This document shows positions 1 through 64,000 of a stretch of DNA of 64,000 nucleotides, one piece after another. Numbering within the stretch: the first letter of the stretch is position 1; each line of letters begins with the position of its first letter. The notes beneath the pieces are model-generated. The model saw only the letters and a list, made by a program, of their open reading frames with translations. It made no database searches and was not told the origin of the DNA. Origin of the DNA: a virus; IMG/VR virus record IMGVR_UViG_3300033145_000777, positions 17,183 to 81,182 of that record; one strand, written 5' to 3'. Made by a program: the position numbers and the translations under genes.

Positions 1-663
1 CCCCCCGAGATAGAGAAATGTATGCCTGACTATGAGTTATATGGGAGTGATTATAGCATGGGATTCACTACTCGGGGATGTATCAGAAAGTGCCCGTTCT
101 GCATAGTCCATAAGGTGGAGCCGGAGTTCAAATACCATAAGCACCCTCGCGTGTTCCATCACCCGGATCATAAGAAAATAGTGTTCCTTGACAACAACTT
201 CTTAGCGTGCTCTAATCGACTGGAGACCATCCAGTATATCTTGGACCACGACATCAAGGCGTGTTTCAATCAAGGCTTGGACGCACGGCTAATAGATGAG
301 GAGGTGGCGGTCAAGCTCGCGTCGATGAAGCTCTATAACCTGCACTTCACATTCAGAACGATCTACGTGGCCTGGGATTTGATGGATAGCCAAGATGGTG
401 TGTTGAAGGGAATACAGAACCTAATAGATGCAGGGGTAAATCCGAACAACATCAAGGTCTATGTGCTGACTCTCTTCAACACCACCTTCGAAGAGGATAA
501 GTACCGGGTAGAGAAGCTGTTGAAAATGGGCGTCGAACCCTATATCATGAGGTATAATGGGGATAAGTCCAGCAAGGATGTTAACCAACTTGCAAGGTGG
601 TGCGCGAGGCATCTGTATCGGGTATGCAAGTTCGAGGATTATGATCCTAGGAATCACAGGTGA
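1..663 (+). CDS. Radical SAM protein, 5'-truncated by window edge
   Basis: GFTTRGCIRKCPFC (CxxxCxxC) and FLDNNF motifs; frame is open back to base 1. Confidence 0.85.
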   Translation, partial: PPEIEKCMPDYELYGSDYSMGFTTRGCIRKCPFCIVHKVEPEFKYHKHPRVFHHPDHKKIVFLDNNFLACSNRLETIQYILDHDIKACFNQGLDARLIDEEVAVKLASMKLYNLHFTFRTIYVAWDLMDSQDGVLKGIQNLIDAGVNPNNIKVYVLTLFNTTFEEDKYRVEKLLKMGVEPYIMRYNGDKSSKDVNQLARWCARHLYRVCKFEDYDPRNHR

Positions 664-667
664 TTAA

Positions 668-3040
668 ATGAGCAAAAGTATTCCAAACGGTAAACTAGAG
701 GAACTGGAGAAGACCTGGGCGAAAGCCCGTGACCTAGTCAAGGACATCAGTGAAGACATATCTGCTAATGAAAGCCAACTGCTTGACTTAGTAACACAGA
801 AGGTAGCTCTTGACACCATAGATGAAAAGGCACTAGGAGACTTTGCTAAAACCCCGTACTTGATTATGCCTAAAGGGAAGAACGAGGCTTGGATCATAGT
901 ACCACGGTTCGTTGACTTTCACGTAGGGTGGCTGGAGAGACAGACATCCAGCTATAATGTGTTCATAGTAAACCAGTACATTGACATGATCTCTCCCCTA
1001 CCTCATGACATCAAAGCCAGAGTAAGCATCGAGCCATATCTCGAAAAAGCAATACTCCAGCAACGACCAGGTAAGGTAGGTATCCTCGAAATAAACCCAC
1101 TTGACTATGAACGGGCTAAGGAGAAGTACAAGAACAGTCTAGGCAACCGAGTTTCTGGCCGTGAGGATCAGATATACCTCAAGAAAGGAAAAGAGTTTTC
1201 GTTACTAGCTGAACTCATCAGAGATGGTATGCTTCCGTTTGAACCCAAGCCTGTTGCAGAAGATGATCTCAGACCTGAAAATGAATGGGGCAATAAAATC
1301 AAGCTCCGAGAGTACCAAGAGCGTGCCTTTGATTCATTCATACAGTATGGTGCGGTTGGGATCTATTGGGCTCCTGGGGCAGGGAAAACCTTTGTTTCAA
1401 TAGAAACGGGGAACCGTGTGATGGGTGATAAACTTGTAGTAGTCCCTCAGTTGACTTTGAAGGAGCAATGGGAAGAACGTATTAAGGAATATGCGGTAAG
1501 TCCAGGAGAGTGGGAAGTTCAGACATATCAGTACATCACCCACAAGCATAACTATGACAGATTTGCGAAACGGGAATGGAAAATTATCTTCTATGATGAG
1601 TGTTTCCCTTACTATGATCAAATCTATACAGAATACGGCCAAATACCGATAGGATGGTTGGTTGAAAACAAAATACAATGTAAGGTTTGGAGTTATAATT
1701 TTACTAATAACCAATTAGAGTTAAAACCCATTACTTTCTTCTATCGAAAACACGCGAGTTCCGTTTTAGAGATAGAGACAGAAAACTCAATAATTCACCC
1801 AACTAAAACACATAATATATATACACCTGAAGGAAATCACTTACCTGCTAACGAGCTGAAGCTACTTGATGAAACAATATATCTGCGAAATATGTGGACG
1901 GAAATTCAAAAACCATCACGCCCTCAATGGCCACAAAATGCACCACAAACACCCGGATCACAACGAGAAGTTAAACAAGAAAATAGCGGAAGAAGGATTA
2001 CATTGGAGCAAGACAAACCCAGATGCTTGGGAGAAATTCAAAAAAGACTTATCAAATTCACGCATGAGAGAGAACAATCCATACTGGAAAGGAGGGGCTC
2101 ATCAGCAAACGTGGGCGCGAATAGCATACGAGGATTATCTTTATCCCAAGGAATGTATGACTTGTCACGGGAGGTCGGGTGCAACACAGATAGATATTCA
2201 CCACAAGAATGGAGATCGAAAAAACAACTCGAAAGAGAATCTTATGGTTTTATGCCGTTCTTGTCACGAAAGTCTACACCGCGGGGATGGTCACACTATA
2301 CAACAGTGGATAACATTAGAGGAATTCGAGAACTTACGCTTAATGATCCCAGAGTCTATGATCTTGAAGTAGCGGATAATCATAACTATTTCATTAATGG
2401 TGTTTTAGTATCGAACTGCCACCACCTCCCAGCAAACACGTTTAGCAAACTGGCCGTATTCAAGACAGATTACAGGATAGGGTTGTCAGCGAGTCCATAC
2501 CGCGAGGACGGGCGCACTGAGTACATCTTTGCGTTAACAGGGTTCCCCATAGGGTTGAGGTGGCGTGAGCTCATCAGTCTTGGCGCAGTTGGTGAACCTG
2601 ACGTCAAGGTGTATCTCTATTCTACTGAGTTTAGGAAAAGGGCTGACCTAGACAATTTGATAAAGACGCGAAGCGGTAAGATTCTAGTCTTCTGTGACTC
2701 AGTACCCACAGGTAATACCCTAGCCAAAGCTTTCGGCGTTCCCTTCGTGTACGGGAAGACGAGGAATAGGCTGGAAATTGTAAGGGATAATCGTGTCGTG
2801 TTGATCAGCCGAGTAGGGGATGAAGGCATGTCTATTCCTGATCTGGATACCGTTATTGAGTATGATTTCCTTTACGGTAGCCGACGTCAAGAAACCCAAC
2901 GTGCAGGTAGGCTTATGCACAACAAGAAAGGTGGTGAGCATATCATAATGATGACTGAGGTTGAGCTAAGTAAGTATGAGAAGCGGCTGTATGGGTTGGA
3001 GGAGCAGGGTTTTAACATCAGGTTCGAGAGGAGAGCATAA
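668..3040 (+). CDS. Superfamily 2 helicase (XPB/Rad25-like) containing an intein
   Basis: LREYQ, Walker A WAPGAGKT, DE|CH Walker B split by intein, LSASPYREDG, QRAGR. Confidence 0.9.
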   Translation: MSKSIPNGKLEELEKTWAKARDLVKDISEDISANESQLLDLVTQKVALDTIDEKALGDFAKTPYLIMPKGKNEAWIIVPRFVDFHVGWLERQTSSYNVFIVNQYIDMISPLPHDIKARVSIEPYLEKAILQQRPGKVGILEINPLDYERAKEKYKNSLGNRVSGREDQIYLKKGKEFSLLAELIRDGMLPFEPKPVAEDDLRPENEWGNKIKLREYQERAFDSFIQYGAVGIYWAPGAGKTFVSIETGNRVMGDKLVVVPQLTLKEQWEERIKEYAVSPGEWEVQTYQYITHKHNYDRFAKREWKIIFYDECFPYYDQIYTEYGQIPIGWLVENKIQCKVWSYNFTNNQLELKPITFFYRKHASSVLEIETENSIIHPTKTHNIYTPEGNHLPANELKLLDETIYLRNMWTEIQKPSRPQWPQNAPQTPGSQREVKQENSGRRITLEQDKPRCLGEIQKRLIKFTHEREQSILERRGSSANVGANSIRGLSLSQGMYDLSREVGCNTDRYSPQEWRSKKQLERESYGFMPFLSRKSTPRGWSHYTTVDNIRGIRELTLNDPRVYDLEVADNHNYFINGVLVSNCHHLPANTFSKLAVFKTDYRIGLSASPYREDGRTEYIFALTGFPIGLRWRELISLGAVGEPDVKVYLYSTEFRKRADLDNLIKTRSGKILVFCDSVPTGNTLAKAFGVPFVYGKTRNRLEIVRDNRVVLISRVGDEGMSIPDLDTVIEYDFLYGSRRQETQRAGRLMHNKKGGEHIIMMTEVELSKYEKRLYGLEEQGFNIRFERRA
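1601..2416 (+). mobile_element. Intein (272 aa) in helicase Walker B motif
   Basis: Begins CFPYYDQIYT, block B HPTKTHNIY, ends VYDLEVADNHNYFINGVLVSN followed by Cys; removal restores DECH. Confidence 0.9.
1869..2372 (+). CDS. C2H2 zinc finger + HNH endonuclease, overprinted in an alternative frame inside the intein
   Basis: CEICGRKFKNHHALNGHKMHH; NPYWKGG; CMTC...IDIHHKNGDRKNNSKENLMVLCRSCHESLH. Confidence 0.85.
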   Translation: MKQYICEICGRKFKNHHALNGHKMHHKHPDHNEKLNKKIAEEGLHWSKTNPDAWEKFKKDLSNSRMRENNPYWKGGAHQQTWARIAYEDYLYPKECMTCHGRSGATQIDIHHKNGDRKNNSKENLMVLCRSCHESLHRGDGHTIQQWITLEEFENLRLMIPESMILK

Positions 3041-3050
3041 ACTCCTAACC

Positions 3051-3104
3051 TTTAGCCCATAAACTTTATATAAGTTTCTAGCATAGATAGTTTGACCCAA
3101 AATG
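3051..3104 (+). promoter_or_regulatory. Repeated promoter/start motif, copy 1 (type A)
   Basis: TTTAGCCCATAAACTTTATATAAG...TTTGACCCAAAATG; identical over 54 nt to the copy at 39087. Confidence 0.8.
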
Positions 3105-3305
3105 GAAACATCAAAAAAACTTCTGGACAACATACCTCCAAGCTGGAAAGGGTTATCACAATCTGAGTTAATGGCTGAGGCAGCTAAAGCACATAAAGCA
3201 TACAATAAAGCCTGGTCTGAGGGTAACACCGAGGAAGCAATCAGGAGGAATTATGAGAGTAGGAAACTGGTGGCTCTCTACTTTTCAAACGCCGAAAGCC
3301 ACTGA
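3102..3305 (+). CDS. Hypothetical protein
   Basis: ATG sits at the end of the promoter motif. Confidence 0.65.
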   Translation: METSKKLLDNIPPSWKGLSQSELMAEAAKAHKAYNKAWSEGNTEEAIRRNYESRKLVALYFSNAESH

Positions 3306-3378
3306 GTACAAGAAGCGCAAACCAAAACAGGGTACTGATCTATTAAGTCACATTTTCTATACACCTGGGGCGATCTAA

Positions 3379-3564
3379 ATGACCAGTACTCTAGTCTGTA
3401 GACATTGTGGATTTGAGACCGAGGCATACGATATGCACATAGGGGGAGGTTATCTTGAAGCGTTTGAATCAGCAAAAGAACATATCAAAAAGAAGCATAA
3501 ACCTCAATGGAAATATTGGCTCACTAGAGGTAGTGTAACCCAAGAATGTTTCACGGTCAGATAG
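3379..3564 (+). CDS. Small zinc-finger-like protein
   Basis: CRHC...HIKKKH. Confidence 0.5.
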   Translation: MTSTLVCRHCGFETEAYDMHIGGGYLEAFESAKEHIKKKHKPQWKYWLTRGSVTQECFTVR

Positions 3565-3611
3565 GATAATATTAAAACGTGTGTAGTTCTATTATCTCTT
3601 GAGAGATTAAT

Positions 3612-3947
3612 TTGGCTTACGTTACCTCAGCTCAGGTTCTTGCAATGGTTCATACGAAGCTTACCCCAACTCAGCTAACCGACATGATAGCTAGAGCCGA
3701 TCAATGGGTGGATGACCACGTTGTAGAAGCCGATCTTAATGCTATTCAATTACAGTTGCTGAGTCTAACTAGGTGCATGTACAGGGTTTTGCTTATGGAC
3801 CCGACGGCTTGGAAGCTTGGTGAATACTCGCAGGACGCCAAGGTTCAGAAGGAGAACATACTCCATGACCTCGAAGAAATGGTTGACCTCTATAACGGTG
3901 TAGGTACTCCTAACTTCATAGTGGGACAGGACCCGGTGGACGGATAG
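3612..3947 (+). CDS. Putative head-tail adaptor
   Basis: MAYVT N-terminus, size, first gene of head-tail cluster. Confidence 0.6.
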   Translation: MAYVTSAQVLAMVHTKLTPTQLTDMIARADQWVDDHVVEADLNAIQLQLLSLTRCMYRVLLMDPTAWKLGEYSQDAKVQKENILHDLEEMVDLYNGVGTPNFIVGQDPVDG

Positions 3948-3955
3948 GTGTGTAA

Positions 3956-4858
3956 ATGGCTGCAAGCAGGTTCGCCTCGATATTAGCAATGAGAGGTAAA
4001 CCAGCTGTCATACGACGTCAAACTGGAACTGAACGAGACTACGGTTCTGATGCTGCTGGTTTCACTTGGACAGATTATCAAAAGACCCTAGTGTTTCAGC
4101 CCTCAAGAAGGAAGGGAATCACAGAAGTCCTCTTGGATGCTGGAATAATCAAGATGGGAGACGGAAAAATATTCACCCTTGCATCAGACGACATACGGCC
4201 AGAAGATAGGGTAATTGTTGATGGTGGAGAGTACATGGTTCTACCCGGCTTTTCTCCTTGGGATGCTTTAGGGGGTACCCTCTTTCGTGCAGCTGATGTG
4301 AAACGGGTGTATGATTCAGTTTCAGCAACCTTCTCAGGAGTAACGAACATATTCACAGAGGACTTTGCAGATGTATTAGCTTGGACTGTTAAAACTGGTG
4401 TCTGGACTAACCCCGCTGGTGAATACAAGTGCGTCTCCGGGGTTGGTGTTGACGGTATCTCGGTAGCAGGTACGTTAACGTGGACTGACTACATAGCTCA
4501 GACAGATGGACGAGTAGACGCAGGAGACATCGGTAAAGCAGGGCTCGTCTTCAGGTACTCTGGAGCAGGGGCAGACATCCTAGCATATAGCTTAATGATT
4601 GACCCCACCAACGACAAAGTCACACTTGAGCTCCTATCAGGAGCAACATGGACTACACTACTCGAAGCAGATATGAACATCGAGACTGATACAGACTACG
4701 AAATCAGAGTACATTGTTTCAGCCACTTCATTCTCTGCTTTGTTGGAGGCAACTTCATATTCAGTCTCTCTGAAGCAGAGATATTGGAAGGACAAATAGG
4801 TCTACGAAGTGAGGACGGGACAGCATTCTTTGACGATGTGGATATATGGACGGAGTAA
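3956..4858 (+). CDS. Putative head-closure protein fused to a ConA-like/DUF1080-like beta-sandwich domain
   Basis: N-terminal DIRPEDRVIVDGGEYMV; C-terminal EGQIGLRSEDGTAFFDDVDIW. Confidence 0.55.
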   Translation: MAASRFASILAMRGKPAVIRRQTGTERDYGSDAAGFTWTDYQKTLVFQPSRRKGITEVLLDAGIIKMGDGKIFTLASDDIRPEDRVIVDGGEYMVLPGFSPWDALGGTLFRAADVKRVYDSVSATFSGVTNIFTEDFADVLAWTVKTGVWTNPAGEYKCVSGVGVDGISVAGTLTWTDYIAQTDGRVDAGDIGKAGLVFRYSGAGADILAYSLMIDPTNDKVTLELLSGATWTTLLEADMNIETDTDYEIRVHCFSHFILCFVGGNFIFSLSEAEILEGQIGLRSEDGTAFFDDVDIWTE

Positions 4859-4864
4859 TGAACA

Positions 4865-5329
4865 ATGGTTAGCACCTTAGAAACTGTACTGGAAACCATA
4901 ATCGCACAGCTCAAGGCAGACGTTGGAGTTATAGCAGTTCTACCCCCAGGAACAGGAGCAGAAATCCCTGTATTCCACGCCAGACAGAAACGTAAAGACG
5001 TCTTTCCACGGATCACAGTGATGGATATAGCAGTAAGAAGTGAGGTATCCGGGCTCGATGATGGTTTTGACGGAACTTACGTCTATCAATGGGAAAAAGC
5101 GTTGATTCAGATCGACTGCTACAGCTCAAGGGACTCAACTGAACGTGATAGGGTGTGGATGGCAGCTAAGACATGTCTGTTAAAGAGGGCTGTTAAGGTC
5201 ACTCTTAGACGGGCTGGAATAATCTATATTCACGAACCCATGTCAATTAATGTGGATTCACTTCAAGCAGCCCCGGCTGAGTATAGAAAAATGATGACTT
5301 ATTCGGTGTTCTGGTTTAGTAGAGCATAG
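4865..5329 (+). CDS. Putative tail terminator
   Basis: FPRIT and IQIDCYS motifs; position before tail tube gene. Confidence 0.6.
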   Translation: MVSTLETVLETIIAQLKADVGVIAVLPPGTGAEIPVFHARQKRKDVFPRITVMDIAVRSEVSGLDDGFDGTYVYQWEKALIQIDCYSSRDSTERDRVWMAAKTCLLKRAVKVTLRRAGIIYIHEPMSINVDSLQAAPAEYRKMMTYSVFWFSRA

Positions 5330-5376
5330 CCTTAAATGTTCTCTTAATCATATTCAAGATTAGAGGTTAATTATAG

Positions 5377-5805
5377 ATGGCAGAGATTTACGTGGGCAAA
5401 GACGTCACTGTTGAAATCTGGAACGCCGGTGAAACCGAACAATTCACAGTTACTGTTGCTCAGGAAGTAATATTCAACCCTGCCCAAGCTATCGAAGGCA
5501 TTGACGGGCTAGGAAGCGACCTAATACAAGTGTGGGCTGCTGGCCTGAAAACTTTTGAAGGGACATTGTCTCAGCTAATGGTTGACGCAAGCAACCAGCT
5601 TTGGCTACTTGCCCCATTCCAAACATGCCTTACAGAATACGTTATGAAACTCATTTGGGATGATACCTGTGTACCAGTGCAGACGATCACGATAACGCTT
5701 ACGGGAGTAATCTTCCCAAGGGGTGCAATTCCTTCCCCGAAGAACGCAGCGGTCATCCTCGAAATGCCGTTCAGGGCTAAGAATGCAACCATCGTAACAA
5801 CTTAG
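5377..5805 (+). CDS. Putative tail tube protein
   Basis: Beta-rich 142 aa; G...FEGTL and final F.A pattern; precedes chaperone and tape measure genes. Confidence 0.65.
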   Translation: MAEIYVGKDVTVEIWNAGETEQFTVTVAQEVIFNPAQAIEGIDGLGSDLIQVWAAGLKTFEGTLSQLMVDASNQLWLLAPFQTCLTEYVMKLIWDDTCVPVQTITITLTGVIFPRGAIPSPKNAAVILEMPFRAKNATIVTT

Positions 5806-5818
5806 GCTTGGTGAATCA

Positions 5819-6268
5819 ATGGGGAAAATAACAAGAGCTATGGTGCTGCAAGGCACTGAACTCCGTCACGTTGTTGACATTCCACAATGGAATAAAGAGG
5901 CAACTCTCACCGTTAAACCTATCACCGATGGTCAGTTCATGGAGATACAGGCTAAGATGTTCGAAGGCGTCGAGCTTGGTGAAGACAATGAACCATTCAA
6001 AGGCATGACCATGACTGAGATTTCTCAAAGAGAGAAAAATGTCAGGAGACAAGCCGTAGCATTCGCATTATCAATAGATGGTGAGGAATGGGCACCAGAA
6101 GATGTAGCTCTCCTACCTCCAGGTGCAGTTGATGCCCTGTATAATGATGTCGCTCTGATTTCGGGTTTTCCAAAGGGGCGTCGAGCCCAGGCTCCGCCTT
6201 TAGAGGAATTGGACGAGGTGGAACAACTGGAGCCTTCAGAGGAACCGGAGTCTCTGCTGACGAAATAA
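5819..6268 (+). CDS. Tail assembly chaperone (G)
   Basis: Between tube and tape measure genes; slippery heptamer near 3' end. Confidence 0.7.
   Translation: MGKITRAMVLQGTELRHVVDIPQWNKEATLTVKPITDGQFMEIQAKMFEGVELGEDNEPFKGMTMTEISQREKNVRRQAVAFALSIDGEEWAPEDVALLPPGAVDALYNDVALISGFPKGRRAQAPPLEELDEVEQLEPSEEPESLLTK
6163..6201 (+). promoter_or_regulatory. Programmed -1 frameshift site with downstream hairpin
   Basis: In-frame G GGT TTT at 6163-6169; hairpin GGGGCG-TC-GAGC(CCAG)GCTC-CGCCTT; -1 frame open to 6558. Confidence 0.7.
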
Positions 6269-6351
6269 CCACTTTCCTTAACATTTATGGCTATGGTCTG
6301 CATATTCTACATCAGAGAGGATACAAGCTAATCACTGGTAGAATCTTAGAT

Positions 6352-6558
6352 ATGACACCCTTACAAAGCAGAGTGATAATAGCACTAGGCAGGTGGGTGT
6401 TAGGACAAGTCTCAGAACCTTCAAAGCAGGAAAGTGAGATGACTGATGATGAGAAATACGCCAAACGAATCAGGGAAAAATGGACTGCAGGTAAAAGAGT
6501 GTCCACTTTCGGAGACCTCGCGCGTGTTCTCAGACCAACACCGAAGAAGAAAAGGTGA
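6352..6558 (+). CDS. C-terminal part of frameshifted tail chaperone (GT)
   Basis: In the -1 frame relative to 5819..6268, with no stop between the slippery site and 6558. Confidence 0.6.
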   Translation: MTPLQSRVIIALGRWVLGQVSEPSKQESEMTDDEKYAKRIREKWTAGKRVSTFGDLARVLRPTPKKKR

Positions 6559-6936
6559 GTGTGTTTGGCTACTGTAACACTTTCCGGGTTCAACGTTTTC
6601 ACACAGTATCTAGGTAAACTACAAGATTCACTTGATAGCATTGCAGCTGCTGCTGTTAGAGAGGTTGCTGAGAGTATTCGTGATGATGCAAAGGAATGGG
6701 TAAGAGTTGATACTGGTAGCCTAAGAAAGAGCATCAGGGTTCAAAACCGCAGACTCTCAGGAGGGTTTCACACCATCGGAGTATCAGCTGGTGGGTACGT
6801 CACAAACCCAAAAACAGGAAGAAAGGTAGACTATGCCTTATATGTAGAGGCAGACTATCCATTCTTGAGACCTGCTGTGATGGCACATGCAATGGACTTA
6901 GTTGCCGCAATGAAATGGAGGATGAGCAATGTCTGA
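6559..6936 (+). CDS. HK97 gp10-like tail completion protein
   Basis: VRVDTGSLRKSI, YALYVE, PFLRPA motifs. Confidence 0.75.
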   Translation: MCLATVTLSGFNVFTQYLGKLQDSLDSIAAAAVREVAESIRDDAKEWVRVDTGSLRKSIRVQNRRLSGGFHTIGVSAGGYVTNPKTGRKVDYALYVEADYPFLRPAVMAHAMDLVAAMKWRMSNV

Positions 6937-9900
6937 AGTATTTAGTATTGTAGCATACGTTAAAGCCCGTGTAGATGAGGCTAAGAGGGATTTTGCAACA
7001 TTTCAAAAATCAGTTGACGACAGCAAACAAAGCCTAGATAATTTGGGAACAGCAGGTGACGTTGCAGCTGGGATCCTCATTCAACAATTCAGTCAGAACG
7101 TAGTCAGGGCATTCGAGACATTTGGAAGAGTCACTGTAGACTCGTTTGCAGATTTTGAGACAGCAACTGCACGTATCATAGCCACAACTGGAGCAACAGG
7201 AGATGAGCTGATAGAGCTCACAAGCATTATTGAAGAATCGGCTATGACACTTGGAACCGATTTCGGTGTAGGTGCAGCAAGTGCAATGAGTGGGCTTGAG
7301 TCTTTGGTTAAGGCAGGATTAGACCCAGCAACTGAAGCAACCCAAGCACTGGAAGGAGTCTTACAACTAGCCACGATTGAGCAGATGAACACAGCATCTG
7401 CCGCTAACATGGTTATAGCTGCAATGACTCAGTATGGTCTAAAGGCAAAGGATACCACCAGAATAGTTGACGGGTTCGTTCAAGCATCAGCAGCTGGAAT
7501 TGACACTGCAGCAGGATATGCTAGTGGTCTCGCAAACGTAGGAGCAACGGCAGCCTCAATGGGGTTCAGCATGGAAGAGACATTGGCTACCCTAGTCCAA
7601 ATAGACGCTTCCCAGAAAGATGCACGAAGATCAGGAACATTCCTTAACAGGATGCTTATTGACCTAGCATCCAAATCAAAAGACGCAGGACTGGAAATCT
7701 ACAACGCAGACGGCTCAATGCGATCTATGGATGATATTATCACTGAGCTAAGGGTCAAGATTCAAGGATTCGGCAACGATCAAGCAGCAGTAAACGAATG
7801 GCTAGGACAATTCCAGTCACTCTCACAGAGAGCCATACTCTCCCTAGTAAACTACGATGGAACAATAGAAGACACCCAGATCAAACTCCAAGGTATGTCA
7901 GGTGCCCAGGAAACAGCTAACGTAATTCTAGACACCTACGCTGGTCGCCTTGCTGTAGCTGATGCAAAACAGGAAAGTGCAGCTATTGGGATGGGTGAAG
8001 TAACCTCTGAATTGAGTATAATGAGTGCAGAGTTCATGGCGTCCCTTGGACCCGTAGGTCTCTTAGCAGACTCCCTTGGCCCACCTATGCTTAGTGGAGC
8101 AATGCAGGGCGTTACAATGGTCTTCGTTCCACAGCTGATTAAAACCCTCGGGCAAATGGTAGCCCAGATGGGTTTAGCAACAACCGCATCCACCATCCTT
8201 GGAGGTGCAATGAACATCATGACAGGTCCCATAGGGTGGATTACCCTTGCGGTGGGAGCCCTAGCTTTGGCTTGGAGTAATGATTGGGGAGGCATACAGG
8301 AAAAGACAGGTGCTGTGATTGACTTCATTATGGAGAAGATTGCTTGGGTCACTGATGGGATCTCTTGGTTTGGAGACTCTGTTAGAGGAATACTCAAATG
8401 GGTTGGAGATGGATGGACGGCATTAAATGACACTATCGGTGAGCAACTAGGTAGTCAAGTCGTACTTGTTGAATCAGCTCTTGACGATGAGCTGAATGCA
8501 ATAGAAGATAGCTATGCTGACCAGGTTAGTTTAATCAAAGAATCCTATGTAGAAAGACTATCAGATATAGATGCAGCATTAGCGGGTCAACTCAACGTCT
8601 CTGAGTCACACTATGAGGACTTGAAGAGACTGGCAGAAGAAGCTCATGAAACAGCGTTAACTGATTTACAGGAGCATTGGGTAGACCAGATTGATGAAAC
8701 AGCTGAAGGCTGGGAAAGCGTAGTTGAGGAATACGAGAGCCATTACGCTGATATAATTAATGAAACAACCGAAAGCTATAGCAACCTGCTTTCTGAAACC
8801 GAGACATTCTATGATGATATGCTTGCAGAGCAGAATGCGTTCCTAGTTGCAATAAGGGAAGGTCGAAACCGTGATCTTGATGACCTTGAACTCAATTTCC
8901 TGTTAGAAAAGAAGAAACTCGAAAACCAGCTTGAAAAGAAGAAAATCTCAAAATTCGAATATGAGAAAGATATGGAGAAGCTGGAGAAAGACTACCGGGA
9001 GAAGAGGGCAGAAATCAGGGATGATTACCGCATACAGGAACTGCAGGCGGAAGAAACCTTCAGGACTGAGGAGGAACGCATTAACTCTGAGAGAGCCGAT
9101 GCCCTTGAAACCATTGAAAAGGATAAGGCAGATGAGTTAGAGCGTATCAACGAAGAACAGAACGCAGCCATTCAACTGATTAGAGACGCGGAAGCCGAGC
9201 TTGCAGAGCAACATGCAAAGGAGTTAGAACAGCTTGCACTAGATCATGCAGCTGAACAAGCCCTAATTACATTAGAGGCTAATCGAGAACAGCAAAGGCT
9301 CACATTAGCGAACCAAGAAACACTCAAGAGGTTAGAAACAAAGCTTTACACCGACCTCGAAACAGCTGAGGAGGAGCATAAAACAGTTGTCACTGACACA
9401 TGGACGGACATGTGGGATGACCAGATGCAAACAACTAGAGACGCCACTAATGACATTGAAACAAACGTAGCTAACATGGATTCAGCCCTAGCCACCTCGA
9501 TAGAAGGTCTTAGAGATTGGGCTTCAGACGTCGTTGATGCAGCAAAAAGTGCATATAATAAGGCTAAGGATTGGTGGGACAAAATCTCACGCGGAAATAA
9601 AAGCAGTGGAGGCGGCGGAGGCTCGCGTGATGGAGATGACACCGTAGTTACTGCCCCTGATCTTGATGCTGGAGACACATCACCTTCCACAGAAGGACCA
9701 TGGGGTGGTAGCGAAAGATTTGCGCTTGCCGAGGGCTTTGAGGGATGGGTTGATAAACCCACTAACTTCCTTGCAGGTGAGGCAGGACCCGAATACGTAA
9801 GCGTCACGCCCTCAGGAGCTTCCCGCCAGATTGCTGGCAAGACCACGATCATACATGGTCCTCTTCTTACCATTGAAGGAAGTGCTGATGAGAAGACAGC

Positions 9901-9946
9901 CAAGCTCGCAGCTAAACTTATTATGAGTGAACTGAGGAAATATTGA
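6929..9946 (+). CDS. Tape measure protein (TP901-like core)
   Basis: 1005 aa Ala-rich helical/coiled coil; IYNADGSMRS; C-terminal LAGEAGPEYV. Confidence 0.9.
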   Translation: MSEVFSIVAYVKARVDEAKRDFATFQKSVDDSKQSLDNLGTAGDVAAGILIQQFSQNVVRAFETFGRVTVDSFADFETATARIIATTGATGDELIELTSIIEESAMTLGTDFGVGAASAMSGLESLVKAGLDPATEATQALEGVLQLATIEQMNTASAANMVIAAMTQYGLKAKDTTRIVDGFVQASAAGIDTAAGYASGLANVGATAASMGFSMEETLATLVQIDASQKDARRSGTFLNRMLIDLASKSKDAGLEIYNADGSMRSMDDIITELRVKIQGFGNDQAAVNEWLGQFQSLSQRAILSLVNYDGTIEDTQIKLQGMSGAQETANVILDTYAGRLAVADAKQESAAIGMGEVTSELSIMSAEFMASLGPVGLLADSLGPPMLSGAMQGVTMVFVPQLIKTLGQMVAQMGLATTASTILGGAMNIMTGPIGWITLAVGALALAWSNDWGGIQEKTGAVIDFIMEKIAWVTDGISWFGDSVRGILKWVGDGWTALNDTIGEQLGSQVVLVESALDDELNAIEDSYADQVSLIKESYVERLSDIDAALAGQLNVSESHYEDLKRLAEEAHETALTDLQEHWVDQIDETAEGWESVVEEYESHYADIINETTESYSNLLSETETFYDDMLAEQNAFLVAIREGRNRDLDDLELNFLLEKKKLENQLEKKKISKFEYEKDMEKLEKDYREKRAEIRDDYRIQELQAEETFRTEEERINSERADALETIEKDKADELERINEEQNAAIQLIRDAEAELAEQHAKELEQLALDHAAEQALITLEANREQQRLTLANQETLKRLETKLYTDLETAEEEHKTVVTDTWTDMWDDQMQTTRDATNDIETNVANMDSALATSIEGLRDWASDVVDAAKSAYNKAKDWWDKISRGNKSSGGGGGSRDGDDTVVTAPDLDAGDTSPSTEGPWGGSERFALAEGFEGWVDKPTNFLAGEAGPEYVSVTPSGASRQIAGKTTIIHGPLLTIEGSADEKTAKLAAKLIMSELRKY

Positions 9947-10018
9947 TACATAGATATTCTTGGAATCGTAAACCATATAGCATCCACCTGCATCTATATT
10001 TTAAGAGGATAATCTGTT

Positions 10019-11635
10019 ATGGGGTTTCCAGTAGGTCAACCAATATCAGTTAGGTATCATCACGGAACATCAGGAGTAACGCTTCTATGTAGAATAGCCG
10101 ATGAATCAGACGGCGTGTTTGGGGCTGAACTCACTATGACTGAGAACGCCGCTTTCCTGGCTGCCGGGTGGCCAGGAGTATATGAGACCATTTTCACACC
10201 TGATGCGGTGGGTAACTGGAAGGCGTACCTCAAATACGGTCCATACCGGATAGGTCAGCAATTCTTCCGGGTTGGGGAAGGTGATGGTTTACCTTTCACA
10301 GCGACAGCGAGTAGCACAACGACCCTGACGGATGCAGACCTACTTGATGTTGCGAATAACTACATTGGTCAGTACGCGGTTCCCCTCAGCGGGAACATGG
10401 CTGGGCAGGGCAGACTCATCACCGAGTATAACGATACAAACATGATCACTGTCTCACCTGCTTGGGCGGAAGACCCCGGCTCAGTGGACTTTGAGATAAG
10501 ACCCACCCCATTAGGGTCACTGCTTGGTGTTACACCCGGTTCTTGGTATGATGGGACGGCGCAGCAAAGCCTCGCAGATATGCCTGTCGTACAAGTTACC
10601 ATGACGGTGCAGAAGGAATCAAGAGTAGATCAAGCAAGTATGGTTGTAGCAACTTTGTCTCTCCACAACCTTAGAACTGATTCAGATAAAATACTGCAAC
10701 CTGAATACTCAGGGTTTGTTATTTACATCCAACGTTTCAGACCAGGAACTGATGCAGATTGGACTAACGTAGTTGCAGGAGGTGCATTAACTGGGGTTGC
10801 AGGATACGCTTATTATGATTATCACTTCCCTACCGCTAGTTGGAAGGATGGAGATTTAATCAGATATGCAATACAAGACGGTCAAATAGAAATTCCTGCT
10901 GGAAGTGGACAAACATTCTTTGTACCATATTTATTCGATTACGGTGTAATCGGTGGAACCAGCGCTCTTATTGAGATGAGTGGGCATCCTTTCCTCGGGG
11001 AATCAGATGATGCCACGGTTAACACCCTTACCTGTGCGGAGCTTACGGCTACTGCGGAGATGTATGTGGGTCAGATGCTTGTCCCGTTGGATGGTGCCTG
11101 TGTGCAGCAGGGACGGCTGATAATTGACTTCGATGAAACCACCGATGTTTTAACGGTGATGCCTGATTGGCCCAGTGACCCTGATGCAGTAGATGATATA
11201 CGGTTCACGATTATTCCCTCCCCGGTTAACGCCCTTATGGTAGCGGGTAAAGGACTTGAAGCAATCTTTGACATCGTTGACGACGTACCTGTTCTTGTCA
11301 GAGTAGGTGGGATTCATGATCAAAGTGACGCTGCGGGCACAGAGGATGATCTTGTTAAATATGATGCTCCTGGAGGGAACTGGAACCCAACCAAGTTCCT
11401 CATCGATCTCACAGAGATGGCGGCTGTTGATGACTTGGATGTAAAGGTGTACTACCGCATGACTGCGTTGGGTAACTATATCTTGGAGACCGATGAGAAC
11501 TTCATTAACGCACAAACCATAGACTGCAAAGTGTTCGATCTGCAACCTAACAGGTTCGGCATGAAGATTACGACTACTCAAAACGCGGGAGTGGCAAGGG
11601 ATTGGGATTGGGAAATGTACTCGGAGGAATCATAG
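10019..11635 (+). CDS. Putative virion/tail-associated protein with an internally duplicated domain
   Basis: Two copies of TLT...Y.GQ..VPL.G...QGRLI..(Y/F)...TV.P.W..DP. Confidence 0.55.
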   Translation: MGFPVGQPISVRYHHGTSGVTLLCRIADESDGVFGAELTMTENAAFLAAGWPGVYETIFTPDAVGNWKAYLKYGPYRIGQQFFRVGEGDGLPFTATASSTTTLTDADLLDVANNYIGQYAVPLSGNMAGQGRLITEYNDTNMITVSPAWAEDPGSVDFEIRPTPLGSLLGVTPGSWYDGTAQQSLADMPVVQVTMTVQKESRVDQASMVVATLSLHNLRTDSDKILQPEYSGFVIYIQRFRPGTDADWTNVVAGGALTGVAGYAYYDYHFPTASWKDGDLIRYAIQDGQIEIPAGSGQTFFVPYLFDYGVIGGTSALIEMSGHPFLGESDDATVNTLTCAELTATAEMYVGQMLVPLDGACVQQGRLIIDFDETTDVLTVMPDWPSDPDAVDDIRFTIIPSPVNALMVAGKGLEAIFDIVDDVPVLVRVGGIHDQSDAAGTEDDLVKYDAPGGNWNPTKFLIDLTEMAAVDDLDVKVYYRMTALGNYILETDENFINAQTIDCKVFDLQPNRFGMKITTTQNAGVARDWDWEMYSEES

Positions 11636-12358
11636 ATGTCATCTTCAATAAGTAGACAGAACAAGAAACTGTTAAAACAACTTGCGCCAGGGGCTCACCG
11701 GGAGAAAGTTTACCCATACGACACCCTCGGAGGCATAATTGTATGCGGGAACACGGTATGGGGTGACACCGTAAGCATTGTGCCAGTTGACGGCTTACTC
11801 GCTGGCTATGGATGGGAAGTGGGAGGTGACCCGTTACCATATCATATCGTAGGGTTTGACATAGTTAGTAAGTCTAACCCAACGGTTCAATATGTATTGA
11901 ATTTTATCAGACTCGTTAAAACTAGTGCTCAAGTACTTAACGTAGACAGTGGCTTAGGTGAGGCACCTGCTGACCGTATCTACGTTCCACTCACCGGAGG
12001 CTTTGAGGTTGATGATTGGGTGTGGGTTGTTGCTGATGATGAACTCGGAGGAGAACTCAGCCAGATTGACTCCATTGATCCAGATAACTATCTGGACATG
12101 GATGGTGACCTCGCGGCTCTCTATGCAACAGCTGAGAACGCGGTGGTGTACCTCGTGAGGAGGCTCACTTATGAAGGACAGTATCGAAGTATCTGGACGA
12201 GTTTCAGTGCAGCTAGTACAAAGGAAATGCAACATGTAACCCTCCACGCCGGTAGGGAGATGGAGGCAGGTGATGATTTGATTGCAAGGGGTATTAGCAG
12301 TGAAGCTGGTACGCCTGAGGTGTACGTCACTGTTGTATATGATGATCAAGCGGAGTAG
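11636..12358 (+). CDS. Putative virion structural protein
   Basis: Acidic beta-rich protein within tail module. Confidence 0.45.
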   Translation: MSSSISRQNKKLLKQLAPGAHREKVYPYDTLGGIIVCGNTVWGDTVSIVPVDGLLAGYGWEVGGDPLPYHIVGFDIVSKSNPTVQYVLNFIRLVKTSAQVLNVDSGLGEAPADRIYVPLTGGFEVDDWVWVVADDELGGELSQIDSIDPDNYLDMDGDLAALYATAENAVVYLVRRLTYEGQYRSIWTSFSAASTKEMQHVTLHAGREMEAGDDLIARGISSEAGTPEVYVTVVYDDQAE

Positions 12359-12369
12359 GTGGTGAGAAG

Positions 12370-12615
12370 ATGAGTATAATAGATTTTAAACAGATCGCGG
12401 CGGAGGCACTCATTGTCAGTAAGGAGCTTCGGCGGCTTGGCACTGAGATGCGTGTGTTCTGCACCAAAGTTGTGAACATTGAGGCTGAGGATAAGGATGG
12501 GGTTGAGACTGTGTTGAAACCCGAGGAGATGAAGACACGGTACATGGAGCTTCGGGCGCAGATTGCGGCGATTGAGTTCCCAACCAAAGTCACACCACCG
12601 GAGGTTGACCCATAA
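12370..12615 (+). CDS. Hypothetical protein
   Basis: GGTGGTG RBS; coupled to next gene. Confidence 0.55.
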   Translation: MSIIDFKQIAAEALIVSKELRRLGTEMRVFCTKVVNIEAEDKDGVETVLKPEEMKTRYMELRAQIAAIEFPTKVTPPEVDP

Positions 12616-14024
12616 TGGTGCTTGAAGAACATCTTGTCTGTGACCTCAGGATGAACGAAGGCAGCGGCACAGTCACCCGTGATCGGAGTGGGAATGATGC
12701 TAAGGGAACCTTCGGGGCAGGAGGCGAGGCTCCGTCATGGGCTGACGGAAAATGGGGTATAGGAAAAGCTCTATCCTTTGATGGTGGAGACATCCTCACA
12801 GTTAATGACTTAATCACATTACTTGCTGCCGTGGAATCTGGGGCTATTGAGGCATGGGCGAAAATTGACACCGACGCAGGAGCCAATGAGACTATATTCA
12901 GCGTGTCAAGGAACGTAAACGCCACTCTAACTGAACTACTAGTCCTATATAATACAGGTGGGGCTACCGATAACTTCATAATAGTGTTAAGAGTGGACGG
13001 GACAACTCAATGGTCGGCAGCGAGTGCCGTAGGTACTGTTGACCCGTATATTGGAGAATATGTTCACTTGGTTTTAACTCAAGATGGGATTGAGCCCACT
13101 TTGTCTATTAACGGGAACTTATCTCCGTTGATTTTTAGTGATGAGACTGATAAAACAGCGTGGTTTAAGGCATTGATAACGGATGCCGCCAGCCCATCTG
13201 ATGTGGCTACTGTTGGGGCGGTTATAAGAAATGGCGCCAAATCAATACACCTCACTGGTGATGTTCAGGTTCTCCGGGTCTATGATGCTGTGCCTTCTCC
13301 TCAGCAAGTTCGGGCGTTGTATGCGGAGGGACTCATTAAGCTCCGTGATGGTAGGGTGTTGGATATGCCTTTCAACGAAGGCTCAGGAACCGTGACAAGG
13401 GATAGAAGCCCATCAGACATTCAGGGTGTTTTGACTCCGGGGGCAGGAGGATGGGTAGAAGGAAGAAACGGGAGGCAGGCGATTGATTTCGATGGCGCCG
13501 ATACTAGGGTGAATTGTGGGAATCCGTCCTCTGTTGACAACATCTTTGATGGTGGTGGTTCGCTTAGTGTGTGGATTAACCCAGACTCAGATGGAGAAGC
13601 AGGATCAGGGAGAATATTCGATAAACGAGATCCGGGGTGGCTATGTCTTGTCAAATCCGAAGCTGGTGGAAAAGTTGAGGTTAGGCTACATCAGGACTTT
13701 GATATAACTGACGGGGTGTGGGACACAACATTCCCAATAGTTGTGATTGGAGAAGACACCCATTTGGTGATAACTTACGACAGCATGGATGTTGGAAATG
13801 ACCCGATTTTCTACATAAACGGAGTGTCATACACTGTAGACAATGGAATAACAGAGACAACCACTCCCGAGGGTTCTAGTGCGGATGACAGCACAAAGAG
13901 CCTTGGATTAGGTGGGAGGACAACTGGAACTAATGTTTTCGATGGCAAAATCGACTCACCCCTTCTTTATAAAAGAATTCTTTCTCCAAGAGAAGTTCGT
14001 GAACTGTACGAGGCGACAAAGTAA
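12615..14024 (+). CDS. Tandem LamG/ConA-like domain protein (putative receptor-binding)
   Basis: Two repeats beginning NEGSGTVTRDRS, with ALSFDG/AIDFDG and LS..EV..LY ends. Confidence 0.8.
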   Translation: MVLEEHLVCDLRMNEGSGTVTRDRSGNDAKGTFGAGGEAPSWADGKWGIGKALSFDGGDILTVNDLITLLAAVESGAIEAWAKIDTDAGANETIFSVSRNVNATLTELLVLYNTGGATDNFIIVLRVDGTTQWSAASAVGTVDPYIGEYVHLVLTQDGIEPTLSINGNLSPLIFSDETDKTAWFKALITDAASPSDVATVGAVIRNGAKSIHLTGDVQVLRVYDAVPSPQQVRALYAEGLIKLRDGRVLDMPFNEGSGTVTRDRSPSDIQGVLTPGAGGWVEGRNGRQAIDFDGADTRVNCGNPSSVDNIFDGGGSLSVWINPDSDGEAGSGRIFDKRDPGWLCLVKSEAGGKVEVRLHQDFDITDGVWDTTFPIVVIGEDTHLVITYDSMDVGNDPIFYINGVSYTVDNGITETTTPEGSSADDSTKSLGLGGRTTGTNVFDGKIDSPLLYKRILSPREVRELYEATK

Positions 14025-14288
14025 TGAGTTTCTTTGATACGTTTATCGCACCAAAACCGCTTAAAGACCAGCAACGGATTGTAAACTGGCCACCGTCAAT
14101 GGAGTTAGAGACTGTTAAGCACGATCAGGACTTAAGTATCCTGAAACATGATATAGTGTTGGTGATACCTGAATGACTTTAACAGTTCACATACGAGACG
14201 ACGACCTTCAATGTTTGGAATAGGAAGAGAGTTCCGTGAGAGGTATGTGCAGAGATTAAATTCATAGTCAAAAAGGAGAAAAGAAACA

Positions 14289-16064
14289 ATGGGTCGGCTG
14301 TCGAGTAACGTTATATCAGGACCCGGTACTTGGGGTATGACTACAGACCACTCAATCATCATGAACGTTATCCCGCAGGATCACATAGCAGACGCGAACC
14401 TTTGGTATGGCAGAGTAGTGGTAACAGACTTAGATGACGTTCAACATGACTTGACCCCCATGAACCTCAGCTCAAGCGACGTCCTGAAGCTGAACCTAGA
14501 TCACCTGAAAGCAGATGACTTTTACTTCTCCTTCGAGGACTACGCTGGTGACAAAAGAGATTGGCTGGAAAGAGGTTGTATGGTCGAGATATTCATCGAC
14601 AGGTTCACTCCTGCAACTACGTTGAGACTCTATGGGATGGTCGAGCTGGTAAATGAAACATGGCCGTTACCATCCACCGTCATAGTCACAGCTACTGGAC
14701 GAGATAAATTCAGCATATATTTAGATAGAGTAATAACTGAAACATACCTAGATAAAGAGGTCAGCGTTATCGTAAAAGACCTGTTAACATTATATGCTCC
14801 AGAGATTGACCAAACGAATATAGATGTAACGACGACAACTCTTGATGACGCCAGATTCCCATATCGTCCTCTAAAGGAAGTATTAAACTACCTAGCCACG
14901 GTCAGCGGGTTCACATATCGCTGTGACCCATCTCTTAACTTCTACTGGAAGAAAACGAAAACCGAGGACACTTTCATAACCTATCTCAACACGGACATGG
15001 ATGCAACCCCAGATAAAATATCAAGCCTCTACCCAATCAAAAACAGGGTATATGTGTTAGGCGGTGACTACATGGAGGTAGATCAGGAGTCTACTACAGT
15101 TGCTGCAACGAAGAACACAAAAGACTTCTGGTACGCCCAAAGATTTACCCCAGAACGCTCCAGCCTTAATCAAGTAAGTCTCCACCTAAAGAGAACAGGT
15201 GATCCAGATAACCTAGAGGGAGAGATAAGAAGCGATGACCCAGGCAATGGACCCTCCGAGGTTCTAGGAACTTTCACGATAGACGCAGATTTCATTGGCA
15301 CAACTGCAACATGGAGACCTACCCGAGTTGACGCCGATCTTCGTGTAGGCTTCGATTATTGGATTGTCTTGAGGAAAACCGGAGATGCTGCTAATAACTA
15401 TGAATGGTCAGATGATAACAACAACACTGGTGTAAACGCAAACTCAGGTAACGGTGTCGCTGGAAACTGGATCGTACAGGCTGCAAGCTACCTATTTGCC
15501 TTCAAAACACATTACTCTGTTCCAGTAATAGCTGTGAAACAGGACTACGACTCAGGGGAGAAGTACATAATATGGCGAGAACACGTTCACAGGGATGAAG
15601 CCATAGCATCACGGGCAGTAGCTAAACAGACAGCACAGGCATTACTCGATGAACTTGTAGACGAAACCCCTAGCATAAAATCATTGAACACCATAGACCA
15701 GGACACTGTCCCTGATCAAGGTAAACTAATCACCCTCGACTTGGAGCCTCTCAAAATAGACATGGTTCAATACCAAGTGAGACAGGTATCATTCGTCTTC
15801 AAGGGCGGTCAGGTAGGCACTCACTATATGGATGTTTTCCTCGGAAGATCATCAGAGGAATTAGATGAATGGCTTAACAGGCTACGACTCGACATAGACC
15901 GGATCAGCATCGGCTCCTTCGGAGTTGAAGAGGGACTTGTCCCAATGGTTGAGGCTATAGGCCCCGACGAGGCAACAGCAGGAGACTCCCTCAACCTCAC
16001 AGTAGTTGCTTCAGGGGCGTTTGAAATTGGCAGTGCTCGCATAGATTTCAGTGACATCTCATAG
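14289..16064 (+). CDS. Putative tail hub/baseplate protein
   Basis: TGRD, IVKDLL, IKNRVYVLGG hub-like pattern; inserted AQRFTP...LHLKRTG domain. Confidence 0.6.
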   Translation: MGRLSSNVISGPGTWGMTTDHSIIMNVIPQDHIADANLWYGRVVVTDLDDVQHDLTPMNLSSSDVLKLNLDHLKADDFYFSFEDYAGDKRDWLERGCMVEIFIDRFTPATTLRLYGMVELVNETWPLPSTVIVTATGRDKFSIYLDRVITETYLDKEVSVIVKDLLTLYAPEIDQTNIDVTTTTLDDARFPYRPLKEVLNYLATVSGFTYRCDPSLNFYWKKTKTEDTFITYLNTDMDATPDKISSLYPIKNRVYVLGGDYMEVDQESTTVAATKNTKDFWYAQRFTPERSSLNQVSLHLKRTGDPDNLEGEIRSDDPGNGPSEVLGTFTIDADFIGTTATWRPTRVDADLRVGFDYWIVLRKTGDAANNYEWSDDNNNTGVNANSGNGVAGNWIVQAASYLFAFKTHYSVPVIAVKQDYDSGEKYIIWREHVHRDEAIASRAVAKQTAQALLDELVDETPSIKSLNTIDQDTVPDQGKLITLDLEPLKIDMVQYQVRQVSFVFKGGQVGTHYMDVFLGRSSEELDEWLNRLRLDIDRISIGSFGVEEGLVPMVEAIGPDEATAGDSLNLTVVASGAFEIGSARIDFSDIS

Positions 16065-16115
16065 ACTTCTCGGATATAGGATAATTTTTTATATTGTCAA
16101 ATTTATGTTTAAATA

Positions 16116-16883
16116 ATGGCGAGAGATCCCAAAGGTAGATTTGTTAAAGGTCATATTCCTTGGATCAAGGGTAGAAAGGCGTCTGAGGAAACTAAGCAGA
16201 AACTTGTTGAAAGCCACAAGGGGCAGGTTCCTTGGAATAAGGGTGTAACAGGCTATACTACTTCATGGAAGGGTCGGAAACATTCTGAAGAAACTAAGCA
16301 AATATTGAAAGAAACCCGTAAGAGGCAGATATTCACTGACGAAACTCGGAAGAAAATGAGTGACACGAAGAAAAGAATGGGGAATGAACCTTTACTGAAT
16401 CACATTAAAGAACACGGTTCATGGAATAAGGGCTTGACCAAGGAAACGGATGACCGGGTAAAAAAATACGGGGAGTCTCAGAAGGGTAAGGTCATTTCTG
16501 AGGAGACTAGGCAGAAAAATCGTGAGGCCAGAATGAAACAGCGACTACCCAAAAAAGATACCTCTATTGAACTTGCCTTACAAAGGGGACTTGATGTGGT
16601 AGGCATTAACTATGACACCCATCTTCCAGTCTGTGGTATATGTCAACCTGATATAGTTTTTCCTGAAATGAAACTCGCAGTTTTTGCTGATGGGGATTAC
16701 TGGCATAACCTTCCCGGAAAAAGAGAAAAAGACTTAAAACAAAACCAAGTTTTGAAGGAGAACGGCTGGACAGTTCTCCGTTTCTGGGGACGTGAGATAA
16801 ATTCTGATATAGAGGGTTGTGTTAATAAGATTAGGAAACATATAGGCTTTCTCATCAGGGTAGACAAGGACATGATGAAATGA
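16116..16883 (+). CDS. Free-standing homing endonuclease: NUMOD3-like repeats + Vsr/DUF559 nuclease
   Basis: HSEETKQ and PWNKG repeats; PDIVF...AVFADGDYWH...GWTVLRFW. Confidence 0.8.
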   Translation: MARDPKGRFVKGHIPWIKGRKASEETKQKLVESHKGQVPWNKGVTGYTTSWKGRKHSEETKQILKETRKRQIFTDETRKKMSDTKKRMGNEPLLNHIKEHGSWNKGLTKETDDRVKKYGESQKGKVISEETRQKNREARMKQRLPKKDTSIELALQRGLDVVGINYDTHLPVCGICQPDIVFPEMKLAVFADGDYWHNLPGKREKDLKQNQVLKENGWTVLRFWGREINSDIEGCVNKIRKHIGFLIRVDKDMMK

Positions 16884-18403
16884 AGATAAAAGATAAAGTC
16901 AAGATGCGGGGACGATGTCGTTTCACGATAAGAGACGCCGAGACGGGAGAGATCGTTGAGCAGACTCCTTGGAGAGATAACCTAGTCACGGATGTCGGAG
17001 AAGAAATGTACGCCCAATTAATGAAGGGAGACACAATAGACCCATGCAATTACTGCGCCGTAGGCGATGATAACACACCAGCCGCCGAAGCCGACACAGT
17101 TCTAGGCTCTGAGCTAGGACGACTTGAGGTAACGGAAATAACCATCGCAGGCTCCGTTGTCACTTACAGCACATTCTTCGGGTCAGGCGACGCCAATGGT
17201 TGTTATGATGAGTTAACTGAATGTCTAACTGAGGGTGGCTGGAAATACATTAAAGATGTTCAAAAAGGAGAACAAATATTAACCTTAAATGAACAAGGAT
17301 GCCTGGAGTATCAACCTAACCTAAAAACCCATAAATATTCACACTCAGGAATCATGTATTCCTTACAGCGTCCTGGACGATTCAATCTTCTTATTACCCC
17401 AAAACACTGGTTAATCGTAAAGAATCATTCATGGCATGACCATATGAGAAGGTCAAAAATATTAACAGGGAGACAATGGCACCATGATTTATTTAAACCT
17501 GTAATGACCGAAAACTGTCTTCATGGAAAATGGGATATGATTAAATCAGGAGAATGGCATGGGGAAGAACCAGAGACCATTACTATTCCGGCTTTAAAAT
17601 ACAAAATGCAGGCGTGGAAAACAAAATATATAAAAGAGAAACCTGAAAGAAAATTTAAAACATCCCCCTTCCTAAAGCTGACGGCTTGGTATCTTTCAGA
17701 AGGTTCAGTTGATTATGGTACGACCGGTAATCCTAATAGAACTAAAATTAGTCAAATAAAAAAGGAAGAAAACCGACAAGAAATTGTTGAATTGTGTAAA
17801 GAATTAAAACTAAATTACTCAATAAACAAAAAAGGAATTAACATAAATGATAACCAGATAGCTACTTACTTTACCGCTTTTGGAAAAAACGCCCTGGAAA
17901 AAAGATCACCCTTATACATTAAACGATTATCCCAAAAACTAATTCAAGAGTTCCTCCACACATATATGAAGGGGGATGGCAATCTCAAAAAGAACTATCT
18001 TTTCACTTCATCACCGGCAATGAGAGATGATCTCCAAGAACTAGGCATCAAAGCAGGATATGGTGCAGACTATACTGCATACATATCTTCAAACAGCTTT
18101 TCTGAAAAAGAAAAATATACAATTCGATTATTAAAAGGAAAATCACACTTAGCTATTGGGCGTGGACACTCTTTAAAACCCGTGCCTTTTTCAGGGTTTG
18201 TATATTGTTTAGAGGTGCCTAACCATGTTTTTCTAGTTAGACGAGAAGGAAAAACGGTGTTTTGTGGAAACACATGGTGGGAAGTAGGTATGCTTAACGC
18301 AGCGGTAGGTGGAGTCCTAATTGCTCGTACCGTTCTAGGAGGCGCACAGGTAAAAAACGCAGCGAACACAGTGACGATAGATTATGAGCTTTCTGTTACT
18401 TGA
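16880..18403 (+). CDS. Small tail/collar-type structural protein (150 aa mature) with intein
   Basis: NLVTDVG, AVGDDNTPA..DT.L..ELGR, ANG|TWWEVGML, TIDYELSV. Confidence 0.75.
   Translation: MKIKDKVKMRGRCRFTIRDAETGEIVEQTPWRDNLVTDVGEEMYAQLMKGDTIDPCNYCAVGDDNTPAAEADTVLGSELGRLEVTEITIAGSVVTYSTFFGSGDANGCYDELTECLTEGGWKYIKDVQKGEQILTLNEQGCLEYQPNLKTHKYSHSGIMYSLQRPGRFNLLITPKHWLIVKNHSWHDHMRRSKILTGRQWHHDLFKPVMTENCLHGKWDMIKSGEWHGEEPETITIPALKYKMQAWKTKYIKEKPERKFKTSPFLKLTAWYLSEGSVDYGTTGNPNRTKISQIKKEENRQEIVELCKELKLNYSINKKGININDNQIATYFTAFGKNALEKRSPLYIKRLSQKLIQEFLHTYMKGDGNLKKNYLFTSSPAMRDDLQELGIKAGYGADYTAYISSNSFSEKEKYTIRLLKGKSHLAIGRGHSLKPVPFSGFVYCLEVPNHVFLVRREGKTVFCGNTWWEVGMLNAAVGGVLIARTVLGGAQVKNAANTVTIDYELSVT
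17201..18271 (+). mobile_element. Intein (357 aa) with LAGLIDADG-type endonuclease
   Basis: Starts CYDELTECLTEGGWK, block B LITPKH, AWYLSEGS and YMKGDG, ends VYCLEVPNHVFLVRREGKTVFCGN followed by Thr. Confidence 0.9.
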
Positions 18404-18416
18404 GGTTGATTTGATA

Positions 18417-18515
18417 ATGATAGTCGATACAGATAAAGAGAACAACGCATATTCTAATTTGGTGACGCTGTGTCCGAGGTGTCATGGGTTAGACATAGGA
18501 AAATCAATAAGTTGA
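18417..18515 (+). pseudogene. HNH endonuclease C-terminal remnant
   Basis: Translates MIVDTDKENNAYSNLVTLCPRCHGLDIGKSIS*. Confidence 0.6.
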
Positions 18516-18526
18516 GTGTGGTTTAG

Positions 18527-18892
18527 ATGGCTGAGAAAATAGGTGAACCAATTCCTCGGGAACTCTGGGATCTTCTGGAATTAAACCTTAAGATACGCGA
18601 CGAAGAGTATCAGATTAAAGGCTGGAGGGCAGCTGTTTTCCGTGAGTTTCTGATAAACGGTGCAGCCATGACCCCTGACGGGGTACATAGTTTTATCGCT
18701 GCAAACGGTATGTTCAAAATTGACTCTAAAACTGTGATTGAGTTCCTATTCAAACAAGAAGAAGAGGGGATGCTCACAAGCCGTAGAGAACCCAGCGCAA
18801 AAACTCCGCATAAATCTAGACTGGTTTTTGTTTCAGCGTTTCACCCAGAGATGATTCAGTATCAAATGATAAAACACAAGGAGGAGAACTAA
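18527..18892 (+). CDS. Hypothetical protein (possible winged helix)
   Basis: 121 aa ORF; helix-then-wing-like C-terminus. Confidence 0.45.
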   Translation: MAEKIGEPIPRELWDLLELNLKIRDEEYQIKGWRAAVFREFLINGAAMTPDGVHSFIAANGMFKIDSKTVIEFLFKQEEEGMLTSRREPSAKTPHKSRLVFVSAFHPEMIQYQMIKHKEEN

Positions 18893-18893
18893 G

Positions 18894-19544
18894 CTGCCAG
18901 GACAAAAGTGGATTACTGGAGATGTTATTACCTTCGCTCGTATGAATCAGAAAACCCTCATAGTTCAAGCTGCAGAGCCCACAATTATGTATGTGGGCAT
19001 GTGCTGGTTTGATGTAGATGATGATAGATTGAAGGAGAGGAATGCAGCTAACGCTGCATGGATAGAACGCCCAGGCGTCACTCTGACAGCTACTATCTCG
19101 GGTCTTTGGACTTTTGACCGTGGGGCTGCTGTCCCATTCGCTGTGGATGCAGCGAGCCTGAAGGTTACGAACCTTGACGCTGACAAGGTAGATGGACAGC
19201 ACAGAGTTCTTAACATTAATGCTGACCATGACCATGAGGGCGCAGGTGCAGAGGGCGGAACCCTTGACGTTGCCGCTATTGCCTCAGGGATCCTTAGTGT
19301 GGCGAGGGGAGGAACAGCACTCGCCGCGTATGCACAGGGAGGAATACTATACATTTCAGGTGCAAACACCCTCTCAAGGTTAGCCCCAGCCGCAGCTAAC
19401 CGGGTGTTGAGATCAACTGGAGCGAATGCACTTGAGTTCGGAGTCCTTGTTACAGCAGACATTCCCACCCTCACTATAGCCAAACTCTCAGATCACAACA
19501 AAGCAAACCATGATTCACTGTTGATTTATGCGAGGTATGCTTAA
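18894..19544 (+). CDS. Tail fibre-like protein, probable CTG start
   Basis: GAGGAG RBS before CTG; WITGDVITFARMN, NLDADKVDG and LSVARGGT fibre motifs. Confidence 0.7.
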   Translation: MPGQKWITGDVITFARMNQKTLIVQAAEPTIMYVGMCWFDVDDDRLKERNAANAAWIERPGVTLTATISGLWTFDRGAAVPFAVDAASLKVTNLDADKVDGQHRVLNINADHDHEGAGAEGGTLDVAAIASGILSVARGGTALAAYAQGGILYISGANTLSRLAPAAANRVLRSTGANALEFGVLVTADIPTLTIAKLSDHNKANHDSLLIYARYA

Positions 19545-19559
19545 GAGGACTTGAATAGT

Positions 19560-19988
19560 ATGCCGTTTGTCTGGACCCAGAACATCGCAGTCGATGCCCT
19601 AATAGAAGCAGCTGACGTCAATGAGGTCAAAACCAACCTTGATTCCATTTACACAGCCTTGGGGATCACTAGAGGGGGATGTGGGGCTGGAGGAGGATGG
19701 GTTGAACTCCCCGTAGGAGTTGGTGACTTGATTGAGTCAGCTGACTTTCAGGAGATGAGGGATGTCACTGACTTTGCCTACGACAACAGGTGTCCCTCTT
19801 TTGATGCCGCTGATTTTGGGTCTGATGAGGCAGTGCATGATGAAGGCGTCGATGTTGGAGATAACACGGGTTATAATAGTGACGACGACTCAAGCTATGA
19901 CGATAATGATCACGGCACTTATGAGTCAGGACACGATACAAGCGTTAATGATTACGATGACGACTCATTTAATGATATAAACGTGTAA
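19560..19988 (+). CDS. Asp/Asn-rich tetrapeptide-repeat protein A (candidate radical SAM substrate)
   Basis: MPFVWTQNIAVDALIEAAD N-terminal motif present twice; DNRC then 15 tetrads. Confidence 0.8.
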   Translation: MPFVWTQNIAVDALIEAADVNEVKTNLDSIYTALGITRGGCGAGGGWVELPVGVGDLIESADFQEMRDVTDFAYDNRCPSFDAADFGSDEAVHDEGVDVGDNTGYNSDDDSSYDDNDHGTYESGHDTSVNDYDDDSFNDINV

Positions 19989-20003
19989 GGTGGAAATGAA
20001 AAA

Positions 20004-20300
20004 ATGCCGTTTGTTTGGGTGCAGAACATCGCCGTAGACGCATTAATCGACTCAGCTGACTTGGCGGAGATTCGAACTAATGTAGATTGGGTGGAAGATA
20101 ACAAATGTGCTGCCCATGATACAGGGCATGATTTAACAAATCATGGTCCCGTTGATAATGGGGATGATGCACCCGTGAACGTCGGAGAAGATGGCACCTA
20201 TGACTCTGGAGATAATGACGGATATGATGGCACAAAAAACGCTGGTGCTAACTCTGGGGAAGATGGCAGTTACAATAATGGAGACAACAACGTCGTTTAG
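20004..20300 (+). CDS. Asp/Asn-rich tetrapeptide-repeat protein B, paralog of A
   Basis: MPFVWVQNIAVDALIDSAD; DNKC then 15 x-[D/N]-x-x tetrads. Confidence 0.8.
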   Translation: MPFVWVQNIAVDALIDSADLAEIRTNVDWVEDNKCAAHDTGHDLTNHGPVDNGDDAPVNVGEDGTYDSGDNDGYDGTKNAGANSGEDGSYNNGDNNVV

Positions 20301-20312
20301 AAGGTAAATAAA

Positions 20313-21629
20313 ATGAGTCTTGTAGCAGCAGAAATGTTAACCACGGGTACATGCCCTTTCAACTGTTCATATTGCTATATTCCTAAAACGGAGTATATGA
20401 AGGAAATACACGCCAAGCTAGTTGAGCATCTTCAAAACGGGAACTACATTGAGTTACTGAAAAAAGTCTATGGTGAAAACCTTACTCATTTAGGGCTCTG
20501 GGGTACAGAACCTACGCTCACAATACCACTGATTGCTGATCTTTTACCAGCACTGTTAAATGAGTTTCCTCTTCTGAAGGAGATAAAGTTTTCAACAGCT
20601 ATGATTTCAGACCCTTTGATTATAGCGAACTTTGCTAAAGCATTATCTAAAACAGGAGTTAAGATTAACCTCAGCGTTCAGATGTCTCTTGATGGTCCCT
20701 CATGGATTACTGATAAAAATAGGATGCGTGGAGCCGCTGCTCTTGTCCCTAAGAATCTATATGCTCTTGTTAGGATTCTGAATGATCATGACCTCAATGA
20801 AACAACAGTCGAGTTCCGATGGAAGGCAACTCATAGCATCGAAACAATCAAAATATTTGCTAATAGTAAAAAAAGGATTCACGAGTATCTTGGCTTCTTT
20901 GAGTCTATACGTCGCCGCTTCAACAAGATCAATAAAAACAAAAACATGAAACTTGTCTCAACCTCGGCTCCGACAACTCTCGTAGTACCAGGAAAATACA
21001 CCAGCACAGATGGTAAAATATTCGCAAAATACCTAAAGACCCTCCACAAAGCAGACTATGAATCCACTTATAGTAGTCGGCTGAATAAAATCTTCAAGTA
21101 TGGAAGGGATATAGACAAAAGGAGAATGTTTACATGTAGTGGTGGTGACTCCAATCTCGGCATAGCCCCAGGTCGGATACACATCTGTCACCGCACCTTC
21201 TACCTAGACGATGACAAATACATTCAATCAGTCTTAGCATCTGAAAGCTCAGTTGGCGACGTAGAAAATTGGGACATATCCCTTTTCCGTAAAGGTACAA
21301 TAGATTTTGTGAGGGACAACTACATTGTTCCCGTCTCTGACCTACCTCGGTTCCTATACGTGATGCGTGGCTATCATGATTTCTGGCGGCTACAACTTGG
21401 GCATGTAAGAGCTATGTTGATAGAGTTAGCACTCGCTGGTCAAGCAGATGAAGTATATATAGACGATGAGGAACTAGCCTCTCTGTTCTGTCTTTTTATG
21501 GAAACAGCCTTAACCTGTCCGATGGAGAACTTGTTAAATACCGGGTCTATCCACCTTCAAACTGTATCCTTGATAAGGCTGTTTGCAAACGGAGCTTTCC
21601 AAGAACTCCTAAAGGAGGCACAACGATGA
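20313..21629 (+). CDS. Radical SAM enzyme with partial SPASM/twitch-like tail
   Basis: CPFNCSYC, WGTEPTL, SLDGP, CSGG...ICHR. Confidence 0.9.
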   Translation: MSLVAAEMLTTGTCPFNCSYCYIPKTEYMKEIHAKLVEHLQNGNYIELLKKVYGENLTHLGLWGTEPTLTIPLIADLLPALLNEFPLLKEIKFSTAMISDPLIIANFAKALSKTGVKINLSVQMSLDGPSWITDKNRMRGAAALVPKNLYALVRILNDHDLNETTVEFRWKATHSIETIKIFANSKKRIHEYLGFFESIRRRFNKINKNKNMKLVSTSAPTTLVVPGKYTSTDGKIFAKYLKTLHKADYESTYSSRLNKIFKYGRDIDKRRMFTCSGGDSNLGIAPGRIHICHRTFYLDDDKYIQSVLASESSVGDVENWDISLFRKGTIDFVRDNYIVPVSDLPRFLYVMRGYHDFWRLQLGHVRAMLIELALAGQADEVYIDDEELASLFCLFMETALTCPMENLLNTGSIHLQTVSLIRLFANGAFQELLKEAQR

Positions 21630-22939
21630 GTTATCAACAAGAAAACGATACCCTAATCACCTCTCTATTTGAGCGAACATTCTTCGAGTCATGGAACGCG
21701 AACCCCCCGGAACTCTCAAACTTCCATAGGGTCGAGTTTATACTTAACTACAAATGCAACCTTGCTTGCAAATATTGCTATGTAACCCATTATGGGGATG
21801 AACTTTATCCTCCAGAACTCTATAAAGATGAAGCACAAGTGCTAAATAACCTAGAGATGGTGCTTGATTGGTTTATAGAAAACAATTATGCTCCAGAAAT
21901 AGAGGTATTCTCAGGAGAAGCACTCATTCAAGATATAGGCTATAAAGCCTTGAATATGATTCTTGATAAATTTGAAGGAAAGATCAAGACCCGTATTATC
22001 ATCCCGACAAACTACACCTTCATTCTTTCAAAAACGCTAACCAAACAAGTTGAGACGCTCTTAAACCGAGGTAAAAAAATAGGGATACCCATTTTTCTGA
22101 GTGCTTCATTTGATGGAAAATATTGCGAGGCTAATCGTCCCTTCCAGCCTGGAGTTAAAGACTTGCGTGATGATGATTATTATGATAAGTGCTTTGCCTT
22201 CATTAAGAAATGGGGCTTCGGGTTCCACCCAATGATTTACTCTGAAAAAATTAGAAACTGGAAGGATAATTTCCTTTGGTTCCAAGAGATGCTTAAAAAA
22301 CATAACATCCCTTGGTATAGGATATACCTCTTATCCGTCCGTAATGCTGAGTGGAGTATTCAACAAACCCGTGATTTTCACGATTTTATTGAGTTTCTAA
22401 TAAAATGGGTCTATGATAATCCATGCAACAAAGACCCTAAGAAATACCTAGATTTTCTATTCAAAAAGCGTGGATTCAATATCCTCAATGGTCCTCTTTC
22501 TACTGTAGGCAGAGGAATTGGGTGTTCCCTTCAGTCACAGTTATTTTTACGGCTGGGTGACTTAGCTATTGTTCCATGTCATAGAACTAGCTACGAGCAC
22601 TTGATCTTAGGACACCTAAAAGTGGAGGACAACAAAATCGCAGGGATCTCCGCAAAGAACCCAGAGTTAGCAGTAACCAAACACTCGTTTAGTGCAAAAA
22701 TGTTTCCTTATTGTGAGACCTGTCTTATCCGTGAACTTTGCAGCTTCGGGTGCTTGGGAGCGCAGATTGAGACAACAGGTGATTTATTCACGCCCATTCC
22801 CACCGTTTGTCGTCAGCAACACGCTAAAATAAGGAGCATGATTAAAACCTATCAGGAACTTAATATGCTTGATTTAATTCTCAGTAATCTTAGCACTGAG
22901 AAAGTGTACGCAATCAAAAAATTGGTTGAAATAATATGA
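21626..22939 (+). CDS. Radical SAM/SPASM enzyme
   Basis: CNLACKYC, FSGEAL, SFDG, GIGC...PCHR...CETC.....CSFGC...C. Confidence 0.9.
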   Translation: MSYQQENDTLITSLFERTFFESWNANPPELSNFHRVEFILNYKCNLACKYCYVTHYGDELYPPELYKDEAQVLNNLEMVLDWFIENNYAPEIEVFSGEALIQDIGYKALNMILDKFEGKIKTRIIIPTNYTFILSKTLTKQVETLLNRGKKIGIPIFLSASFDGKYCEANRPFQPGVKDLRDDDYYDKCFAFIKKWGFGFHPMIYSEKIRNWKDNFLWFQEMLKKHNIPWYRIYLLSVRNAEWSIQQTRDFHDFIEFLIKWVYDNPCNKDPKKYLDFLFKKRGFNILNGPLSTVGRGIGCSLQSQLFLRLGDLAIVPCHRTSYEHLILGHLKVEDNKIAGISAKNPELAVTKHSFSAKMFPYCETCLIRELCSFGCLGAQIETTGDLFTPIPTVCRQQHAKIRSMIKTYQELNMLDLILSNLSTEKVYAIKKLVEII

Positions 22940-23496
22940 GTGAACAGAAAAACCCACAAGAGATGTTTGATGAAAAGATAGAGACAATCGAAAAGATCAT
23001 GGAACATAAAACAGATTTCACACAAACCTACGGTAATAAAGGAAGTGACATGATCATAGCCGCTTTCGACATTATGCGCGTCCAGTTTAGTGCTGCCATT
23101 CAACTGGAAACCTTGGAAGAGTCAGCCAAACTCGCAGTACAAGAGAAAACAGAGGTAGTTGAAAAAGCGTTAAAACTAATGCTCGACGTAGCCCTCTACA
23201 GGCCGATAACCAAAATAGTTCGTCACCTATCCCTTGAAGTCACAGAGTTTGCCAAAAACTGGAATGATCAAGTCCCTCAATGTCCAAATATAGCACAAAA
23301 GATCGCGGTTCTATCACGCATCGTGTCATCCCAGAAAACTATGGATGATACTATCCAGATCACAAAGAAGTTGCTGGAGAAGCTACAACGAGAAATGAGC
23401 AGACGCCCGGTAGCCTATGAGCTTTCTAAGCACTACCTTGAAAGCACAGACTTTTCAATCAAGAGACGAAATGAAAAACAAAAGGAGGTGAAGTGA
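22936..23496 (+). CDS. Helical protein coupled to the radical SAM genes
   Basis: ATGA overlap with upstream gene; all-alpha composition. Confidence 0.65.
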   Translation: MSEQKNPQEMFDEKIETIEKIMEHKTDFTQTYGNKGSDMIIAAFDIMRVQFSAAIQLETLEESAKLAVQEKTEVVEKALKLMLDVALYRPITKIVRHLSLEVTEFAKNWNDQVPQCPNIAQKIAVLSRIVSSQKTMDDTIQITKKLLEKLQREMSRRPVAYELSKHYLESTDFSIKRRNEKQKEVK

Positions 23497-23726
23497 TGAA
23501 AGTACACATTGATCGGATTCGTTTGCTTGAAGACTTCGTACACGTAAAATATTCGTTAAACGAAAGCACTGTTGTTGGCTCTGTAAGAATACCTGCCGCA
23601 GGGTTTCAGGAAGAGTGGATTCCAGCAGCGATTAAGCGAGACCTTCTGCTAAAAGAAGAAGAACGTGGGATCATAGAAGACCTAGTTCAGACGCTCGAAG
23701 GTCAGGAAATAGACATCCCCGAGTAG
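23493..23726 (+). CDS. Hypothetical protein, last gene of tail/rSAM operon
   Basis: GGAGGTG RBS; overlap with upstream stop. Confidence 0.6.
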   Translation: MMKVHIDRIRLLEDFVHVKYSLNESTVVGSVRIPAAGFQEEWIPAAIKRDLLLKEEERGIIEDLVQTLEGQEIDIPE

Positions 23727-23742
23727 TGGATTAAAGAACAAC

Positions 23743-23796
23743 TTTAGTCCATAAACTTTATATAAGTATTTGGGAAAGAAAGTACGACTCAAAATG
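23743..23796 (+). promoter_or_regulatory. Repeated promoter/start motif, copy 2 (type A)
   Basis: TTTAGTCCATAAACTTTATATAAG...CGACTCAAAATG. Confidence 0.75.
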
Positions 23797-24096
23797 CAAA
23801 AGAATAAAAACAGGATAGCAGAGCCTAAAGGATTTATAAAACAGATAGAGTTCACGGCAATTCTTATCGGAGTAGTACTCCTACTAGGAAGCTACCTCGT
23901 TCTTCTGTACACCTTCATGAGTGCATGGTTTAGCCCAATAAAAACTGTGGTCGTTCACATTAACCAGCTGGGAGAAGCACTACCGGAGCTTATATTCCTA
24001 ACACTGACCTTTCCATGTGTATGTTATTTACTCGCTCGACTTAAATGGAGTAATAAAACCAAACGTATATGGATTGACGTTAAACCATCAGAATAG
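23794..24096 (+). CDS. Small membrane protein
   Basis: Two hydrophobic segments; start set at the motif ATG. Confidence 0.6.
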   Translation: MQKNKNRIAEPKGFIKQIEFTAILIGVVLLLGSYLVLLYTFMSAWFSPIKTVVVHINQLGEALPELIFLTLTFPCVCYLLARLKWSNKTKRIWIDVKPSE

Positions 24097-24159
24097 AGTA
24101 ATATAAAAAATAGCCAACCCTCTCTAGTACAGTAGTAACGAAAGCATTATTAACCCATA

Positions 24160-24174
24160 TTATAACCGTTATAA
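24160..24174. promoter_or_regulatory. Palindromic candidate operator
   Basis: TTATAAC-C-GTTATAA just upstream of RHH-like gene. Confidence 0.5.
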
Positions 24175-24182
24175 GGATTAAA

Positions 24183-24359
24183 ATGTCGGAAGATAAAGCG
24201 TTGATTCAAGTCTCCGTTGAACTCCGTGATACCCTGAAATCACAAAGAAGGATAAAGCCCGATGGTGAACTTGAAACCATCGAGGAAGTCCTTCACAGGA
24301 AAACTATGGAGAAAGGGCTAGACTTGAGAGGCAGGAAGATAGGTCACGATGAGAGGTAA
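24183..24359 (+). CDS. Ribbon-helix-helix-like protein (58 aa, below ORF-track cutoff)
   Basis: ALIQVSVELRDTLKSQRRIKPDGELETIEEVL. Confidence 0.6.
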   Translation: MSEDKALIQVSVELRDTLKSQRRIKPDGELETIEEVLHRKTMEKGLDLRGRKIGHDER

Positions 24360-24720
24360 GAACGAGGATTCAGCCATAGAACAATTTGAAGCAGAGGGAT
24401 ATGACGTTATCAAGGTAGGGATTCCAGACCTCATTCTACTCAAAGAAGGCAAAATCAGATTTATAGAAATCAAGACAACTGGTAAGCTGAAACGCGATCA
24501 GAAAAGAACCCATGAACTTTTCAGAAAACACAATATTTCTGTCGAGGTATTTCGCTTAGGAGAACAACCAAGTACAAATATTAGAATCTCCGTTGAGCTT
24601 CGTGATACCCTGAAATCACAGAGAAGGATAAAGCCCGATGGTGAACTTGAAACCATCGAGGAAGTCTTACTAAGACTTACCCGTGAGGCTGACATTGATC
24701 TAAAGGAGAGGATAGAGTAA
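24349..24720 (+). CDS. VRR-NUC-like PD-(D/E)XK nuclease fused to duplicated RHH-like domain
   Basis: GIPDLILLKEGKIRFIEIK; C-terminus repeats the upstream gene. Confidence 0.7.
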   Translation: MRGKNEDSAIEQFEAEGYDVIKVGIPDLILLKEGKIRFIEIKTTGKLKRDQKRTHELFRKHNISVEVFRLGEQPSTNIRISVELRDTLKSQRRIKPDGELETIEEVLLRLTREADIDLKERIE

Positions 24721-24722
24721 CC

Positions 24723-25136
24723 TTGACGGTGATAACGTTATCATGGAAACCTGAAACAACCTTTCCTGAGCTTGCTGAGGGCTTGATCAATGAGTTTGAG
24801 AGACAAGCACTCACAAAGGAGGACATATTGTTTGCTTTCATGGCAATTAGATCAGCAGCATCTCGGATAGGATTGGACGTTGCGGGTGACGAAGAAGAGC
24901 CTCCTACGCCAGCAAGACCAGAAGACGCTCCACCACTACCTCATGGAGACGCAAGCACAGTGTTGCTGAAAGCAGCTGAGATAACCATGTCTGCTGTTGG
25001 GATTGTGCAGAACCAGACTGATTGGTTACATGAGAGACAGGAAATTACATCTCAAGCAATCGAGGCGATCAACGCTGACTTAGATTTAATAGCTAACGCA
25101 GTGGTTCAACTTGGAGGTGCTCTCCCTGCAAGATAG
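24723..25136 (+). CDS. Hypothetical protein
   Basis: 137 aa ORF in coupled cluster. Confidence 0.5.
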   Translation: MTVITLSWKPETTFPELAEGLINEFERQALTKEDILFAFMAIRSAASRIGLDVAGDEEEPPTPARPEDAPPLPHGDASTVLLKAAEITMSAVGIVQNQTDWLHERQEITSQAIEAINADLDLIANAVVQLGGALPAR

Positions 25137-26139
25137 AAATAGAATTAAGGTTCTAAGTATGAACCTATTGAAAGTTTCGGCAGGTGTTGAACCAGACTCT
25201 AGGCTTGTCGCCCTGTTCAAGAACAACCCAAACACAGAATCGGAAGTCAAGGTAAACATCGGTGACTGCGGCGAGCTTACCGTTGTTCACGGTGGGAACA
25301 TCGTGGCTTCAGCTAAGAAAGCTGGAGTGAAAGAGATGTGGGTTGATGTAGAGTTACGGTCAGAGGGTTGGGTTGACTTCAAAATGCTAGTTGGTAAGGC
25401 ATACGATGGAACTGAGCTTGACCAGGAACTTCTACACCCAGACTTCGCTCAATGGCATGTAACTAGGTCAACAGGAAAGAGGCTAAGGGAACTCCTACAG
25501 GACCTTGGTGACATCAACGGGAAAACTATCTTAGTGCAAAACTGTGGAATCGGTTTCTTCTGCCATGAACTCGTGAAACGAGGAGCAACAGTAATCGGCT
25601 TAGACCCGTCTCTACATAAAATCAATGCAGCTAAACACCTCTCCAAGGTCTACGAAATGCCGAAAGACAACCCCACCTTCAAACACGGTAGCCTGTTGAC
25701 TCATGGAACTGAGGACAAGTATTACGCTATTTTCTGGCAAGGTGGATACTGGACTACGTTGTTATCTAAAATAGATAACAGGCTTTTCCCCAACCAGTAC
25801 ATAGCTTTGGATTTGCTTGGAAACTACACAAACAGGCTATACGTTGAGCTAGAGCCAGGGGTACTAAGCAGGGAGATGAGCGACCCCTCGTTACCAGTTA
25901 GGACTTCTAAATGGGAGTCTTGGAAGGTAATATCCATCGCTGATTGGCCGCTTCTCAGGTACTTGAAGAGGGCTGAGGTATCAGCATGGGTGCGTCTTCT
26001 CGAAATTCTACGGCTGAGAAAGCGTGAAGACCTTGATCTAGTTAAGGCTGAGACCTGTTCAAAGTGTGGTAAACCAATGAGGTTCAATCCTTGCGGCGGG
26101 TTTTGGTGGTGCGTCTGTCAACAGGAGAGATCACAATGA
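25111..26139 (+). CDS. Class I SAM-dependent methyltransferase-like protein with C-terminal Zn ribbon
   Basis: GKTILVQNCGIGFF...GATVIGLD (degenerate motif I); CSKCG...CVC. Confidence 0.6.
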   Translation: MEVLSLQDRNRIKVLSMNLLKVSAGVEPDSRLVALFKNNPNTESEVKVNIGDCGELTVVHGGNIVASAKKAGVKEMWVDVELRSEGWVDFKMLVGKAYDGTELDQELLHPDFAQWHVTRSTGKRLRELLQDLGDINGKTILVQNCGIGFFCHELVKRGATVIGLDPSLHKINAAKHLSKVYEMPKDNPTFKHGSLLTHGTEDKYYAIFWQGGYWTTLLSKIDNRLFPNQYIALDLLGNYTNRLYVELEPGVLSREMSDPSLPVRTSKWESWKVISIADWPLLRYLKRAEVSAWVRLLEILRLRKREDLDLVKAETCSKCGKPMRFNPCGGFWWCVCQQERSQ

Positions 26140-26519
26140 AAACTCTAGACGACATTAGAGCGAGGATGACGAAGCAAGAGAAGGATGCCGGAGATAGTAT
26201 TATGTGGCAAGCTAGTGGTCATCATCCCCTTTGTATCTACCTTGTAGAGTCCTACACAAAAGGACACGAGGATCAAGTAGACGAACTCACAGAAGAGAAC
26301 GTTATCAAAGAGATGGCGGGCTACATGCCATTCGCGGTTGGTAAAGCAGAAGATGAACGAGGTATCAGTGCAAGTCGTAGCATTTGGAAATACGAACAAT
26401 GGCTATGGGTTCTGGAGGACCCACTCGCTGATGAGATTGGTGACTTCGATGACTACGGCATGACCCATCTTCTAACCATTGCTGAGAAGTACAAACTATC
26501 AACCAAGGATGACCCATGA
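26136..26519 (+). CDS. Hypothetical protein
   Basis: ATGA overlap; AGGAG RBS. Confidence 0.55.
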   Translation: MKTLDDIRARMTKQEKDAGDSIMWQASGHHPLCIYLVESYTKGHEDQVDELTEENVIKEMAGYMPFAVGKAEDERGISASRSIWKYEQWLWVLEDPLADEIGDFDDYGMTHLLTIAEKYKLSTKDDP

Positions 26520-27073
26520 TGACTGAGATGATTGTTTGCCCATCCAAACTTGGGAACAAGACACGAGAAGAATGTAATGGGTGTCAATGGTGTAGTCTGG
26601 GGGATTGTCCTCCAGGGGCGTACTTTGTAAGGAACGAGGAGGGAGACAGGAAGCTCTTTGAGGATTATCTGTATGATCCCACGAGTATCGCTGATGAAAA
26701 TGGACGCTGGAAGGTTGTGTTCAATGTTAGTGAAATCACTCTAGAGGAGCTGAAGGCGAAACTGGAAGGTATGTTCGGGTTGACTACCTGTAGTCGAGAA
26801 GGACTCTGGATATATGACCTTGATAAACAAGAAGAAGAGACACAGCCAAATTATGACGGGGTGAGTGCTTTTGTTGGGATTCGACGGATGGTTGAAGAAA
26901 GGTTTTCCGAACATGAGATCACAGGAGAAGGAGATTCCAAAGATTGGAAACTATACGCAGACGGCGATCTAGTGGCACATGGTTCAAGAGAGTCTGCGGC
27001 TTTCAGCTGGACACTGATAGCAAAAGAGGTCAAGCAGATATACGATCTCATTAAGGACAAGGAGGTATCCTGA
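26516..27073 (+). CDS. Hypothetical protein with Cys-rich N-terminus
   Basis: Coupled ORF. Confidence 0.5.
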   Translation: MMTEMIVCPSKLGNKTREECNGCQWCSLGDCPPGAYFVRNEEGDRKLFEDYLYDPTSIADENGRWKVVFNVSEITLEELKAKLEGMFGLTTCSREGLWIYDLDKQEEETQPNYDGVSAFVGIRRMVEERFSEHEITGEGDSKDWKLYADGDLVAHGSRESAAFSWTLIAKEVKQIYDLIKDKEVS

Positions 27074-27858
27074 TGGCAAAAAAGCTCCAGTTGAGGAAAG
27101 CTAAAGGCAGGATGTTCACCACGCCTGACTGGACTTGTACTTTCTGGCAAGGTTGTTCACACCACTGCATCTATTGCTGTTCTATGTTGATGGGTATCGG
27201 TCATAAATTCAGGATGATGGTGGACTTTAGCACCCTCAAGGACTTAGAGGTACGGGACTGTATAATCTACGTGAACAGTGCTCATGACACCTTCAGCAGG
27301 AAGCAGCTGGGAACTGAGAACGTTAACAAAATTCAGCAAGGCACAGATGTTCCCGTTGAGTGGATAAGGGACATGTTCGAATACATTACTAGGCAGGACC
27401 CTAGCATAACTTGGATGTTTGTCACAAAGAACCCCGCCGGGTATCTTGGATGGCTAAAGGAGCTAACTGAATTGAAGGATCGGGTGATCTTGGGTGCAAC
27501 CATTGAAACAAACAGGTCTATGATCATGTACAGTCAAGCTATCAAGCCCCAGGTGAGGGCTTGGGTTCTGCACCACCTATCCCAGAAGCTTGGCTTCAAA
27601 ACCTTGGTAAGCATTGAGCCTATGTTCAAGTTTGACCTTGAACTGTTCTCATCATGGATTAGTAGAATCCATCCAATGGTTGTGGAAATTGGGTTAGATG
27701 GTTGGGAGCATAAGCACAAGAAAAGCTTACCTCAACCTGACTTGGATGACTATCGGCAACTGAAGGAAATGTTAGATAGTATTGGGATCAAGGTGATCGA
27801 GAAGCCTAGTATTGATGCGTGGTTCGTAAGTGAGGCATTAAATAAGGTAACTGGTTGA
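27073..27858 (+). CDS. Radical SAM-like protein (phage Gp37/Gp68, DUF5131-like)
   Basis: GCSHHCIYC, VTKNP, LGATIE, VSIEP. Confidence 0.75.
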   Translation: MAKKLQLRKAKGRMFTTPDWTCTFWQGCSHHCIYCCSMLMGIGHKFRMMVDFSTLKDLEVRDCIIYVNSAHDTFSRKQLGTENVNKIQQGTDVPVEWIRDMFEYITRQDPSITWMFVTKNPAGYLGWLKELTELKDRVILGATIETNRSMIMYSQAIKPQVRAWVLHHLSQKLGFKTLVSIEPMFKFDLELFSSWISRIHPMVVEIGLDGWEHKHKKSLPQPDLDDYRQLKEMLDSIGIKVIEKPSIDAWFVSEALNKVTG

Positions 27859-27865
27859 ATAGATA

Positions 27866-28075
27866 ATGCCTAGATCATTGAACCACAAAATCAACTGTAA
27901 GATTCAGAAGTACAGGCTACATAGAAACCCAGAGATGTACTGCAGGAGGTCTCCAACTGGTATCAGAAACACTGGTGTAAAGAAGTGCATCGGTTGTCCT
28001 ATGGCTACTGTTGACACTAAATATGGGACTACTCCATATTTTAGCATAAAACAGTTGAAGGGTCTTAAGACCTGA
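27866..28075 (+). CDS. Small Cys-rich hypothetical protein
   Basis: 69 aa ORF. Confidence 0.4.
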   Translation: MPRSLNHKINCKIQKYRLHRNPEMYCRRSPTGIRNTGVKKCIGCPMATVDTKYGTTPYFSIKQLKGLKT

Positions 28076-28079
28076 ATAT

Positions 28080-28132
28080 TTCATCCATAAAATTTTTATA
28101 AGCCTAAAGGTTAGATGTATTGACCCAAAATG
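28080..28132 (+). promoter_or_regulatory. Repeated promoter/start motif, copy 3
   Basis: TTCATCCATAAAATTTTTATAAG...TTGACCCAAAATG. Confidence 0.7.
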
Positions 28133-28294
28133 GAACCCCAAGTAACAGCAACCTGTGAGGCTATAGACTGTCATAAGAATACAGACGGAAAATGTACAAC
28201 CACGCCTCACATTAACGCTAAAGGAATCTGCGTCTCCTTGCTGACAAGCATGGGATCCATTCGAGAAGCCTTCCCAGAAATGGATTTGTCTTAA
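28130..28294 (+). CDS. Small Cys-rich protein (54 aa, below ORF-track cutoff)
   Basis: Starts at motif ATG; MEPQVTATCEAIDCHKNTDGKC. Confidence 0.55.
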   Translation: MEPQVTATCEAIDCHKNTDGKCTTTPHINAKGICVSLLTSMGSIREAFPEMDLS

Positions 28295-28551
28295 AATGTG
28301 TTCGCAAAAATCATTAGATAAAGTGAAGGCAGTTACTGAGATTCATTACAAAGCTAGAGGTAAAGATGGACGGATGATCCTGCTTGTCCATTCAGTAAGA
28401 AAGCAATGGGCTTCGAAGCTCTACGGGAGTGTACTTTAAGGACCTCAGTTTCTCAGGTTAAGGGGAAGCAGAGGTTGGCTCCAGCGCATTGTTTTCCACG
28501 AATATATATAACTGCATTCCATGATTGTCCTTATTACAAGGAGGGAAATAA

Positions 28552-28827
28552 ATGAGTGAATCTTGTTTAGTTCAGAAGGTTGATCTTTTAGGTGTAGCGT
28601 GGCCTGTTTGGGTTTGTAAGAACACTGGAGTAGAGTACGGGACTCCTGAATGTGCTAACGTTATGATTTTTGGTGAGTGTAATCCAAGGGAGCCTGAATA
28701 TTATCATCGTAGGATGAAACTGAAGTACCGGAAAACTCACCCTGATCAGGTTACTATGAATGGTAACAATCTACGTGAGATATTCTGGGGAAATTCACAA
28801 AAAAAAATCGAGGTTGAGCTGAAATGA
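28552..28827 (+). CDS. Hypothetical protein
   Basis: GGAGG RBS. Confidence 0.5.
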   Translation: MSESCLVQKVDLLGVAWPVWVCKNTGVEYGTPECANVMIFGECNPREPEYYHRRMKLKYRKTHPDQVTMNGNNLREIFWGNSQKKIEVELK

Positions 28828-28965
28828 GTAACTATGATAAGATGAAAGCCTTCGAGAAAGCCGCTGAGAGAGAAGGATTCAACACTGATCGGGTGTACGA
28901 TAAAGACGTTGGGATAGCTGTAGTCTTCAAGGCTCCTCACACCCATAAAAAGGAGATTAAATAGG

Positions 28966-29340
28966 ATGCCTCATGTGTATGAATGCGCGCGTTGTGGTGG
29001 CCTGATGTTGAACAAGGGAATGACTCTCCACCTCTCCCGCATCCACGGGATCACTGATGACGTCGCAGGGGTAGTTGATGATAGCCTCGACATCAAGATA
29101 GATCACCTAGACGTTCCCTTTGGCTCCGCTGGGTTAACCTATAAACTCGGTTCCGTTGTAGCTAAGTGGATGTTTGAGGTTGGAGGAGATCACTCGACAA
29201 AGTTTATCCGGGGTAACATTATCCTGTATCGGCTGTGGGTGAATGAACGGGTGAGGACGGTCAACAATAGACCAGGGGTTGATGTGAGGGCTCCAACATA
29301 CCTAGAGAACTACCTAAAAAATGAGGGGAAAATGGAATGA
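28966..29340 (+). CDS. C2H2 zinc-finger protein
   Basis: CARC...HLSRIH. Confidence 0.55.
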   Translation: MPHVYECARCGGLMLNKGMTLHLSRIHGITDDVAGVVDDSLDIKIDHLDVPFGSAGLTYKLGSVVAKWMFEVGGDHSTKFIRGNIILYRLWVNERVRTVNNRPGVDVRAPTYLENYLKNEGKME

Positions 29341-29717
29341 AACAAAAAATTAATCTCGGTCACATTGTTAAAGCTATAAATCGACCACTAATCATCATCC
29401 CGACTACTGACCCACATCCTCAACATGGTTGGCGTTCATGGGTAGAAATGGAAAATCCATCTGTGATTCATCTTGGAGACCCTAGTGATTTAGCCCATGA
29501 ATTAGTACATGTACTGCATTTTTCATTGGGTTGGGACTATGATAAAGCCTCAGAAATCATCGGAGTCTCATTTGAAGATGCACACAGAGCCTTTTTTGGA
29601 GAAAACGAGGAAATGGGTGAGGATGAAGAGGATTTCGCGGAAATGATGGCTCCCTATTTCGCAGAATCTATAATAAACGACCAAAACATGAGGGGAAAAT
29701 GGAACAATGACACTTGA
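29337..29717 (+). CDS. HExxH metallopeptidase-like protein
   Basis: LAHELVHVLH with distal EEDFA. Confidence 0.55.
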   Translation: MKQKINLGHIVKAINRPLIIIPTTDPHPQHGWRSWVEMENPSVIHLGDPSDLAHELVHVLHFSLGWDYDKASEIIGVSFEDAHRAFFGENEEMGEDEEDFAEMMAPYFAESIINDQNMRGKWNNDT

Positions 29718-30030
29718 ACAAGATTGGATAAGAGTAAAGGAAGCCTTTCTTAAACTAAGAAATGATAGTTGGGCTCCTAAGATGTTTCTTTTCGCAAGAA
29801 TAGAACACATGAGGAAGGCCAATAATAAGGGAATAGATTTCGCTATTAGAAGATTAAAGGCATCGGATGAATACAGGGGTAGAATAAAACTGTACGGTGG
29901 TCCATCAGGGTCTTATCCTCGTTATCCATTACGGTGTTATACTCCTTTAGTTAAAATGGAGCAAGTTTTTTCATTGATCGGTATTCCAGAACTTAATATC
30001 CGTAAAAATGGAGGTACTAAGGTAAAATGA
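29707..30030 (+). CDS. Hypothetical protein
   Basis: Coupled ORF. Confidence 0.5.
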   Translation: MTLEQDWIRVKEAFLKLRNDSWAPKMFLFARIEHMRKANNKGIDFAIRRLKASDEYRGRIKLYGGPSGSYPRYPLRCYTPLVKMEQVFSLIGIPELNIRKNGGTKVK

Positions 30031-30290
30031 AACAGATGGATTTAATGGGTAAAGAGATGCCGGAGGAACTTACAAGAGATGGTCCTACTCCAAATGTGAT
30101 CCTTCACGTTATAATTCCTGAGATGTGGTGTGAAGGAGATCTTACGCCTCATGGTAAAGTACCTTTGCCGTGTGATAAACCAAAGAACTTTGGTGAGGAT
30201 GGTCAGTGTCGAGAATGTTATCTCGAATACTTGGAAGATCCTGAACGAGAGGATGATATGTACTGCACATCCATTAAAGGAGAGTGTTGA
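30027..30290 (+). CDS. Hypothetical Cys-rich protein
   Basis: ATGA overlap. Confidence 0.5.
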   Translation: MKQMDLMGKEMPEELTRDGPTPNVILHVIIPEMWCEGDLTPHGKVPLPCDKPKNFGEDGQCRECYLEYLEDPEREDDMYCTSIKGEC

Positions 30291-30739
30291 CGGATAAATA
30301 GAATTGAAGAACTGAAATCAAACCTTGACCTGGTTAACCAAAAACTTAGGAATAATCTATCACCTCAACAAAAATCAAGATTGATGAAAGGAAAATATAG
30401 GTTGAAAGGGAGAATCGCAGAGGCAGAATACAACCTAAAAAGGGAGAGTAGTTAGGTGAAAAAAACTAGAGCTGGACCACCCAAATGTGAAGTATGCGGG
30501 TCAATAATGGAGGCTTGGACAAGGAAATACACGAAGGATAATAGCCTTCTATGGGTATGTCCCAAGTTCTGTAACGTCCAGAAAAACGGAGGCACTTAAG
30601 TGATTATTCCAAAAGAAATCCATGAAGCTACATGCAAACGAATTACCAGAGAGTTCCTTGAAAAAAATCACCCAAACTTGATGAAAGCTCTTGATAAGAT
30701 CGGTAAATCTGACCATAAAAGGGAGAGAACTTATGTAAA

Positions 30740-31480
30740 ATGAATTACTTTCAACCATACGGTGCAGGGGTAGACAGTAAAGCATTAAAAATAATCATAC
30801 TTAATCAAGATAACTTTGATACACCCGATTATCTAAACAATCCAATAGAATCTGTATTCGTAGACCCAGGAGCAGAGATGCCGGGAACAGTTGAGGATGT
30901 TCACGCTATGAATGAAAAGGACTGGAATATACGGATATTGAAACCAGATAACAAGGGATTCGATAACATTTACGATTTTTATTGGGCTGAAAAAATGGTT
31001 CCAATGTATAAGTTCCGTAGTTGCACCCATAAATTCAAACAACGACCACAGAGGAAATACTATAAGCAGTTTGAACCTTATACGCTTTTCATCGGGTTTG
31101 ACTACTCGGAACGTCATAGGGTTATTGAGGAATCAAAGCTCAAGAAGGAGTTTTATAAGTATCCACTTGTTGATATGAAAATCACTAGGAAACGGTCAAA
31201 AAAGATTATTGAGGAATATGGAGAAACCGTGCCTCCTAAATCGGGGTGCTTTTTCTGTATCTATCAGAGCCGTGAATCTTGGTATGCTTTGATGAGGGAT
31301 TATCCTGTTCTGTTCTGGAAATCAGTGGCCTTGGAGGAAAACTGTGAAAAGATGAATCTCAGGGCGAAAGGAACCTTGAGAGGTCTGTATCCTCCACCAG
31401 CTACTTTTCAAGAAGTTGATATGGGTTGTAGACAATGTATGTTTGGGTTAGATCCAAACATCCGTAAAAGGGGAGAGTAG
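30740..31480 (+). CDS. PAPS-reductase/PP-loop family protein
   Basis: YGAGVDS, DPGAE, RSCT..FK..P, IGFD..E..R, YPL, KSGCFFC. Confidence 0.75.
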   Translation: MNYFQPYGAGVDSKALKIIILNQDNFDTPDYLNNPIESVFVDPGAEMPGTVEDVHAMNEKDWNIRILKPDNKGFDNIYDFYWAEKMVPMYKFRSCTHKFKQRPQRKYYKQFEPYTLFIGFDYSERHRVIEESKLKKEFYKYPLVDMKITRKRSKKIIEEYGETVPPKSGCFFCIYQSRESWYALMRDYPVLFWKSVALEENCEKMNLRAKGTLRGLYPPPATFQEVDMGCRQCMFGLDPNIRKRGE

Positions 31481-31484
31481 TTAG

Positions 31485-31820
31485 GTGATGCAGGAAATTG
31501 ACCCAAGAGTAGAAGCTCGTATGGATGATCCGAATGCTCCAACACTCAAGTCGAAGTACATTATGAGTCTTGTTGTTATTGCTAAACCTAAGACATGGAT
31601 ATACGCTATCCTGACCAAGGATACTCATGACATCATGGGGAAGGTGAGGTGGTATGGTATGACTTACATCTTTGAACCCAACAATGACCCAAGATATGTT
31701 GACAGGTTCTATGAGAGTTGCTTGAGGGCTATCGCTGACTTTATCCATGACTTGAAGGAAGAAAGAAAAGAAGCCAAGAAAAGGAGAGAGATTCGGAGGA
31801 GTAATGATGACATGGTATGA
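31485..31820 (+). CDS. Hypothetical protein
   Basis: 111 aa ORF. Confidence 0.5.
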   Translation: MMQEIDPRVEARMDDPNAPTLKSKYIMSLVVIAKPKTWIYAILTKDTHDIMGKVRWYGMTYIFEPNNDPRYVDRFYESCLRAIADFIHDLKEERKEAKKRREIRRSNDDMV

Positions 31821-32080
31821 GACAATTTTTTATGCTTGCCTGTATGCTTGGGTTGGGCTTGGGTTTGGTTTCTGGTTGAGGCGTGTCTGGGATTACAATA
31901 AAGAGGAGGAGAAGAACCATGAAAACTGATCGCCTCAAGACACATTCAGACCAATATACCTATCCTAACTCATCGAAACATCAGTTATCAAATCAACCAT
32001 TTTTACTGCTCTATTTAAACAATTAAACCGTATTACGGGTTTCACTCAACTATGACCCCCTGAAATCAAAGTTCTTATAT

Positions 32081-32112
32081 AATATCATGCATGAATATCA
32101 TGCATATCATAC
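32081..32112 (+). repeat. Tandem direct repeats (candidate operator) next to TATA
   Basis: AATATCATGCAT at 32081 and 32094 plus partial third copy; TTATATAA at 32075. Confidence 0.6.
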
Positions 32113-32133
32113 ACGTTCCTCATGTGGTTTACT

Positions 32134-32271
32134 ATGGTGAAAACAATTAGAATTGAAAACATTCCCGACATTCTATATGAAAGGCTCGTAGAACTCAAAA
32201 AACAGCATAAAGTTAAGAGGTGGATTGATTTTCTTTGGATAGTAGAGAAAGTGATGGAAAAATACGAGTAA
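32134..32271 (+). CDS. RHH-like small DNA-binding protein (45 aa)
   Basis: MVKTIRIENIPDILYERLVELKK. Confidence 0.6.
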   Translation: MVKTIRIENIPDILYERLVELKKQHKVKRWIDFLWIVEKVMEKYE

Positions 32272-33176
32272 TCGAGTACCCAGCAAAAATCATAGGATTC
32301 GATAAACACGGTTTTCTAAAAGTAGAAAGGGAGTATCAAAAAACTTTCTTTGATAACCCTTCTCTGCTGTTTGATGGAGCTATTGCTATACACTCTGAAA
32401 TACCTGTTCCGTTGTCTCAATTCAGAATTGACCTTCTATTCAAGGACATTGAAAATAACTTTCTGTTAATAGAACTTAAAATATGCAATGATCAGCAATC
32501 TTTTGAGGCTGTTAAGACAAATGGTCTCAATCAGATTGGTAGATACCTGAATAAGATTGATGACTTCAACGCTTTATTTAATGTGCATGTTACTGTAATT
32601 CCTTACCTTGTAATAATATCAAAATGCAACCAAGTTATGGTTCATGAAGGAAAAAACCATAAACCAAAAAAGCATCATATTAATCAAGAAGCATATCTTG
32701 AATGGAACACAAAAAAATATCACAAAAATGGAGAATTAGTAATACTTGATGGGTTAATCACAAAACAGAAGAAAAAACTCAGAAACCTAAAACGACTAAT
32801 CAAAAAGACAGAGACAAGAGCCTTAAGGTTAACAGAAATTGAGGAACTAAAAATAGAGAAACTGAAAAACTCTAGTGACGGGTTTATTGTAGATTTAATA
32901 GAGAAAATTGACAAAGGAGAAGATATACTTCTCTCTACTGCTACTGGAAAAAACATAAACGTTGTTAAAAACCTGTTATCACAGGCAGGAATACCTTATC
33001 TTTCTGAATCCAAAACAGGGTACAATTTTAATGATCCTGAGTTAAACGAAAACAACGTTGTTCACTTCTTCTTTTCATACATTAACTTGCCCTCTATTGT
33101 ATTACCCATTCTTGAATCAGTATCCAATCTAAGATATTTTAGTTTCAATAATACAAGGGAAATACTACAAGCCTGA
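32235..33176 (+). CDS. PD-(D/E)XK (NucS-like) nuclease-domain protein with coiled coil
   Basis: SEIPV...RIDLLFKD..N.FLLIELK...QIGRY; AT-rich; start uncertain. Confidence 0.65.
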   Translation: MDSRESDGKIRVIEYPAKIIGFDKHGFLKVEREYQKTFFDNPSLLFDGAIAIHSEIPVPLSQFRIDLLFKDIENNFLLIELKICNDQQSFEAVKTNGLNQIGRYLNKIDDFNALFNVHVTVIPYLVIISKCNQVMVHEGKNHKPKKHHINQEAYLEWNTKKYHKNGELVILDGLITKQKKKLRNLKRLIKKTETRALRLTEIEELKIEKLKNSSDGFIVDLIEKIDKGEDILLSTATGKNINVVKNLLSQAGIPYLSESKTGYNFNDPELNENNVVHFFFSYINLPSIVLPILESVSNLRYFSFNNTREILQA

Positions 33177-33180
33177 TTAT

Positions 33181-33234
33181 TTCAGTCCCTAAATCTTTTA
33201 TATGGTTCAAGGTAATAAGTACTGACTCAAAATG
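33181..33234 (+). promoter_or_regulatory. Repeated promoter/start motif, copy 4 (type B)
   Basis: TTCAGTCCCTAAATCTTTTATATGG...CTGACTCAAAATG. Confidence 0.8.
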
Positions 33235-34720
33235 GTAGATATAAGGAAAGACTACATAGGAACCTTGACTCAACATGTTCCTAATGGTGAGGACATATTT
33301 CATGGTGTTCTCTGTGATACTGCATTCAACAAAAGGGAAGCAATAGCAAACCTTGCATATTTATTCAACGAGTTCCTTCCAGACTCAATCGGAGTTGTGA
33401 CTGTTGTACAGGAATCCCTGATGGAGGAGGGACTTAAGCGAAACTGCTCAAATTGTGGACACTTTGACTGTAACAACGACAAGGAGTACGAACATGAGTA
33501 CCCAGAGGGAAGCGCGGGAAAATGTGGACACCCTGAAGGCTTGGATCACATCGAGGACGGCGATACTATTTGGAGTGAGCTTCAGTGCAGTGTGTTCATA
33601 GCAGATGAAATGCTAGTGGAGTTCGCTCAAGAAGCGCGCAAGAGGACAGAGTATCAGAGGAGTCATTAGATGGAAAGCTTAACTCGCCCTGAACTGATGC
33701 GCCTAACAGTGCTTTATAGCAACTATGTTATGGAGTACCCAGATACTCATGGACCCGGATGCTACCCTGTCTGTGTGCAAGAGTTCTACATGAACGAGTA
33801 TCAAGACCTCTTAGCTGAGGCTGAGAATAAAGGCTGTGAGGGGTGCGGGATGCTACCCGATAAACCTAAGGCATGTTGGGTTGGTTGCCCAGGATTAGAG
33901 GTGTCAAAGAGTGAATGATGTAAGGATCATCAAAACCTATGACCGTAAAGTGGGGAAACTCATTTTCAAGGGAAAGCATAGGCACAATGAGCTTGTGCCA
34001 GAGGTGGCTTTCATCCAAGATGGATCAGACCATGATGAAGCTCCATACATTCTGTATGGCCGGGATCATGATAACTACCACTTAGCGACACCTGCGAACC
34101 TTGGACGGTTAGCCAACCTCCGAGTGCTTGATGAGGAGATTGAGCAGATTAAAAAGAAAATGGAAATCATCATCTCAGGTATGACTGACCCAATCTACGC
34201 TGAAAGCTACTGGAAACACGCAACCCCTGAGGTGCTGTAAATAATGAAGTGTCATGAAGAGTTAAAGAAAATGCCTGATACAAGGCACCTTATCAAGAAA
34301 GGCGACACTGCATACGCATTATTCTTCCCCTGCCATAACTGGTTTAAAGGAGAAGTTCTTGAAAACGAGGAGGGGCTCTATATTGTCTGTGAAACAGATG
34401 GAGAAGAGATCGTATCTGTAGGGTATATAGAGAATGCGTATCACGCTATACTAGCAACCCCAGAGCCGATCTAATTGAATGGTGCGCGTCTGTATCTGAA
34501 ACTCATCGCTTCATTGGATAGAATGGAAAAACTTTGCAGGGATCATGATAGCTACTCGAAGGATATGGTCTTAGATACTTATCGATTTCAATTAGAGGAA
34601 GAACTTGATACAACGAGGATAGAAACTCCTTTAGTCCAACTCTCAAGCAGTTGGATCGAGGTAGGTCCTTTTCGTTTTCATCTAAGCTCCTGTAATGAAG
34701 ACCATTATTTCCGTACATAA
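33232..34720 (+). other. Operon of five small hypothetical genes (33232-33669, 33670-33918, 33911-34240, 34244-34474, 34475-34720)
   Basis: Abutting/overlapping ORFs between two promoter motifs; several Cys-rich. Confidence 0.6.
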
Positions 34721-34730
34721 CCCCTTTTAT

Positions 34731-34784
34731 TTCAACCCATAAATCTTTTATATGGTTCAAGTTTAGATATATTGACCCAAATTG
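34731..34784 (+). promoter_or_regulatory. Repeated promoter/start motif, copy 5 (type B, TTG start)
   Basis: TTCAACCCATAAATCTTTTATATGG...TTGACCCAAATTG. Confidence 0.8.
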
Positions 34785-35855
34785 GAAAAAGTAGTAACCA
34801 AAACTAGAAGCCCAGAACTCATTATGACTGATTGCCCACAGAACCCTGAGGGCTTCAAGTTTGAGGACTGTAAGACTTGTCCCATGTGTGTGAGCTGGAA
34901 AAAGCTTTATGGAGACACATTCGAGGTTGTGTGCAAGAACCTCACTGAAAAGGAGATCAAGTTGCTCCCTGAACCATCAAAAGATGTGGAGTACGAATCA
35001 GCATGGTAGAACTTAGCGTAAGAACGGAAAACCTGGAAGACCTGATTGAGTTTGTACAACACCACCTCATAGAAAAACTACGAGAAGGATACACATCTGG
35101 TTATGAGGGTGGCAAACTTTGGTGGGATTTGAAAAAGGAGGGAGACAGAATAATGAAGTTTACTGAAGTAGAGAAAATGGAAAACGGGGCAATCCTGACT
35201 TTCAAGAGACACTTGACTGAGGGTGAGGTAGGCCCCGATGATGATCACATACCTTACGGTCTCAGTATGGGTGGAAAAGGGTTCTACGTCATGTTGGATG
35301 GGAAGACCTACCTCATGACTTGGAAGGATTTTGTTGAAGGCGCGTACTTACAGCTGAGGAAGGATCATCCACGATGAGCTTTGATCATAGATTCGGACTC
35401 GGTATTGGAGGGAGCTACGAGGACCCGTACATACCGCCTTGTTGTGATGACTGTGCCGAAGACTGTGACCCGAATTATCCCTGCAAGACCATGATGGACT
35501 TCAACAAAAATCAAGCAGAAAACATGCCTGTTCAGGAACCTCCAGTACCTGAAGATCGTGGCCTGGATGAACGGTGGGAGGGAGAGATATAATGACTTGG
35601 ACGAGACACAAAGATATGGAAGGAGGAGCAGTAAAGAGGTGGCTTCATAACCCGGAAGTGGGGGTCATCTCAGTTGTCACAGGAAATGACGATTACAAAC
35701 TGAAAAGCATAGACGGGGAAATCAGATATGTGTTCAACGACAGATGCTTCTCAATTCCCTGTACTCTAAGAGTAGTCGCTAAGATGCCTGACTCCGAGAT
35801 TATCAAGGTAGCTGAGAGAAGTCACAAGGAAATAATAGCCTTAATTGTGGAGTAA
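34782..35855 (+). other. Operon of small hypothetical genes (34782-35009, 35003-35377, 35374-35592, 35592-35855)
   Basis: Coupled ORFs after promoter motif. Confidence 0.6.
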
Positions 35856-36025
35856 CCCTGACTATGCCTTATCACCCTAAGATTCATAGATGCGTCGATG
35901 ATGATCATCAACAGGTGTGTTATTGGGCTGAGAACTACAAGGGAGTAATTTACTGCTCCAAATTCTGTGGCGATGTTATGCAGCCAGCTAAACTACGATG
36001 GTGCTCAGGGTTTAAAGAAACCTGA

Positions 36026-36078
36026 TTCAGTCCCTAAATCTTTTATATGCTCAAGGTAAGGTAGTACTGACCTAAATG
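36026..36078 (+). promoter_or_regulatory. Repeated promoter/start motif, copy 6 (type B)
   Basis: TTCAGTCCCTAAATCTTTTATATGC...CTGACCTAAATG. Confidence 0.8.
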
Positions 36079-36116
36079 GTAATAAAAAATCAAAACATAT
36101 TATGGGAGGAAGCTCA

Positions 36117-36866
36117 GTGAGCTTCTTTGAATACTGTAATCTCAAGGAGTTCGGGATGCTAATGGATTGTGTTCGATCTGTTATTGAGCAACCCGTTATG
36201 ACGATAAACGAGGAAGGAATACACTGCATGGGTATGGACCCTAGCCACGTAGCTATGATGGAGTTTAAACTTCCAGCAACAGCATTCACCAAATTCCAGC
36301 CCTTCGGTGAGGACGTTCTATGGGATATTGACTCGATGAAGAGAAAGCTGTTCAAGAAAGCCAAGATCACTGAAACCCTCACATTCAGGAACCTGATCAC
36401 TAAAAAGGTGTTGGAATGGACGAGGAGTGAGCAACACCTCAACAGGGTCAAGCGTTTCCCATACATTGACCCACTTAAAGAGGAGGTGCCCTCACCGAAG
36501 ATTAGATGGCAAGGCATAGTGAGGATTGCTTCAACCCCTTTAATCACAGCACTAGAAGACTTCGATGAACACGTATTCTTTTCGCTGGACAAAGATGTCT
36601 TCAGCTTATCCGAGCTAACCGATGTGTCTGAGGATGAAACGCCTTGGGATAAGGATAACAACTCAATCCTCGAAATGACTCAACTAACTGAAGAACCTGT
36701 AAAGTCTGCGTACAGTGCTGTGTTTCTGCTCGATATAATGAGACCTCTAAGAAAAGTAGCTGAGGTGGTCAAGCTCTCATTCACAACTAGTATGCCTACG
36801 CTAATAGAAGCTGAGCTCCCCCAAGGAACGATAAAGTACTGGCTGGCTCCATGTATAGGACTATGA
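36117..36866 (+). CDS. pcn: PCNA-type DNA sliding clamp
   Basis: GIHCMGMDPSHVAMM N-terminal and IKYWLAP C-terminal signatures; ~250 aa; probable GTG start after GGAGG. Confidence 0.85.
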   Translation: MSFFEYCNLKEFGMLMDCVRSVIEQPVMTINEEGIHCMGMDPSHVAMMEFKLPATAFTKFQPFGEDVLWDIDSMKRKLFKKAKITETLTFRNLITKKVLEWTRSEQHLNRVKRFPYIDPLKEEVPSPKIRWQGIVRIASTPLITALEDFDEHVFFSLDKDVFSLSELTDVSEDETPWDKDNNSILEMTQLTEEPVKSAYSAVFLLDIMRPLRKVAEVVKLSFTTSMPTLIEAELPQGTIKYWLAPCIGL

Positions 36867-37207
36867 CTAAAATGATTTCAAAGAAAAAACTGATGGAAGG
36901 AACAATCGAGGAAAAAGTCCTGTATCTCAGGACCCCATACAATAGACTGAATCCACTACATGAGGCAGAAATGCTTCAAGAGATCATGGATACAGTGCCT
37001 GAGGTAAAGACTCAGAGAGACCTTGCAAAATACCTGAACTGGCCGGAATCAACGATCAGTATCCACATCAAGATACTGAAGCACCTTGACCCTGCGATCA
37101 AGAAACACCTCAACGAAACGGTTGAGACGCCCACAGCCTACACACTCTACGCAATATCGAAACTACCAAAACCTGAACAACTAGCCGCTTATGATGCTAG
37201 GACATAA
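36863..37207 (+). CDS. ParB/Spo0J-like HTH protein
   Basis: LNPLHEA...TQRDLAKYLNWPESTISIHIKIL. Confidence 0.65.
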   Translation: MTKMISKKKLMEGTIEEKVLYLRTPYNRLNPLHEAEMLQEIMDTVPEVKTQRDLAKYLNWPESTISIHIKILKHLDPAIKKHLNETVETPTAYTLYAISKLPKPEQLAAYDART

Positions 37208-37211
37208 ATGA

Positions 37212-37652
37212 TTGATGCTTATGGATGCTATTGATCGCTATGAAAACCTCATCAGCAAGGTTCTGGGGGTAATTCATAGTAACAAGCATAGTATGGACAC
37301 GCAGGTCCTCATGGTTATGAAAACAACTGTGCGTCAAGCAATGAAGGATTACCTGTTTGAGAACAGAAACCCCTTTGAGGTTGACTACCAGGGCAAGATA
37401 GATGCGGTGGACTTAATTTTTAATGTACTCAAAGAACACGAAAAGAACCTAGATACCCTGATTAATAACCTTGATAATACAACCTCTGGGATTGACAAAT
37501 TGACAATCAACCAAGCCGTCAGGGATCGAGTCCGGGTTGGAGCCGTTCATAGGGTCACAATTAAAGAATTTGAAACAGGGACTTGGCTGATAAAGGACGT
37601 ATATCTTAGAAAAGATGGATCAGTAGGGGCTGTATCCCTGTCTGTACAATGA
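37212..37652 (+). CDS. Hypothetical coiled-coil protein
   Basis: 146 aa ORF. Confidence 0.5.
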   Translation: MMLMDAIDRYENLISKVLGVIHSNKHSMDTQVLMVMKTTVRQAMKDYLFENRNPFEVDYQGKIDAVDLIFNVLKEHEKNLDTLINNLDNTTSGIDKLTINQAVRDRVRVGAVHRVTIKEFETGTWLIKDVYLRKDGSVGAVSLSVQ

Positions 37653-38000
37653 GGAGGAATGAAAAATGCCTGAAATTGATCTTGGGTTCTGCCCACGATG
37701 TAAAAGCGATTGGCCGATGATGACAAGGGTTGTCTATGGTGTGAAGTTCTGTCACCTTTGTTCCTTTGAAGTGGAAGAGAATCGTCATGAGCGTGAACGA
37801 TGGGTACAGTGGGCTAAGGACTACGCAAAGGAGAAATGAAAATGGCTGACATAATTATTGATTATAAAGGAAACTGTCCCAACTGCGATAGGTCAGACTT
37901 TGAGGTTGTCGATGAGTTTGGAGAGGAACTTCAATGGATCAAATGTCGTTATTGTAGCGAACCCATTCACACTGAAAACGGAAAGATTGTGGAGGAATGA

Positions 38001-38210
38001 ATGATGCCGTCGCCAGCTCAGTTACGAAACAAAAGGATAAAGAAACTCGTAGAATATGGTAAGGAGTCAGGGCTCCTAGAAAATTGGGTGAACATCTATG
38101 ATAGCCTGTTCACGAAAGCGAAGAAGCTGTATCCGACAGTTGCAAGAAACACACTTCAGACGTATGCTAGAGCAGCGTACAGTATTCTTGAATCTGAACG
38201 AAACCCATAA
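38001..38210 (+). CDS. Small helical protein
   Basis: GGAGG RBS. Confidence 0.5.
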   Translation: MMPSPAQLRNKRIKKLVEYGKESGLLENWVNIYDSLFTKAKKLYPTVARNTLQTYARAAYSILESERNP

Positions 38211-38241
38211 TCTTAATTCCAACCATGACAAATAATAGATA

Positions 38242-38330
38242 GCCCGGTAGCAAAAGGGATTCTCCGTGTTTGCCATTTGGGTCACTACCGGGTGACTTCA
38301 ATTTGGGATCTAAATAACCGACCAACTTTT
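38242..38330 (+). ncRNA. Candidate small RNA with segments antisense to the promoter start motif
   Basis: CCCGGTAG/CTACCGGG stem; contains CCATTTGGGTCA and CAATTTGGGATC; ends in T-run. Confidence 0.3.
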
Positions 38331-38371
38331 GCCCATAAACTTTATATAAGTATTCTGTACAAGAAGGTATG
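38327..38371 (+). promoter_or_regulatory. Repeated promoter motif, copy 7 (type A), lacking the GACCCAAAATG element
   Basis: TTTTGCCCATAAACTTTATATAAG directly upstream of the structured region. Confidence 0.75.
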
Positions 38372-38990
38372 GAACCAAATAACCACCTGAAGGGGAAACC
38401 CCTCTCATGGATGGCTTGGTTCTGGGATGGAAACATCTCATAGGGCGAGCACATTCCTGAAAGTTCACCTCCTTAGGGAAGTCTTGGAAACATGGCAAAG
38501 ATGGAATTGAATTAATTAAGCTGATTGATTCTGCTCTTCCCTTCATACTCCCTATATGGGCTCCGAGTCGCTCAAAAAATGGGAAGGTGGTATCCCGCCT
38601 TCTCCGGTTAGAGCACCAGAACGCAAATGCTTCTGGAGGTCCACTCAAAGGTGCTAAAAGCATCCAAAACCTGAGAGTGAGAACGTCTAAGTCAGAATGG
38701 ATGCTGGCTTAGAAGGTGCATGAGGATTGCGAACCGTCTCCTCCTCGGGTGCCAATTCACGCTTCCTGCCAGAGGAATACCGACCAGCTTCGGCTGTTAG
38801 GGTAACTGGCATCTCCCCCTTGGTGGAATCGGGGGGAGATTTACTATCCAACAGGAATGGATACGGAGTCACGGGTGACTCTGTCTCAATGTGAGTAAAC
38901 AAAAAACCCAGTAGGGGTGGTTCCTGCCACTCCTACGAACTTTAATCTCCCCCAAGAGCGAGAAGAGGAACTCGGTAAAATACCTCATTA
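38371..38990 (+). ncRNA. Candidate large structured ncRNA (~620 nt)
   Basis: No + strand ORF of 60 aa or more; about ten hairpins including GAAA and UUCG tetraloops with many G-U pairs; own promoter; tRNA follows. Confidence 0.7.
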
Positions 38991-38992
38991 TT

Positions 38993-39077
38993 GTCCGGTT
39001 CGCCTAATCTGGTGGGGCAGTAGTCTTGAAAACTACTGAGCTTGCTCATACAGGTTCAAATCCTGTACCGGACGCCA
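38993..39077 (+). tRNA. tRNA-Ser(UGA)
   Basis: Acceptor GTCCGGT/ACCGGAC, discriminator G, encoded CCA; anticodon arm GTAGT-CTTGAAA-ACTAC; long variable arm; T arm ACAGG-TTCAAAT-CCTGT. Confidence 0.92.
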
Positions 39078-39086
39078 ACTTTTTAT

Positions 39087-39140
39087 TTTAGCCCATAAAC
39101 TTTATATAAGTTTCTAGCATAGATAGTTTGACCCAAAATG
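39087..39140 (+). promoter_or_regulatory. Repeated promoter/start motif, copy 8 (type A)
   Basis: Identical to 3051-3104. Confidence 0.85.
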
Positions 39141-39551
39141 CCAATCATCATTCCCATCATTGAAGGCGAGGTATACTGCGACGGCATGATATGCGTGAGT
39201 GCATACAAGAACATCGAGAAAAGAAAGGCTTGTCCTGACCGGAACACAGGAATGCTCTGTGGCGGTAAAATGAGGGACGTCTATAAGGATGAGGTAGATG
39301 TAGAGATTGAATCTTATCCTGATCTCAACGTCAACATTCACAGGAAAATTAGGTTAGTTAGGTCTGAGGGAAGTTTCGAGGTTCTGTTTAATTACTCAGT
39401 ACATTGGGATAAGGATGATGGCATGTTGACTGGCTCTATTTCAAGTTTCATGGAAAGAACTGATACCTTAGACGAGGCTATCGCTCTGGTTGATACTATG
39501 ACTGATCAGGTTAAAGTACGAGCAGTTCGATCCCGTAAAGCAGGAATATAA
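39138..39551 (+). CDS. Hypothetical protein
   Basis: Starts at motif ATG. Confidence 0.6.
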   Translation: MPIIIPIIEGEVYCDGMICVSAYKNIEKRKACPDRNTGMLCGGKMRDVYKDEVDVEIESYPDLNVNIHRKIRLVRSEGSFEVLFNYSVHWDKDDGMLTGSISSFMERTDTLDEAIALVDTMTDQVKVRAVRSRKAGI

Positions 39552-39554
39552 ATC

Positions 39555-39608
39555 TTTAGCCCATAAACTTTATTAAAGTATCATGCATAGTTAGTTTGAC
39601 CCAAAATG
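39555..39608 (+). promoter_or_regulatory. Repeated promoter/start motif, copy 9 (type A)
   Basis: TTTAGCCCATAAACTTTATTAAAG...TTTGACCCAAAATG. Confidence 0.8.
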
Positions 39609-39854
39609 GTAAAACAAATCAATTTCCAAGGTAAGCTGGTTAAAACCTTCGAGATTTTGGTTCCTTCGAGGTCTCGCCCAGGCATGGTTGCCCATAAAGT
39701 GGTGAAAGACATTCAAGGAAAATGGTCATGCAGTTGCGAGGCGTTCCGCTACTCAAAACACAACACACATCCCCAAGATTGGTGCAAGGACGGAGAAAAA
39801 GCCTGTATTCACATCAAGAGAGGTAAGAAGGCATTCGAGGTGGTTCAATGGTAA
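39606..39854 (+). CDS. SWIM zinc-finger protein
   Basis: WSCSCEAF...CIHI. Confidence 0.7.
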   Translation: MVKQINFQGKLVKTFEILVPSRSRPGMVAHKVVKDIQGKWSCSCEAFRYSKHNTHPQDWCKDGEKACIHIKRGKKAFEVVQW

Positions 39855-40193
39855 GAGTCAGTCTAATTAGGATCAAGGTAGACAAGAACCCTCCCCATAA
39901 AGAATGGTTGAATGAGAAGGTCTGTGAGATGACGCTCAGTGATGGAGAGTACATGAAGTTGCGCGCGGAGATACGAGGCATTAACAGCATCTACGCTGGT
40001 GGCAAGCAGAACAGGCGATACAAGCTGGTGGAAATATAATGAACACCTACCAGAGACGCATACGCCTGAGCCTACCACAAGAACGAGTAATCGTCAGGAA
40101 TGGGCTACAGATAAACGGAGTTCGAGTAAGGACCCCGAAACTTGAGACTCATCCCAGCTTATGGTTGCATATCCTGTTCAAAGAGGGAGCACA

Positions 40194-40463
40194 ATGAGTA
40201 AACCAATTAAGATGACTTGGAAGATTAACACGAAAGGGTTGATTCGGGAAATCATGAATAACCCGAACACGCTCATCCTAAAGCAACCGCTTCAAATCCT
40301 GCATCAGCTACTCCTGGAAACTGGAAAGAGAGCCTTAGAACTGGACGATCCTAAGATGAATTGCTGGATGCTTCGGCTCGGCCTGTACTCGATAGGCGAT
40401 CCTGAGAGTCCGGACTTCAACCCTGAGGTCGTAGCTGAATATCTTAAGGAACACGAACAATGA
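40194..40463 (+). CDS. Hypothetical protein
   Basis: Probable start MSKPIK after GAGGGAG. Confidence 0.5.
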   Translation: MSKPIKMTWKINTKGLIREIMNNPNTLILKQPLQILHQLLLETGKRALELDDPKMNCWMLRLGLYSIGDPESPDFNPEVVAEYLKEHEQ

Positions 40464-40651
40464 GCAAGCGCGCGCGAGACAAGACCTGTAGTAGATGCGG
40501 TAAACCATTCAAACCCATCAAGATAGGTGTTCATATCTGCTTGGAATGTCTGAAAAAACGCGAAGGGAAAATTTGTGACAAAAATGGTAACTGATATATG
40601 CCAAGCCAACTTCCCTATACATGGTGACTGAGGCTGAGGAGGTCTGGTCCA

Positions 40652-41326
40652 ATGATAATGGTAGCGCATCAACCCAATTTTATTCCCTACTTGCCTTTCA
40701 TCCATAAAGTCGCAAGGGCTGACGTCTTTGTGGTTTTAGATCAAGTTCAATACCCGAAGAACAATTTTGTGAACAGGGTTAAGATTAGGACTTCTAAAGG
40801 GGAAGAGTGGCTTACCGTCCCTGTGAGAAGAGACAAAACCGACAAGAGAATACTTGCAGTCAAGCTTCCTGAGAATCATAGGTGGAGAACTAAGATGTTC
40901 AAAACCTTGGCACAGAACTATGGAAGATCACCTTTCTGGTCACACTATCTAGACATTATTAGAGAACTCGTGTATCAGGAGACTGATGAATTAGTCGAGT
41001 ACAACATGAATTGGTTGACTTGGATTCTCAAGGAGCTCGACATTAACACAAAAATTGTGATACAGAGCCAATTAGGACAGGTCGTAGCAAGAAAATCTGT
41101 GCTACTTGCCCAACTAACGAAAGAGGTAGGGTGTGATACCTATCTATCTGGTCTTGGAGGAACAGGCTATCTTAAAGAAGAACTGTTCACTGAACAAGGG
41201 ATCAAGCTTGAATACACGAATTTCATCCACCCTGTCTACGAACAAGCATATAAGCCGTTTATCTATGGTATGTCCGTATTAGACGCATTGCTCAATGAAG
41301 GACCCAACTTGAGGTTCATATTATGA
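40652..41326 (+). CDS. WbqC-like family protein
   Basis: HQPNFIPY..F..K...AD.FV.LD.VQY.K..F.NR; YLSG.GG..YL; MSVLDALLN. Confidence 0.85.
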   Translation: MIMVAHQPNFIPYLPFIHKVARADVFVVLDQVQYPKNNFVNRVKIRTSKGEEWLTVPVRRDKTDKRILAVKLPENHRWRTKMFKTLAQNYGRSPFWSHYLDIIRELVYQETDELVEYNMNWLTWILKELDINTKIVIQSQLGQVVARKSVLLAQLTKEVGCDTYLSGLGGTGYLKEELFTEQGIKLEYTNFIHPVYEQAYKPFIYGMSVLDALLNEGPNLRFIL

Positions 41327-41487
41327 GTACAGTAAAGGAACTTACCAGGAAAACCGTCAAGGTCTCAGACATAATCCCGTATGATGAGAACGTGAAAAAG
41401 CACCCACCTAAACAGGTCGAGGGTATAGTAAAATCAATGGATATTCATGGATCAAGCAATAAACAAGGAGCCCATGACGGTTATTGA
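41323..41487 (+). pseudogene. N-terminal fragment of ParB/Srx-like domain protein
   Basis: KVSDIIPYDENVKKHPPKQVEGIVKSM, then loses similarity and stops. Confidence 0.55.
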
Positions 41488-41809
41488 ACCATCTCACATT
41501 AGGGACTTTACGTATATAGATGACGTCGTTATGGCTTGTATAGCAGCTTCACAGCTGAAAGGATTCAACGTATTCAACGTCGCATCAGGTACACCAACGT
41601 CCATTAGCGCCCTCGTACAGCTTATCCAAGGAATCTTCGACTACAAGATTGAGGTTACTAGAATCCCTGAACGAGGAATTGATAACCTTACTAACAGGAG
41701 CATTTCGATTAAAAAAATTAGACCCATTTGGGTTCCGGTTTACACGCTTTATGAAGGACTCAGTAAACTCAAACCTCAACTAATACAAAATAGTTCCGCT
41801 AACAGTTAA
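41447..41809 (+). pseudogene. C-terminal fragment of NAD-dependent sugar epimerase/dehydratase
   Basis: RDFTYIDDVV, FNVASG..TSI..L; no Rossmann GxxGxxG or YxxxK. Confidence 0.7.
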
Positions 41810-41838
41810 CTTTTATTTGCTCCCCCCTACCTCAAAGT

Positions 41839-42063
41839 ATGTCATACGATACAAAACTACTCAAGTTTGACTATACATTCGTCACATGCAAGGGAGGAAA
41901 AGAGATCGAAGTAGCTGAGGGTGAGGAACCTAGAACCCAGACAGCCGATGAGGAAGCCACAGCCGTCTGCTCAGAGATGGGTAAACGAGGCTACAAGGTT
42001 ATTCGCTGTTTTGTCAGAGCCGATGGTGTCAATCACATCGTAATGGAAAAACAATACAGATAA
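41839..42063 (+). CDS. Hypothetical protein
   Basis: 74 aa ORF. Confidence 0.5.
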   Translation: MSYDTKLLKFDYTFVTCKGGKEIEVAEGEEPRTQTADEEATAVCSEMGKRGYKVIRCFVRADGVNHIVMEKQYR

Positions 42064-42116
42064 TTCAACCCATAAATCTTTTATATGTTCAAGTTAAGAT
42101 GTATTGACCCAAAATG
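42064..42116 (+). promoter_or_regulatory. Repeated promoter/start motif, copy 10 (type B)
   Basis: TTCAACCCATAAATCTTTTATATG...TTGACCCAAAATG. Confidence 0.8.
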
Positions 42117-42791
42117 TCTAATACAGGCAAATATATCACTCAAAACGGTTATAATTACTATCCACTGGTGTCTGCACTTCAAAAGGACATCAGAAGAGGG
42201 AATGAACGACAAGCAGTTTTCTGGGCTCTTGAGCTTCAAACCTACAAACCGTATCTTCTCTGGAGTAGGTTGATCATCATCGCTTCTGAGGACATAGGAC
42301 CCGCAAACAACAACATGGCGATTCTTATTGATATTCTCCATAAACGGTATCAGGAACACGCAAAGAAGAGGGGAGAAAGCAAGGGACTATTCCTCATCCA
42401 CGCGGTTCTAGCATTGTGCAGGAGCCCCAAATCAAGGGAAGTGGATGAACTACTCTGTATCACCCTCCCAGAGGTAGGTATGGGGATTAATCTCCCAGCG
42501 ATCCCTGACTACGCTTGTGACATGCACACTAGGACAGGGAAGGCGATGGGACGAGGGATCGAGCACTTCTACAAGCATGGAGCAGTAATCAGCCCGACCA
42601 GTTTCCCCCCAAGGGAGGGAGAACCAGATTGGCACTCTCCATACACTGCTGAGGTTGCAGCATTCGAGGATCGACCTGATGTTAAGGAATACTTCAAAAG
42701 TCTGAAATATCCTTCAAAGAAAAAGGTAAAAGTCACGGAGAAAAAGGTCAATAACACCCTTGACGACATTTTAAACCCAAAGGAGGACTGA
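42114..42791 (+). CDS. RarA/MgsA C-terminal-domain-like protein (no ATPase domain)
   Basis: SALQKDIRRG, RLIIIASEDIG, PKS, IPDYACDMHT. Confidence 0.75.
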   Translation: MSNTGKYITQNGYNYYPLVSALQKDIRRGNERQAVFWALELQTYKPYLLWSRLIIIASEDIGPANNNMAILIDILHKRYQEHAKKRGESKGLFLIHAVLALCRSPKSREVDELLCITLPEVGMGINLPAIPDYACDMHTRTGKAMGRGIEHFYKHGAVISPTSFPPREGEPDWHSPYTAEVAAFEDRPDVKEYFKSLKYPSKKKVKVTEKKVNNTLDDILNPKED

Positions 42792-42794
42792 GAG

Positions 42795-43235
42795 ATGCAG
42801 AAACTAGAAAACATACAAGTACACGGCATCCCCCTCACCTTAGAAGACGTTGACGACGAGAACAAAACCTATGGTGGAGTCAACAAGACTTGGAGGGAGA
42901 TGATGGAAAGATGGATCAAGTGGCTCCAAGAATCAGAAGCCGTGAAATCACAGGTACATAAAATTAAACGCATGGAGATAGGCTCCATTGCCCACTTCTA
43001 CCTCAAGGCCAGTATGAATCCGTTTTTCTGCACTGAGTACAAGAAAACGACTTGTCTCGATCACTGCGAAAATAGTTGTTCCATGTGGAATAGACCGGAT
43101 AACTGCTGCACCGCTGAAGCAATCGGTGAATACGAGGGAGAATTGGAGAATAGCAGAGATATGGCACTTGATACCATGCACGTTTTGAGGCTGTACTTTA
43201 AACCTGAACTCCCCTTACAGGAGGCTCCACAATGA
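42795..43235 (+). CDS. Hypothetical Cys-rich protein
   Basis: 146 aa ORF. Confidence 0.5.
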   Translation: MQKLENIQVHGIPLTLEDVDDENKTYGGVNKTWREMMERWIKWLQESEAVKSQVHKIKRMEIGSIAHFYLKASMNPFFCTEYKKTTCLDHCENSCSMWNRPDNCCTAEAIGEYEGELENSRDMALDTMHVLRLYFKPELPLQEAPQ

Positions 43236-43419
43236 CTGATACTGTGAAACGGTTTGAACACTGGAATGAAGTTGAGACCTATCTCGATGAAAACTCAGAA
43301 AAAGTCATTTATTGGCTAGGTGACTCTCAGGCAAAGAACGAGATAGTTCTCAAGAGAAACAGGGTTAATCGAGGCGATCCTGATTGGGATTGGCTTGTAA
43401 TCTGGCGAGGTGTTGAACT

Positions 43420-44295
43420 ATGAGTGCCGATAACGAGTTCAGTATCATGGAGAAGCGTGATGAGGAACAGATTCTTGCAGAATTAGCAGGACAGGTTATC
43501 GAGGAATACTTCTACATCTCGCCTAAAGGAAAGCTAGTTATCAGTTACACCGGGGTCAAAGAGATCAGCCGGGAGTATGGTAACAATGACGCTGACTTTG
43601 TGGAAATGAAAGAAACAGATACGGCTTGGATCATTGTCTGCAAAGCCACGGATACTGAGAGAAACATAACCAGAGGAGGGATAAGCACTCAGAACAAACT
43701 GGAGAAGGTCTACAAGTACACAGGTTCAGGAGATAGCCGAAAAAGAGAGAAGGATGATCAAGGGAACGACATCTACACGCTTCAACCAGATGAGTTCTGT
43801 ATCCAGAAGGCTTTCAGCAAGTCCCAGAGGAACGCCTTGAATGCAATACTGCCTGTGACCATTATCACTAAGGCAGCCGAGGCATGGAGGGAACAACATA
43901 AAGGAGGAGGCGGAGGAGGCACCAACAATACACAGAAAAAAGGACCTCAAACACGTAGAAAAGCAGACTCTGAATTTAACATCACAGACTTCATGGAGCC
44001 AGCAGAGCTCAGAACACCTGAGATTATACTCCTTGATGAACTCAAAAAAGGTGAGGGTAATTGGGATCAAGTGGAGAAATTGACGAGGGATTGGATGATG
44101 ATGGCGAACCTGAACCCAGAGAACTTCAAATTTGAGGTTGATAACATGAAGTTCACGGTAGCTCCCAAGATGTTGGTTTCAACAGAGATGAAGCCCATAC
44201 TGGAAGGGATTATGGCTTTCGGTGGATTCGTACCCACTAAGATCAAGAAGGTGAATGGTTGGAGGATGAACAAATCGGCGGTGACAGGGAAATGA
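43420..44295 (+). CDS. Possible ssDNA-annealing/recombination protein
   Basis: Beta-hairpin region followed by KAFSKSQRNAL, reminiscent of Rad52-like annealases; Gly linker; weak. Confidence 0.35.
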   Translation: MSADNEFSIMEKRDEEQILAELAGQVIEEYFYISPKGKLVISYTGVKEISREYGNNDADFVEMKETDTAWIIVCKATDTERNITRGGISTQNKLEKVYKYTGSGDSRKREKDDQGNDIYTLQPDEFCIQKAFSKSQRNALNAILPVTIITKAAEAWREQHKGGGGGGTNNTQKKGPQTRRKADSEFNITDFMEPAELRTPEIILLDELKKGEGNWDQVEKLTRDWMMMANLNPENFKFEVDNMKFTVAPKMLVSTEMKPILEGIMAFGGFVPTKIKKVNGWRMNKSAVTGK

Positions 44296-44471
44296 TCGAG
44301 CCAGAAACTCCAATGGAGCAATGTCCTAAATGCGAGCAAAAAGCACTAAGGACAGATGAAGCTCCTGACCTTGAACTTGAGCTAGAGTACGGGGAACCCT
44401 ACACAAAATACACTCAGACTTGCAGCTTCTGTAACTATGAGAGCCAGCACTCGGAGGTGACAGGGGAATGA
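44292..44471 (+). CDS. Small Zn-ribbon protein
   Basis: CPKC...CSFC; flanked by 22-nt direct repeats. Confidence 0.55.
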   Translation: MIEPETPMEQCPKCEQKALRTDEAPDLELELEYGEPYTKYTQTCSFCNYESQHSEVTGE

Positions 44472-44914
44472 TGCTCTGGGAAATCTGTCAACTCTGCGGA
44501 AAGCAGAGAAAAATAGAAACCAACGACCCACCCAAGCGTACCCTTTCGGGACATATCTGGAAAACTTACAAGTTGGGTGAGTTCGATATTGAACATCCCT
44601 ACGAGGGTTATGAGATCAATATCTGCGGGAACTGTCTAGACGACCTGCCGTTTGAGGTTGATAGTTACCTAGTCAGCAACACAGAGAAAGCACACGACAT
44701 TCACTATCATTGGGACGAGCTTAAGGAAAGAATCCTCAAATCCCTCAATACAAAAGGAACTGGCGTTGATGGATGCTTTAACACTGTCAAGCTAGAGCTT
44801 GATTGCCGCCCAGAAGCGAAGAAGGTTTTGTTCACATTCATTAACCATGATGGGAAAGTTATTCACGGCATTGCCGATGAGTTAGTAATGACAAAAGAGA
44901 GTCCTCGATCATGA
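44468..44914 (+). CDS. Zn-finger-containing hypothetical protein
   Basis: CQLC...CGNC. Confidence 0.5.
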   Translation: MMLWEICQLCGKQRKIETNDPPKRTLSGHIWKTYKLGEFDIEHPYEGYEINICGNCLDDLPFEVDSYLVSNTEKAHDIHYHWDELKERILKSLNTKGTGVDGCFNTVKLELDCRPEAKKVLFTFINHDGKVIHGIADELVMTKESPRS

Positions 44915-45372
44915 TTAAGTCTCCTGCTGGGGAAAACGTCTTAGCACTCCCACATGGGAAGATAGAAAAACACATGCGCCTCAGAATCAAGTATATGAAC
45001 CCTAGTGCGTTAAAAAGAAACAAAAACGTAATTGACCAGGCCAGATCATTCCCTGAACGACACCGTAGTATGGGGTTCGCTACTTTACCTGATGACCTTA
45101 TGGACATCGCTTATAATCTCATCAAAGAACGATTGGAGGAATTGTGATGATAACTCATGATAAGCAGTTAGAAGCAATAAAAGCTGCTGCACAAGACTTG
45201 GTGAATAAACATGAGAGTGCCTGGTGTAACTCTATAGAGTGCTCAGAGTGTCCGTTTAACGTAATAGACCACACCGATGACATACAGTGCGGGATTCTGA
45301 TAATTCAGAATAATCTTGGTTCCTGAGCGCAAAGCATAAATTCAGACTCTGCCCTTTTTTACTTGAGCAAAC

Positions 45373-45696
45373 ATGTCTATCTACATTCTGATAGCTTATA
45401 CAAGCGTATTCCTGAGCTATTGCCTCCACATGGCGGTTATTATGCTCGGAAGAATAGTTGAACTGAATGTGCTCGCGCTCCTGATCGCTATGATTGGCGT
45501 CATGGCGGCTGCGCTGGCACTAATTACCATCAGCAACCCGCCAGCTCCCCCTTACAGCGTTTCCCTTCAATTCCGTCAGGTTAGGATCAAGCTTGGGATC
45601 ACTGGAAACATTACAGCAATCGACAACAACTATCATGTTGGAAACGGTACAACTGTTGAAGTCGGGTATCTACTGCCCCTTGAATTACATGTCTAG
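45373..45696 (+). CDS. Membrane-anchored protein
   Basis: Long hydrophobic N-terminus. Confidence 0.45.
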   Translation: MSIYILIAYTSVFLSYCLHMAVIMLGRIVELNVLALLIAMIGVMAAALALITISNPPAPPYSVSLQFRQVRIKLGITGNITAIDNNYHVGNGTTVEVGYLLPLELHV

Positions 45697-45774
45697 TGAA
45701 TTTAGACATCATAAAGGATGCAGAAAGATTACAAGTAAACAAGTAAACAACTTGAACGGAGCAGAAGAAAACGA

Positions 45775-45802
45775 GGGAGTGATCGGGCTCCCACCCTTTT
45801 TT
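45775..45802 (+). terminator. Hairpin + T-tract
   Basis: GGGAGT...GCTCCC followed by ACCCTTTTTT, before the next promoter. Confidence 0.45.
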
Positions 45803-45813
45803 ATTAAAATAAC

Positions 45814-45867
45814 TTTAGCCCATAAACTTTATATAAGGTTCTAGCATAGTAAGTTTGACCTAAAATG
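45814..45867 (+). promoter_or_regulatory. Repeated promoter/start motif, copy 11 (type A)
   Basis: TTTAGCCCATAAACTTTATATAAG...TTTGACCTAAAATG. Confidence 0.8.
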
Positions 45868-46029
45868 GTAAACCAAACCATTCAGACAGTAGCTGGGGAA
45901 GCTACCTTCGTTAAAACCCTAACCGACAGTGAGCTCTGGGCTGGAGACTACAGCACCAGAAACGGGTATTGGGTAATCCACCGAGGAGCAGAACACCACG
46001 TATACAAGGTATACCCGGAGGCAGCCTAG
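45865..46029 (+). CDS. Hypothetical protein (54 aa, below ORF-track cutoff)
   Basis: Starts at motif ATG; stop abuts next ATG. Confidence 0.55.
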   Translation: MVNQTIQTVAGEATFVKTLTDSELWAGDYSTRNGYWVIHRGAEHHVYKVYPEAA

Positions 46030-46350
46030 ATGGTCAACCCAGACGGTTCACCCCAATACACAGGAGAGAACCCTGAAAAGATGAAGAACTACGTTGTAAA
46101 AATCATGTTGGATGTACACAGCGTAATGAAGCCAGTTCAGAAAAGGGTAGGGGCAGTGAGGTTCATACATGGAGCAGCTGATCTACTAAGCACACTTCAG
46201 CAGGAAGGCTACTCGGAAGAAACAATCAAGAACATGGAGATTTTCGAAATCACCAAGGTCAAACTAGCATGGGAATCCATCGAGGCACATTTTGAGCAAC
46301 CAGCACCAAAGAACTATGAGCCAATCTTAGGTTACATGGAGAAAGCCTAG
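46030..46350 (+). CDS. Hypothetical protein
   Basis: GGAGG RBS. Confidence 0.5.
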   Translation: MVNPDGSPQYTGENPEKMKNYVVKIMLDVHSVMKPVQKRVGAVRFIHGAADLLSTLQQEGYSEETIKNMEIFEITKVKLAWESIEAHFEQPAPKNYEPILGYMEKA

Positions 46351-46526
46351 ATGAAATTAGATGTAGATACCTTCATCGGGATAGATGGAAAACCCTACAT
46401 CCACATCTACAAGAAAGGCGTTCACGCCTTCACAAGTATCCGAGTTACACTACATGATGACGGTGACATCTCCGCTTCACATAGCTCAAAGAAAACGTGG
46501 AGAGAATGGGCAAAGGATGACCCCTG

Positions 46527-46898
46527 ATGCCAAACAAGATGACGGCAACACAGCTTACAGCATTTTACCAGGAGGTTTTACCTGATCTCAACAAAAACCA
46601 GAAAGCTGTCTACGAGGTGTTCACAGAGAACCTCAGCATGACTTTCACAAACAGAGAGCTTGCTGATGAACTATGCTGGGAAATCAACTCTATAACGGGT
46701 CGAACAAACGAGTTATGTGGAAAAAGTAATCATTATCCAATGAGCGTCCCGGTACTCGTAATCGTGGGGAAAAGAAAATCAATCAGGCATAAGCTAAGGG
46801 AGTATTCATTGTCTTCAGACCCGGTGTACTCAAAACTGGATCATAACGAGATGGCGATCAATCCCCATTGGCTAAAAGGAGGATACAAAATTGAATGA
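46527..46898 (+). CDS. Winged-helix protein
   Basis: QKAVYEV...FTNRELADELCWEINSITGRTNEL. Confidence 0.7.
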   Translation: MPNKMTATQLTAFYQEVLPDLNKNQKAVYEVFTENLSMTFTNRELADELCWEINSITGRTNELCGKSNHYPMSVPVLVIVGKRKSIRHKLREYSLSSDPVYSKLDHNEMAINPHWLKGGYKIE

Positions 46899-47259
46899 GA
46901 CAAAAACAAACACGGAAAACTGGAATAGACTATGGAAGTTCTATAACCCACCATACAGGAACCAAGTCCCTGTTAAACCAGGTTGGGTAGCAGCGGTGTA
47001 CGCTGAAGGTGAGGGCTTCAAACAGATAATCAAGGATCAGCAACTCAGGTTGTTTATTATGGAGAGGGATTGGAAGGAGAAAGCTGAGAAGTATGACGCC
47101 CTAGACTTCGATAATGGAGAGAAGCTGAACAAGGTATCTCAGGCAAGCCAATGTATTGCGATCATTGAACAGGCTGGGATCGAGGTTAAAGAGGGAACCA
47201 TAGCCCACAAGTTAATGACGGTACTAGAAGCAGTTCCAGCTGAGGGAAACAAATATTGA
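46891..47259 (+). CDS. Hypothetical protein
   Basis: Coupled ORF. Confidence 0.5.
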   Translation: MNETKTNTENWNRLWKFYNPPYRNQVPVKPGWVAAVYAEGEGFKQIIKDQQLRLFIMERDWKEKAEKYDALDFDNGEKLNKVSQASQCIAIIEQAGIEVKEGTIAHKLMTVLEAVPAEGNKY

Positions 47260-47371
47260 AAGTGAAAGCTAAAGCAACTGAAGCTACTTTTTATTTCCCA
47301 GCGAGCGTGGAGAGACTAAAATAAAGTTACATACCCTACCCTTTTTATACAAATTACCGAACCAATAAAAC

Positions 47372-47779
47372 ATGATAGCTCTAATAGGTCAAACCATAGA
47401 AACAGTAGCAACAGTAGCTTCATTCGTATTCCCCATACCAACAACTAACATACAGATATTCTGGTCTCTGCTAGGAGCACAGTTCGGTAGGTCCTTTGGT
47501 AAGCAGCTTGACCAAGGGATTCAAGCAGGAGACACCTTCCAAGGTCTTACTGATTGGCAAAAGGATATAGTAAAAAGAATCCTCGACTTTACGCATCATT
47601 GGTGGGTTGGAGGCTTTTTGTGGCTATACGCGACTGAAATAAATAACCTAATGATAGACGGTGGAACTGGATTCATTATACCTCTTACCTTCTTCGGGTT
47701 TGGGTTGATGGTTGATGATATGCGGGACATAGAGAACCTGAAGCGCAGATTCAACGGCAAACCGGATGATGACCAGTAG
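47372..47779 (+). CDS. Membrane protein
   Basis: Hydrophobic segments; HHWW and terminal DD motifs. Confidence 0.55.
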   Translation: MIALIGQTIETVATVASFVFPIPTTNIQIFWSLLGAQFGRSFGKQLDQGIQAGDTFQGLTDWQKDIVKRILDFTHHWWVGGFLWLYATEINNLMIDGGTGFIIPLTFFGFGLMVDDMRDIENLKRRFNGKPDDDQ

Positions 47780-47841
47780 ATAAGTAAAAACCCTCCCCCT
47801 CTTTGGAAACACCCCCACCCATGAGAAATGTAGGGCTTGGT

Positions 47842-47895
47842 TTCAGTTCATAAATCTTTTATAAGGTGTAAGGGTAGTTGTATTGACCCAAATTG
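47842..47895 (+). promoter_or_regulatory. Repeated promoter/start motif, copy 12 (type B, TTG start)
   Basis: TTCAGTTCATAAATCTTTTATAAGG...TTGACCCAAATTG. Confidence 0.8.
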
Positions 47896-48451
47896 GATAA
47901 CCAGACTGATAAAAATAAAATTAGTGTGCCTAAGGAGTATCCGCCGTGGATTAACGTGGAGTATGATGGGCATGAGTACGTGGTGTTGAGTAAGGATGAG
48001 CATAAGGCGATCCTGCTGGGCAGCATTGATGGTAACATCGAGTTCATGAAGGCTACTGATGGGAAGTGGGCTATTGGGGATAATATGTTATACGTTACTT
48101 TGCAGCAGATGATTGAGAAACATAAACCCGAGTCCTTCGGGGTAGCATCAGACGAGGTGGATAACCTTGAAGAGTGAATGGGATAAACTCAGCGATGCTC
48201 AAAAACATGAGTATCTGTGGAGGACATGGGATAAAGGTGAGGTTGACCCGTTCAGCCTGAATACCTGTTACCCTGACTTTATGAAAAAACTGAGGACCTT
48301 GAGTACAAGTAACCATGAGAAACTTGAGGCGATCAAGGTTCTAAACACTGCGCTATATGAGGCGTTGCCCTCTGGGGATGTGGACGCATTCGAGTTGATC
48401 AAGCTGATTGGTTCTCATTATGAACAAGTTGCAGAGGTGTTGGGTGAGTGA
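47893..48451 (+). other. Two small hypothetical genes (47893-48177, 48167-48451)
   Basis: Coupled ORFs after promoter motif. Confidence 0.55.
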
Positions 48452-48624
48452 GGGGTAGTGTTCAACTACAAAGAGGATAAAATGATGTCAAATCATACTA
48501 CAATACGAGAGGCATTTGCCTTTGTTATCGGAGCTTGTTATGTGTGGCTAATCACATACAAATCCAGAGTTAAACACAGCGTTAGGTCAATCATGAAATC
48601 TAAAGAACTTAGGAGATCAGAGAA

Positions 48625-49143
48625 ATGAAGCGTCCTGAAAAAGTAGTTATATGGCCTCATGTTGAGAGAAAGGAAACAGGATTCCTAAACCATCTTGAGA
48701 AGCCACTTTTTGACTACACTATTAAACTACCTTCTTGGATCGGGCTCGCATACAGACTAAACTACGTTAAAGTTGAGGTGCATGAAAACGTGCCCCCATT
48801 CATTGTAAGAAATTTAGATCATAAAGAATGGAGGCCGTATGTCAACGAAAACTGGATGAAAAAACTAACCACGATGCGTAAACTGAACCATAACTATATG
48901 CAAGTTTTCACATTGGGGAGAGATGATCCAAAAACACGTGAACTAACGACCCAGGAATATAATGAGTACCGACGAGAATTACGCGAATTAAACGAAAAAT
49001 ACGGTATTGGAACACCCACTAAATCAGATAGTTTTAGGTCAACGGAGGCAAAGCGATTAAAGGTCGGAATTATTCGCCACCAGCCATTGAATCCATTATC
49101 AAACACAGCAAGAGGTAGCAAAGATGAAGTTGTTCCTGTATAA
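48625..49143 (+). CDS. Hypothetical protein, paralog of 52086..52340
   Basis: MKRPEKVV.W.HVERKETGF.NHLEKPL shared. Confidence 0.6.
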   Translation: MKRPEKVVIWPHVERKETGFLNHLEKPLFDYTIKLPSWIGLAYRLNYVKVEVHENVPPFIVRNLDHKEWRPYVNENWMKKLTTMRKLNHNYMQVFTLGRDDPKTRELTTQEYNEYRRELRELNEKYGIGTPTKSDSFRSTEAKRLKVGIIRHQPLNPLSNTARGSKDEVVPV

Positions 49144-49435
49144 GCTGTTGACTCAGGTAATCATAATTCTTGGTAGACTCAGGGATAAACTAGGTATGAA
49201 AACAGTTATACGAAATGACAGAGTTTTCATTGACCCCAGGGTACTGAGATTCTTCACCTGCTGTGATTGTGGTTTAGCTCACACAATATTCCCCTATAAC
49301 GATGAGATCAACCTAGTTAAGCCAGCCAGAGTAGAGGGCTATGATTATAGTTGGAGAAAGTTCAGCGTTGGTGGCACACCTTTTGCCTCAGAGCAGGAAG
49401 CACTAGACTCTCTAGTTAAGGAGAAAGAACAATGA
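49124..49435 (+). CDS. Hypothetical protein with CCDCGLAH motif
   Basis: Coupled ORF. Confidence 0.5.
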   Translation: MKLFLYKLLTQVIIILGRLRDKLGMKTVIRNDRVFIDPRVLRFFTCCDCGLAHTIFPYNDEINLVKPARVEGYDYSWRKFSVGGTPFASEQEALDSLVKEKEQ

Positions 49436-49932
49436 TCATTCCACTTGATGAGGTTGTTTACGACAAACGTGCCAGGTACGGAATATGGTGCAGCCTTCCA
49501 TACCCCAATCATCCAGATGGATGTATAAACATAGAAAAAGACACCAAAACAGTCCTTGAAGATGGCTGCTGTCAAAAGGCTATTGAGAAACGGGATCTTC
49601 TTGAACTTGAAAAACAGTTCGGACGATGGACAGCTATAATCCAACTCTACGATCTTCGAGGACACCACGTAAAGATGCGTCGTAAGCACAACTGGACAAG
49701 CCGATTGCAGCTGAGGAACCGCCGTCACTGGCAGAACAAGGTTGAGTCCAAGCTCATGAAAGAGGCTCAACAATTCGCAGCATCAAGTCTCTGTAAAACC
49801 GTGATATTGGATATTCCAGAGGCAAACGGAGTCAACGTGTACGCGACCCTATCAAAATATGACATATACCTCAAGGCTGACCCCGACCTAGTCTATAAAG
49901 TGATGCTCGTAGGTAAACGACATAAGAGGTAA
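49432..49932 (+). CDS. DUF2284-like metal-binding protein
   Basis: C..PYPNHPDGC and PEANGVNVYATL. Confidence 0.55.
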   Translation: MIIPLDEVVYDKRARYGIWCSLPYPNHPDGCINIEKDTKTVLEDGCCQKAIEKRDLLELEKQFGRWTAIIQLYDLRGHHVKMRRKHNWTSRLQLRNRRHWQNKVESKLMKEAQQFAASSLCKTVILDIPEANGVNVYATLSKYDIYLKADPDLVYKVMLVGKRHKR

Positions 49933-49936
49933 AACA

Positions 49937-50818
49937 ATGGGTCGATTGATGCCTACTACGATGTTTAACAGGATTTTTCCTGATAGAAGAGACCCAGATA
50001 GAGGAAAATATGATTATCTCTGTAGGTATTGTGGTAAGTCAACAGAACATACTAGACGAAGATATTATTGCTCTGATGATTGTTACTGGAACTGTCAACG
50101 GGCAGTTGCTTGGTGGTTCGCTAGACGAGGCACCTTTGATCGAGACAAGGGAATATGTGTAGACTGTGGAGAGAAACTAGATTACAATAAAACCTGGGAC
50201 TGTCACCACGTTATTCCAGTTTCCGATCTACATACCTTAGCTTATGAATTGACATGGAAACACCCTGAATGGGTGGATTTACCTGAAACAGACAAGCGTA
50301 GAGGATTCGCAGTTATTTACACGTTGCTGGTTCATGACATCAATAACCTAGTAACTTTGTGTTGGAAGTGTCATAAGACAAGACATAAATCTAAACCAAA
50401 AAACCCCACTATTCCTGTAAATGTTACCACGTTGCATACTTTCTTCGGTGGACAACCATCCATCAGGGTATTAATCTGTGGAGATAGAAACTGGAAACAG
50501 CCTAAACCAATCGAGGACGTCATCAAATCCCTTCCAAAAGGCTCTGTTATAATTCAAGGAATGTGCCGTGGAGCTGATTTAATGTCCAGACGTCTCAGTA
50601 AAAAACATGGGTATAAAGTTGAGGACTATCCAGCTGATTGGGATAAACATGGTCGAGCTGCAGGTCCTATAAGAAACAAACAGATGCTTGTCGAGGGTAA
50701 ACCAGACATCGTATATGCCTTTCACCCAAACATACATGAGAGCAAGGGAACTAAGAATATGGTGAACCAGGCAGAGGAGAGAGGGATCGAAGTGATAATC
50801 ATTAATAGCAAAAGCTAA
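49937..50818 (+). CDS. HNH endonuclease fused to YspA/DUF2493-like SLOG domain
   Basis: RDKGICVDCG..CHHVIP..NLVTLCWKCH; RVLICGDR..GAD..ADWDKHGRAAGPIRNKQM..SKGT. Confidence 0.8.
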   Translation: MGRLMPTTMFNRIFPDRRDPDRGKYDYLCRYCGKSTEHTRRRYYCSDDCYWNCQRAVAWWFARRGTFDRDKGICVDCGEKLDYNKTWDCHHVIPVSDLHTLAYELTWKHPEWVDLPETDKRRGFAVIYTLLVHDINNLVTLCWKCHKTRHKSKPKNPTIPVNVTTLHTFFGGQPSIRVLICGDRNWKQPKPIEDVIKSLPKGSVIIQGMCRGADLMSRRLSKKHGYKVEDYPADWDKHGRAAGPIRNKQMLVEGKPDIVYAFHPNIHESKGTKNMVNQAEERGIEVIIINSKS

Positions 50819-51039
50819 AATGATTGTACCCGAATCTAAACTCAGTGACTTGTAAGAGGGAACTATACGGGGAGCGCGCGAGCCTCAACGGTTGGAACTA
50901 AGTCGCTATGATCGCAAAAACCTGAAAGTGGCTGAGTGTCCTGCGATACTGCTTGCAGTTGGCTGGGAGTAGAGAAACCCGTAAGCGCATAGGCGAACAC
51001 GATGAAGCCCATAACTTATATGACACCTCACCCGATTTA

Positions 51040-51092
51040 TTCAGTCCCTAAATCTTTTATATGGTGTAAGTAATGATATATTGACTCAAATG
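51040..51092 (+). promoter_or_regulatory. Repeated promoter/start motif, copy 13 (type B)
   Basis: TTCAGTCCCTAAATCTTTTATATGG...TTGACTCAAATG. Confidence 0.8.
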
Positions 51093-51587
51093 GATTTAAA
51101 AGAAATCATAGAACATCATCAAAAGGAAAGAAAATACTACCACGATGAGATAAAAACCACAGAGTCTGAAGTCAAATCCTTACAGGATGAATTAGAGACA
51201 CTGAACGCTTCAACACCAAGTTGGATTACGCTCATCAAAGCCATAGTAGAGGAGATACGTCAAGACCCACAGATGAACGAGTTCACGGAGCATAAGATTC
51301 TTGGACCCTTTGGGCTTGGAGCTCACTTGTCTATCCACTTCTTCAAGAACCCCCACATTAAAGGGATGAAGAGTCTGGAAGACGGTAACTGTAAAAGCAT
51401 CACCTTCACCCCCAAACATGGGCAGCATCCTTGGGATCTAACGGCTGAGATAGTCAACAGAGCAATAGATACAGGGAGGTTCAAACCAGGAACCCTCGCT
51501 CAAGTAAATGGTATGAATCACCCCAAAATGGCTCTCCCAGACACTATCAAGAAACTCGTAGAGCTCATTCTAAAAGAGGAGTTCTGA
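51090..51587 (+). CDS. Hypothetical protein
   Basis: Start set at motif ATG. Confidence 0.55.
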   Translation: MDLKEIIEHHQKERKYYHDEIKTTESEVKSLQDELETLNASTPSWITLIKAIVEEIRQDPQMNEFTEHKILGPFGLGAHLSIHFFKNPHIKGMKSLEDGNCKSITFTPKHGQHPWDLTAEIVNRAIDTGRFKPGTLAQVNGMNHPKMALPDTIKKLVELILKEEF

Positions 51588-51633
51588 TAATGGGACATAT
51601 CCATTTTTTCACCCCCATCAGGAAGGAATCAAA

Positions 51634-52089
51634 ATGAAATCAGATGATTGTGTAAATCACTGCATAAAATGTGGTGATGAAATAATATGCACTCTTGAAG
51701 AAATCAATGATAAATTCATTTGTGCTGACTGTAACGGATCGGCTGGACCAATAACCGTAGATTCAGATAAAGAAAAGATATGGTGTTTCGAGCATCAAGA
51801 GCGATGTAAAGCACCAGACAACAAATGCAACTTCGTAAAAGATGGTAATTTCTGCAAATTGTACGCTTTATCCATTTACTCAGATACAAAGAGGACAAGT
51901 TTGATGCAGTTAAGAAGAACATGCGGTAACTGCGGTGGGGTACACGCATATCTTGTTCAAAAAAATAACACAGAGGGCAAGTATCGGTGTAATAGTTGCG
52001 ATCATGAATGGTGGATAAAAAAAACCCAAGTTAAACACAGCGTTAGGTCAACCATAAAATCTAAAGAACTTAGGAGATCAGAGAAATGA
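51634..52089 (+). CDS. Multi-Zn-finger Cys-rich protein
   Basis: Several CxxC pairs. Confidence 0.55.
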   Translation: MKSDDCVNHCIKCGDEIICTLEEINDKFICADCNGSAGPITVDSDKEKIWCFEHQERCKAPDNKCNFVKDGNFCKLYALSIYSDTKRTSLMQLRRTCGNCGGVHAYLVQKNNTEGKYRCNSCDHEWWIKKTQVKHSVRSTIKSKELRRSEK

Positions 52090-52340
52090 AGCGTCCTGAA
52101 AAAGTAGTTCTATGGTCTCATGTTGAGAGAAAGGAAACAGGGTTCGTAAACCATCTTGAGAAGCCACTATACGACTACACCATCAAACTTCCTACATGGA
52201 TAGGTCTTGCATATAGACCGTTTACTGTACGAGTAGAGATTCTTGAAAATGTACCACCATTCAAAGACAGAATACCAGACCATGATCAATGGAGACCATA
52301 CGTAAAGGAAAAGATGAAGGATCGGGAGGAACTAAGATGA
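52086..52340 (+). CDS. Shorter paralog of 48625..49143
   Basis: Near-identical N-terminus. Confidence 0.6.
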   Translation: MKRPEKVVLWSHVERKETGFVNHLEKPLYDYTIKLPTWIGLAYRPFTVRVEILENVPPFKDRIPDHDQWRPYVKEKMKDREELR

Positions 52341-52747
52341 TTTTTGCTTTCCCCGGTCATATTGACCAGATTGTGAGAGGTGAAAAGACTCAGACTAGGA
52401 GAAACAGCGGCAAGTATAATGTTGGTCAAATCTATGCCATTCAACCAGGACGCAATAAGAAAGGAGATCCAAGAGGACGGATTCTAATCATTCGAAAGTG
52501 GTCTGAATCGTGGGGAACAATGATAACTGACGATGATGCTGAGGCGGAGGGTGGTTACAACTCAATAGAATATGAACACCTTTACGCTGATATGAATCCT
52601 ACTTGGGAGATTCGTTGGTGTTATGAGTTTGAATTTTGGGAAACAGAATCAATTCTTTCTTTGATACAAGCTCTAAAGGAAGCCAAAAAGACCCCATCTA
52701 TTCCTTGGGAATCCATTAAATCCCAGCAACTAAGGCCGGAATCATAA
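52337..52747 (+). CDS. ASCH domain protein
   Basis: IVRGEKTQTRR; ITDDDAEAEG. Confidence 0.75.
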   Translation: MIFAFPGHIDQIVRGEKTQTRRNSGKYNVGQIYAIQPGRNKKGDPRGRILIIRKWSESWGTMITDDDAEAEGGYNSIEYEHLYADMNPTWEIRWCYEFEFWETESILSLIQALKEAKKTPSIPWESIKSQQLRPES

Positions 52748-53469
52748 TGGAAAAAATAATTATTGAACCAGAAGCTAGATTCAAATTTGAAAGGCTTTGC
52801 GATTCACTTCACCCAGAGGAAGTTGGAGGACAATTTTACGGGTTGAGAGATGGGGATCATACAATAATAAAGGATGTACTACCTGTACCAAACATTAGTA
52901 CCAAAAAGAACACAACTTACATTCGACATAGTTGGGGCGATCATTGGGCTTCTATGTATGGAAAAACAGTTCAACTGGATAAACTTGGTAAATTCCACAG
53001 CCATCCTACTGGTGCAATACCTTCAACACAAGACATGAAAGCATGTCCAGGGCTTCACTTATGGCTTATTCACCATAGAAAGGGGGAACACACGTTTTTA
53101 GCGGCAAGAGATTACGTTAACAGAGAAGTAGTTTTAATCAATGAACCTCACGCAGAACTCAATATCCCACATATACGGGGAGATAAACTGATTCTAGGAC
53201 ATAGTTTCGTGGATTCATCGGGTATAATTCAAACTAGTAACTCTGGTTCAAAGATATTTACTCTAAAAAATGAAACCAGGAGAATATTGATTCTTGCACT
53301 TCAAAACAGCCGCTATAGAAACGATGTCAACTTGAAAGAGGTAGTAAGACGAAGCGGCAGAACAAGATCCACTGTTAGAAAACATCTGAATCTATGCAGA
53401 GAAGCTGGGTTGCTAACCTATGGGTGGTCAAACAGGAATTACAAGATAAAAGAGGAATGTTTTGCATGA
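52747..53469 (+). CDS. JAB/MPN+ metalloprotease fused to C-terminal winged helix
   Basis: PEEVGG...FHSHPTGAIPSTQD; VVRRSGRTRSTVRKHLNLCREAGLL. Confidence 0.75.
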   Translation: MEKIIIEPEARFKFERLCDSLHPEEVGGQFYGLRDGDHTIIKDVLPVPNISTKKNTTYIRHSWGDHWASMYGKTVQLDKLGKFHSHPTGAIPSTQDMKACPGLHLWLIHHRKGEHTFLAARDYVNREVVLINEPHAELNIPHIRGDKLILGHSFVDSSGIIQTSNSGSKIFTLKNETRRILILALQNSRYRNDVNLKEVVRRSGRTRSTVRKHLNLCREAGLLTYGWSNRNYKIKEECFA

Positions 53470-54263
53470 TTTCACAAGAACTTAAGCAACGTATCTTGGC
53501 TGAGATGGTAGTTTGTGAAACATTGAAATGTCCAATGAATCGACCATCAAAACTAGAGGGATTTGGAACCTGTATATCATATCCTTGCATCAAGAAAACA
53601 ACCGTAGTATCTAAAGAACTTAGGATGTCAAAGAAATGAAATGTCCTGAATGTGGACGGTTTATGAAGAAACACAATAGGACTGTTGATTGGCCGCCTGA
53701 AGAAATTGAGAAGTATGCAAGGGATCACGCAGGGAGATGACACAATGAAACGTTGTCCTAATGGTTGTGAGTCTAGGGTTAGGAATAATTATTACAAGTG
53801 TCACTGTGGGGAAGTATTAATATATATGACTAAAGAGGAAATGAAAATATCCCTCACAAAATCATCTAGTGAAATGACAGAGTACTATCGGAGGAACAAG
53901 CAATGAGGAATCCATTGTATGAGTTCGAGGTAAGGACCCCTCATCAGTACCCAGATAGAACTGATGTCAAGTACAACGGAGGAGCATCAAGACGCAGGGG
54001 TAACATACTAGGACACTGGAGCCCATTCAAAACAAAGCAAGAGTACATTTACCTCATCAAGAAACTGTTCAAGGATTGGGAGGGCTACAACGATAAGAAC
54101 CAAACCCATTTTTTCCTGTAAAACCTACCCTACACCGTATTGTCCGACCTGAACAGGACAAAACTTTAAGAATAGGTAAACCCACATATCAAACACGAAT
54201 AGAACTCGTACGGAGAGGGGAACCCAAATACCCAGCAAAGGCACCACCAAACGCCTCAAAGAG

Positions 54264-54938
54264 ATGCTTAAACTCATAGACAAAGGAACCAACCCACTAT
54301 CAGCCATAAAACACATATCCAAAAGATTCGGAGCTGATATACATGAACTCTGGGACAACTACAAAGAAGACCGTCCAGAAGATGCTCAACGGTTAATAGA
54401 TGGAGCTAAGGCAAGGGCAAAGAGGATGCCTTGGGCTATCGTAGAACGCAGAAAGACAATGATCGGGATGATGGACTCAGGTTTTAGCATATCCTCTATC
54501 GCGTTTTATTTATCTTTAAAGTATGGCGTCAGCGACAAAACAATTTGGAAGGACTACCAGAAACGGGATGTTTGGTTACCTAGCTACAAGGATTTGATGC
54601 AGACGGCTGAGGAGATGCGTGTATGGTTCAACGGGATAACCGCGTTCAGCGAGAAGGTTTTGAAGGAACAGGCATTGAACGGTGATAATAGTAACGCGAG
54701 GGTTGGTGCTGCGAAGGGTCTTATGGATTTAGGGTTCAAACGAATGGAGTTGTCCCAGAGCATGGGTATAACTGCTAGAGTGCCTGCAGGTCTTGAGGTC
54801 AGTGGCAGGATGGTTACTGAGGTCGTGGATAAGAGTGGTTTATGGCTTGACGCGGTAACTAATGATATGGAGCCCGATGAACTCAAGGTTCTACTGAAGA
54901 ACGTGGCTAAGATTAAGACGGCTGCTGAAAGTGTATGA
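54264..54938 (+). CDS. terS: Putative terminase small subunit
   Basis: HTH-like KYGVSDKTIWKD; overlaps terL start. Confidence 0.6.
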   Translation: MLKLIDKGTNPLSAIKHISKRFGADIHELWDNYKEDRPEDAQRLIDGAKARAKRMPWAIVERRKTMIGMMDSGFSISSIAFYLSLKYGVSDKTIWKDYQKRDVWLPSYKDLMQTAEEMRVWFNGITAFSEKVLKEQALNGDNSNARVGAAKGLMDLGFKRMELSQSMGITARVPAGLEVSGRMVTEVVDKSGLWLDAVTNDMEPDELKVLLKNVAKIKTAAESV

Positions 54939-56425
54939 GTCAACTAGCTGCACTTCAAGAACTAGAACATGATCTTCAACTTAGGTTAGCTCGAAAGAGT
55001 ATGAAATATTTTAGCTTATATTGCTGGCCTGAACACGCCACATCGGCTGAGGGAGATGTTGAGCTAACAGGGAACAAGGAGTTTCATGATGAGTGGTATG
55101 ATTCAATCCAGTATGGTGTTGATACTGGTCTAGGGTATAGACAAATCCATAAAAGGATGTTAACCCTGGCACCGAGGAACAGTGCTAAGACAACGTGCAT
55201 CAGTAAGGTAGCGCCAATATGGTTGCTTGGGGATAACCCAGAACTTAGATTGTTGATTGTAAGCAAGACATCCACCCTCTCGAAGATGAACACTCTCAGC
55301 ATCAAGCAGCAGATTGAGTCAAACCCAAGGGTTAGAGAGGTCTTTCCTGATCTCATTCCATCATCTCCTTGGGGTGGGGAAAGATTGATGGTACAGAATA
55401 ATAGGCTTGACGGCATTCCCTCAGTGTCAGCTGTTGGGTTACATGGCTCAATTACAGGTCGTAGGGCTGACATCATTATATTAGATGACTTAGTTGACAA
55501 AGAAACCGTTTACACCGAAAATCAAAGAGATAAATCAGTAGCTTGGTACAAGGAGGTTGTTGTGCCTGTATTAGATCCACAAGGTAGAATTTTTGCTATT
55601 GCAACGAGGTGGCACTTGAAGGACATCTACTCTCTATGGATAAGCTCAGGGTTATGGACTGTCTCTACGCTTACAGCCTTTGAACTTGATGAAGAAGAGA
55701 TAGTTATCGACCCAAAGACAAAGGAGCCTATAAGCTACTGGCCAGAAAGGTGGTCAACTCAGAGTCTACTCGACTTGAAAGAAGAGCTTGGGAGCCTTGT
55801 CTTTAACTGTCTATACTTAGCTAATCCTAGTGGGTATGAGGGTTTGATATTCAAGGGTGCATGGCTTACTCACTACAACCCATTAGATCATAATTGGGAG
55901 ATATTGAGGAAGAACCTGTTGATCTATCAGGGAGTTGACCCCAGCATCAGTGAGAGTCCATCAGCCAACTATACATCAATAGTTACCATAGGGGTAGACC
56001 CTAGACAGTTGGATGTTTACTTGCTCGATGTTTGGGCTGAGAAAATGGATTTCCCTAAACAAGTAAAGGCGATGAGGCAGAAGCATGATGAATGGAAGCC
56101 ACTGAAGATTGGCGTCGAGGTTGTTGCATACCAGAAAGCGTTAGAGAGAACAGCTTACGTTCAAGGATTACCCGTCGTAGGTATACCGAGGGCAACAGGG
56201 AAGCTAGAAAGAATGATAGGGCTAACACCGCACTTTGAAAGTGGAAGGATTAGGCTACCTGATCCCTCAGCTGTGAAGGTGCCTTGGTATGATGATTTCT
56301 TAGAGGAGTACCTAGCGTTTCCGCGAGGTCCTAGCCCAGATAGGCTTGATGCTTTTGATTGTGCATTTGAGGTGGCGAATATAGTTGGACAAGGGAGTCT
56401 TGGAGCTGCGTTCCTTGAGCAATAA
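54935..56425 (+). CDS. terL: Terminase large subunit
   Basis: APRNSAKT, ITGRRADIIILDD, TRWH..D, GVDPS, FP.G..PDRLDA. Confidence 0.93.
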   Translation: MSQLAALQELEHDLQLRLARKSMKYFSLYCWPEHATSAEGDVELTGNKEFHDEWYDSIQYGVDTGLGYRQIHKRMLTLAPRNSAKTTCISKVAPIWLLGDNPELRLLIVSKTSTLSKMNTLSIKQQIESNPRVREVFPDLIPSSPWGGERLMVQNNRLDGIPSVSAVGLHGSITGRRADIIILDDLVDKETVYTENQRDKSVAWYKEVVVPVLDPQGRIFAIATRWHLKDIYSLWISSGLWTVSTLTAFELDEEEIVIDPKTKEPISYWPERWSTQSLLDLKEELGSLVFNCLYLANPSGYEGLIFKGAWLTHYNPLDHNWEILRKNLLIYQGVDPSISESPSANYTSIVTIGVDPRQLDVYLLDVWAEKMDFPKQVKAMRQKHDEWKPLKIGVEVVAYQKALERTAYVQGLPVVGIPRATGKLERMIGLTPHFESGRIRLPDPSAVKVPWYDDFLEEYLAFPRGPSPDRLDAFDCAFEVANIVGQGSLGAAFLEQ

Positions 56426-56471
56426 AGTTAAGACTATAATACAGGGTGTGCATTTGGTTAAGTGATAATTC

Positions 56472-58202
56472 ATGAGTCGTAGAGGATCAAGATTCAATGA
56501 CGCATTTAACGTTCTCACGGGGAGAGACCTCGCTATTTCCTCACAGAGACTCGAAACTATGGAGATTGAGTTATCAAGCCTCTCAAAAGCTTATGATGCT
56601 ATAAGATCGAAAGGACCTGGCATGATGATACCTGAGCCCACGGGTGCAGGTTGGGGTGCTAGGTTCGGAGAGTATATTGACGATCAAGGAAGGGAGTTCG
56701 CTTCACATAGGGAGCCCGTAGGGGTAAGAGTAACTTCCCACGTTGCCACAGATGTTTTTGATAACTGGTTCAAAGTAGAGGACATCAAAGGAGCTGAAGG
56801 AGACAAAGATCTAGACTCTAAAGTACAGGCTGTATTAGAGCAGTTCAAAGTTCGACAGCAGCTGATTAGGGCTTGTGACTTTGAGAGGACATACGGAACA
56901 TCAGTAATAGTAGTCGGGTATAATGACGTCTCTGATGCTACTAAGTTACGTACCCCAGTCACAGGATCACCGCAAATCATTCAACTATACGCCTATTCAA
57001 AGCAACGCATGACAGAAATCTTCAAAGTAACTGACACAGCAGACCCACGGCTTGGGCAACCAAAAATATATAAGATAAACCAAAACCTGGGCTTCGACAT
57101 ACTATACAACTGGACTAGAATAGTACACTGTGCTACGAGGCTCAGGGAGCACCCCTTCTTCGGTGTGTCTTCGCTTGACCCAATATGGGACGATATGACT
57201 GTTTATCGAAACATCAGATGGGGAGCAGGTCAGACCATGTTCAGGGTTGGCGGAGGCTTCCCCGTTATCAAGTTGTCTGGAACCCCCGCTGAGGTATCCG
57301 CTTGGGAGAAAGAGGGCAGATTCAGGAACCTTCATCAGAGAACCTATATGGTGATGGGGCTTACAGAGGAGTTTGAGTTCGCGGGAGCAAAAGGCTCTGC
57401 TTTGAACCCTAAGGAGTACATCGAGTCTAGCGTTGAGAGCATAAGCATAGGTTCCAGCATCCCGAAAGTACAGCTCAGAGGAGCACAAGCAGGTAGCCTA
57501 TCAGGGAGTGAGACGAACCTTAAGGAGTATTACAGTTTCATCTCTAGCCTACAGACTCTTTGGAACGACGTTGTCAAGGACATTATCAACAGGTTCATTG
57601 AGTCAAAGCAAATAGATACAACCGCAACTGGTTACAAGATCACTTGGAACCCATCGTTCACGCTCTCAGATATAGATATGTCTCGGATAGCTCTCCAGAC
57701 AACTATTGCCAACAAAAACAGGTTAAGCTACCAGACAGTGGATGAGGTACGTGCGCTTGACAAACTTGACCCACTACCCGACCAGAAGGGAGAGGTAGTA
57801 CCTGGACTGATGGAGTTAGAGATCAAGCTCCTTAAACCCCAGCCATTAGGAGCAACCGCTAATCCAGTAGCAGGTCCCGCTACATACGGAGATCAAATTA
57901 CGACAGCACCAAAGTTCGTGAAAGTCATGCTTGAAGATAAAATCATAGCCTTGCAACCAAGAGTGACAAGCGGTGAGGTAGATCGAGAAACCGCTTTAGA
58001 ACTGGTTAAAGGTTACATACTTGATTATCAAATGCTGTCTGAAAAGGCAGCGATTGACGTCATTACTGAAAGGACGGGTAAACCCATCCAAAGATTGCCA
58101 AATGAGGCTAAAGACTTTTACGAGGGGCAAGCTGATTATTATTTGAAGTACTTCGAGAAGCTACTTGATGACTGGTTGAAGGTGGGTGGACTAAATGACT
58201 GA
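56472..58202 (+). CDS. Portal protein (DUF1073-like)
   Basis: After terL; RTYG, WTRI, G.S.L, IP...L.G...G.L. Confidence 0.8.
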   Translation: MSRRGSRFNDAFNVLTGRDLAISSQRLETMEIELSSLSKAYDAIRSKGPGMMIPEPTGAGWGARFGEYIDDQGREFASHREPVGVRVTSHVATDVFDNWFKVEDIKGAEGDKDLDSKVQAVLEQFKVRQQLIRACDFERTYGTSVIVVGYNDVSDATKLRTPVTGSPQIIQLYAYSKQRMTEIFKVTDTADPRLGQPKIYKINQNLGFDILYNWTRIVHCATRLREHPFFGVSSLDPIWDDMTVYRNIRWGAGQTMFRVGGGFPVIKLSGTPAEVSAWEKEGRFRNLHQRTYMVMGLTEEFEFAGAKGSALNPKEYIESSVESISIGSSIPKVQLRGAQAGSLSGSETNLKEYYSFISSLQTLWNDVVKDIINRFIESKQIDTTATGYKITWNPSFTLSDIDMSRIALQTTIANKNRLSYQTVDEVRALDKLDPLPDQKGEVVPGLMELEIKLLKPQPLGATANPVAGPATYGDQITTAPKFVKVMLEDKIIALQPRVTSGEVDRETALELVKGYILDYQMLSEKAAIDVITERTGKPIQRLPNEAKDFYEGQADYYLKYFEKLLDDWLKVGGLND

Positions 58203-58497
58203 GAAAGTAAACTATTGGCTTACTCCAGAGGGGTTAGCTGAAAGAGCAAAAGAGTTCGCTCGCTTCTTGACTGTTAGGACATTCAATGGGGCTCTCCAGA
58301 TGTTCGCCGTTGAGGGAGGACTAAGAGGATTCCTCTACAGGACAGACCTATACTACGGTCACGTATGCTCAATCTGTTCGCCCTATGAAGCAAAGTTCTA
58401 CAGGGCTGGACAATTCATGAAGAGTCTACCACAGCATCCTTGGTGTCGCTGTTGGTATGATATATTAGTAATGGAGAACATTCCGGGCGTAGTTTAA
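58195..58497 (+). CDS. MuF-like minor head protein
   Basis: VCSIC...PQHPWCRC. Confidence 0.65.
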   Translation: MTEKVNYWLTPEGLAERAKEFARFLTVRTFNGALQMFAVEGGLRGFLYRTDLYYGHVCSICSPYEAKFYRAGQFMKSLPQHPWCRCWYDILVMENIPGVV

Positions 58498-58499
58498 CT

Positions 58500-60236
58500 A
58501 TGAGAAAAATACAAAGAGCATTCGATATATTCAAACTGGTTAGTAGAGATCAGAAGAAACCAGAAATTGAAGAAACAGCCGACCTTCTAATCATCAAGGA
58601 CGTTGTCATTGCCAGAGAAATGGTTCAGCAGTATGAACAGGGCAAATCCTACAAGCCAGCTAATGAGCTTGAAGCAGCTGCTTGGACAGCAAACGGTATG
58701 TGGTGTACTCTCTACGTGCATCCAGTTGAACAACTCATTGTTGATAGAAACGACGTCGCTGGCCGAATGACGAACACTAGGTTTGTTAAGAACCTCATTG
58801 ATCATGGGAAGACAGAGAGACCTGACCAGAGAGGGATCATGGTTGACATCGAGATGTTCAAGAAGCTACCCGCAGGTGCTAAAGGAAAACCCCTTACAGC
58901 TGATGACATCAAGCTGCTAAAATCTGCAACCATCATGGATGTGAGCATAGGGTTCACGTACATTGAGGACAACACCCCAGGATCGTACAGAGGTGACTCT
59001 TATGACTTCGTGCAGAGGGATATTCTTATCAATCACCTAGTTGTAGCTTGTAAACAAGGAAGATGTCCAATGCCTATGTGTGGTCTCGCAGCCGACGTAC
59101 TAGGAGTCACTGACAAGCCAATAGAGACGGATACTGAGATTCAAATTCCTGTCCCAGGAGAAAACCCAAGTCGAGTTACATCCAAAATCTCCCTGCTCTC
59201 CAGTAAAGGCATTGACGCTTTATACTGTGGTAAAGACAAAAAAATCAGGGCGTACATATTCCAGAAATCAAACGAGTCAAAGACAAACTGGTGTATGGAC
59301 ACAGCTAAGGCTTGGATAAAGAAATATCACAATGACAGCGTCAAAGAAACCTTCTTAGCCTTAGCTCAAGACCAAGAATCAGATGAAGTCAGGGATAAGA
59401 TCAAACTACTGTTAGCTGAACTTGAAGCCATTTTCTTGAGGATGGATGAACTAACCAATATAATGGAGCCAATATACAGTGAGCAGTCCCTCCTTAGTCA
59501 CAGGCAATCAGTGGTGAACATTGAACTAGAAGCTTACAGAGAAAAGCTGTATTGGGAAATAGTTACTGAGGGAGATTATCCCCCTAAGACCCCAGCAGAA
59601 CGTGCTATGCAGCACTACTCAATAACGCCAGCTGATTGGGAAGCTCTCAACGCTGAGAAGAAGGCAGAGCTTATAGCTGGGCTCCCTGCTCCTGGAACTG
59701 GATTAGAATCCAATGACAGCCTCTACAAAAAAGCCTGGGTGCAGGTTGCAAAGAAAGCATGGGATATATACGGGATCCACGCTGAGGATTGGCTACTTAC
59801 AAGCGAAGGGGTTAAAAACAAGCTCTTTGCTGAATTAGTGAGACAAGGAGAACTTGACATGTCAGGAACCGAAAACGCATGGTACGAGAAAATCAACTGG
59901 AAATTAAAGGAGAACGCAGAAGGATACGCTGACCTTCCCGACGCCATCAAGGATGTGCTGAAAGAGAAGAAACTAGGGCCCGAAGCACCTGCAGACCCTC
60001 CGGCTGATCCACCGGCAGGCGATCCTCCGACAGGAGACCCACCAGCGGCTGATCCACCGGCAGGCGATCCTCCGGCAGGTGATCCTCCGGCAGGTGATCC
60101 TCCAGCGGGTGATCCACCAGTAGATGAACCCATAACTGAGACTCCTGAGGAGCTCATCGAGAAAGCTGAACAGGTAATCGAGCAGACTGAGAAGACGCTC
60201 GCTGATCCCGATCTAAGTTCGAATGAACCACTCTAA
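58500..60236 (+). CDS. Prohead protease (DUF2213-like) with extended scaffold-like C-terminus
   Basis: HP, VSIGF, YDFVQRDILINHLVVA..GRC. Confidence 0.8.
   Translation: MRKIQRAFDIFKLVSRDQKKPEIEETADLLIIKDVVIAREMVQQYEQGKSYKPANELEAAAWTANGMWCTLYVHPVEQLIVDRNDVAGRMTNTRFVKNLIDHGKTERPDQRGIMVDIEMFKKLPAGAKGKPLTADDIKLLKSATIMDVSIGFTYIEDNTPGSYRGDSYDFVQRDILINHLVVACKQGRCPMPMCGLAADVLGVTDKPIETDTEIQIPVPGENPSRVTSKISLLSSKGIDALYCGKDKKIRAYIFQKSNESKTNWCMDTAKAWIKKYHNDSVKETFLALAQDQESDEVRDKIKLLLAELEAIFLRMDELTNIMEPIYSEQSLLSHRQSVVNIELEAYREKLYWEIVTEGDYPPKTPAERAMQHYSITPADWEALNAEKKAELIAGLPAPGTGLESNDSLYKKAWVQVAKKAWDIYGIHAEDWLLTSEGVKNKLFAELVRQGELDMSGTENAWYEKINWKLKENAEGYADLPDAIKDVLKEKKLGPEAPADPPADPPAGDPPTGDPPAADPPAGDPPAGDPPAGDPPAGDPPVDEPITETPEELIEKAEQVIEQTEKTLADPDLSSNEPL
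59988..60119 (+). repeat. Coding tandem repeat (mostly 15 nt) encoding PPAGD
   Basis: GATCC(T/A)CCGGCAGG(C/T) units. Confidence 0.9.
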
Positions 60237-60425
60237 TTTTTTTAAACCACAATCTCACATAGAAAGGACAAATATATTTTTATAGGATTATCCATATTAT
60301 CACTACAATAGCGTGGGCTTGAGCGTTTGCTCGAAACCCTTCAGGCATCAGTACCTGACTAAAAACTCTGTACCGACGAATGGCGCGGTCTAGAAATGCT
60401 AAACCCGAAAGGGGAAGAAAAAAAA

Positions 60426-60806
60426 ATGGTAGATAAACGACCTTCAGAAATGAAAGTAGATGAGCTTCGTACTGCTTACGATCAACAGATCGAAGTAGTA
60501 GATGCTCTGAAGAGAACTATCGTAACACTTACGGACTCACTTGAGAAATCTGAGGCTGTCCATAGGGGTGAACTACGAGGTAGGTTAGTGAAGCGGATTC
60601 ACGATGAAACCATCCTTACACCTGAGGACATCGTCACCATGACGGAGAACGACATGAAAGAAATTCTCGACAAGGTCCCGTTGATGAAGAGACAACCATT
60701 CCATGCAGTGAGTGACATGGGAGGAAGCGCAATTAATGCTCGCCCAAGTGCGAAGCTTGAGAACGTGTACCTCTTTGGTCCCGACTCACTGTACAAAAAT
60801 AGGTGA
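60426..60806 (+). CDS. Putative scaffolding protein
   Basis: Coiled coil upstream of decoration and capsid genes; start chosen downstream of structured leader. Confidence 0.5.
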   Translation: MVDKRPSEMKVDELRTAYDQQIEVVDALKRTIVTLTDSLEKSEAVHRGELRGRLVKRIHDETILTPEDIVTMTENDMKEILDKVPLMKRQPFHAVSDMGGSAINARPSAKLENVYLFGPDSLYKNR

Positions 60807-60811
60807 ATTGA

Positions 60812-61291
60812 ATGCCCCAAGATGCAGTACCTCCAGCTAACTCAATAATCATAGATGGCGATCCACTCTGGCTAGAGTTTGAAGCTGCTCCCGGTTCCGC
60901 GATACTACCAGGCGATATAGTCGAGTTCAACACGACTTATTGTACTGGTGGATACTCAAAGGTAAAGGAAGCAGCATTGAACACAGAAGGAGCAATCGGC
61001 GTAGCTGACGTTGAGCCACAGTATGCGAGAGATGTACCTTATGTAGTAGGCGCAGCTGTTCTAATTGCCTGTGGAACTATACACACTCTACTTAGACTCG
61101 CGGCGAGCCAAGAGATCACATGTGGTGATCACCTCAAGCCCGCTGCAAGTGGAGAAGTGGCTAAGTTCACATGTTATGAAGCAACGGCTGATTGGTATGG
61201 TGGAAACCCATGCCTAATGATCGCCCAGGCAACATACTCCTATGCTAGTCTCACAGTGTTCCAGTTCATCAAAGCCAAGCTACTGATATAG
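60812..61291 (+). CDS. Putative capsid decoration/cement protein
   Basis: ILPGDIVE, IGVA, GDHLKPAASG pattern; directly before MCP. Confidence 0.65.
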   Translation: MPQDAVPPANSIIIDGDPLWLEFEAAPGSAILPGDIVEFNTTYCTGGYSKVKEAALNTEGAIGVADVEPQYARDVPYVVGAAVLIACGTIHTLLRLAASQEITCGDHLKPAASGEVAKFTCYEATADWYGGNPCLMIAQATYSYASLTVFQFIKAKLLI

Positions 61292-62185
61292 GTGAAGAAA
61301 ATGTACAAATCTCTAAGACGAGTTGGTAGAGAAACAGGCCGACTGACTTTGGAAGAATGGCAGTACGTAGACAGAGAAATAGTTGAGGCAGTACGTCCTC
61401 GACTAGTTGGACGTCTGCTGTACTCCCTTACTCCATTGCCACACGCAGGTTTCCTACAAGTAAAGTACTATGCCAGAACTGACATGAGTCAAGCCCAAAT
61501 CTCGATGAGAGGTCTGGGTGGAAGCCGTGACAGAACTGTCAAGACACCTCTCACAGTAGATGTGCCAGTAGTAGCGAAGAACTTCGACCTACACTGGAGA
61601 GAAATCCTAGCTGCCCGCTACGGTGGTCAGCCAATGGACGTTCAGGAAGCAGCGAATGCAGGTATACAAGTATCTGAGGAAGAGGACAAACTCATGCTCA
61701 GCGGCGAGTATACAGGCTTCCCAGCTTATGGCGTACAAGGTTTCACTTCAGTAACAGGTAGAAACACTAACGCTGGTGGCGCATGGCCAGCAAACGCTTT
61801 TGCTAACATCAACGCGGCTAAGGCTCTGCTAAACTCTAGCGGATTCCAAGGTGTGCCTCTTGCACTTGTTGCAAGGGCTAACCAGCTATCGTTGCTTGAT
61901 GCACTGATCGCAAATCAGACGAAAACATACCGTACTGCTCTACTCGATAACAATATCGTTCAGGCGATTTTCGAGTCAGACAACTTGTTCGCCAACGATG
62001 GTGGAACAGACAGCGCGGTAGTTTGTGTTCCAGGTAGGCAGAACTTCGACTTGCTCCAAGGACAGGGAATGACCACCTTCCTATGGCAGGATGAAGATAT
62101 GAACATCCTCGGAAAAGTCTACACAGTTGTAGTTCCAAGGATACGCCAACCCACATCAGTGTGTGAAATTACTGGCTTGTCGTAG
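61292..62185 (+). CDS. Major capsid protein, HK97 fold, family 1 encapsulin (Linocin M18)-like
   Basis: LTLEEWQYVDREIVEAVRPRLVGR; F.L.WREI; EEDKLML.G; PRIRQP. Confidence 0.85.
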   Translation: MKKMYKSLRRVGRETGRLTLEEWQYVDREIVEAVRPRLVGRLLYSLTPLPHAGFLQVKYYARTDMSQAQISMRGLGGSRDRTVKTPLTVDVPVVAKNFDLHWREILAARYGGQPMDVQEAANAGIQVSEEEDKLMLSGEYTGFPAYGVQGFTSVTGRNTNAGGAWPANAFANINAAKALLNSSGFQGVPLALVARANQLSLLDALIANQTKTYRTALLDNNIVQAIFESDNLFANDGGTDSAVVCVPGRQNFDLLQGQGMTTFLWQDEDMNILGKVYTVVVPRIRQPTSVCEITGLS

Positions 62186-62333
62186 TCCTAAAGGGCTATG
62201 ATGACCAGTTGAATGACGCTCCCTTGGGGGTTTGCATCCCCCTTGGCTTCGCAGGAGAAGCCTCGTACCCTTTATTCAATAAAATAGTTACTGTTTTAAG
62301 AGCTAGATAATCAGTATTCTTAGAGGCGTAGGT

Positions 62334-63128
62334 ATGCCAGTTGAATTAATTAATGGTGAAGAGACAAGTACAAGTGAGACTGCTTGGACTACGGTTGTCG
62401 AGGCTAAGATACCTGACACAATATCCAAGGTTCTTATCTGGTTGAAAGAGCAGGACGTAAATGACCTGATCTACAGGGTTCAATGCTCAGTTGAATCAAC
62501 TTTCTCTGCTGGACTTAACCAGACACTGTTTGATAAAAACCATAACAACGCCTTTCACTTAGACAAAAACCAGTCCTCAAAACAGACATTAGCAGACCCA
62601 TATCCCTACCTTAGGGTACAGATAAAATCCTCTCTAGCAAAGGCTCACGGTACGGCTCTAGTACATATTCTAGGCTCTGCAACTGCTGGTGGGGGAAGCC
62701 TTGATGTAAGGGAGTCTAGTAAATTTGATGAAATAAAATCCGTTCTTGTGAATCAACCCGGAGTCGCTTATGCTCAATCCGTAAATGCTTTATGTCTTAT
62801 TGCCCCAGAACATGAAGGTCATCATCTAGAGGTGATGGGAGTATATCTCTCAACAAAAGCTGCTGGTGATTTCTACCTCGTTGTGGCGAACCTTGGAGTA
62901 GCAGCTGGTTCCACCACAGACAATACCTTTGATCTGATCGGTGTGAGGGGGACTGATATTGCAGATACCTCTGATGTTGTTTGGGCTGCTTTCCTCGCTA
63001 ACACTTCAAAAGGAGGCACAGAGGGAGCATACGAGATGGAGCTGAATGCTGGATATGAAATATACTTGATAGCTCCTGATGTAGACTATAATCTCCATAT
63101 AACCTATAGGGAGCACCAGCAGGAATAG
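62334..63128 (+). CDS. Putative virion accessory protein (beta-rich)
   Basis: Follows MCP; PYPYLRVQIK. Confidence 0.5.
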   Translation: MPVELINGEETSTSETAWTTVVEAKIPDTISKVLIWLKEQDVNDLIYRVQCSVESTFSAGLNQTLFDKNHNNAFHLDKNQSSKQTLADPYPYLRVQIKSSLAKAHGTALVHILGSATAGGGSLDVRESSKFDEIKSVLVNQPGVAYAQSVNALCLIAPEHEGHHLEVMGVYLSTKAAGDFYLVVANLGVAAGSTTDNTFDLIGVRGTDIADTSDVVWAAFLANTSKGGTEGAYEMELNAGYEIYLIAPDVDYNLHITYREHQQE

Positions 63129-63170
63129 ACAGTTTTTTAAACTATATCTTCCCTTTCCTTTTGATACGAT

Positions 63171-64000
63171 ATGAGTGATGTAGACGCGGGGAAGATTAAG
63201 CTTGTTTTCGTTGGTGGGCTAAAAGCACCAAAAGGCTACAACGAAGGCACAGTTTATCTCTTAGCTGCGAGGTGTGAAAACTTCGATTGGTTTGAAAAAG
63301 CACCAGATACAGCTGAGGAAGGAGAAATAGTCCCAGTTATAGGGAGAACAGCATCAGGTGCAGCAGCAATCGAAGGCGGAAGTGTATCCAGTGTCGTAAC
63401 AGATACGTCGATCCCATTCGAGTACGGCATCAAGGTAAAAATGAAGTTCATTGGTGGACTAAGAGCACCAGCACAAGTACTTGTTGACGGCGTCAAGGTC
63501 GCTGTTGGACAGGTATGTTTGATGCCTTTGAGGTATGGGAGGTTCCCTTGGTGGGAGCTCGTTGATCCATTGCCAAACTCATACAGGGTAGCACCTGCAC
63601 CAGTTGAGGAATCTGTTGTTGTGGTCGAGGGTGATCCGAGGAATCAAGGCATGTTTGCCAAATCGCTAGGCCAGCAAATGGGAGCAGAGGTCATCCAAGC
63701 TGATGAGGAGAAAGTCATGTCCAAAGACGCTGCGCCTGTCGAGCTTGAGGGCGATGAGAAGCGTGACTCTGTTGAGATAAGCCCTGAAAAGCTTCAGCAT
63801 GACTCTGAGCCAAGTCCATTGGAGACTGAGCAAGTTTCAGTTCCTGAGAACCCAGAGGAACCACTTGAAAGCCCTCACACGGTCAGTGCAAGGAAGAAGC
63901 TTCTGGATAGCAATATGGTTGATCTACGGAAGATCGCAAAATCACAGGACCTGTCCAATTACTCTAGCCTAAAGAAGACAGAGCTAGTAGAGGCAATCCT
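63171..64000 (+). CDS. Protein with C-terminal Rho-N/HeH-like domain, 3'-truncated
   Basis: Open to window end; ends DLRKIAKSQDLSNYSSLKKTELVEAI. Confidence 0.7.
   Translation, partial: MSDVDAGKIKLVFVGGLKAPKGYNEGTVYLLAARCENFDWFEKAPDTAEEGEIVPVIGRTASGAAAIEGGSVSSVVTDTSIPFEYGIKVKMKFIGGLRAPAQVLVDGVKVAVGQVCLMPLRYGRFPWWELVDPLPNSYRVAPAPVEESVVVVEGDPRNQGMFAKSLGQQMGAEVIQADEEKVMSKDAAPVELEGDEKRDSVEISPEKLQHDSEPSPLETEQVSVPENPEEPLESPHTVSARKKLLDSNMVDLRKIAKSQDLSNYSSLKKTELVEAI

Follow-up and report, generated by a model that had tools for sequence, protein, structure and literature searches.

What would an uncultivated tailed virus do with two radical SAM enzymes placed right behind its tail-fibre genes and beside two small proteins that end in repeats of four residues? 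The window that raises this question is the whole stretch of 64,000 nucleotides of viral DNA that was analysed, and within it, at 18894-23726, the original prediction saw a candidate system in which the enzymes would modify the repeat proteins, perhaps to yield a chemically altered fibre tip or adhesin. That interpretation is partly supported here. The gene set turns out to be common to dozens of viruses, and this suggests that a virion protein is chemically modified in a manner known from peptide antibiotics and from one bacterial defence protein. Radical SAM maturation of whole proteins with short repeats is itself a recent theme, described for one bacterial defence effector, HxsA (PMC13128918), and one archaeal protein, CrpA (PMC13692751). 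No description of such a radical-SAM repeat system in a virus appeared in the literature that we searched; the supplement of the HXS paper, which may list related systems, lay outside that search.

The genes

The features first seen in the region were found again: the genes (all on the plus strand), the common N-terminal motif, the Cys hinge, 15 tetrads in each repeat protein, both radical SAM motifs, and overlaps of 4 nt at the rSAM1/rSAM2, rSAM2/p186 and p186/p77 junctions. The fibre-like ORF that comes first (18942..19544, 200 aa) is context only and stands outside the conserved cassette, with no Pfam family, a single weak PHROG match and no relative in 71 fetched loci; the in-frame stretch at 18894-18941, right after the stop of the preceding gene, has a W..GD.IT...MN-type motif, so the gene may start upstream of its ATG. 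Protein A (142 aa, 19560..19988) had been listed from the TTG at 19551. Because all 96 relatives align from residue 4 of that listed ORF, and because AGAGGA precedes the ATG at 19560, we place the true start at 19560. Then follow protein B (98 aa, 20004..20300), rSAM1 (438 aa, 20313..21629), rSAM2 (437 aa, 21626..22939), p186 (22936..23496), which is translationally coupled to rSAM2, and the small coupled ORF p77 (23493..23726).

Two coupled accessory genes had been proposed, and one of them stands. The p186 family is conserved; p77 has no family match and, among 72 fetched loci, matched only the window's own DNA, so a single accessory gene is conserved and p77 is a doubtful member of the unit. 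Some 30 nt ahead of the ATG of the next gene, the box TTTATATA (23757..23764, plus strand), read from the sequence and in our view resembling an archaeal TATA box, is the likely start of the next transcription unit. Sites of sigma-70 type were no more frequent than expected when 18300-24300 was scanned (10 found, 12.4 expected).

Folded heads and periodic tails

What are the two repeat proteins made of? The N-domain of protein A, some 80 aa, consists of two copies of the motif W...I..A.D.NE...N.D, and that of protein B of one; among 61 sequences, W5 is invariant and E22, N26, W47, P51, R67, D71 and C78 are kept in at least 90%. The original prediction treated this part as a leader. Rather than a short leader, it is predicted to be a folded domain of about 80 aa (pLDDT 84-96 over residues 1-80 of protein A, with a low 42-50 in the tail), and it tolerates company: in one A-type relative (L012), a Laminin_G_3 lectin domain sits between the two motifs. 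The N-domain gave no clear fold match, and no homology could be detected between it and either the neighbouring fibre or a DUF2793 fibre (hhalign probability 0.1-0.2%), and the likeness of the supposed leader to the fibre N terminus is without statistical support. Neither A nor B matches a known precursor family in Pfam or NCBIfam. The order seen here, with the full-domain copy first and the short-domain copy after it, is met again in 29 loci, or in 26 once duplicates are removed, and the tail lengths of the two copies correlate (26 pairs, Spearman 0.48, p=0.014), a noisy relation among pairs that are not independent.

Read in register after the hinge Cys (Cys78 in A, Cys35 in B), the tails give exactly the 15 tetrads listed for each protein, with D or N at position 2 in 11/15 of those in A and 14/15 of those in B. 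The exact count is particular to this virus; members of the A/B cluster vary in length and span 75-505 aa. The period is another matter. Against 300 shuffles, G/S/T recur in the tail of A at lag 4 (z=2.5) and lag 8 (z=4.4), with D/N reaching only z=1.5 at lag 4; for B the G/S/T values are 3.3 and 4.3, and D/N reaches 3.7. Across 76 family tails (22 of 98 sequences were omitted, the hinge pattern not matching them), G/S/T exceed z=2 at lag 4 in 93%, at lag 3 in 0% and at lag 5 in 1%. The period-4 pattern is, in other words, a family trait, and across the family conservation is higher for the small residue at position 4 than for the D/N at position 2.

The composition of the tails is equally marked. 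That of protein A has 21 D+E and 0 K+R, and neither it nor the tail of B has any Cys; 95% of the 76 family tails are net negative, with a median of -0.12 per residue, the L020-type lineages having Tyr/His/Lys-rich tails that are not acidic. Within family tails, Ser/Thr are 1.7- to 2.1-fold enriched two residues after Tyr/His/Phe/Trp. The hinge itself holds the single C-x-x-x-[D/N], and D or N stands four residues after the hinge Cys in 46/76 relatives.

The enzymes and their partner

Both enzymes carry the radical SAM cluster motif CX3CX2C (residues 14-21 in rSAM1, 44-51 in rSAM2), which is kept in 97% of 37 and 100% of 44 family sequences, respectively. Against PF04055 (cut-off 29.5 bits), rSAM1 scores 33.4 bits, above the threshold, and rSAM2 24.5, below it. 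One full and one partial SPASM enzyme had been foreseen, and that division survives. The SPASM criterion (TIGR04085) is CX9-15GX4C ... CX2CX5CX3C ... C, for two auxiliary clusters; judged by sequence, rSAM2 carries the seven-Cys motif, its positions C300, G311, C318, C363, C366, C372, C376 and C395 being invariant in 44 relatives, even though its TIGR04085 score, 23.8 bits, is below the cut-off of 27. The auxiliary domain of rSAM1 is a reduced, twitch-like form, with only three further invariant Cys (275, 292, 402). The two are distant paralogs of each other (hhalign probability 97.3%, E 2.5e-11).

To what are they closest? Their closest counterparts are SPASM/twitch radical SAM enzymes that modify peptides or proteins; the solved chains nearest to rSAM1 are ChlB, CteB, anSME and SkfB, and the best, though weak, matches of both are the RiPP maturases PapB, Nif11-type, CefB and AmcB. 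Both stay below the cut-offs of all named maturase families. The third member of the trio, p186, is predicted (AF2, pLDDT 92.2) to be all-helical, with six helices, and searches of Pfam, NCBIfam and PDB gave it no relative. Neither in rSAM1 and rSAM2 nor in p186 did we find a recognition domain of RRE type, and the early cluster motifs leave no space for an N-terminal one in either enzyme; recognition of another, non-RRE kind is conceivable. At three loci (L021, L023, L027), a separate p186-type copy stands behind each of the two radical SAM genes.

A set that stays together in tail modules

The original prediction had asked whether such enzyme pairs occur without repeat proteins, and the outcome favours the link. 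A search with rSAM2 gave 552 relatives at E<=0.001, and at 53 of the 55 loci studied the rSAM2 relative is adjoined by an rSAM1-type gene, the other two being cut by a contig end. The A/B cluster is present in 40/55 and the p186 family in 37/55. An N-domain HMM match or an ORF with a period-4 tail lies at most 5 kb away on the same strand in 42/55 loci, versus 0/16 control loci, which have only distant radical SAM genes. Six of the remaining 13 are cut within 1.5 kb upstream, four (the near-identical L033-36) have weaker A/B-like genes, and one (L050) has an HxsA3-like repeat protein; in two with full flanks (L037, L056) the enzyme pair is present and no repeat protein was detected. Gene order varies between lineages and the same set stays together. 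The two repeat proteins and the two radical SAM genes thus belong together as a single conserved unit, as claimed, in a pairing that recurs in dozens of viral contigs. In cells the family is rare: among 401 sampled genomes of the phylum to which the L050 genome belongs, one had it, and that one was L050's own.

Its place is kept as well. In the window, the cassette comes after the tape-measure-to-fibre block, and in unrelated viruses it follows tail fibre (DUF2793), central-fibre-J-like, tape-measure or F5/8-type-C tail proteins. Family searches agree that the window cassette has no recognisable protease or transporter; a single lineage, L014/L053, has an M28/M42 peptidase, between precursor and rSAM1, and scans of the neighbouring genes in other lineages turned up no peptidase or exporter.

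What the cassette might do

We judge it somewhat the better bet that this conserved, mostly virus-borne cassette of five genes (A, B, rSAM1, rSAM2 and p186) modifies the tail repeats of its own two proteins and that the product is kept in the virion tail. In an anoxic cytoplasm, each enzyme, with p186, would carry out repeated modifications along the period-4 tails of both repeat proteins, the target tetrad being [Y/H/V/acidic]-[N/D]-[S/T]-[G/S/T]. As to the chemistry, we would guess first at small cross-links between side chains, stiffening an otherwise disordered chain, perhaps aromatic-x-Ser/Thr links as in three-residue cyclophanes or in the still undefined HxS-repeat change of HxsA. Only some tetrads have Tyr, His, Phe or Trp at the aromatic position, which means that aromatic links alone cannot account for everything; the hinge Cys might also form a thioether with the D/N that stands four residues further along. 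The folded N-domain would stay uncleaved and serve docking or assembly, and the modified protein would remain whole and join the tail as fibre tip or whisker. What favours a place in the virion is the position in tail modules, the lectin domain inside one A-type protein, cluster members as long as 505 aa, a window cassette free of protease and transporter, the noisy correlation of tail lengths, and the rarity of the family in cells. The genes, motifs, periodicity, co-occurrence and tail-module position are observed; A and B as the substrates, the chemistry and the stay in the virion are inferred.

A bolder picture, offered tentatively and one that we would sooner doubt than defend, is that in tailed viruses of anaerobic, mostly uncultivated hosts the two enzymes apply RiPP-type radical chemistry to the particle itself and staple a period-4 chain, one tetrad after another, into a rigid, protease-resistant, covalently cross-linked fibre tip or whisker—in logic, a viral counterpart of the HXS DNA-entry barrier. 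If so, the stapled tail would be the first case of a virion fibre cross-linked by enzymes, and one might even imagine its acidic array shielding the entering genome from basic, HxsA-like gatekeepers.

Must the product be part of the virion at all? Accessory genes are frequently found near phage fibre genes, and the modified repeat proteins might be effectors deployed during infection, either excluding superinfecting phages, much as HxsA keeps phage DNA from entering, or acting as an acidic counter-defence against a basic, HxsA-like host gatekeeper. The prevalence of negative tails fits the latter, given that the repeats of HxsA are reported to be basic and to bind DNA, and HXS is the only characterised system with a repeat protein, two radical SAM enzymes and a small partner (PMC13128918). 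Moreover, in L050 the trio rSAM1-rSAM2-p186 follows an HxsA3-like repeat protein gene inside an Hxs locus (HxsB 514 bits, cut-off 370; HxsD 64.2, cut-off 50; HxsD-like 70.1, cut-off 41), and L055 has the same HxsB/HxsD/HxsA3-like gene clusters, both contigs being labelled Saccharibacteria. Since the likely substrate in these two loci matches the N-terminal part of the HxsA3 model, and since HxsA is described as processed and exported in E. coli (PMC13128918), the trio is not tied to virions. Against effectors stand the tail-module position kept in unrelated viruses, the lectin domain inserted in one A-type protein, the tails of L020 type that are not acidic, and the PADLOC results, in which A and B have no match and the enzymes only weak, radical-SAM-level matches to viperins. 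On balance, we think effectors unlikely.

Less likely again, in our estimation, is that the repeats are simply fibre parts left unmodified, in a Ca2+-binding or trimeric beta-helix with a period of 8 residues, while the two radical SAM enzymes have some other target, be it a different tail protein, a host molecule or a cofactor. Phage spikes do contain triple-stranded beta-helices built on 8-residue repeats, repeats rich in D/N/G are able to bind Ca2+, and the lag-8 signal equals that at lag 4 in strength. The pair without repeat genes in L037 and L056 points the same way, as does a glycosyltransferase behind the cassette in 12/55 loci, by which other modifications may matter. What speaks for the repeats as substrates is that enzyme pair and repeat genes stay tightly linked through rearrangements and that in L050/L055 the trio again follows a repeat protein, one with a quite different N-terminal part. 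Least probable of all is a classical RiPP, whose long N-domain leader would be cut off and whose modified repeat peptide would be freed at lysis as antibiotic, metal binder or signal: a conserved N-terminal part before a variable core, the maturases among the weak enzyme matches and the L014/L053 peptidase would suit it, but the window and the other scanned lineages show no peptidase or exporter, cluster members reach 505 aa, the predicted N-domain is folded and accepts a lectin insertion, and no RRE was found.

If modification of the repeats and retention in the tail are indeed the answer, whole-protein radical SAM chemistry would reach as far as virus particles, in a form that viruses carry and keep in the tail module. 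The cassette would also offer a new class of substrate motif for enzyme discovery, the Cys-free period-4 tetrad, in a compact expression set (a pair of small substrates, a pair of enzymes and a single partner), and it would bear on the chemistry of HxS-type repeats and on the phage-host contest over DNA entry.

Comparison with known systems

The cassette reaches the cut-offs of no known family. What does it resemble? The CXXX-repeat peptide modification system (TIGR04114/04115/04119; PF27846), known from annotation models only, likewise has a period-4 target and two maturases, but its Cys recurs every fourth residue, whereas the window tails have none; its maturase models give 12.6 and 16.4 bits (TIGR04115, cut-off 350) and 16.4 (TIGR04119, cut-off 150). 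In a protein atlas, protein A lies near viral clusters with 23-25% PF27846 members (feature scores 0.80-0.86, to be read as leads only). The PapB or ranthipeptide family (NF047865), defined by CX3D/E motifs in the precursor, is matched at 45.7 and 36.5 bits against a cut-off of 340.

Triceptides are RiPPs with three-residue cyclophanes at aromatic-X-X motifs, made by maturases such as XyeB, GrrM/OscB, FxsB, YhhB and AmcB. They share with the cassette SPASM radical SAM enzymes and many aromatic-x-x repeats per precursor (here Tyr/His, then N/D, then Ser/Thr), but many cassette tetrads have no aromatic residue, and the triceptide models (GrrM/OscB TIGR04261, YhhB NF041707, AmcB NF041718, XyeB TIGR04496) give 18.9-26.7 bits against cut-offs of 310-450. 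CrpC, which cross-links the Cys-rich archaeal protein CrpA (PMC13692751), QhpD (TIGR03906), anSME (PDB 4K37) and CteB (PDB 5WGG) are SPASM/twitch enzymes with large or folded protein substrates, as proposed here, and their types are among the models and solved chains nearest to the cassette enzymes. All scores are nevertheless far below family cut-offs, and those substrates are modified at Cys (at Ser/Cys for anSME), whereas in the Cys-free tails of the window only the hinge Cys could take part.

The closest known system is the HXS anti-phage system (HxsA/B/C/D; NCBIfam TIGR03976-03978, NF038309), in which the repeat protein HxsA is matured whole by HxsB/C/D (Li et al., Nat Commun 2026, PMC13128918). 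The differences are many. The cassette has period 4 with no lag-3 signal, HXS period 3; its tails are acidic, those of HxsA basic; no signal peptide or peptidoglycan-binding domain was seen in the window proteins; and it sits in viral tail modules, whereas HXS is reported almost only from Pseudomonadota (PMC13128918). rSAM1 and rSAM2 reach 13-21 bits against models with cut-offs of 268-370 (HxsB, TIGR03978, cut-off 370: 21.1 and 20.7; HxsC, TIGR03977, cut-off 267.9: 13.5 for rSAM1). A, B and p186 have no NCBIfam match, the HxsA and HxsD models included, and p186, a helical protein of 186 aa, is unrelated to HxsD (hhalign against the HxsD of L050, probability 0.6%). What the two have in common is the plan: a protein with a short-period repeat of His/Ser-type residues, two adjacent radical SAM enzymes, and a small partner, which in HXS is described as binding one of them (PMC13128918).

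The Repeat Proteins A and B

What would two small repeat proteins and a pair of radical SAM enzymes be doing together in a virus, directly behind a fibre-like gene? The reading that we find most likely, and hold with rather more confidence than doubt, is that the enzymes (rSAM1 and rSAM2), together with a 186-aa partner (p186), modify the tails of the two repeat proteins, A and B, and that the uncleaved products join the virus tail. The narrower claim within it, that the A and B tails are substrates of the enzymes and p186, is one that we would defend with good confidence.

Both A (19560-19988, + strand) and B (20004-20300, +) have an N-domain, a hinge Cys and a tail of four-residue units (tetrads). 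The features that the original prediction listed for them were all found in the sequence, and its figure of 15 tetrads per protein holds for both, counting from the hinge Cys. Compared with shuffles, A and B each show a recurring small residue at position 4 (z=2.5 for A and 3.3 for B at lag 4; 4.4 and 4.3 at lag 8), whereas the recurrence of D/N is clear in B only (z=3.7, versus 1.5 in A).

A phmmer search of 1.84 billion representatives returned 96 relatives of A (33 at E<=1e-10), and the 25 that we inspected are small proteins with an N-domain of ~80 aa up to the hinge Cys and then a variable repeat tail; members of the A/B cluster run from 75 to 505 aa. Among the 76 tails whose hinge was detected by pattern (22 of 98 sequences being excluded), 93% show a significant G/S/T periodicity at lag 4, compared with 0-1% at lags 3 and 5. 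The tetrads follow the consensus [Y/H/V/D/E]-[N/D]-[S/T]-[G/S/T]; two residues past an aromatic residue, Ser/Thr is about twofold enriched, and 95% of the tails carry a net negative charge. This family-wide signal at lag 4, along with a conserved N-domain shared by the 96 relatives, led us to reject a chance pair of low-complexity ORFs. One lineage (that of locus L020) has four tandem period-4 proteins, rich in Tyr, His, Ser and Lys, which are without the N-domain.

In the AF2 model of A, residues 1-80 (pLDDT 84-96) form two helices and extended segments, and the tail falls below 50. Foldseek against the PDB and BFVD found nothing above noise for this model, the best hit of a VIA wide fold search (Z 5.4 over 78 residues, rmsd 3.1) was at noise level, and the feature scores of 0.80-0.86 in the protein atlas are leads only.

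The Cassette and Its Neighbors

The 81-kb IMG/VR virus record, of which the window covers bases 17183-81182, has direct terminal repeats. On the + strand, a tape-measure gene (6929-9946) and a Laminin_G_3 protein (12615-14024) are followed by a NUMOD3 plus Vsr/DUF559 endonuclease gene (16116-16883) directly before an intein-bearing fibre-type gene for a 507-aa tail-type protein (16880-18403), and then by a fibre-like gene of 200 aa (18942-19544) and the cassette. The 507-aa protein has PHROG tail/fibre matches at residues 6-114; its middle matches families of PhoH and ribonucleotide reductase that bear inteins, and also gives a weak Hint match. In the stretch 18890-18944, the TAA (18890-18892) of a preceding 121-aa gene is separated from the ATG that opens the fibre-like gene by 16 codons in the frame of the latter, encoding a W..GD.IT...MN-type motif, and because of them the fibre-like gene may have a non-canonical start further upstream or be fused with the 121-aa gene by a change of frame.

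A Shine-Dalgarno-like stretch precedes each of A, B and rSAM1 (20313-21629, +), and overlaps of 4 nt mark each of the last three junctions, from rSAM1 through rSAM2 (21626-22939, +) and p186 (22936-23496, +) to the small ORF p77 (23493-23726, +). A TTTATATA box at 23757-23764, ~30 nt upstream of the ATG (23794) of the next gene, presumably resembles an archaeal-type TATA element; a scan for sigma-70 promoters found sites not in excess, and the 4.9-kb region, searched against phage DNA, gave 0 matches. Outside the cassette is a third radical SAM gene (1-663), truncated where the window begins and followed by a helicase gene; it matches phrog_9298 "radical SAM domain protein" (E 1.2e-47).

In other viruses, the genes 5' of the cassette encode DUF2793-type tail fibres, a central-fibre-J-like protein, a tape measure or an F5/8-type-C tail protein. 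We dropped the idea that the N-domain is a demonstrable fibre anchor, since hhalign found no similarity of the A/B family either to the neighboring fibre (read from 18894) or to a DUF2793 fibre. The most probable of the rivals, still an unlikely one, would make the repeat proteins an effector of infection time, serving exclusion or counter-defence; PADLOC gave only weak viperin matches at the radical SAM level.

Another rival, a released RiPP, would have the N-domain as a leader. In an A-type protein of two loci (L012:4992-6188, and the same in L013), a Laminin_G_3 lectin domain (60.4 bits) sits between the two N-domain motifs and is followed by the usual repeat tail; such an insertion is easier to reconcile with a binding protein on display than with a leader that is to be cut away. 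An M28/M42-type peptidase gene does lie between the precursor genes and rSAM1 in L014 (5826-6761) and likewise in L053, the only loci with a peptidase within the cassette; no RRE-like element was found.

Might the tails undergo further chemistry? In 12 of 55 loci (L003:9891-10877 and 11 others), a GT1-family glycosyltransferase (PF00534, 37.3 bits) lies 3' of the cassette, directly after p186 or the precursors, which hints that the Ser/Thr/Asn-rich tails are additionally glycosylated in some lineages.

Linkage Across Related Loci

Related loci were recovered with an alignment as query; single-protein queries (rSAM2; B) yielded no relative. The IMG/VR scan gave 47 loci from 71 pattern matches, and the species-genome scan gave at least 24, comprising, among the matches listed, 8 close (L049-L056) and 16 distant. 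The 55 loci with an rSAM2 relative were set against the 16 species-genome loci with only distant radical SAM genes as controls. The original prediction had named enzyme pairs without repeat proteins as the finding that would count against it. A repeat feature (N-domain or period-4 tail, same-strand and no more than 5 kb away, by six-frame detection) was present in 42 of the 55 loci and in 0 of the 16 controls. This linkage counts against a further rival, in which the repeats would be an unmodified beta-helix and the enzymes would act elsewhere. Of the 13 loci without the feature, six are cut upstream and four near-identical ones carry A/B-like genes of weaker resemblance. In L050 the repeat protein is HxsA3-like, while L037 and L056 lack any. 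By clusters, A/B is found in 40 of the 55 (an undercount of repeat genes, as ORF calling took wrong frames over some of them, e.g., in L020) and p186 in 37. Near-duplicates are many (e.g., L012/13, L018/19, L020/29/32 and L033-36), and by eye there are roughly 40 independent lineages.

rSAM1 adjoins rSAM2 in 53 of the 55 loci, the remaining 2 being truncated, and the precursors lie 5' of the pair, 3' of it or between the enzymes. Close relatives of the cassette, among the matches listed, are on contigs labelled archaeal (Nanohalarchaeota, Thermoplasmata) and CPR bacterial. Among 401 genomes sampled from the phylum of L050's genome, only that genome has the family, which makes it mostly a family of viruses, or at least one of scattered occurrence in cells. 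Read under table 11, the radical SAM genes of L040-42 are broken by TGA only (4-6 per gene) and those of L030, L031 and L045 by TAG only (3-13 per gene); from this single type of stop, the cassette is probably also present in viruses for which one of the stop codons encodes an amino acid.

The Enzymes and Their Possible Chemistry

Both enzymes were predicted to be radical SAM proteins, one with a full and one with a partial SPASM domain, and so they appear: CX3CX2C is present in each, rSAM2 has all seven SPASM Cys, and rSAM1 has three further invariant Cys. By hhalign, the two families are distantly paralogous (probability 97.3%). Of 2650 candidates, 552 are related to rSAM2 at E<=0.001, many at 50-58% identity, a few of them source-named as MAG proteins of Parcubacteria, Paceibacterota or Colwellbacteria. 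Against models of RiPP and protein maturases, the enzymes score 13-46 bits (cut-offs 150-855), and what matches is confined to the radical SAM and SPASM regions that such models have in common; among solved chains, the closest are ChlB, CteB, 8VPO, anSME and SkfB.

The model of p186 is a confident one of six helices (pLDDT 92.2), for which Foldseek found nothing above noise in the PDB; its profile gave chance-level rows only against Pfam and PDB sequences, and its features gave no usable match in the protein atlas. In L021, L023 and L027, the enzymes are apart and each is followed by its own copy of p186, which suggests that p186 is a partner of each. A complex prediction of rSAM2 and p186 with A as partner scored 0.01 and, being control-free, counts neither way.

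What might be made? From the residue pattern of the tails and the families nearest to the enzymes, we would favor small cross-links of side chains, placed at the aromatic-x-Ser/Thr sites; a thioether at the hinge Cys would be possible.

Comparison with Known Systems

A SPASM enzyme with a protein substrate has a precedent in CrpC/CrpA (PMC13692751). A closer one is the anti-phage system HXS, characterised in 2026: as reported (PMC13128918), HxsB, HxsC and HxsD mature HxsA as a whole protein, with +8 Da in one HxS repeat plus N-terminal processing, HxsC and HxsD bind each other, and the mature product stops phage DNA entry. The most telling link to known systems is the arrangement of L050 (3183-9846), a hybrid Hxs locus on a Saccharibacteria-labelled MAG contig, which reads HxsD, HxsD-like, HxsB, a Cys-rich protein, a repeat protein of HxsA3-like type (55.6 bits against a cut-off of 65) and then rSAM1-rSAM2-p186. 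The trio occupies the place of HxsC, and HxsB, HxsD and the HxsD-like protein are all over their cut-offs. A second such contig, L055 (2281-9780), encodes a TPR protein where L050 encodes the Cys-rich one, and otherwise has its gene clusters in common with L050. The viral cassette falls outside HXS by every membership test, but it shares the logic of that system.

Follow-up and report, generated by a model that had tools for sequence, protein, structure and literature searches.

What does this virus keep between one of its promoters and a tRNA gene, in a genome that leaves little room between its protein-coding genes? The window analysed is a 64-kb stretch (64,000 nucleotides), namely bases 17183-81182 of an 81,182-bp IMG/VR virus record. 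The record is classed as one with direct terminal repeats, and an exact repeat of 114 bp is present at both of its ends. The virus encodes a phage-type portal protein, a tail tape-measure-like protein, a helicase with an intein, two radical-SAM proteins and a PCNA-type sliding clamp, the gene of the latter being located ~1.5 kb upstream of the region studied here. Its genes are closely packed on the + strand, and + strand ORFs of at least 45 aa cover 92% of the genome. Among named sequences, those closest to the portal protein come from Bathyarchaeia MAGs (~38% identity) and from the ANME-1 virus ANMV-1 (26.5%), and the virus probably infects an archaeon. Comparison of the 40 window proteins with 100 aa or more to Pfam revealed no reverse transcriptase, TnpB, Cas or obvious RNA-binding partner.

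An earlier note, made from the letters of the window and a list of its ORFs, proposed that the region encodes a highly structured non-coding RNA of about 620 nt that has its own promoter and is co-transcribed with a tRNA-Ser. The analysis presented below partly supports this reading, and the stretch is very probably an RNA gene.

Promoter, predicted start site and borders of the unit

The features of the unit are as follows.

38332-38351, + strand: promoter, a perfect 20/20 copy of the virus's 20-nt motif, with the TTTATATA box at 38341-38348
38371-38992, + strand: candidate structured non-coding RNA of ~622 nt (no ORF, folding z-score, hairpin density, no Rfam match)
38993-39077, + strand: tRNA-Ser (anticodon UGA) with an encoded CCA end (ARAGORN; Rfam RF00005, 54 bits)
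39080-39089, + strand: TTTTT-A-TTTT, a likely oligo-T terminator of archaeal type at which the unit would end
39092-39140, + strand: the next promoter copy, which marks the cassette's 3' border, with the GACCCAAAATG leader that precedes the 137-aa gene

The promoter-like motif (core CCCATAAACTTTATATAAGT) occurs in 10 copies in the 81,182-bp genome. In nine of them the sequence GAC[CT][CT]AAA[AT]TG follows 17-19 nt later and is continued by an ORF, so that the GACCCAAAATG leader is joined to a start codon. The copy at 38332 is the sole one of the 10 that lacks both the leader and the start codon, exactly as the earlier note had it. When up to 3 mismatches are allowed, the motif has 6 matches in the 64-kb window vs 0 expected, and the degenerate promoter-leader pattern has 5 matches there. 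Based on general knowledge of archaeal promoters, we interpret the motif as an archaeal-style TATA promoter that yields almost leaderless mRNAs. The distance from the promoter to GACCC is fixed in the other copies, and we therefore infer that transcription at 38332 starts at ~38369-38372, at the foot of the first predicted helix.

The gene following the region, previously read as a tRNA-Ser, is identified as tRNA-Ser(UGA) by both ARAGORN and Rfam. The codon it reads, UCA, is the commonest Ser codon of the virus (27%), and hence this tRNA looks useful to the virus. It may have a separate weak promoter, a possibility that counts against the RNA-gene reading. Archaeal RNA polymerase stops at T runs. 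On the + strand no run of at least five T is found from 38332 to 39079, and TTTTT begins at 39080, three bases past the CCA; the A6 runs at 38574 and 38901 would be T6 if the − strand were read. The proposal that the unit has a promoter of its own is supported by the perfect copy at 38332-38351; the first + strand T5 run downstream of it is located after the tRNA.

Coding potential and known RNA families

From 38371 to the tRNA, each of the three + strand frames contains several stop codons. Codon-usage scores of the ORFs of the region are 0.006, 0.031, 0.007, −0.124 and −0.115 per codon, compared to the medians of 0.189 for real + strand ORFs and 0.057 for − strand shadow ORFs; this test is weak on short genes, as the real 69-aa gene scores just 0.036. 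None of the five ORFs has a match in Pfam (E ≤ 0.01) or PHROG. None of 10 ORFs from the region was found in a collection of 15 billion proteins, where the flanking PCNA and 137-aa genes are present. These data support the conclusion that the region is non-coding.

The earlier note considered this region the longest stretch without a credible gene on the + strand. This holds (38211-39137, 927 nt) only if the 55-aa ORF starting with TTG at 38727-38894 (−0.12 per codon) is dismissed. It does not hold for the naive ORF map, where the gap splits into parts of 516 and 243 nt and is surpassed by two gaps, of 670 and 643 nt, close to the ends of the genome.

A search of the 64-kb window against Rfam 15 with gathering thresholds retrieved the tRNA only. 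When the region and its halves were searched by cmscan with E up to 10, the rows beyond the tRNA were at chance level (rdlD, E 7.8, outside the RNA; 5.8S, E 8.7, 7.5 bits). The RNA region has no match to GOLLD, ROOL, SRP RNA, rRNA fragments, small ribozymes or other Rfam 15 models. The tRNA is thus the sole match in the comparison with GOLLD, ROOL, RNase P, SRP and introns that had been suggested in the earlier note. In particular, the archaeal RNase P RNA model (RF00373) has no match in the virus genome, and the same search was positive in 11 of 14 control genomes. A group I or group II intron was rejected: no Rfam match was obtained, and the unit lies between a promoter and a complete, uninterrupted tRNA.

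Excess of structure in the region

The 633-nt stretch has a minimum free energy (MFE) of −232.2 kcal/mol, with z = −5.47 relative to 20 dinucleotide shuffles. For the 622-nt RNA, 110 dinucleotide shuffles per strand, a comparison already advised in the earlier note, yielded z = −4.79 on the + strand and −3.11 on the − strand. The − strand also folds better than its shuffles, which counts against the RNA-gene reading. To correct for GC content, MFE was regressed on it over the whole genome; of the 11 most stable GC-corrected 300-nt + strand windows in the 81,182-bp genome, five, including the top one, are located at 38319-39119. Local z-scores in 150-nt segments range from −0.8 to +1.7 in the upstream coding flank (37700-38374) and from −2.0 to +1.6 on the 3' side of the tRNA. 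Within the unit they reach −1.9 to −3.7, and the values on the + strand are always more negative than those on the − strand. An exception is the segment at ~38375-38600, where the local excess of folding is absent (z −0.6 and +0.2), and this also counts against an RNA gene.

We then counted uninterrupted hairpins (stem of at least 9 bp, G-U pairs allowed, loop of 3-12 nt). The RNA contains six in 622 nt, where the frequency elsewhere in the genome predicts 0.57 (Poisson P 3e-5); its density is 9.65 per kb compared to the genome rate of 0.99 per kb, and no other 600-nt window of the genome reaches this count. The hairpins are specific to one strand, with 6 on the + strand vs 1 on the − strand and, for stems of at least 10 bp, 5 vs 0. 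The genome-wide counts are 80 (+) and 98 (−), so there is no general bias towards the + strand. The asymmetry is caused by G-U pairs (17 of the 191 MFE pairs in the RNA), which become A-C on the opposite strand. It is the best argument for a folded RNA rather than double-stranded DNA. The earlier view of a structured + strand RNA backed by G-U pairs is therefore upheld by the hairpin counts as well as by the difference between the z-scores of the strands.

Predicted fold

The architecture given here is a prediction from one sequence.

38371-38439, + strand: predicted 5' domain, helix GGAACCAA/UUGGUUCU around an AGGGG-AAA-CCCCU hairpin, then GGGAUG-GAAA-CAUCUC
38441-38562, + strand: linker richer in AU and only weakly folded, containing a single AU-rich hairpin of 10 bp at 38509-38531 (pairing probability 0.94; local z −0.6 and +0.2)
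38563-38975, + strand: predicted 3' multi-branch domain of ~410 nt, with the MFE closing helix CCGAGU/ACUCGG (38563/38975; pairing probability 0.33)
38659-38705, + strand: candidate pseudoknot of AGCAUCCA (38659-38666) with UGGAUGCU (38698-38705), the loop of the 38686-38713 hairpin
38811-38953, + strand: possible alternative pairings of GGGGGAGAU(U) at 38831-38841, local with 38811-38820 (0.41) or long-range with 38944-38953 (0.53)

The helices of the 5' domain have pairing probabilities of 0.67, 0.79 and 0.99, and the local z-score is −3.6 on the + strand vs −1.9 on the − strand. In the 3' domain (local z from −1.9 to −3.7), the hairpins at 38581-38604, 38616-38636, 38686-38713, 38864-38883 and 38911-38936 are predicted with probabilities of 0.88-1.00, and the hairpin with the UUCG loop at 38785-38796, with 0.78. 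Several of the stems are perfect and capped by GAAA or UUCG loops.

All ten helices listed in the earlier note are present where it placed them and are fully paired; of their 7-10 pairs, 6-9 are of the Watson-Crick type and the others are G-U. Pairing probabilities are 0.88-1.00 in five cases, namely 38423/38440, 38581/38604, 38686/38713, 38865/38882 and 38911/38936, and 0.67-0.78 for the helices 38371/38423 and 38785/38796. The long-range helix ATGAGG/CCTCAT reaches 0.31, and we treat it as a proposed closing helix. Pairing probabilities of the long-range helices overall are only 0.2-0.35, which counts against the RNA-gene reading.

The strand GGGGGAGAU(U) may choose between two partners, its alternative pairings being underlain by the inverted repeats I6 and I8. 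In the candidate pseudoknot, eight of eight pairs between AGCAUCCA and UGGAUGCU are Watson-Crick; its pairing probability is 0.00 given that nested folding cannot score pseudoknots. The other option for AGCAUCCA would be a small local hairpin. The pseudoknot and the two-partner strands are proposals only.

Search for relatives

Homologues of the RNA were not found in GenBank phages or plasmids by blastn, and the flanking 137-aa and 69-aa proteins led to none in the viral contig collection. The portal protein has one relative in that collection (36% identity), and the record encoding it contains no match to the RNA. The exact promoter 18-mer has four single matches there; when the RNA was compared with these four records, just chance matches of 19-22 nt were obtained in two of them (E 0.24 and 1.19). 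Neither the 25-nt 3' end of the tRNA nor a small-hairpin pattern has matches in the viral collections. The degenerate promoter-leader pattern is absent from the viral contig collection and has one match in the genome contig collection, in a cyanobacterium, which was taken as chance. The alignment of the 69-aa family retrieved from the viral contig collection a repeat within a 1,555-aa ORF, on a record with no tRNA and no match to the RNA, and from the metagenome contig collection a single contig, L010.

PCNA has one far relative in the protein collection (25% identity). Two relatives of the portal protein at 73% identity are encoded on ENA and Logan contigs of 4-5 kb, and an ENA contig of 639 nt encodes one relative of the 137-aa protein (80% identity). 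For the 69-aa protein 16 matches were obtained, the closest of them (P0126, 64% identity) on a JGI contig of 3,805 nt. Close relatives of the virus lineage are thus present only on short ENA, Logan and JGI contigs, and the lineage is barely represented. The RNA is known as a single sequence with no homologue in the collections searched, and this counts against the RNA-gene reading.

L010, a JGI metagenome contig of 1,389 nt, is the sole syntenic relative found. It carries a homologue of the 69-aa gene (43% identity) and, 3' of it, the same small hairpin element as in the virus, in which a T-to-C and an A-to-G change keep the stem. Next comes the same promoter motif, followed by ACGACCCAAAATG and an ORF in place of the large RNA. 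Both the large RNA and the tRNA are absent from the 1,389 nt of L010, a further point against the RNA-gene reading. Since the slot after the promoter holds a protein gene in L010, the RNA-tRNA unit appears to be an accessory, promoter-bounded cassette. An insertion exactly at the start site would be an over-reading: the spacers of the promoter copies at 38332 and 23748 align to L010 equally (14/20 each), and therefore we claim synteny alone. Short direct repeats around the cassette are either at the estimated chance level or part of the extended promoter motif.

Interpretation of the locus

The explanation that we favour, with somewhat better than even confidence, is a stand-alone structured non-coding RNA that is co-transcribed with the tRNA-Ser, released by RNase P and acts as a structural RNA or as part of an RNA-protein particle tied to translation or tRNA supply. 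We commit to a stand-alone folded RNA because in layout the locus resembles GOLLD and ROOL, the virus seems to have a use for the tRNA, and an antisense role is unsupported. Elsewhere in the genome, the RNA is complementary to 14 nt at most (E 0.16), and when it is paired with eight mRNA leaders, the tRNA and the small element upstream, the duplex energies do not surpass those of shuffled RNA (z from −1.1 to +2.3).

The locus would then be an accessory RNA gene cassette in an archaeal-type tailed virus. The standard viral TATA promoter would start transcription at ~38371, producing a single precursor that contains the strongly folded RNA of ~622 nt and the tRNA-Ser(UGA), and the polymerase would stop at the T5 run past the CCA of the tRNA. 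By cutting at the 5' end of the tRNA, RNase P of the host would also generate the 3' terminus of the large RNA. Once free, this RNA is predicted to consist of the 5' hairpin domain, the loose linker and the multi-branch 3' domain of ~410 nt. It might work as a scaffold, either as an RNA-only or as an RNA-protein particle tied to translation of the virus or to its tRNA supply, and probably not as an antisense regulator.

We consider it unlikely that the region, although it folds well, serves the virus in no way of its own, being just a lengthy leader or spacer 5' of the tRNA-Ser in its transcript, or else foreign DNA acquired not long ago, for instance host chromosomal DNA that flanked a tRNA-Ser gene. 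The cassette is missing from the syntenic slot of L010, no homologues are found in the viral collections, and the GC content of the region, 0.49-0.535, exceeds that of the flanks (~0.43) and of the genome (0.44), all of which agree with such a reading. However, drifting DNA is not expected to have a structure excess this strong and this strand-specific, nor does a perfect 20/20 promoter copy in front of the region fit this explanation.

The ATG at 38369 coincides with the putative start site and could open a leaderless ORF of 22 aa (38369-38437, then a stop codon) that scores 0.165 per codon, and leaderless mRNAs are the rule in this virus. These facts count against an RNA gene and would fit an mRNA for one or several small peptides with a long structured untranslated part, the other candidate being the 55-aa TTG ORF at 38727-38894. 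We deem this quite improbable: the start codon lies within the first helix, the 55-aa and 41-aa ORFs score −0.12 per codon, Pfam and PHROG contain no matching families, and the peptide explains just 69 of the 622 nt.

A DNA-level element in which inverted repeats abound, be it an origin of replication or a site used in packaging or recombination, would agree with the dense inverted repeats of the region, with the z-score of −3.1 on its − strand and with the replication gene nearby, the PCNA gene 1.5 kb upstream. Little credence can be given to it, however, as the stems rely on G-U pairs that are A-C on the other strand, hence the difference in hairpin counts between the strands; furthermore, the region is richer in GC than the genome, not AT-rich, and has a promoter in front and a terminator behind.

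Finally, a protein gene on the − strand (the 117-aa ORF at 38310-38663 or the 95-aa ORF at 38167-38454, the longest ones overlapping the region) can be practically dismissed: their coding scores of 0.006 and 0.031 are below the median of − strand shadow ORFs, both ORFs cross the promoter, have no Pfam or PHROG match and are absent from the 15-billion-protein collection, and in the ORF map the window appears to be tiled by + strand ORFs, with each − strand ORF under one of them.

Comparison with known systems

In descriptive terms the locus is a virus-encoded large structured non-coding RNA gene, having its own promoter, no ORF and a strand-specific excess of structure. We know of no large tRNA-linked folded RNAs described for archaeal tailed viruses, and a full-text literature search found none. 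A large screen of IMG/VR for structured RNAs demanded at least three matching regions (PMC10690425), and by that rule a single sequence like this RNA would go unreported. The supplement of that paper contains a list of candidate viral RNAs and could bear on the novelty.

Two families of large RNAs from bacterial phages and prophages provide the closest parallels. GOLLD is often located by tRNA islands, with one member downstream of a Met-tRNA and a linker that sometimes holds tRNAs; ROOL occurs near tRNAs and has no known protein partner; and both form RNA-only cages of unknown function (PMC12286853). Like GOLLD, the RNA studied here is large, has many hairpins, is encoded by a virus of prokaryotes and is physically linked to a tRNA. 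It differs in being ~620 nt long, whereas many GOLLD RNAs exceed 800 nt, in its position upstream of the tRNA, in its failure to match the Rfam model even with E allowed to reach 10, and in belonging to an archaeal-type virus. With ROOL it shares a comparable size and a viral location next to a tRNA gene; the absence of an Rfam match and the domain of the host set them apart, and the pseudoknot is here a candidate one. As the models of GOLLD and ROOL do not match, we reject membership in either family, and the likeness is in layout only.

In MALAT1-mascRNA and similar long RNAs, a tRNA or a fold resembling one lies downstream, and cleavage there by RNase P produces the 3' end. The same way of making the 3' end, by a cut 5' of a downstream tRNA fold, is proposed for the viral RNA. 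Those RNAs are eukaryotic and have a tRNA-like element and a triple-helix end, whereas a genuine tRNA-Ser is present here.

Tentatively, and with more doubt than confidence, we suggest that archaeal tailed viruses have a so far undescribed class of large ornate RNAs, a counterpart of GOLLD and ROOL, and that the present RNA is the first of them to be seen. Such RNAs would share a precursor with a viral tRNA, from which RNase P would free them, and would act as particles, made of RNA only or of RNA and protein, serving or protecting the translation supply of the virus; the promoter-bounded cassette would move between viruses. The class is provisional, given that it is drawn from a single sequence. 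Being small and clearly bordered, the cassette lends itself to production in vitro, where its fold, oligomer state and cleavage by RNase P are directly testable. If the archaeal-virus counterpart is real, large RNAs are coupled with tRNAs in viruses of more than one domain of life, GOLLD and ROOL being the one case and this cassette the other, and such recurrence would point to a general role in the use of the translation apparatus by viruses.

Conserved elements upstream of the RNA

The features of the region between the 69-aa protein gene and the tRNA are as follows (window coordinates).
38001–38210, 69-aa protein gene
38229–38330, small hairpin element, between the 69-aa protein gene and the promoter of the RNA (1190–1260 in L010)
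38509–38531, AU-rich 10-bp hairpin within the RNA
38993–39077, viral tRNA-Ser(UGA)

Comparison of the window with L010, a metagenome contig that is its syntenic relative, demonstrated that the small hairpin element is kept in both. Its CCCGGYAG/CTRCCGGG stem is preserved by paired T-to-C and A-to-G changes, and UUUGGGUCA is retained in the loop. This loop sequence is complementary to the viral mRNA leader GACCCAAA. The element is followed by a T run.

A search of the representative library with the 69-aa protein gave 16 hits, which places it in a small conserved family (MPSPxQxRxxRI...). Given that two of the matching proteins, P0125 (4,625 aa) and P0127 (750 aa), contain 33 and 12 matched stretches, respectively, the domain is also found as long tandem arrays.

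Hairpin and tRNA of the RNA unit

An 8-nt palindrome, TTAATTAA, lies inside the AU-rich hairpin. It could be a self-pairing (dimerisation) site; alternatively, it could be merely a TATA-like sequence within the RNA unit. The CCA end of the tRNA is encoded in the gene, and the codon it reads, UCA, is the commonest serine codon of the virus, accounting for 27% of those in long ORFs.

Other genome features

Two more ORF-free stretches, 640–670 nt long, are located near both genome ends (window 63129–63798 and, outside the window, approximately −16949 to −16307), each adjoining an exact 114-bp terminal repeat. Elsewhere, an endonuclease gene of the NUMOD3 plus Vsr/DUF559 type (16116–16883), a type of free-standing homing endonuclease, immediately precedes the intein-containing tail gene.

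Promoter motifs

The genome contains ten near-identical copies of the promoter motif, nine of them in the window.
3056, 23748, 28084, 34736, 38332, 39092, 39560, 42069, 45819, copies in the window
approximately −2656, copy upstream of the window

With the exception of the copy at 38332, which is the promoter of the RNA, the motif is followed by a constant spacer and then by the GACCCAAAATG leader and a start codon. Recombination could swap cassettes flanked by identical promoters. The motif and the leader are also carried by the distant relative L010.
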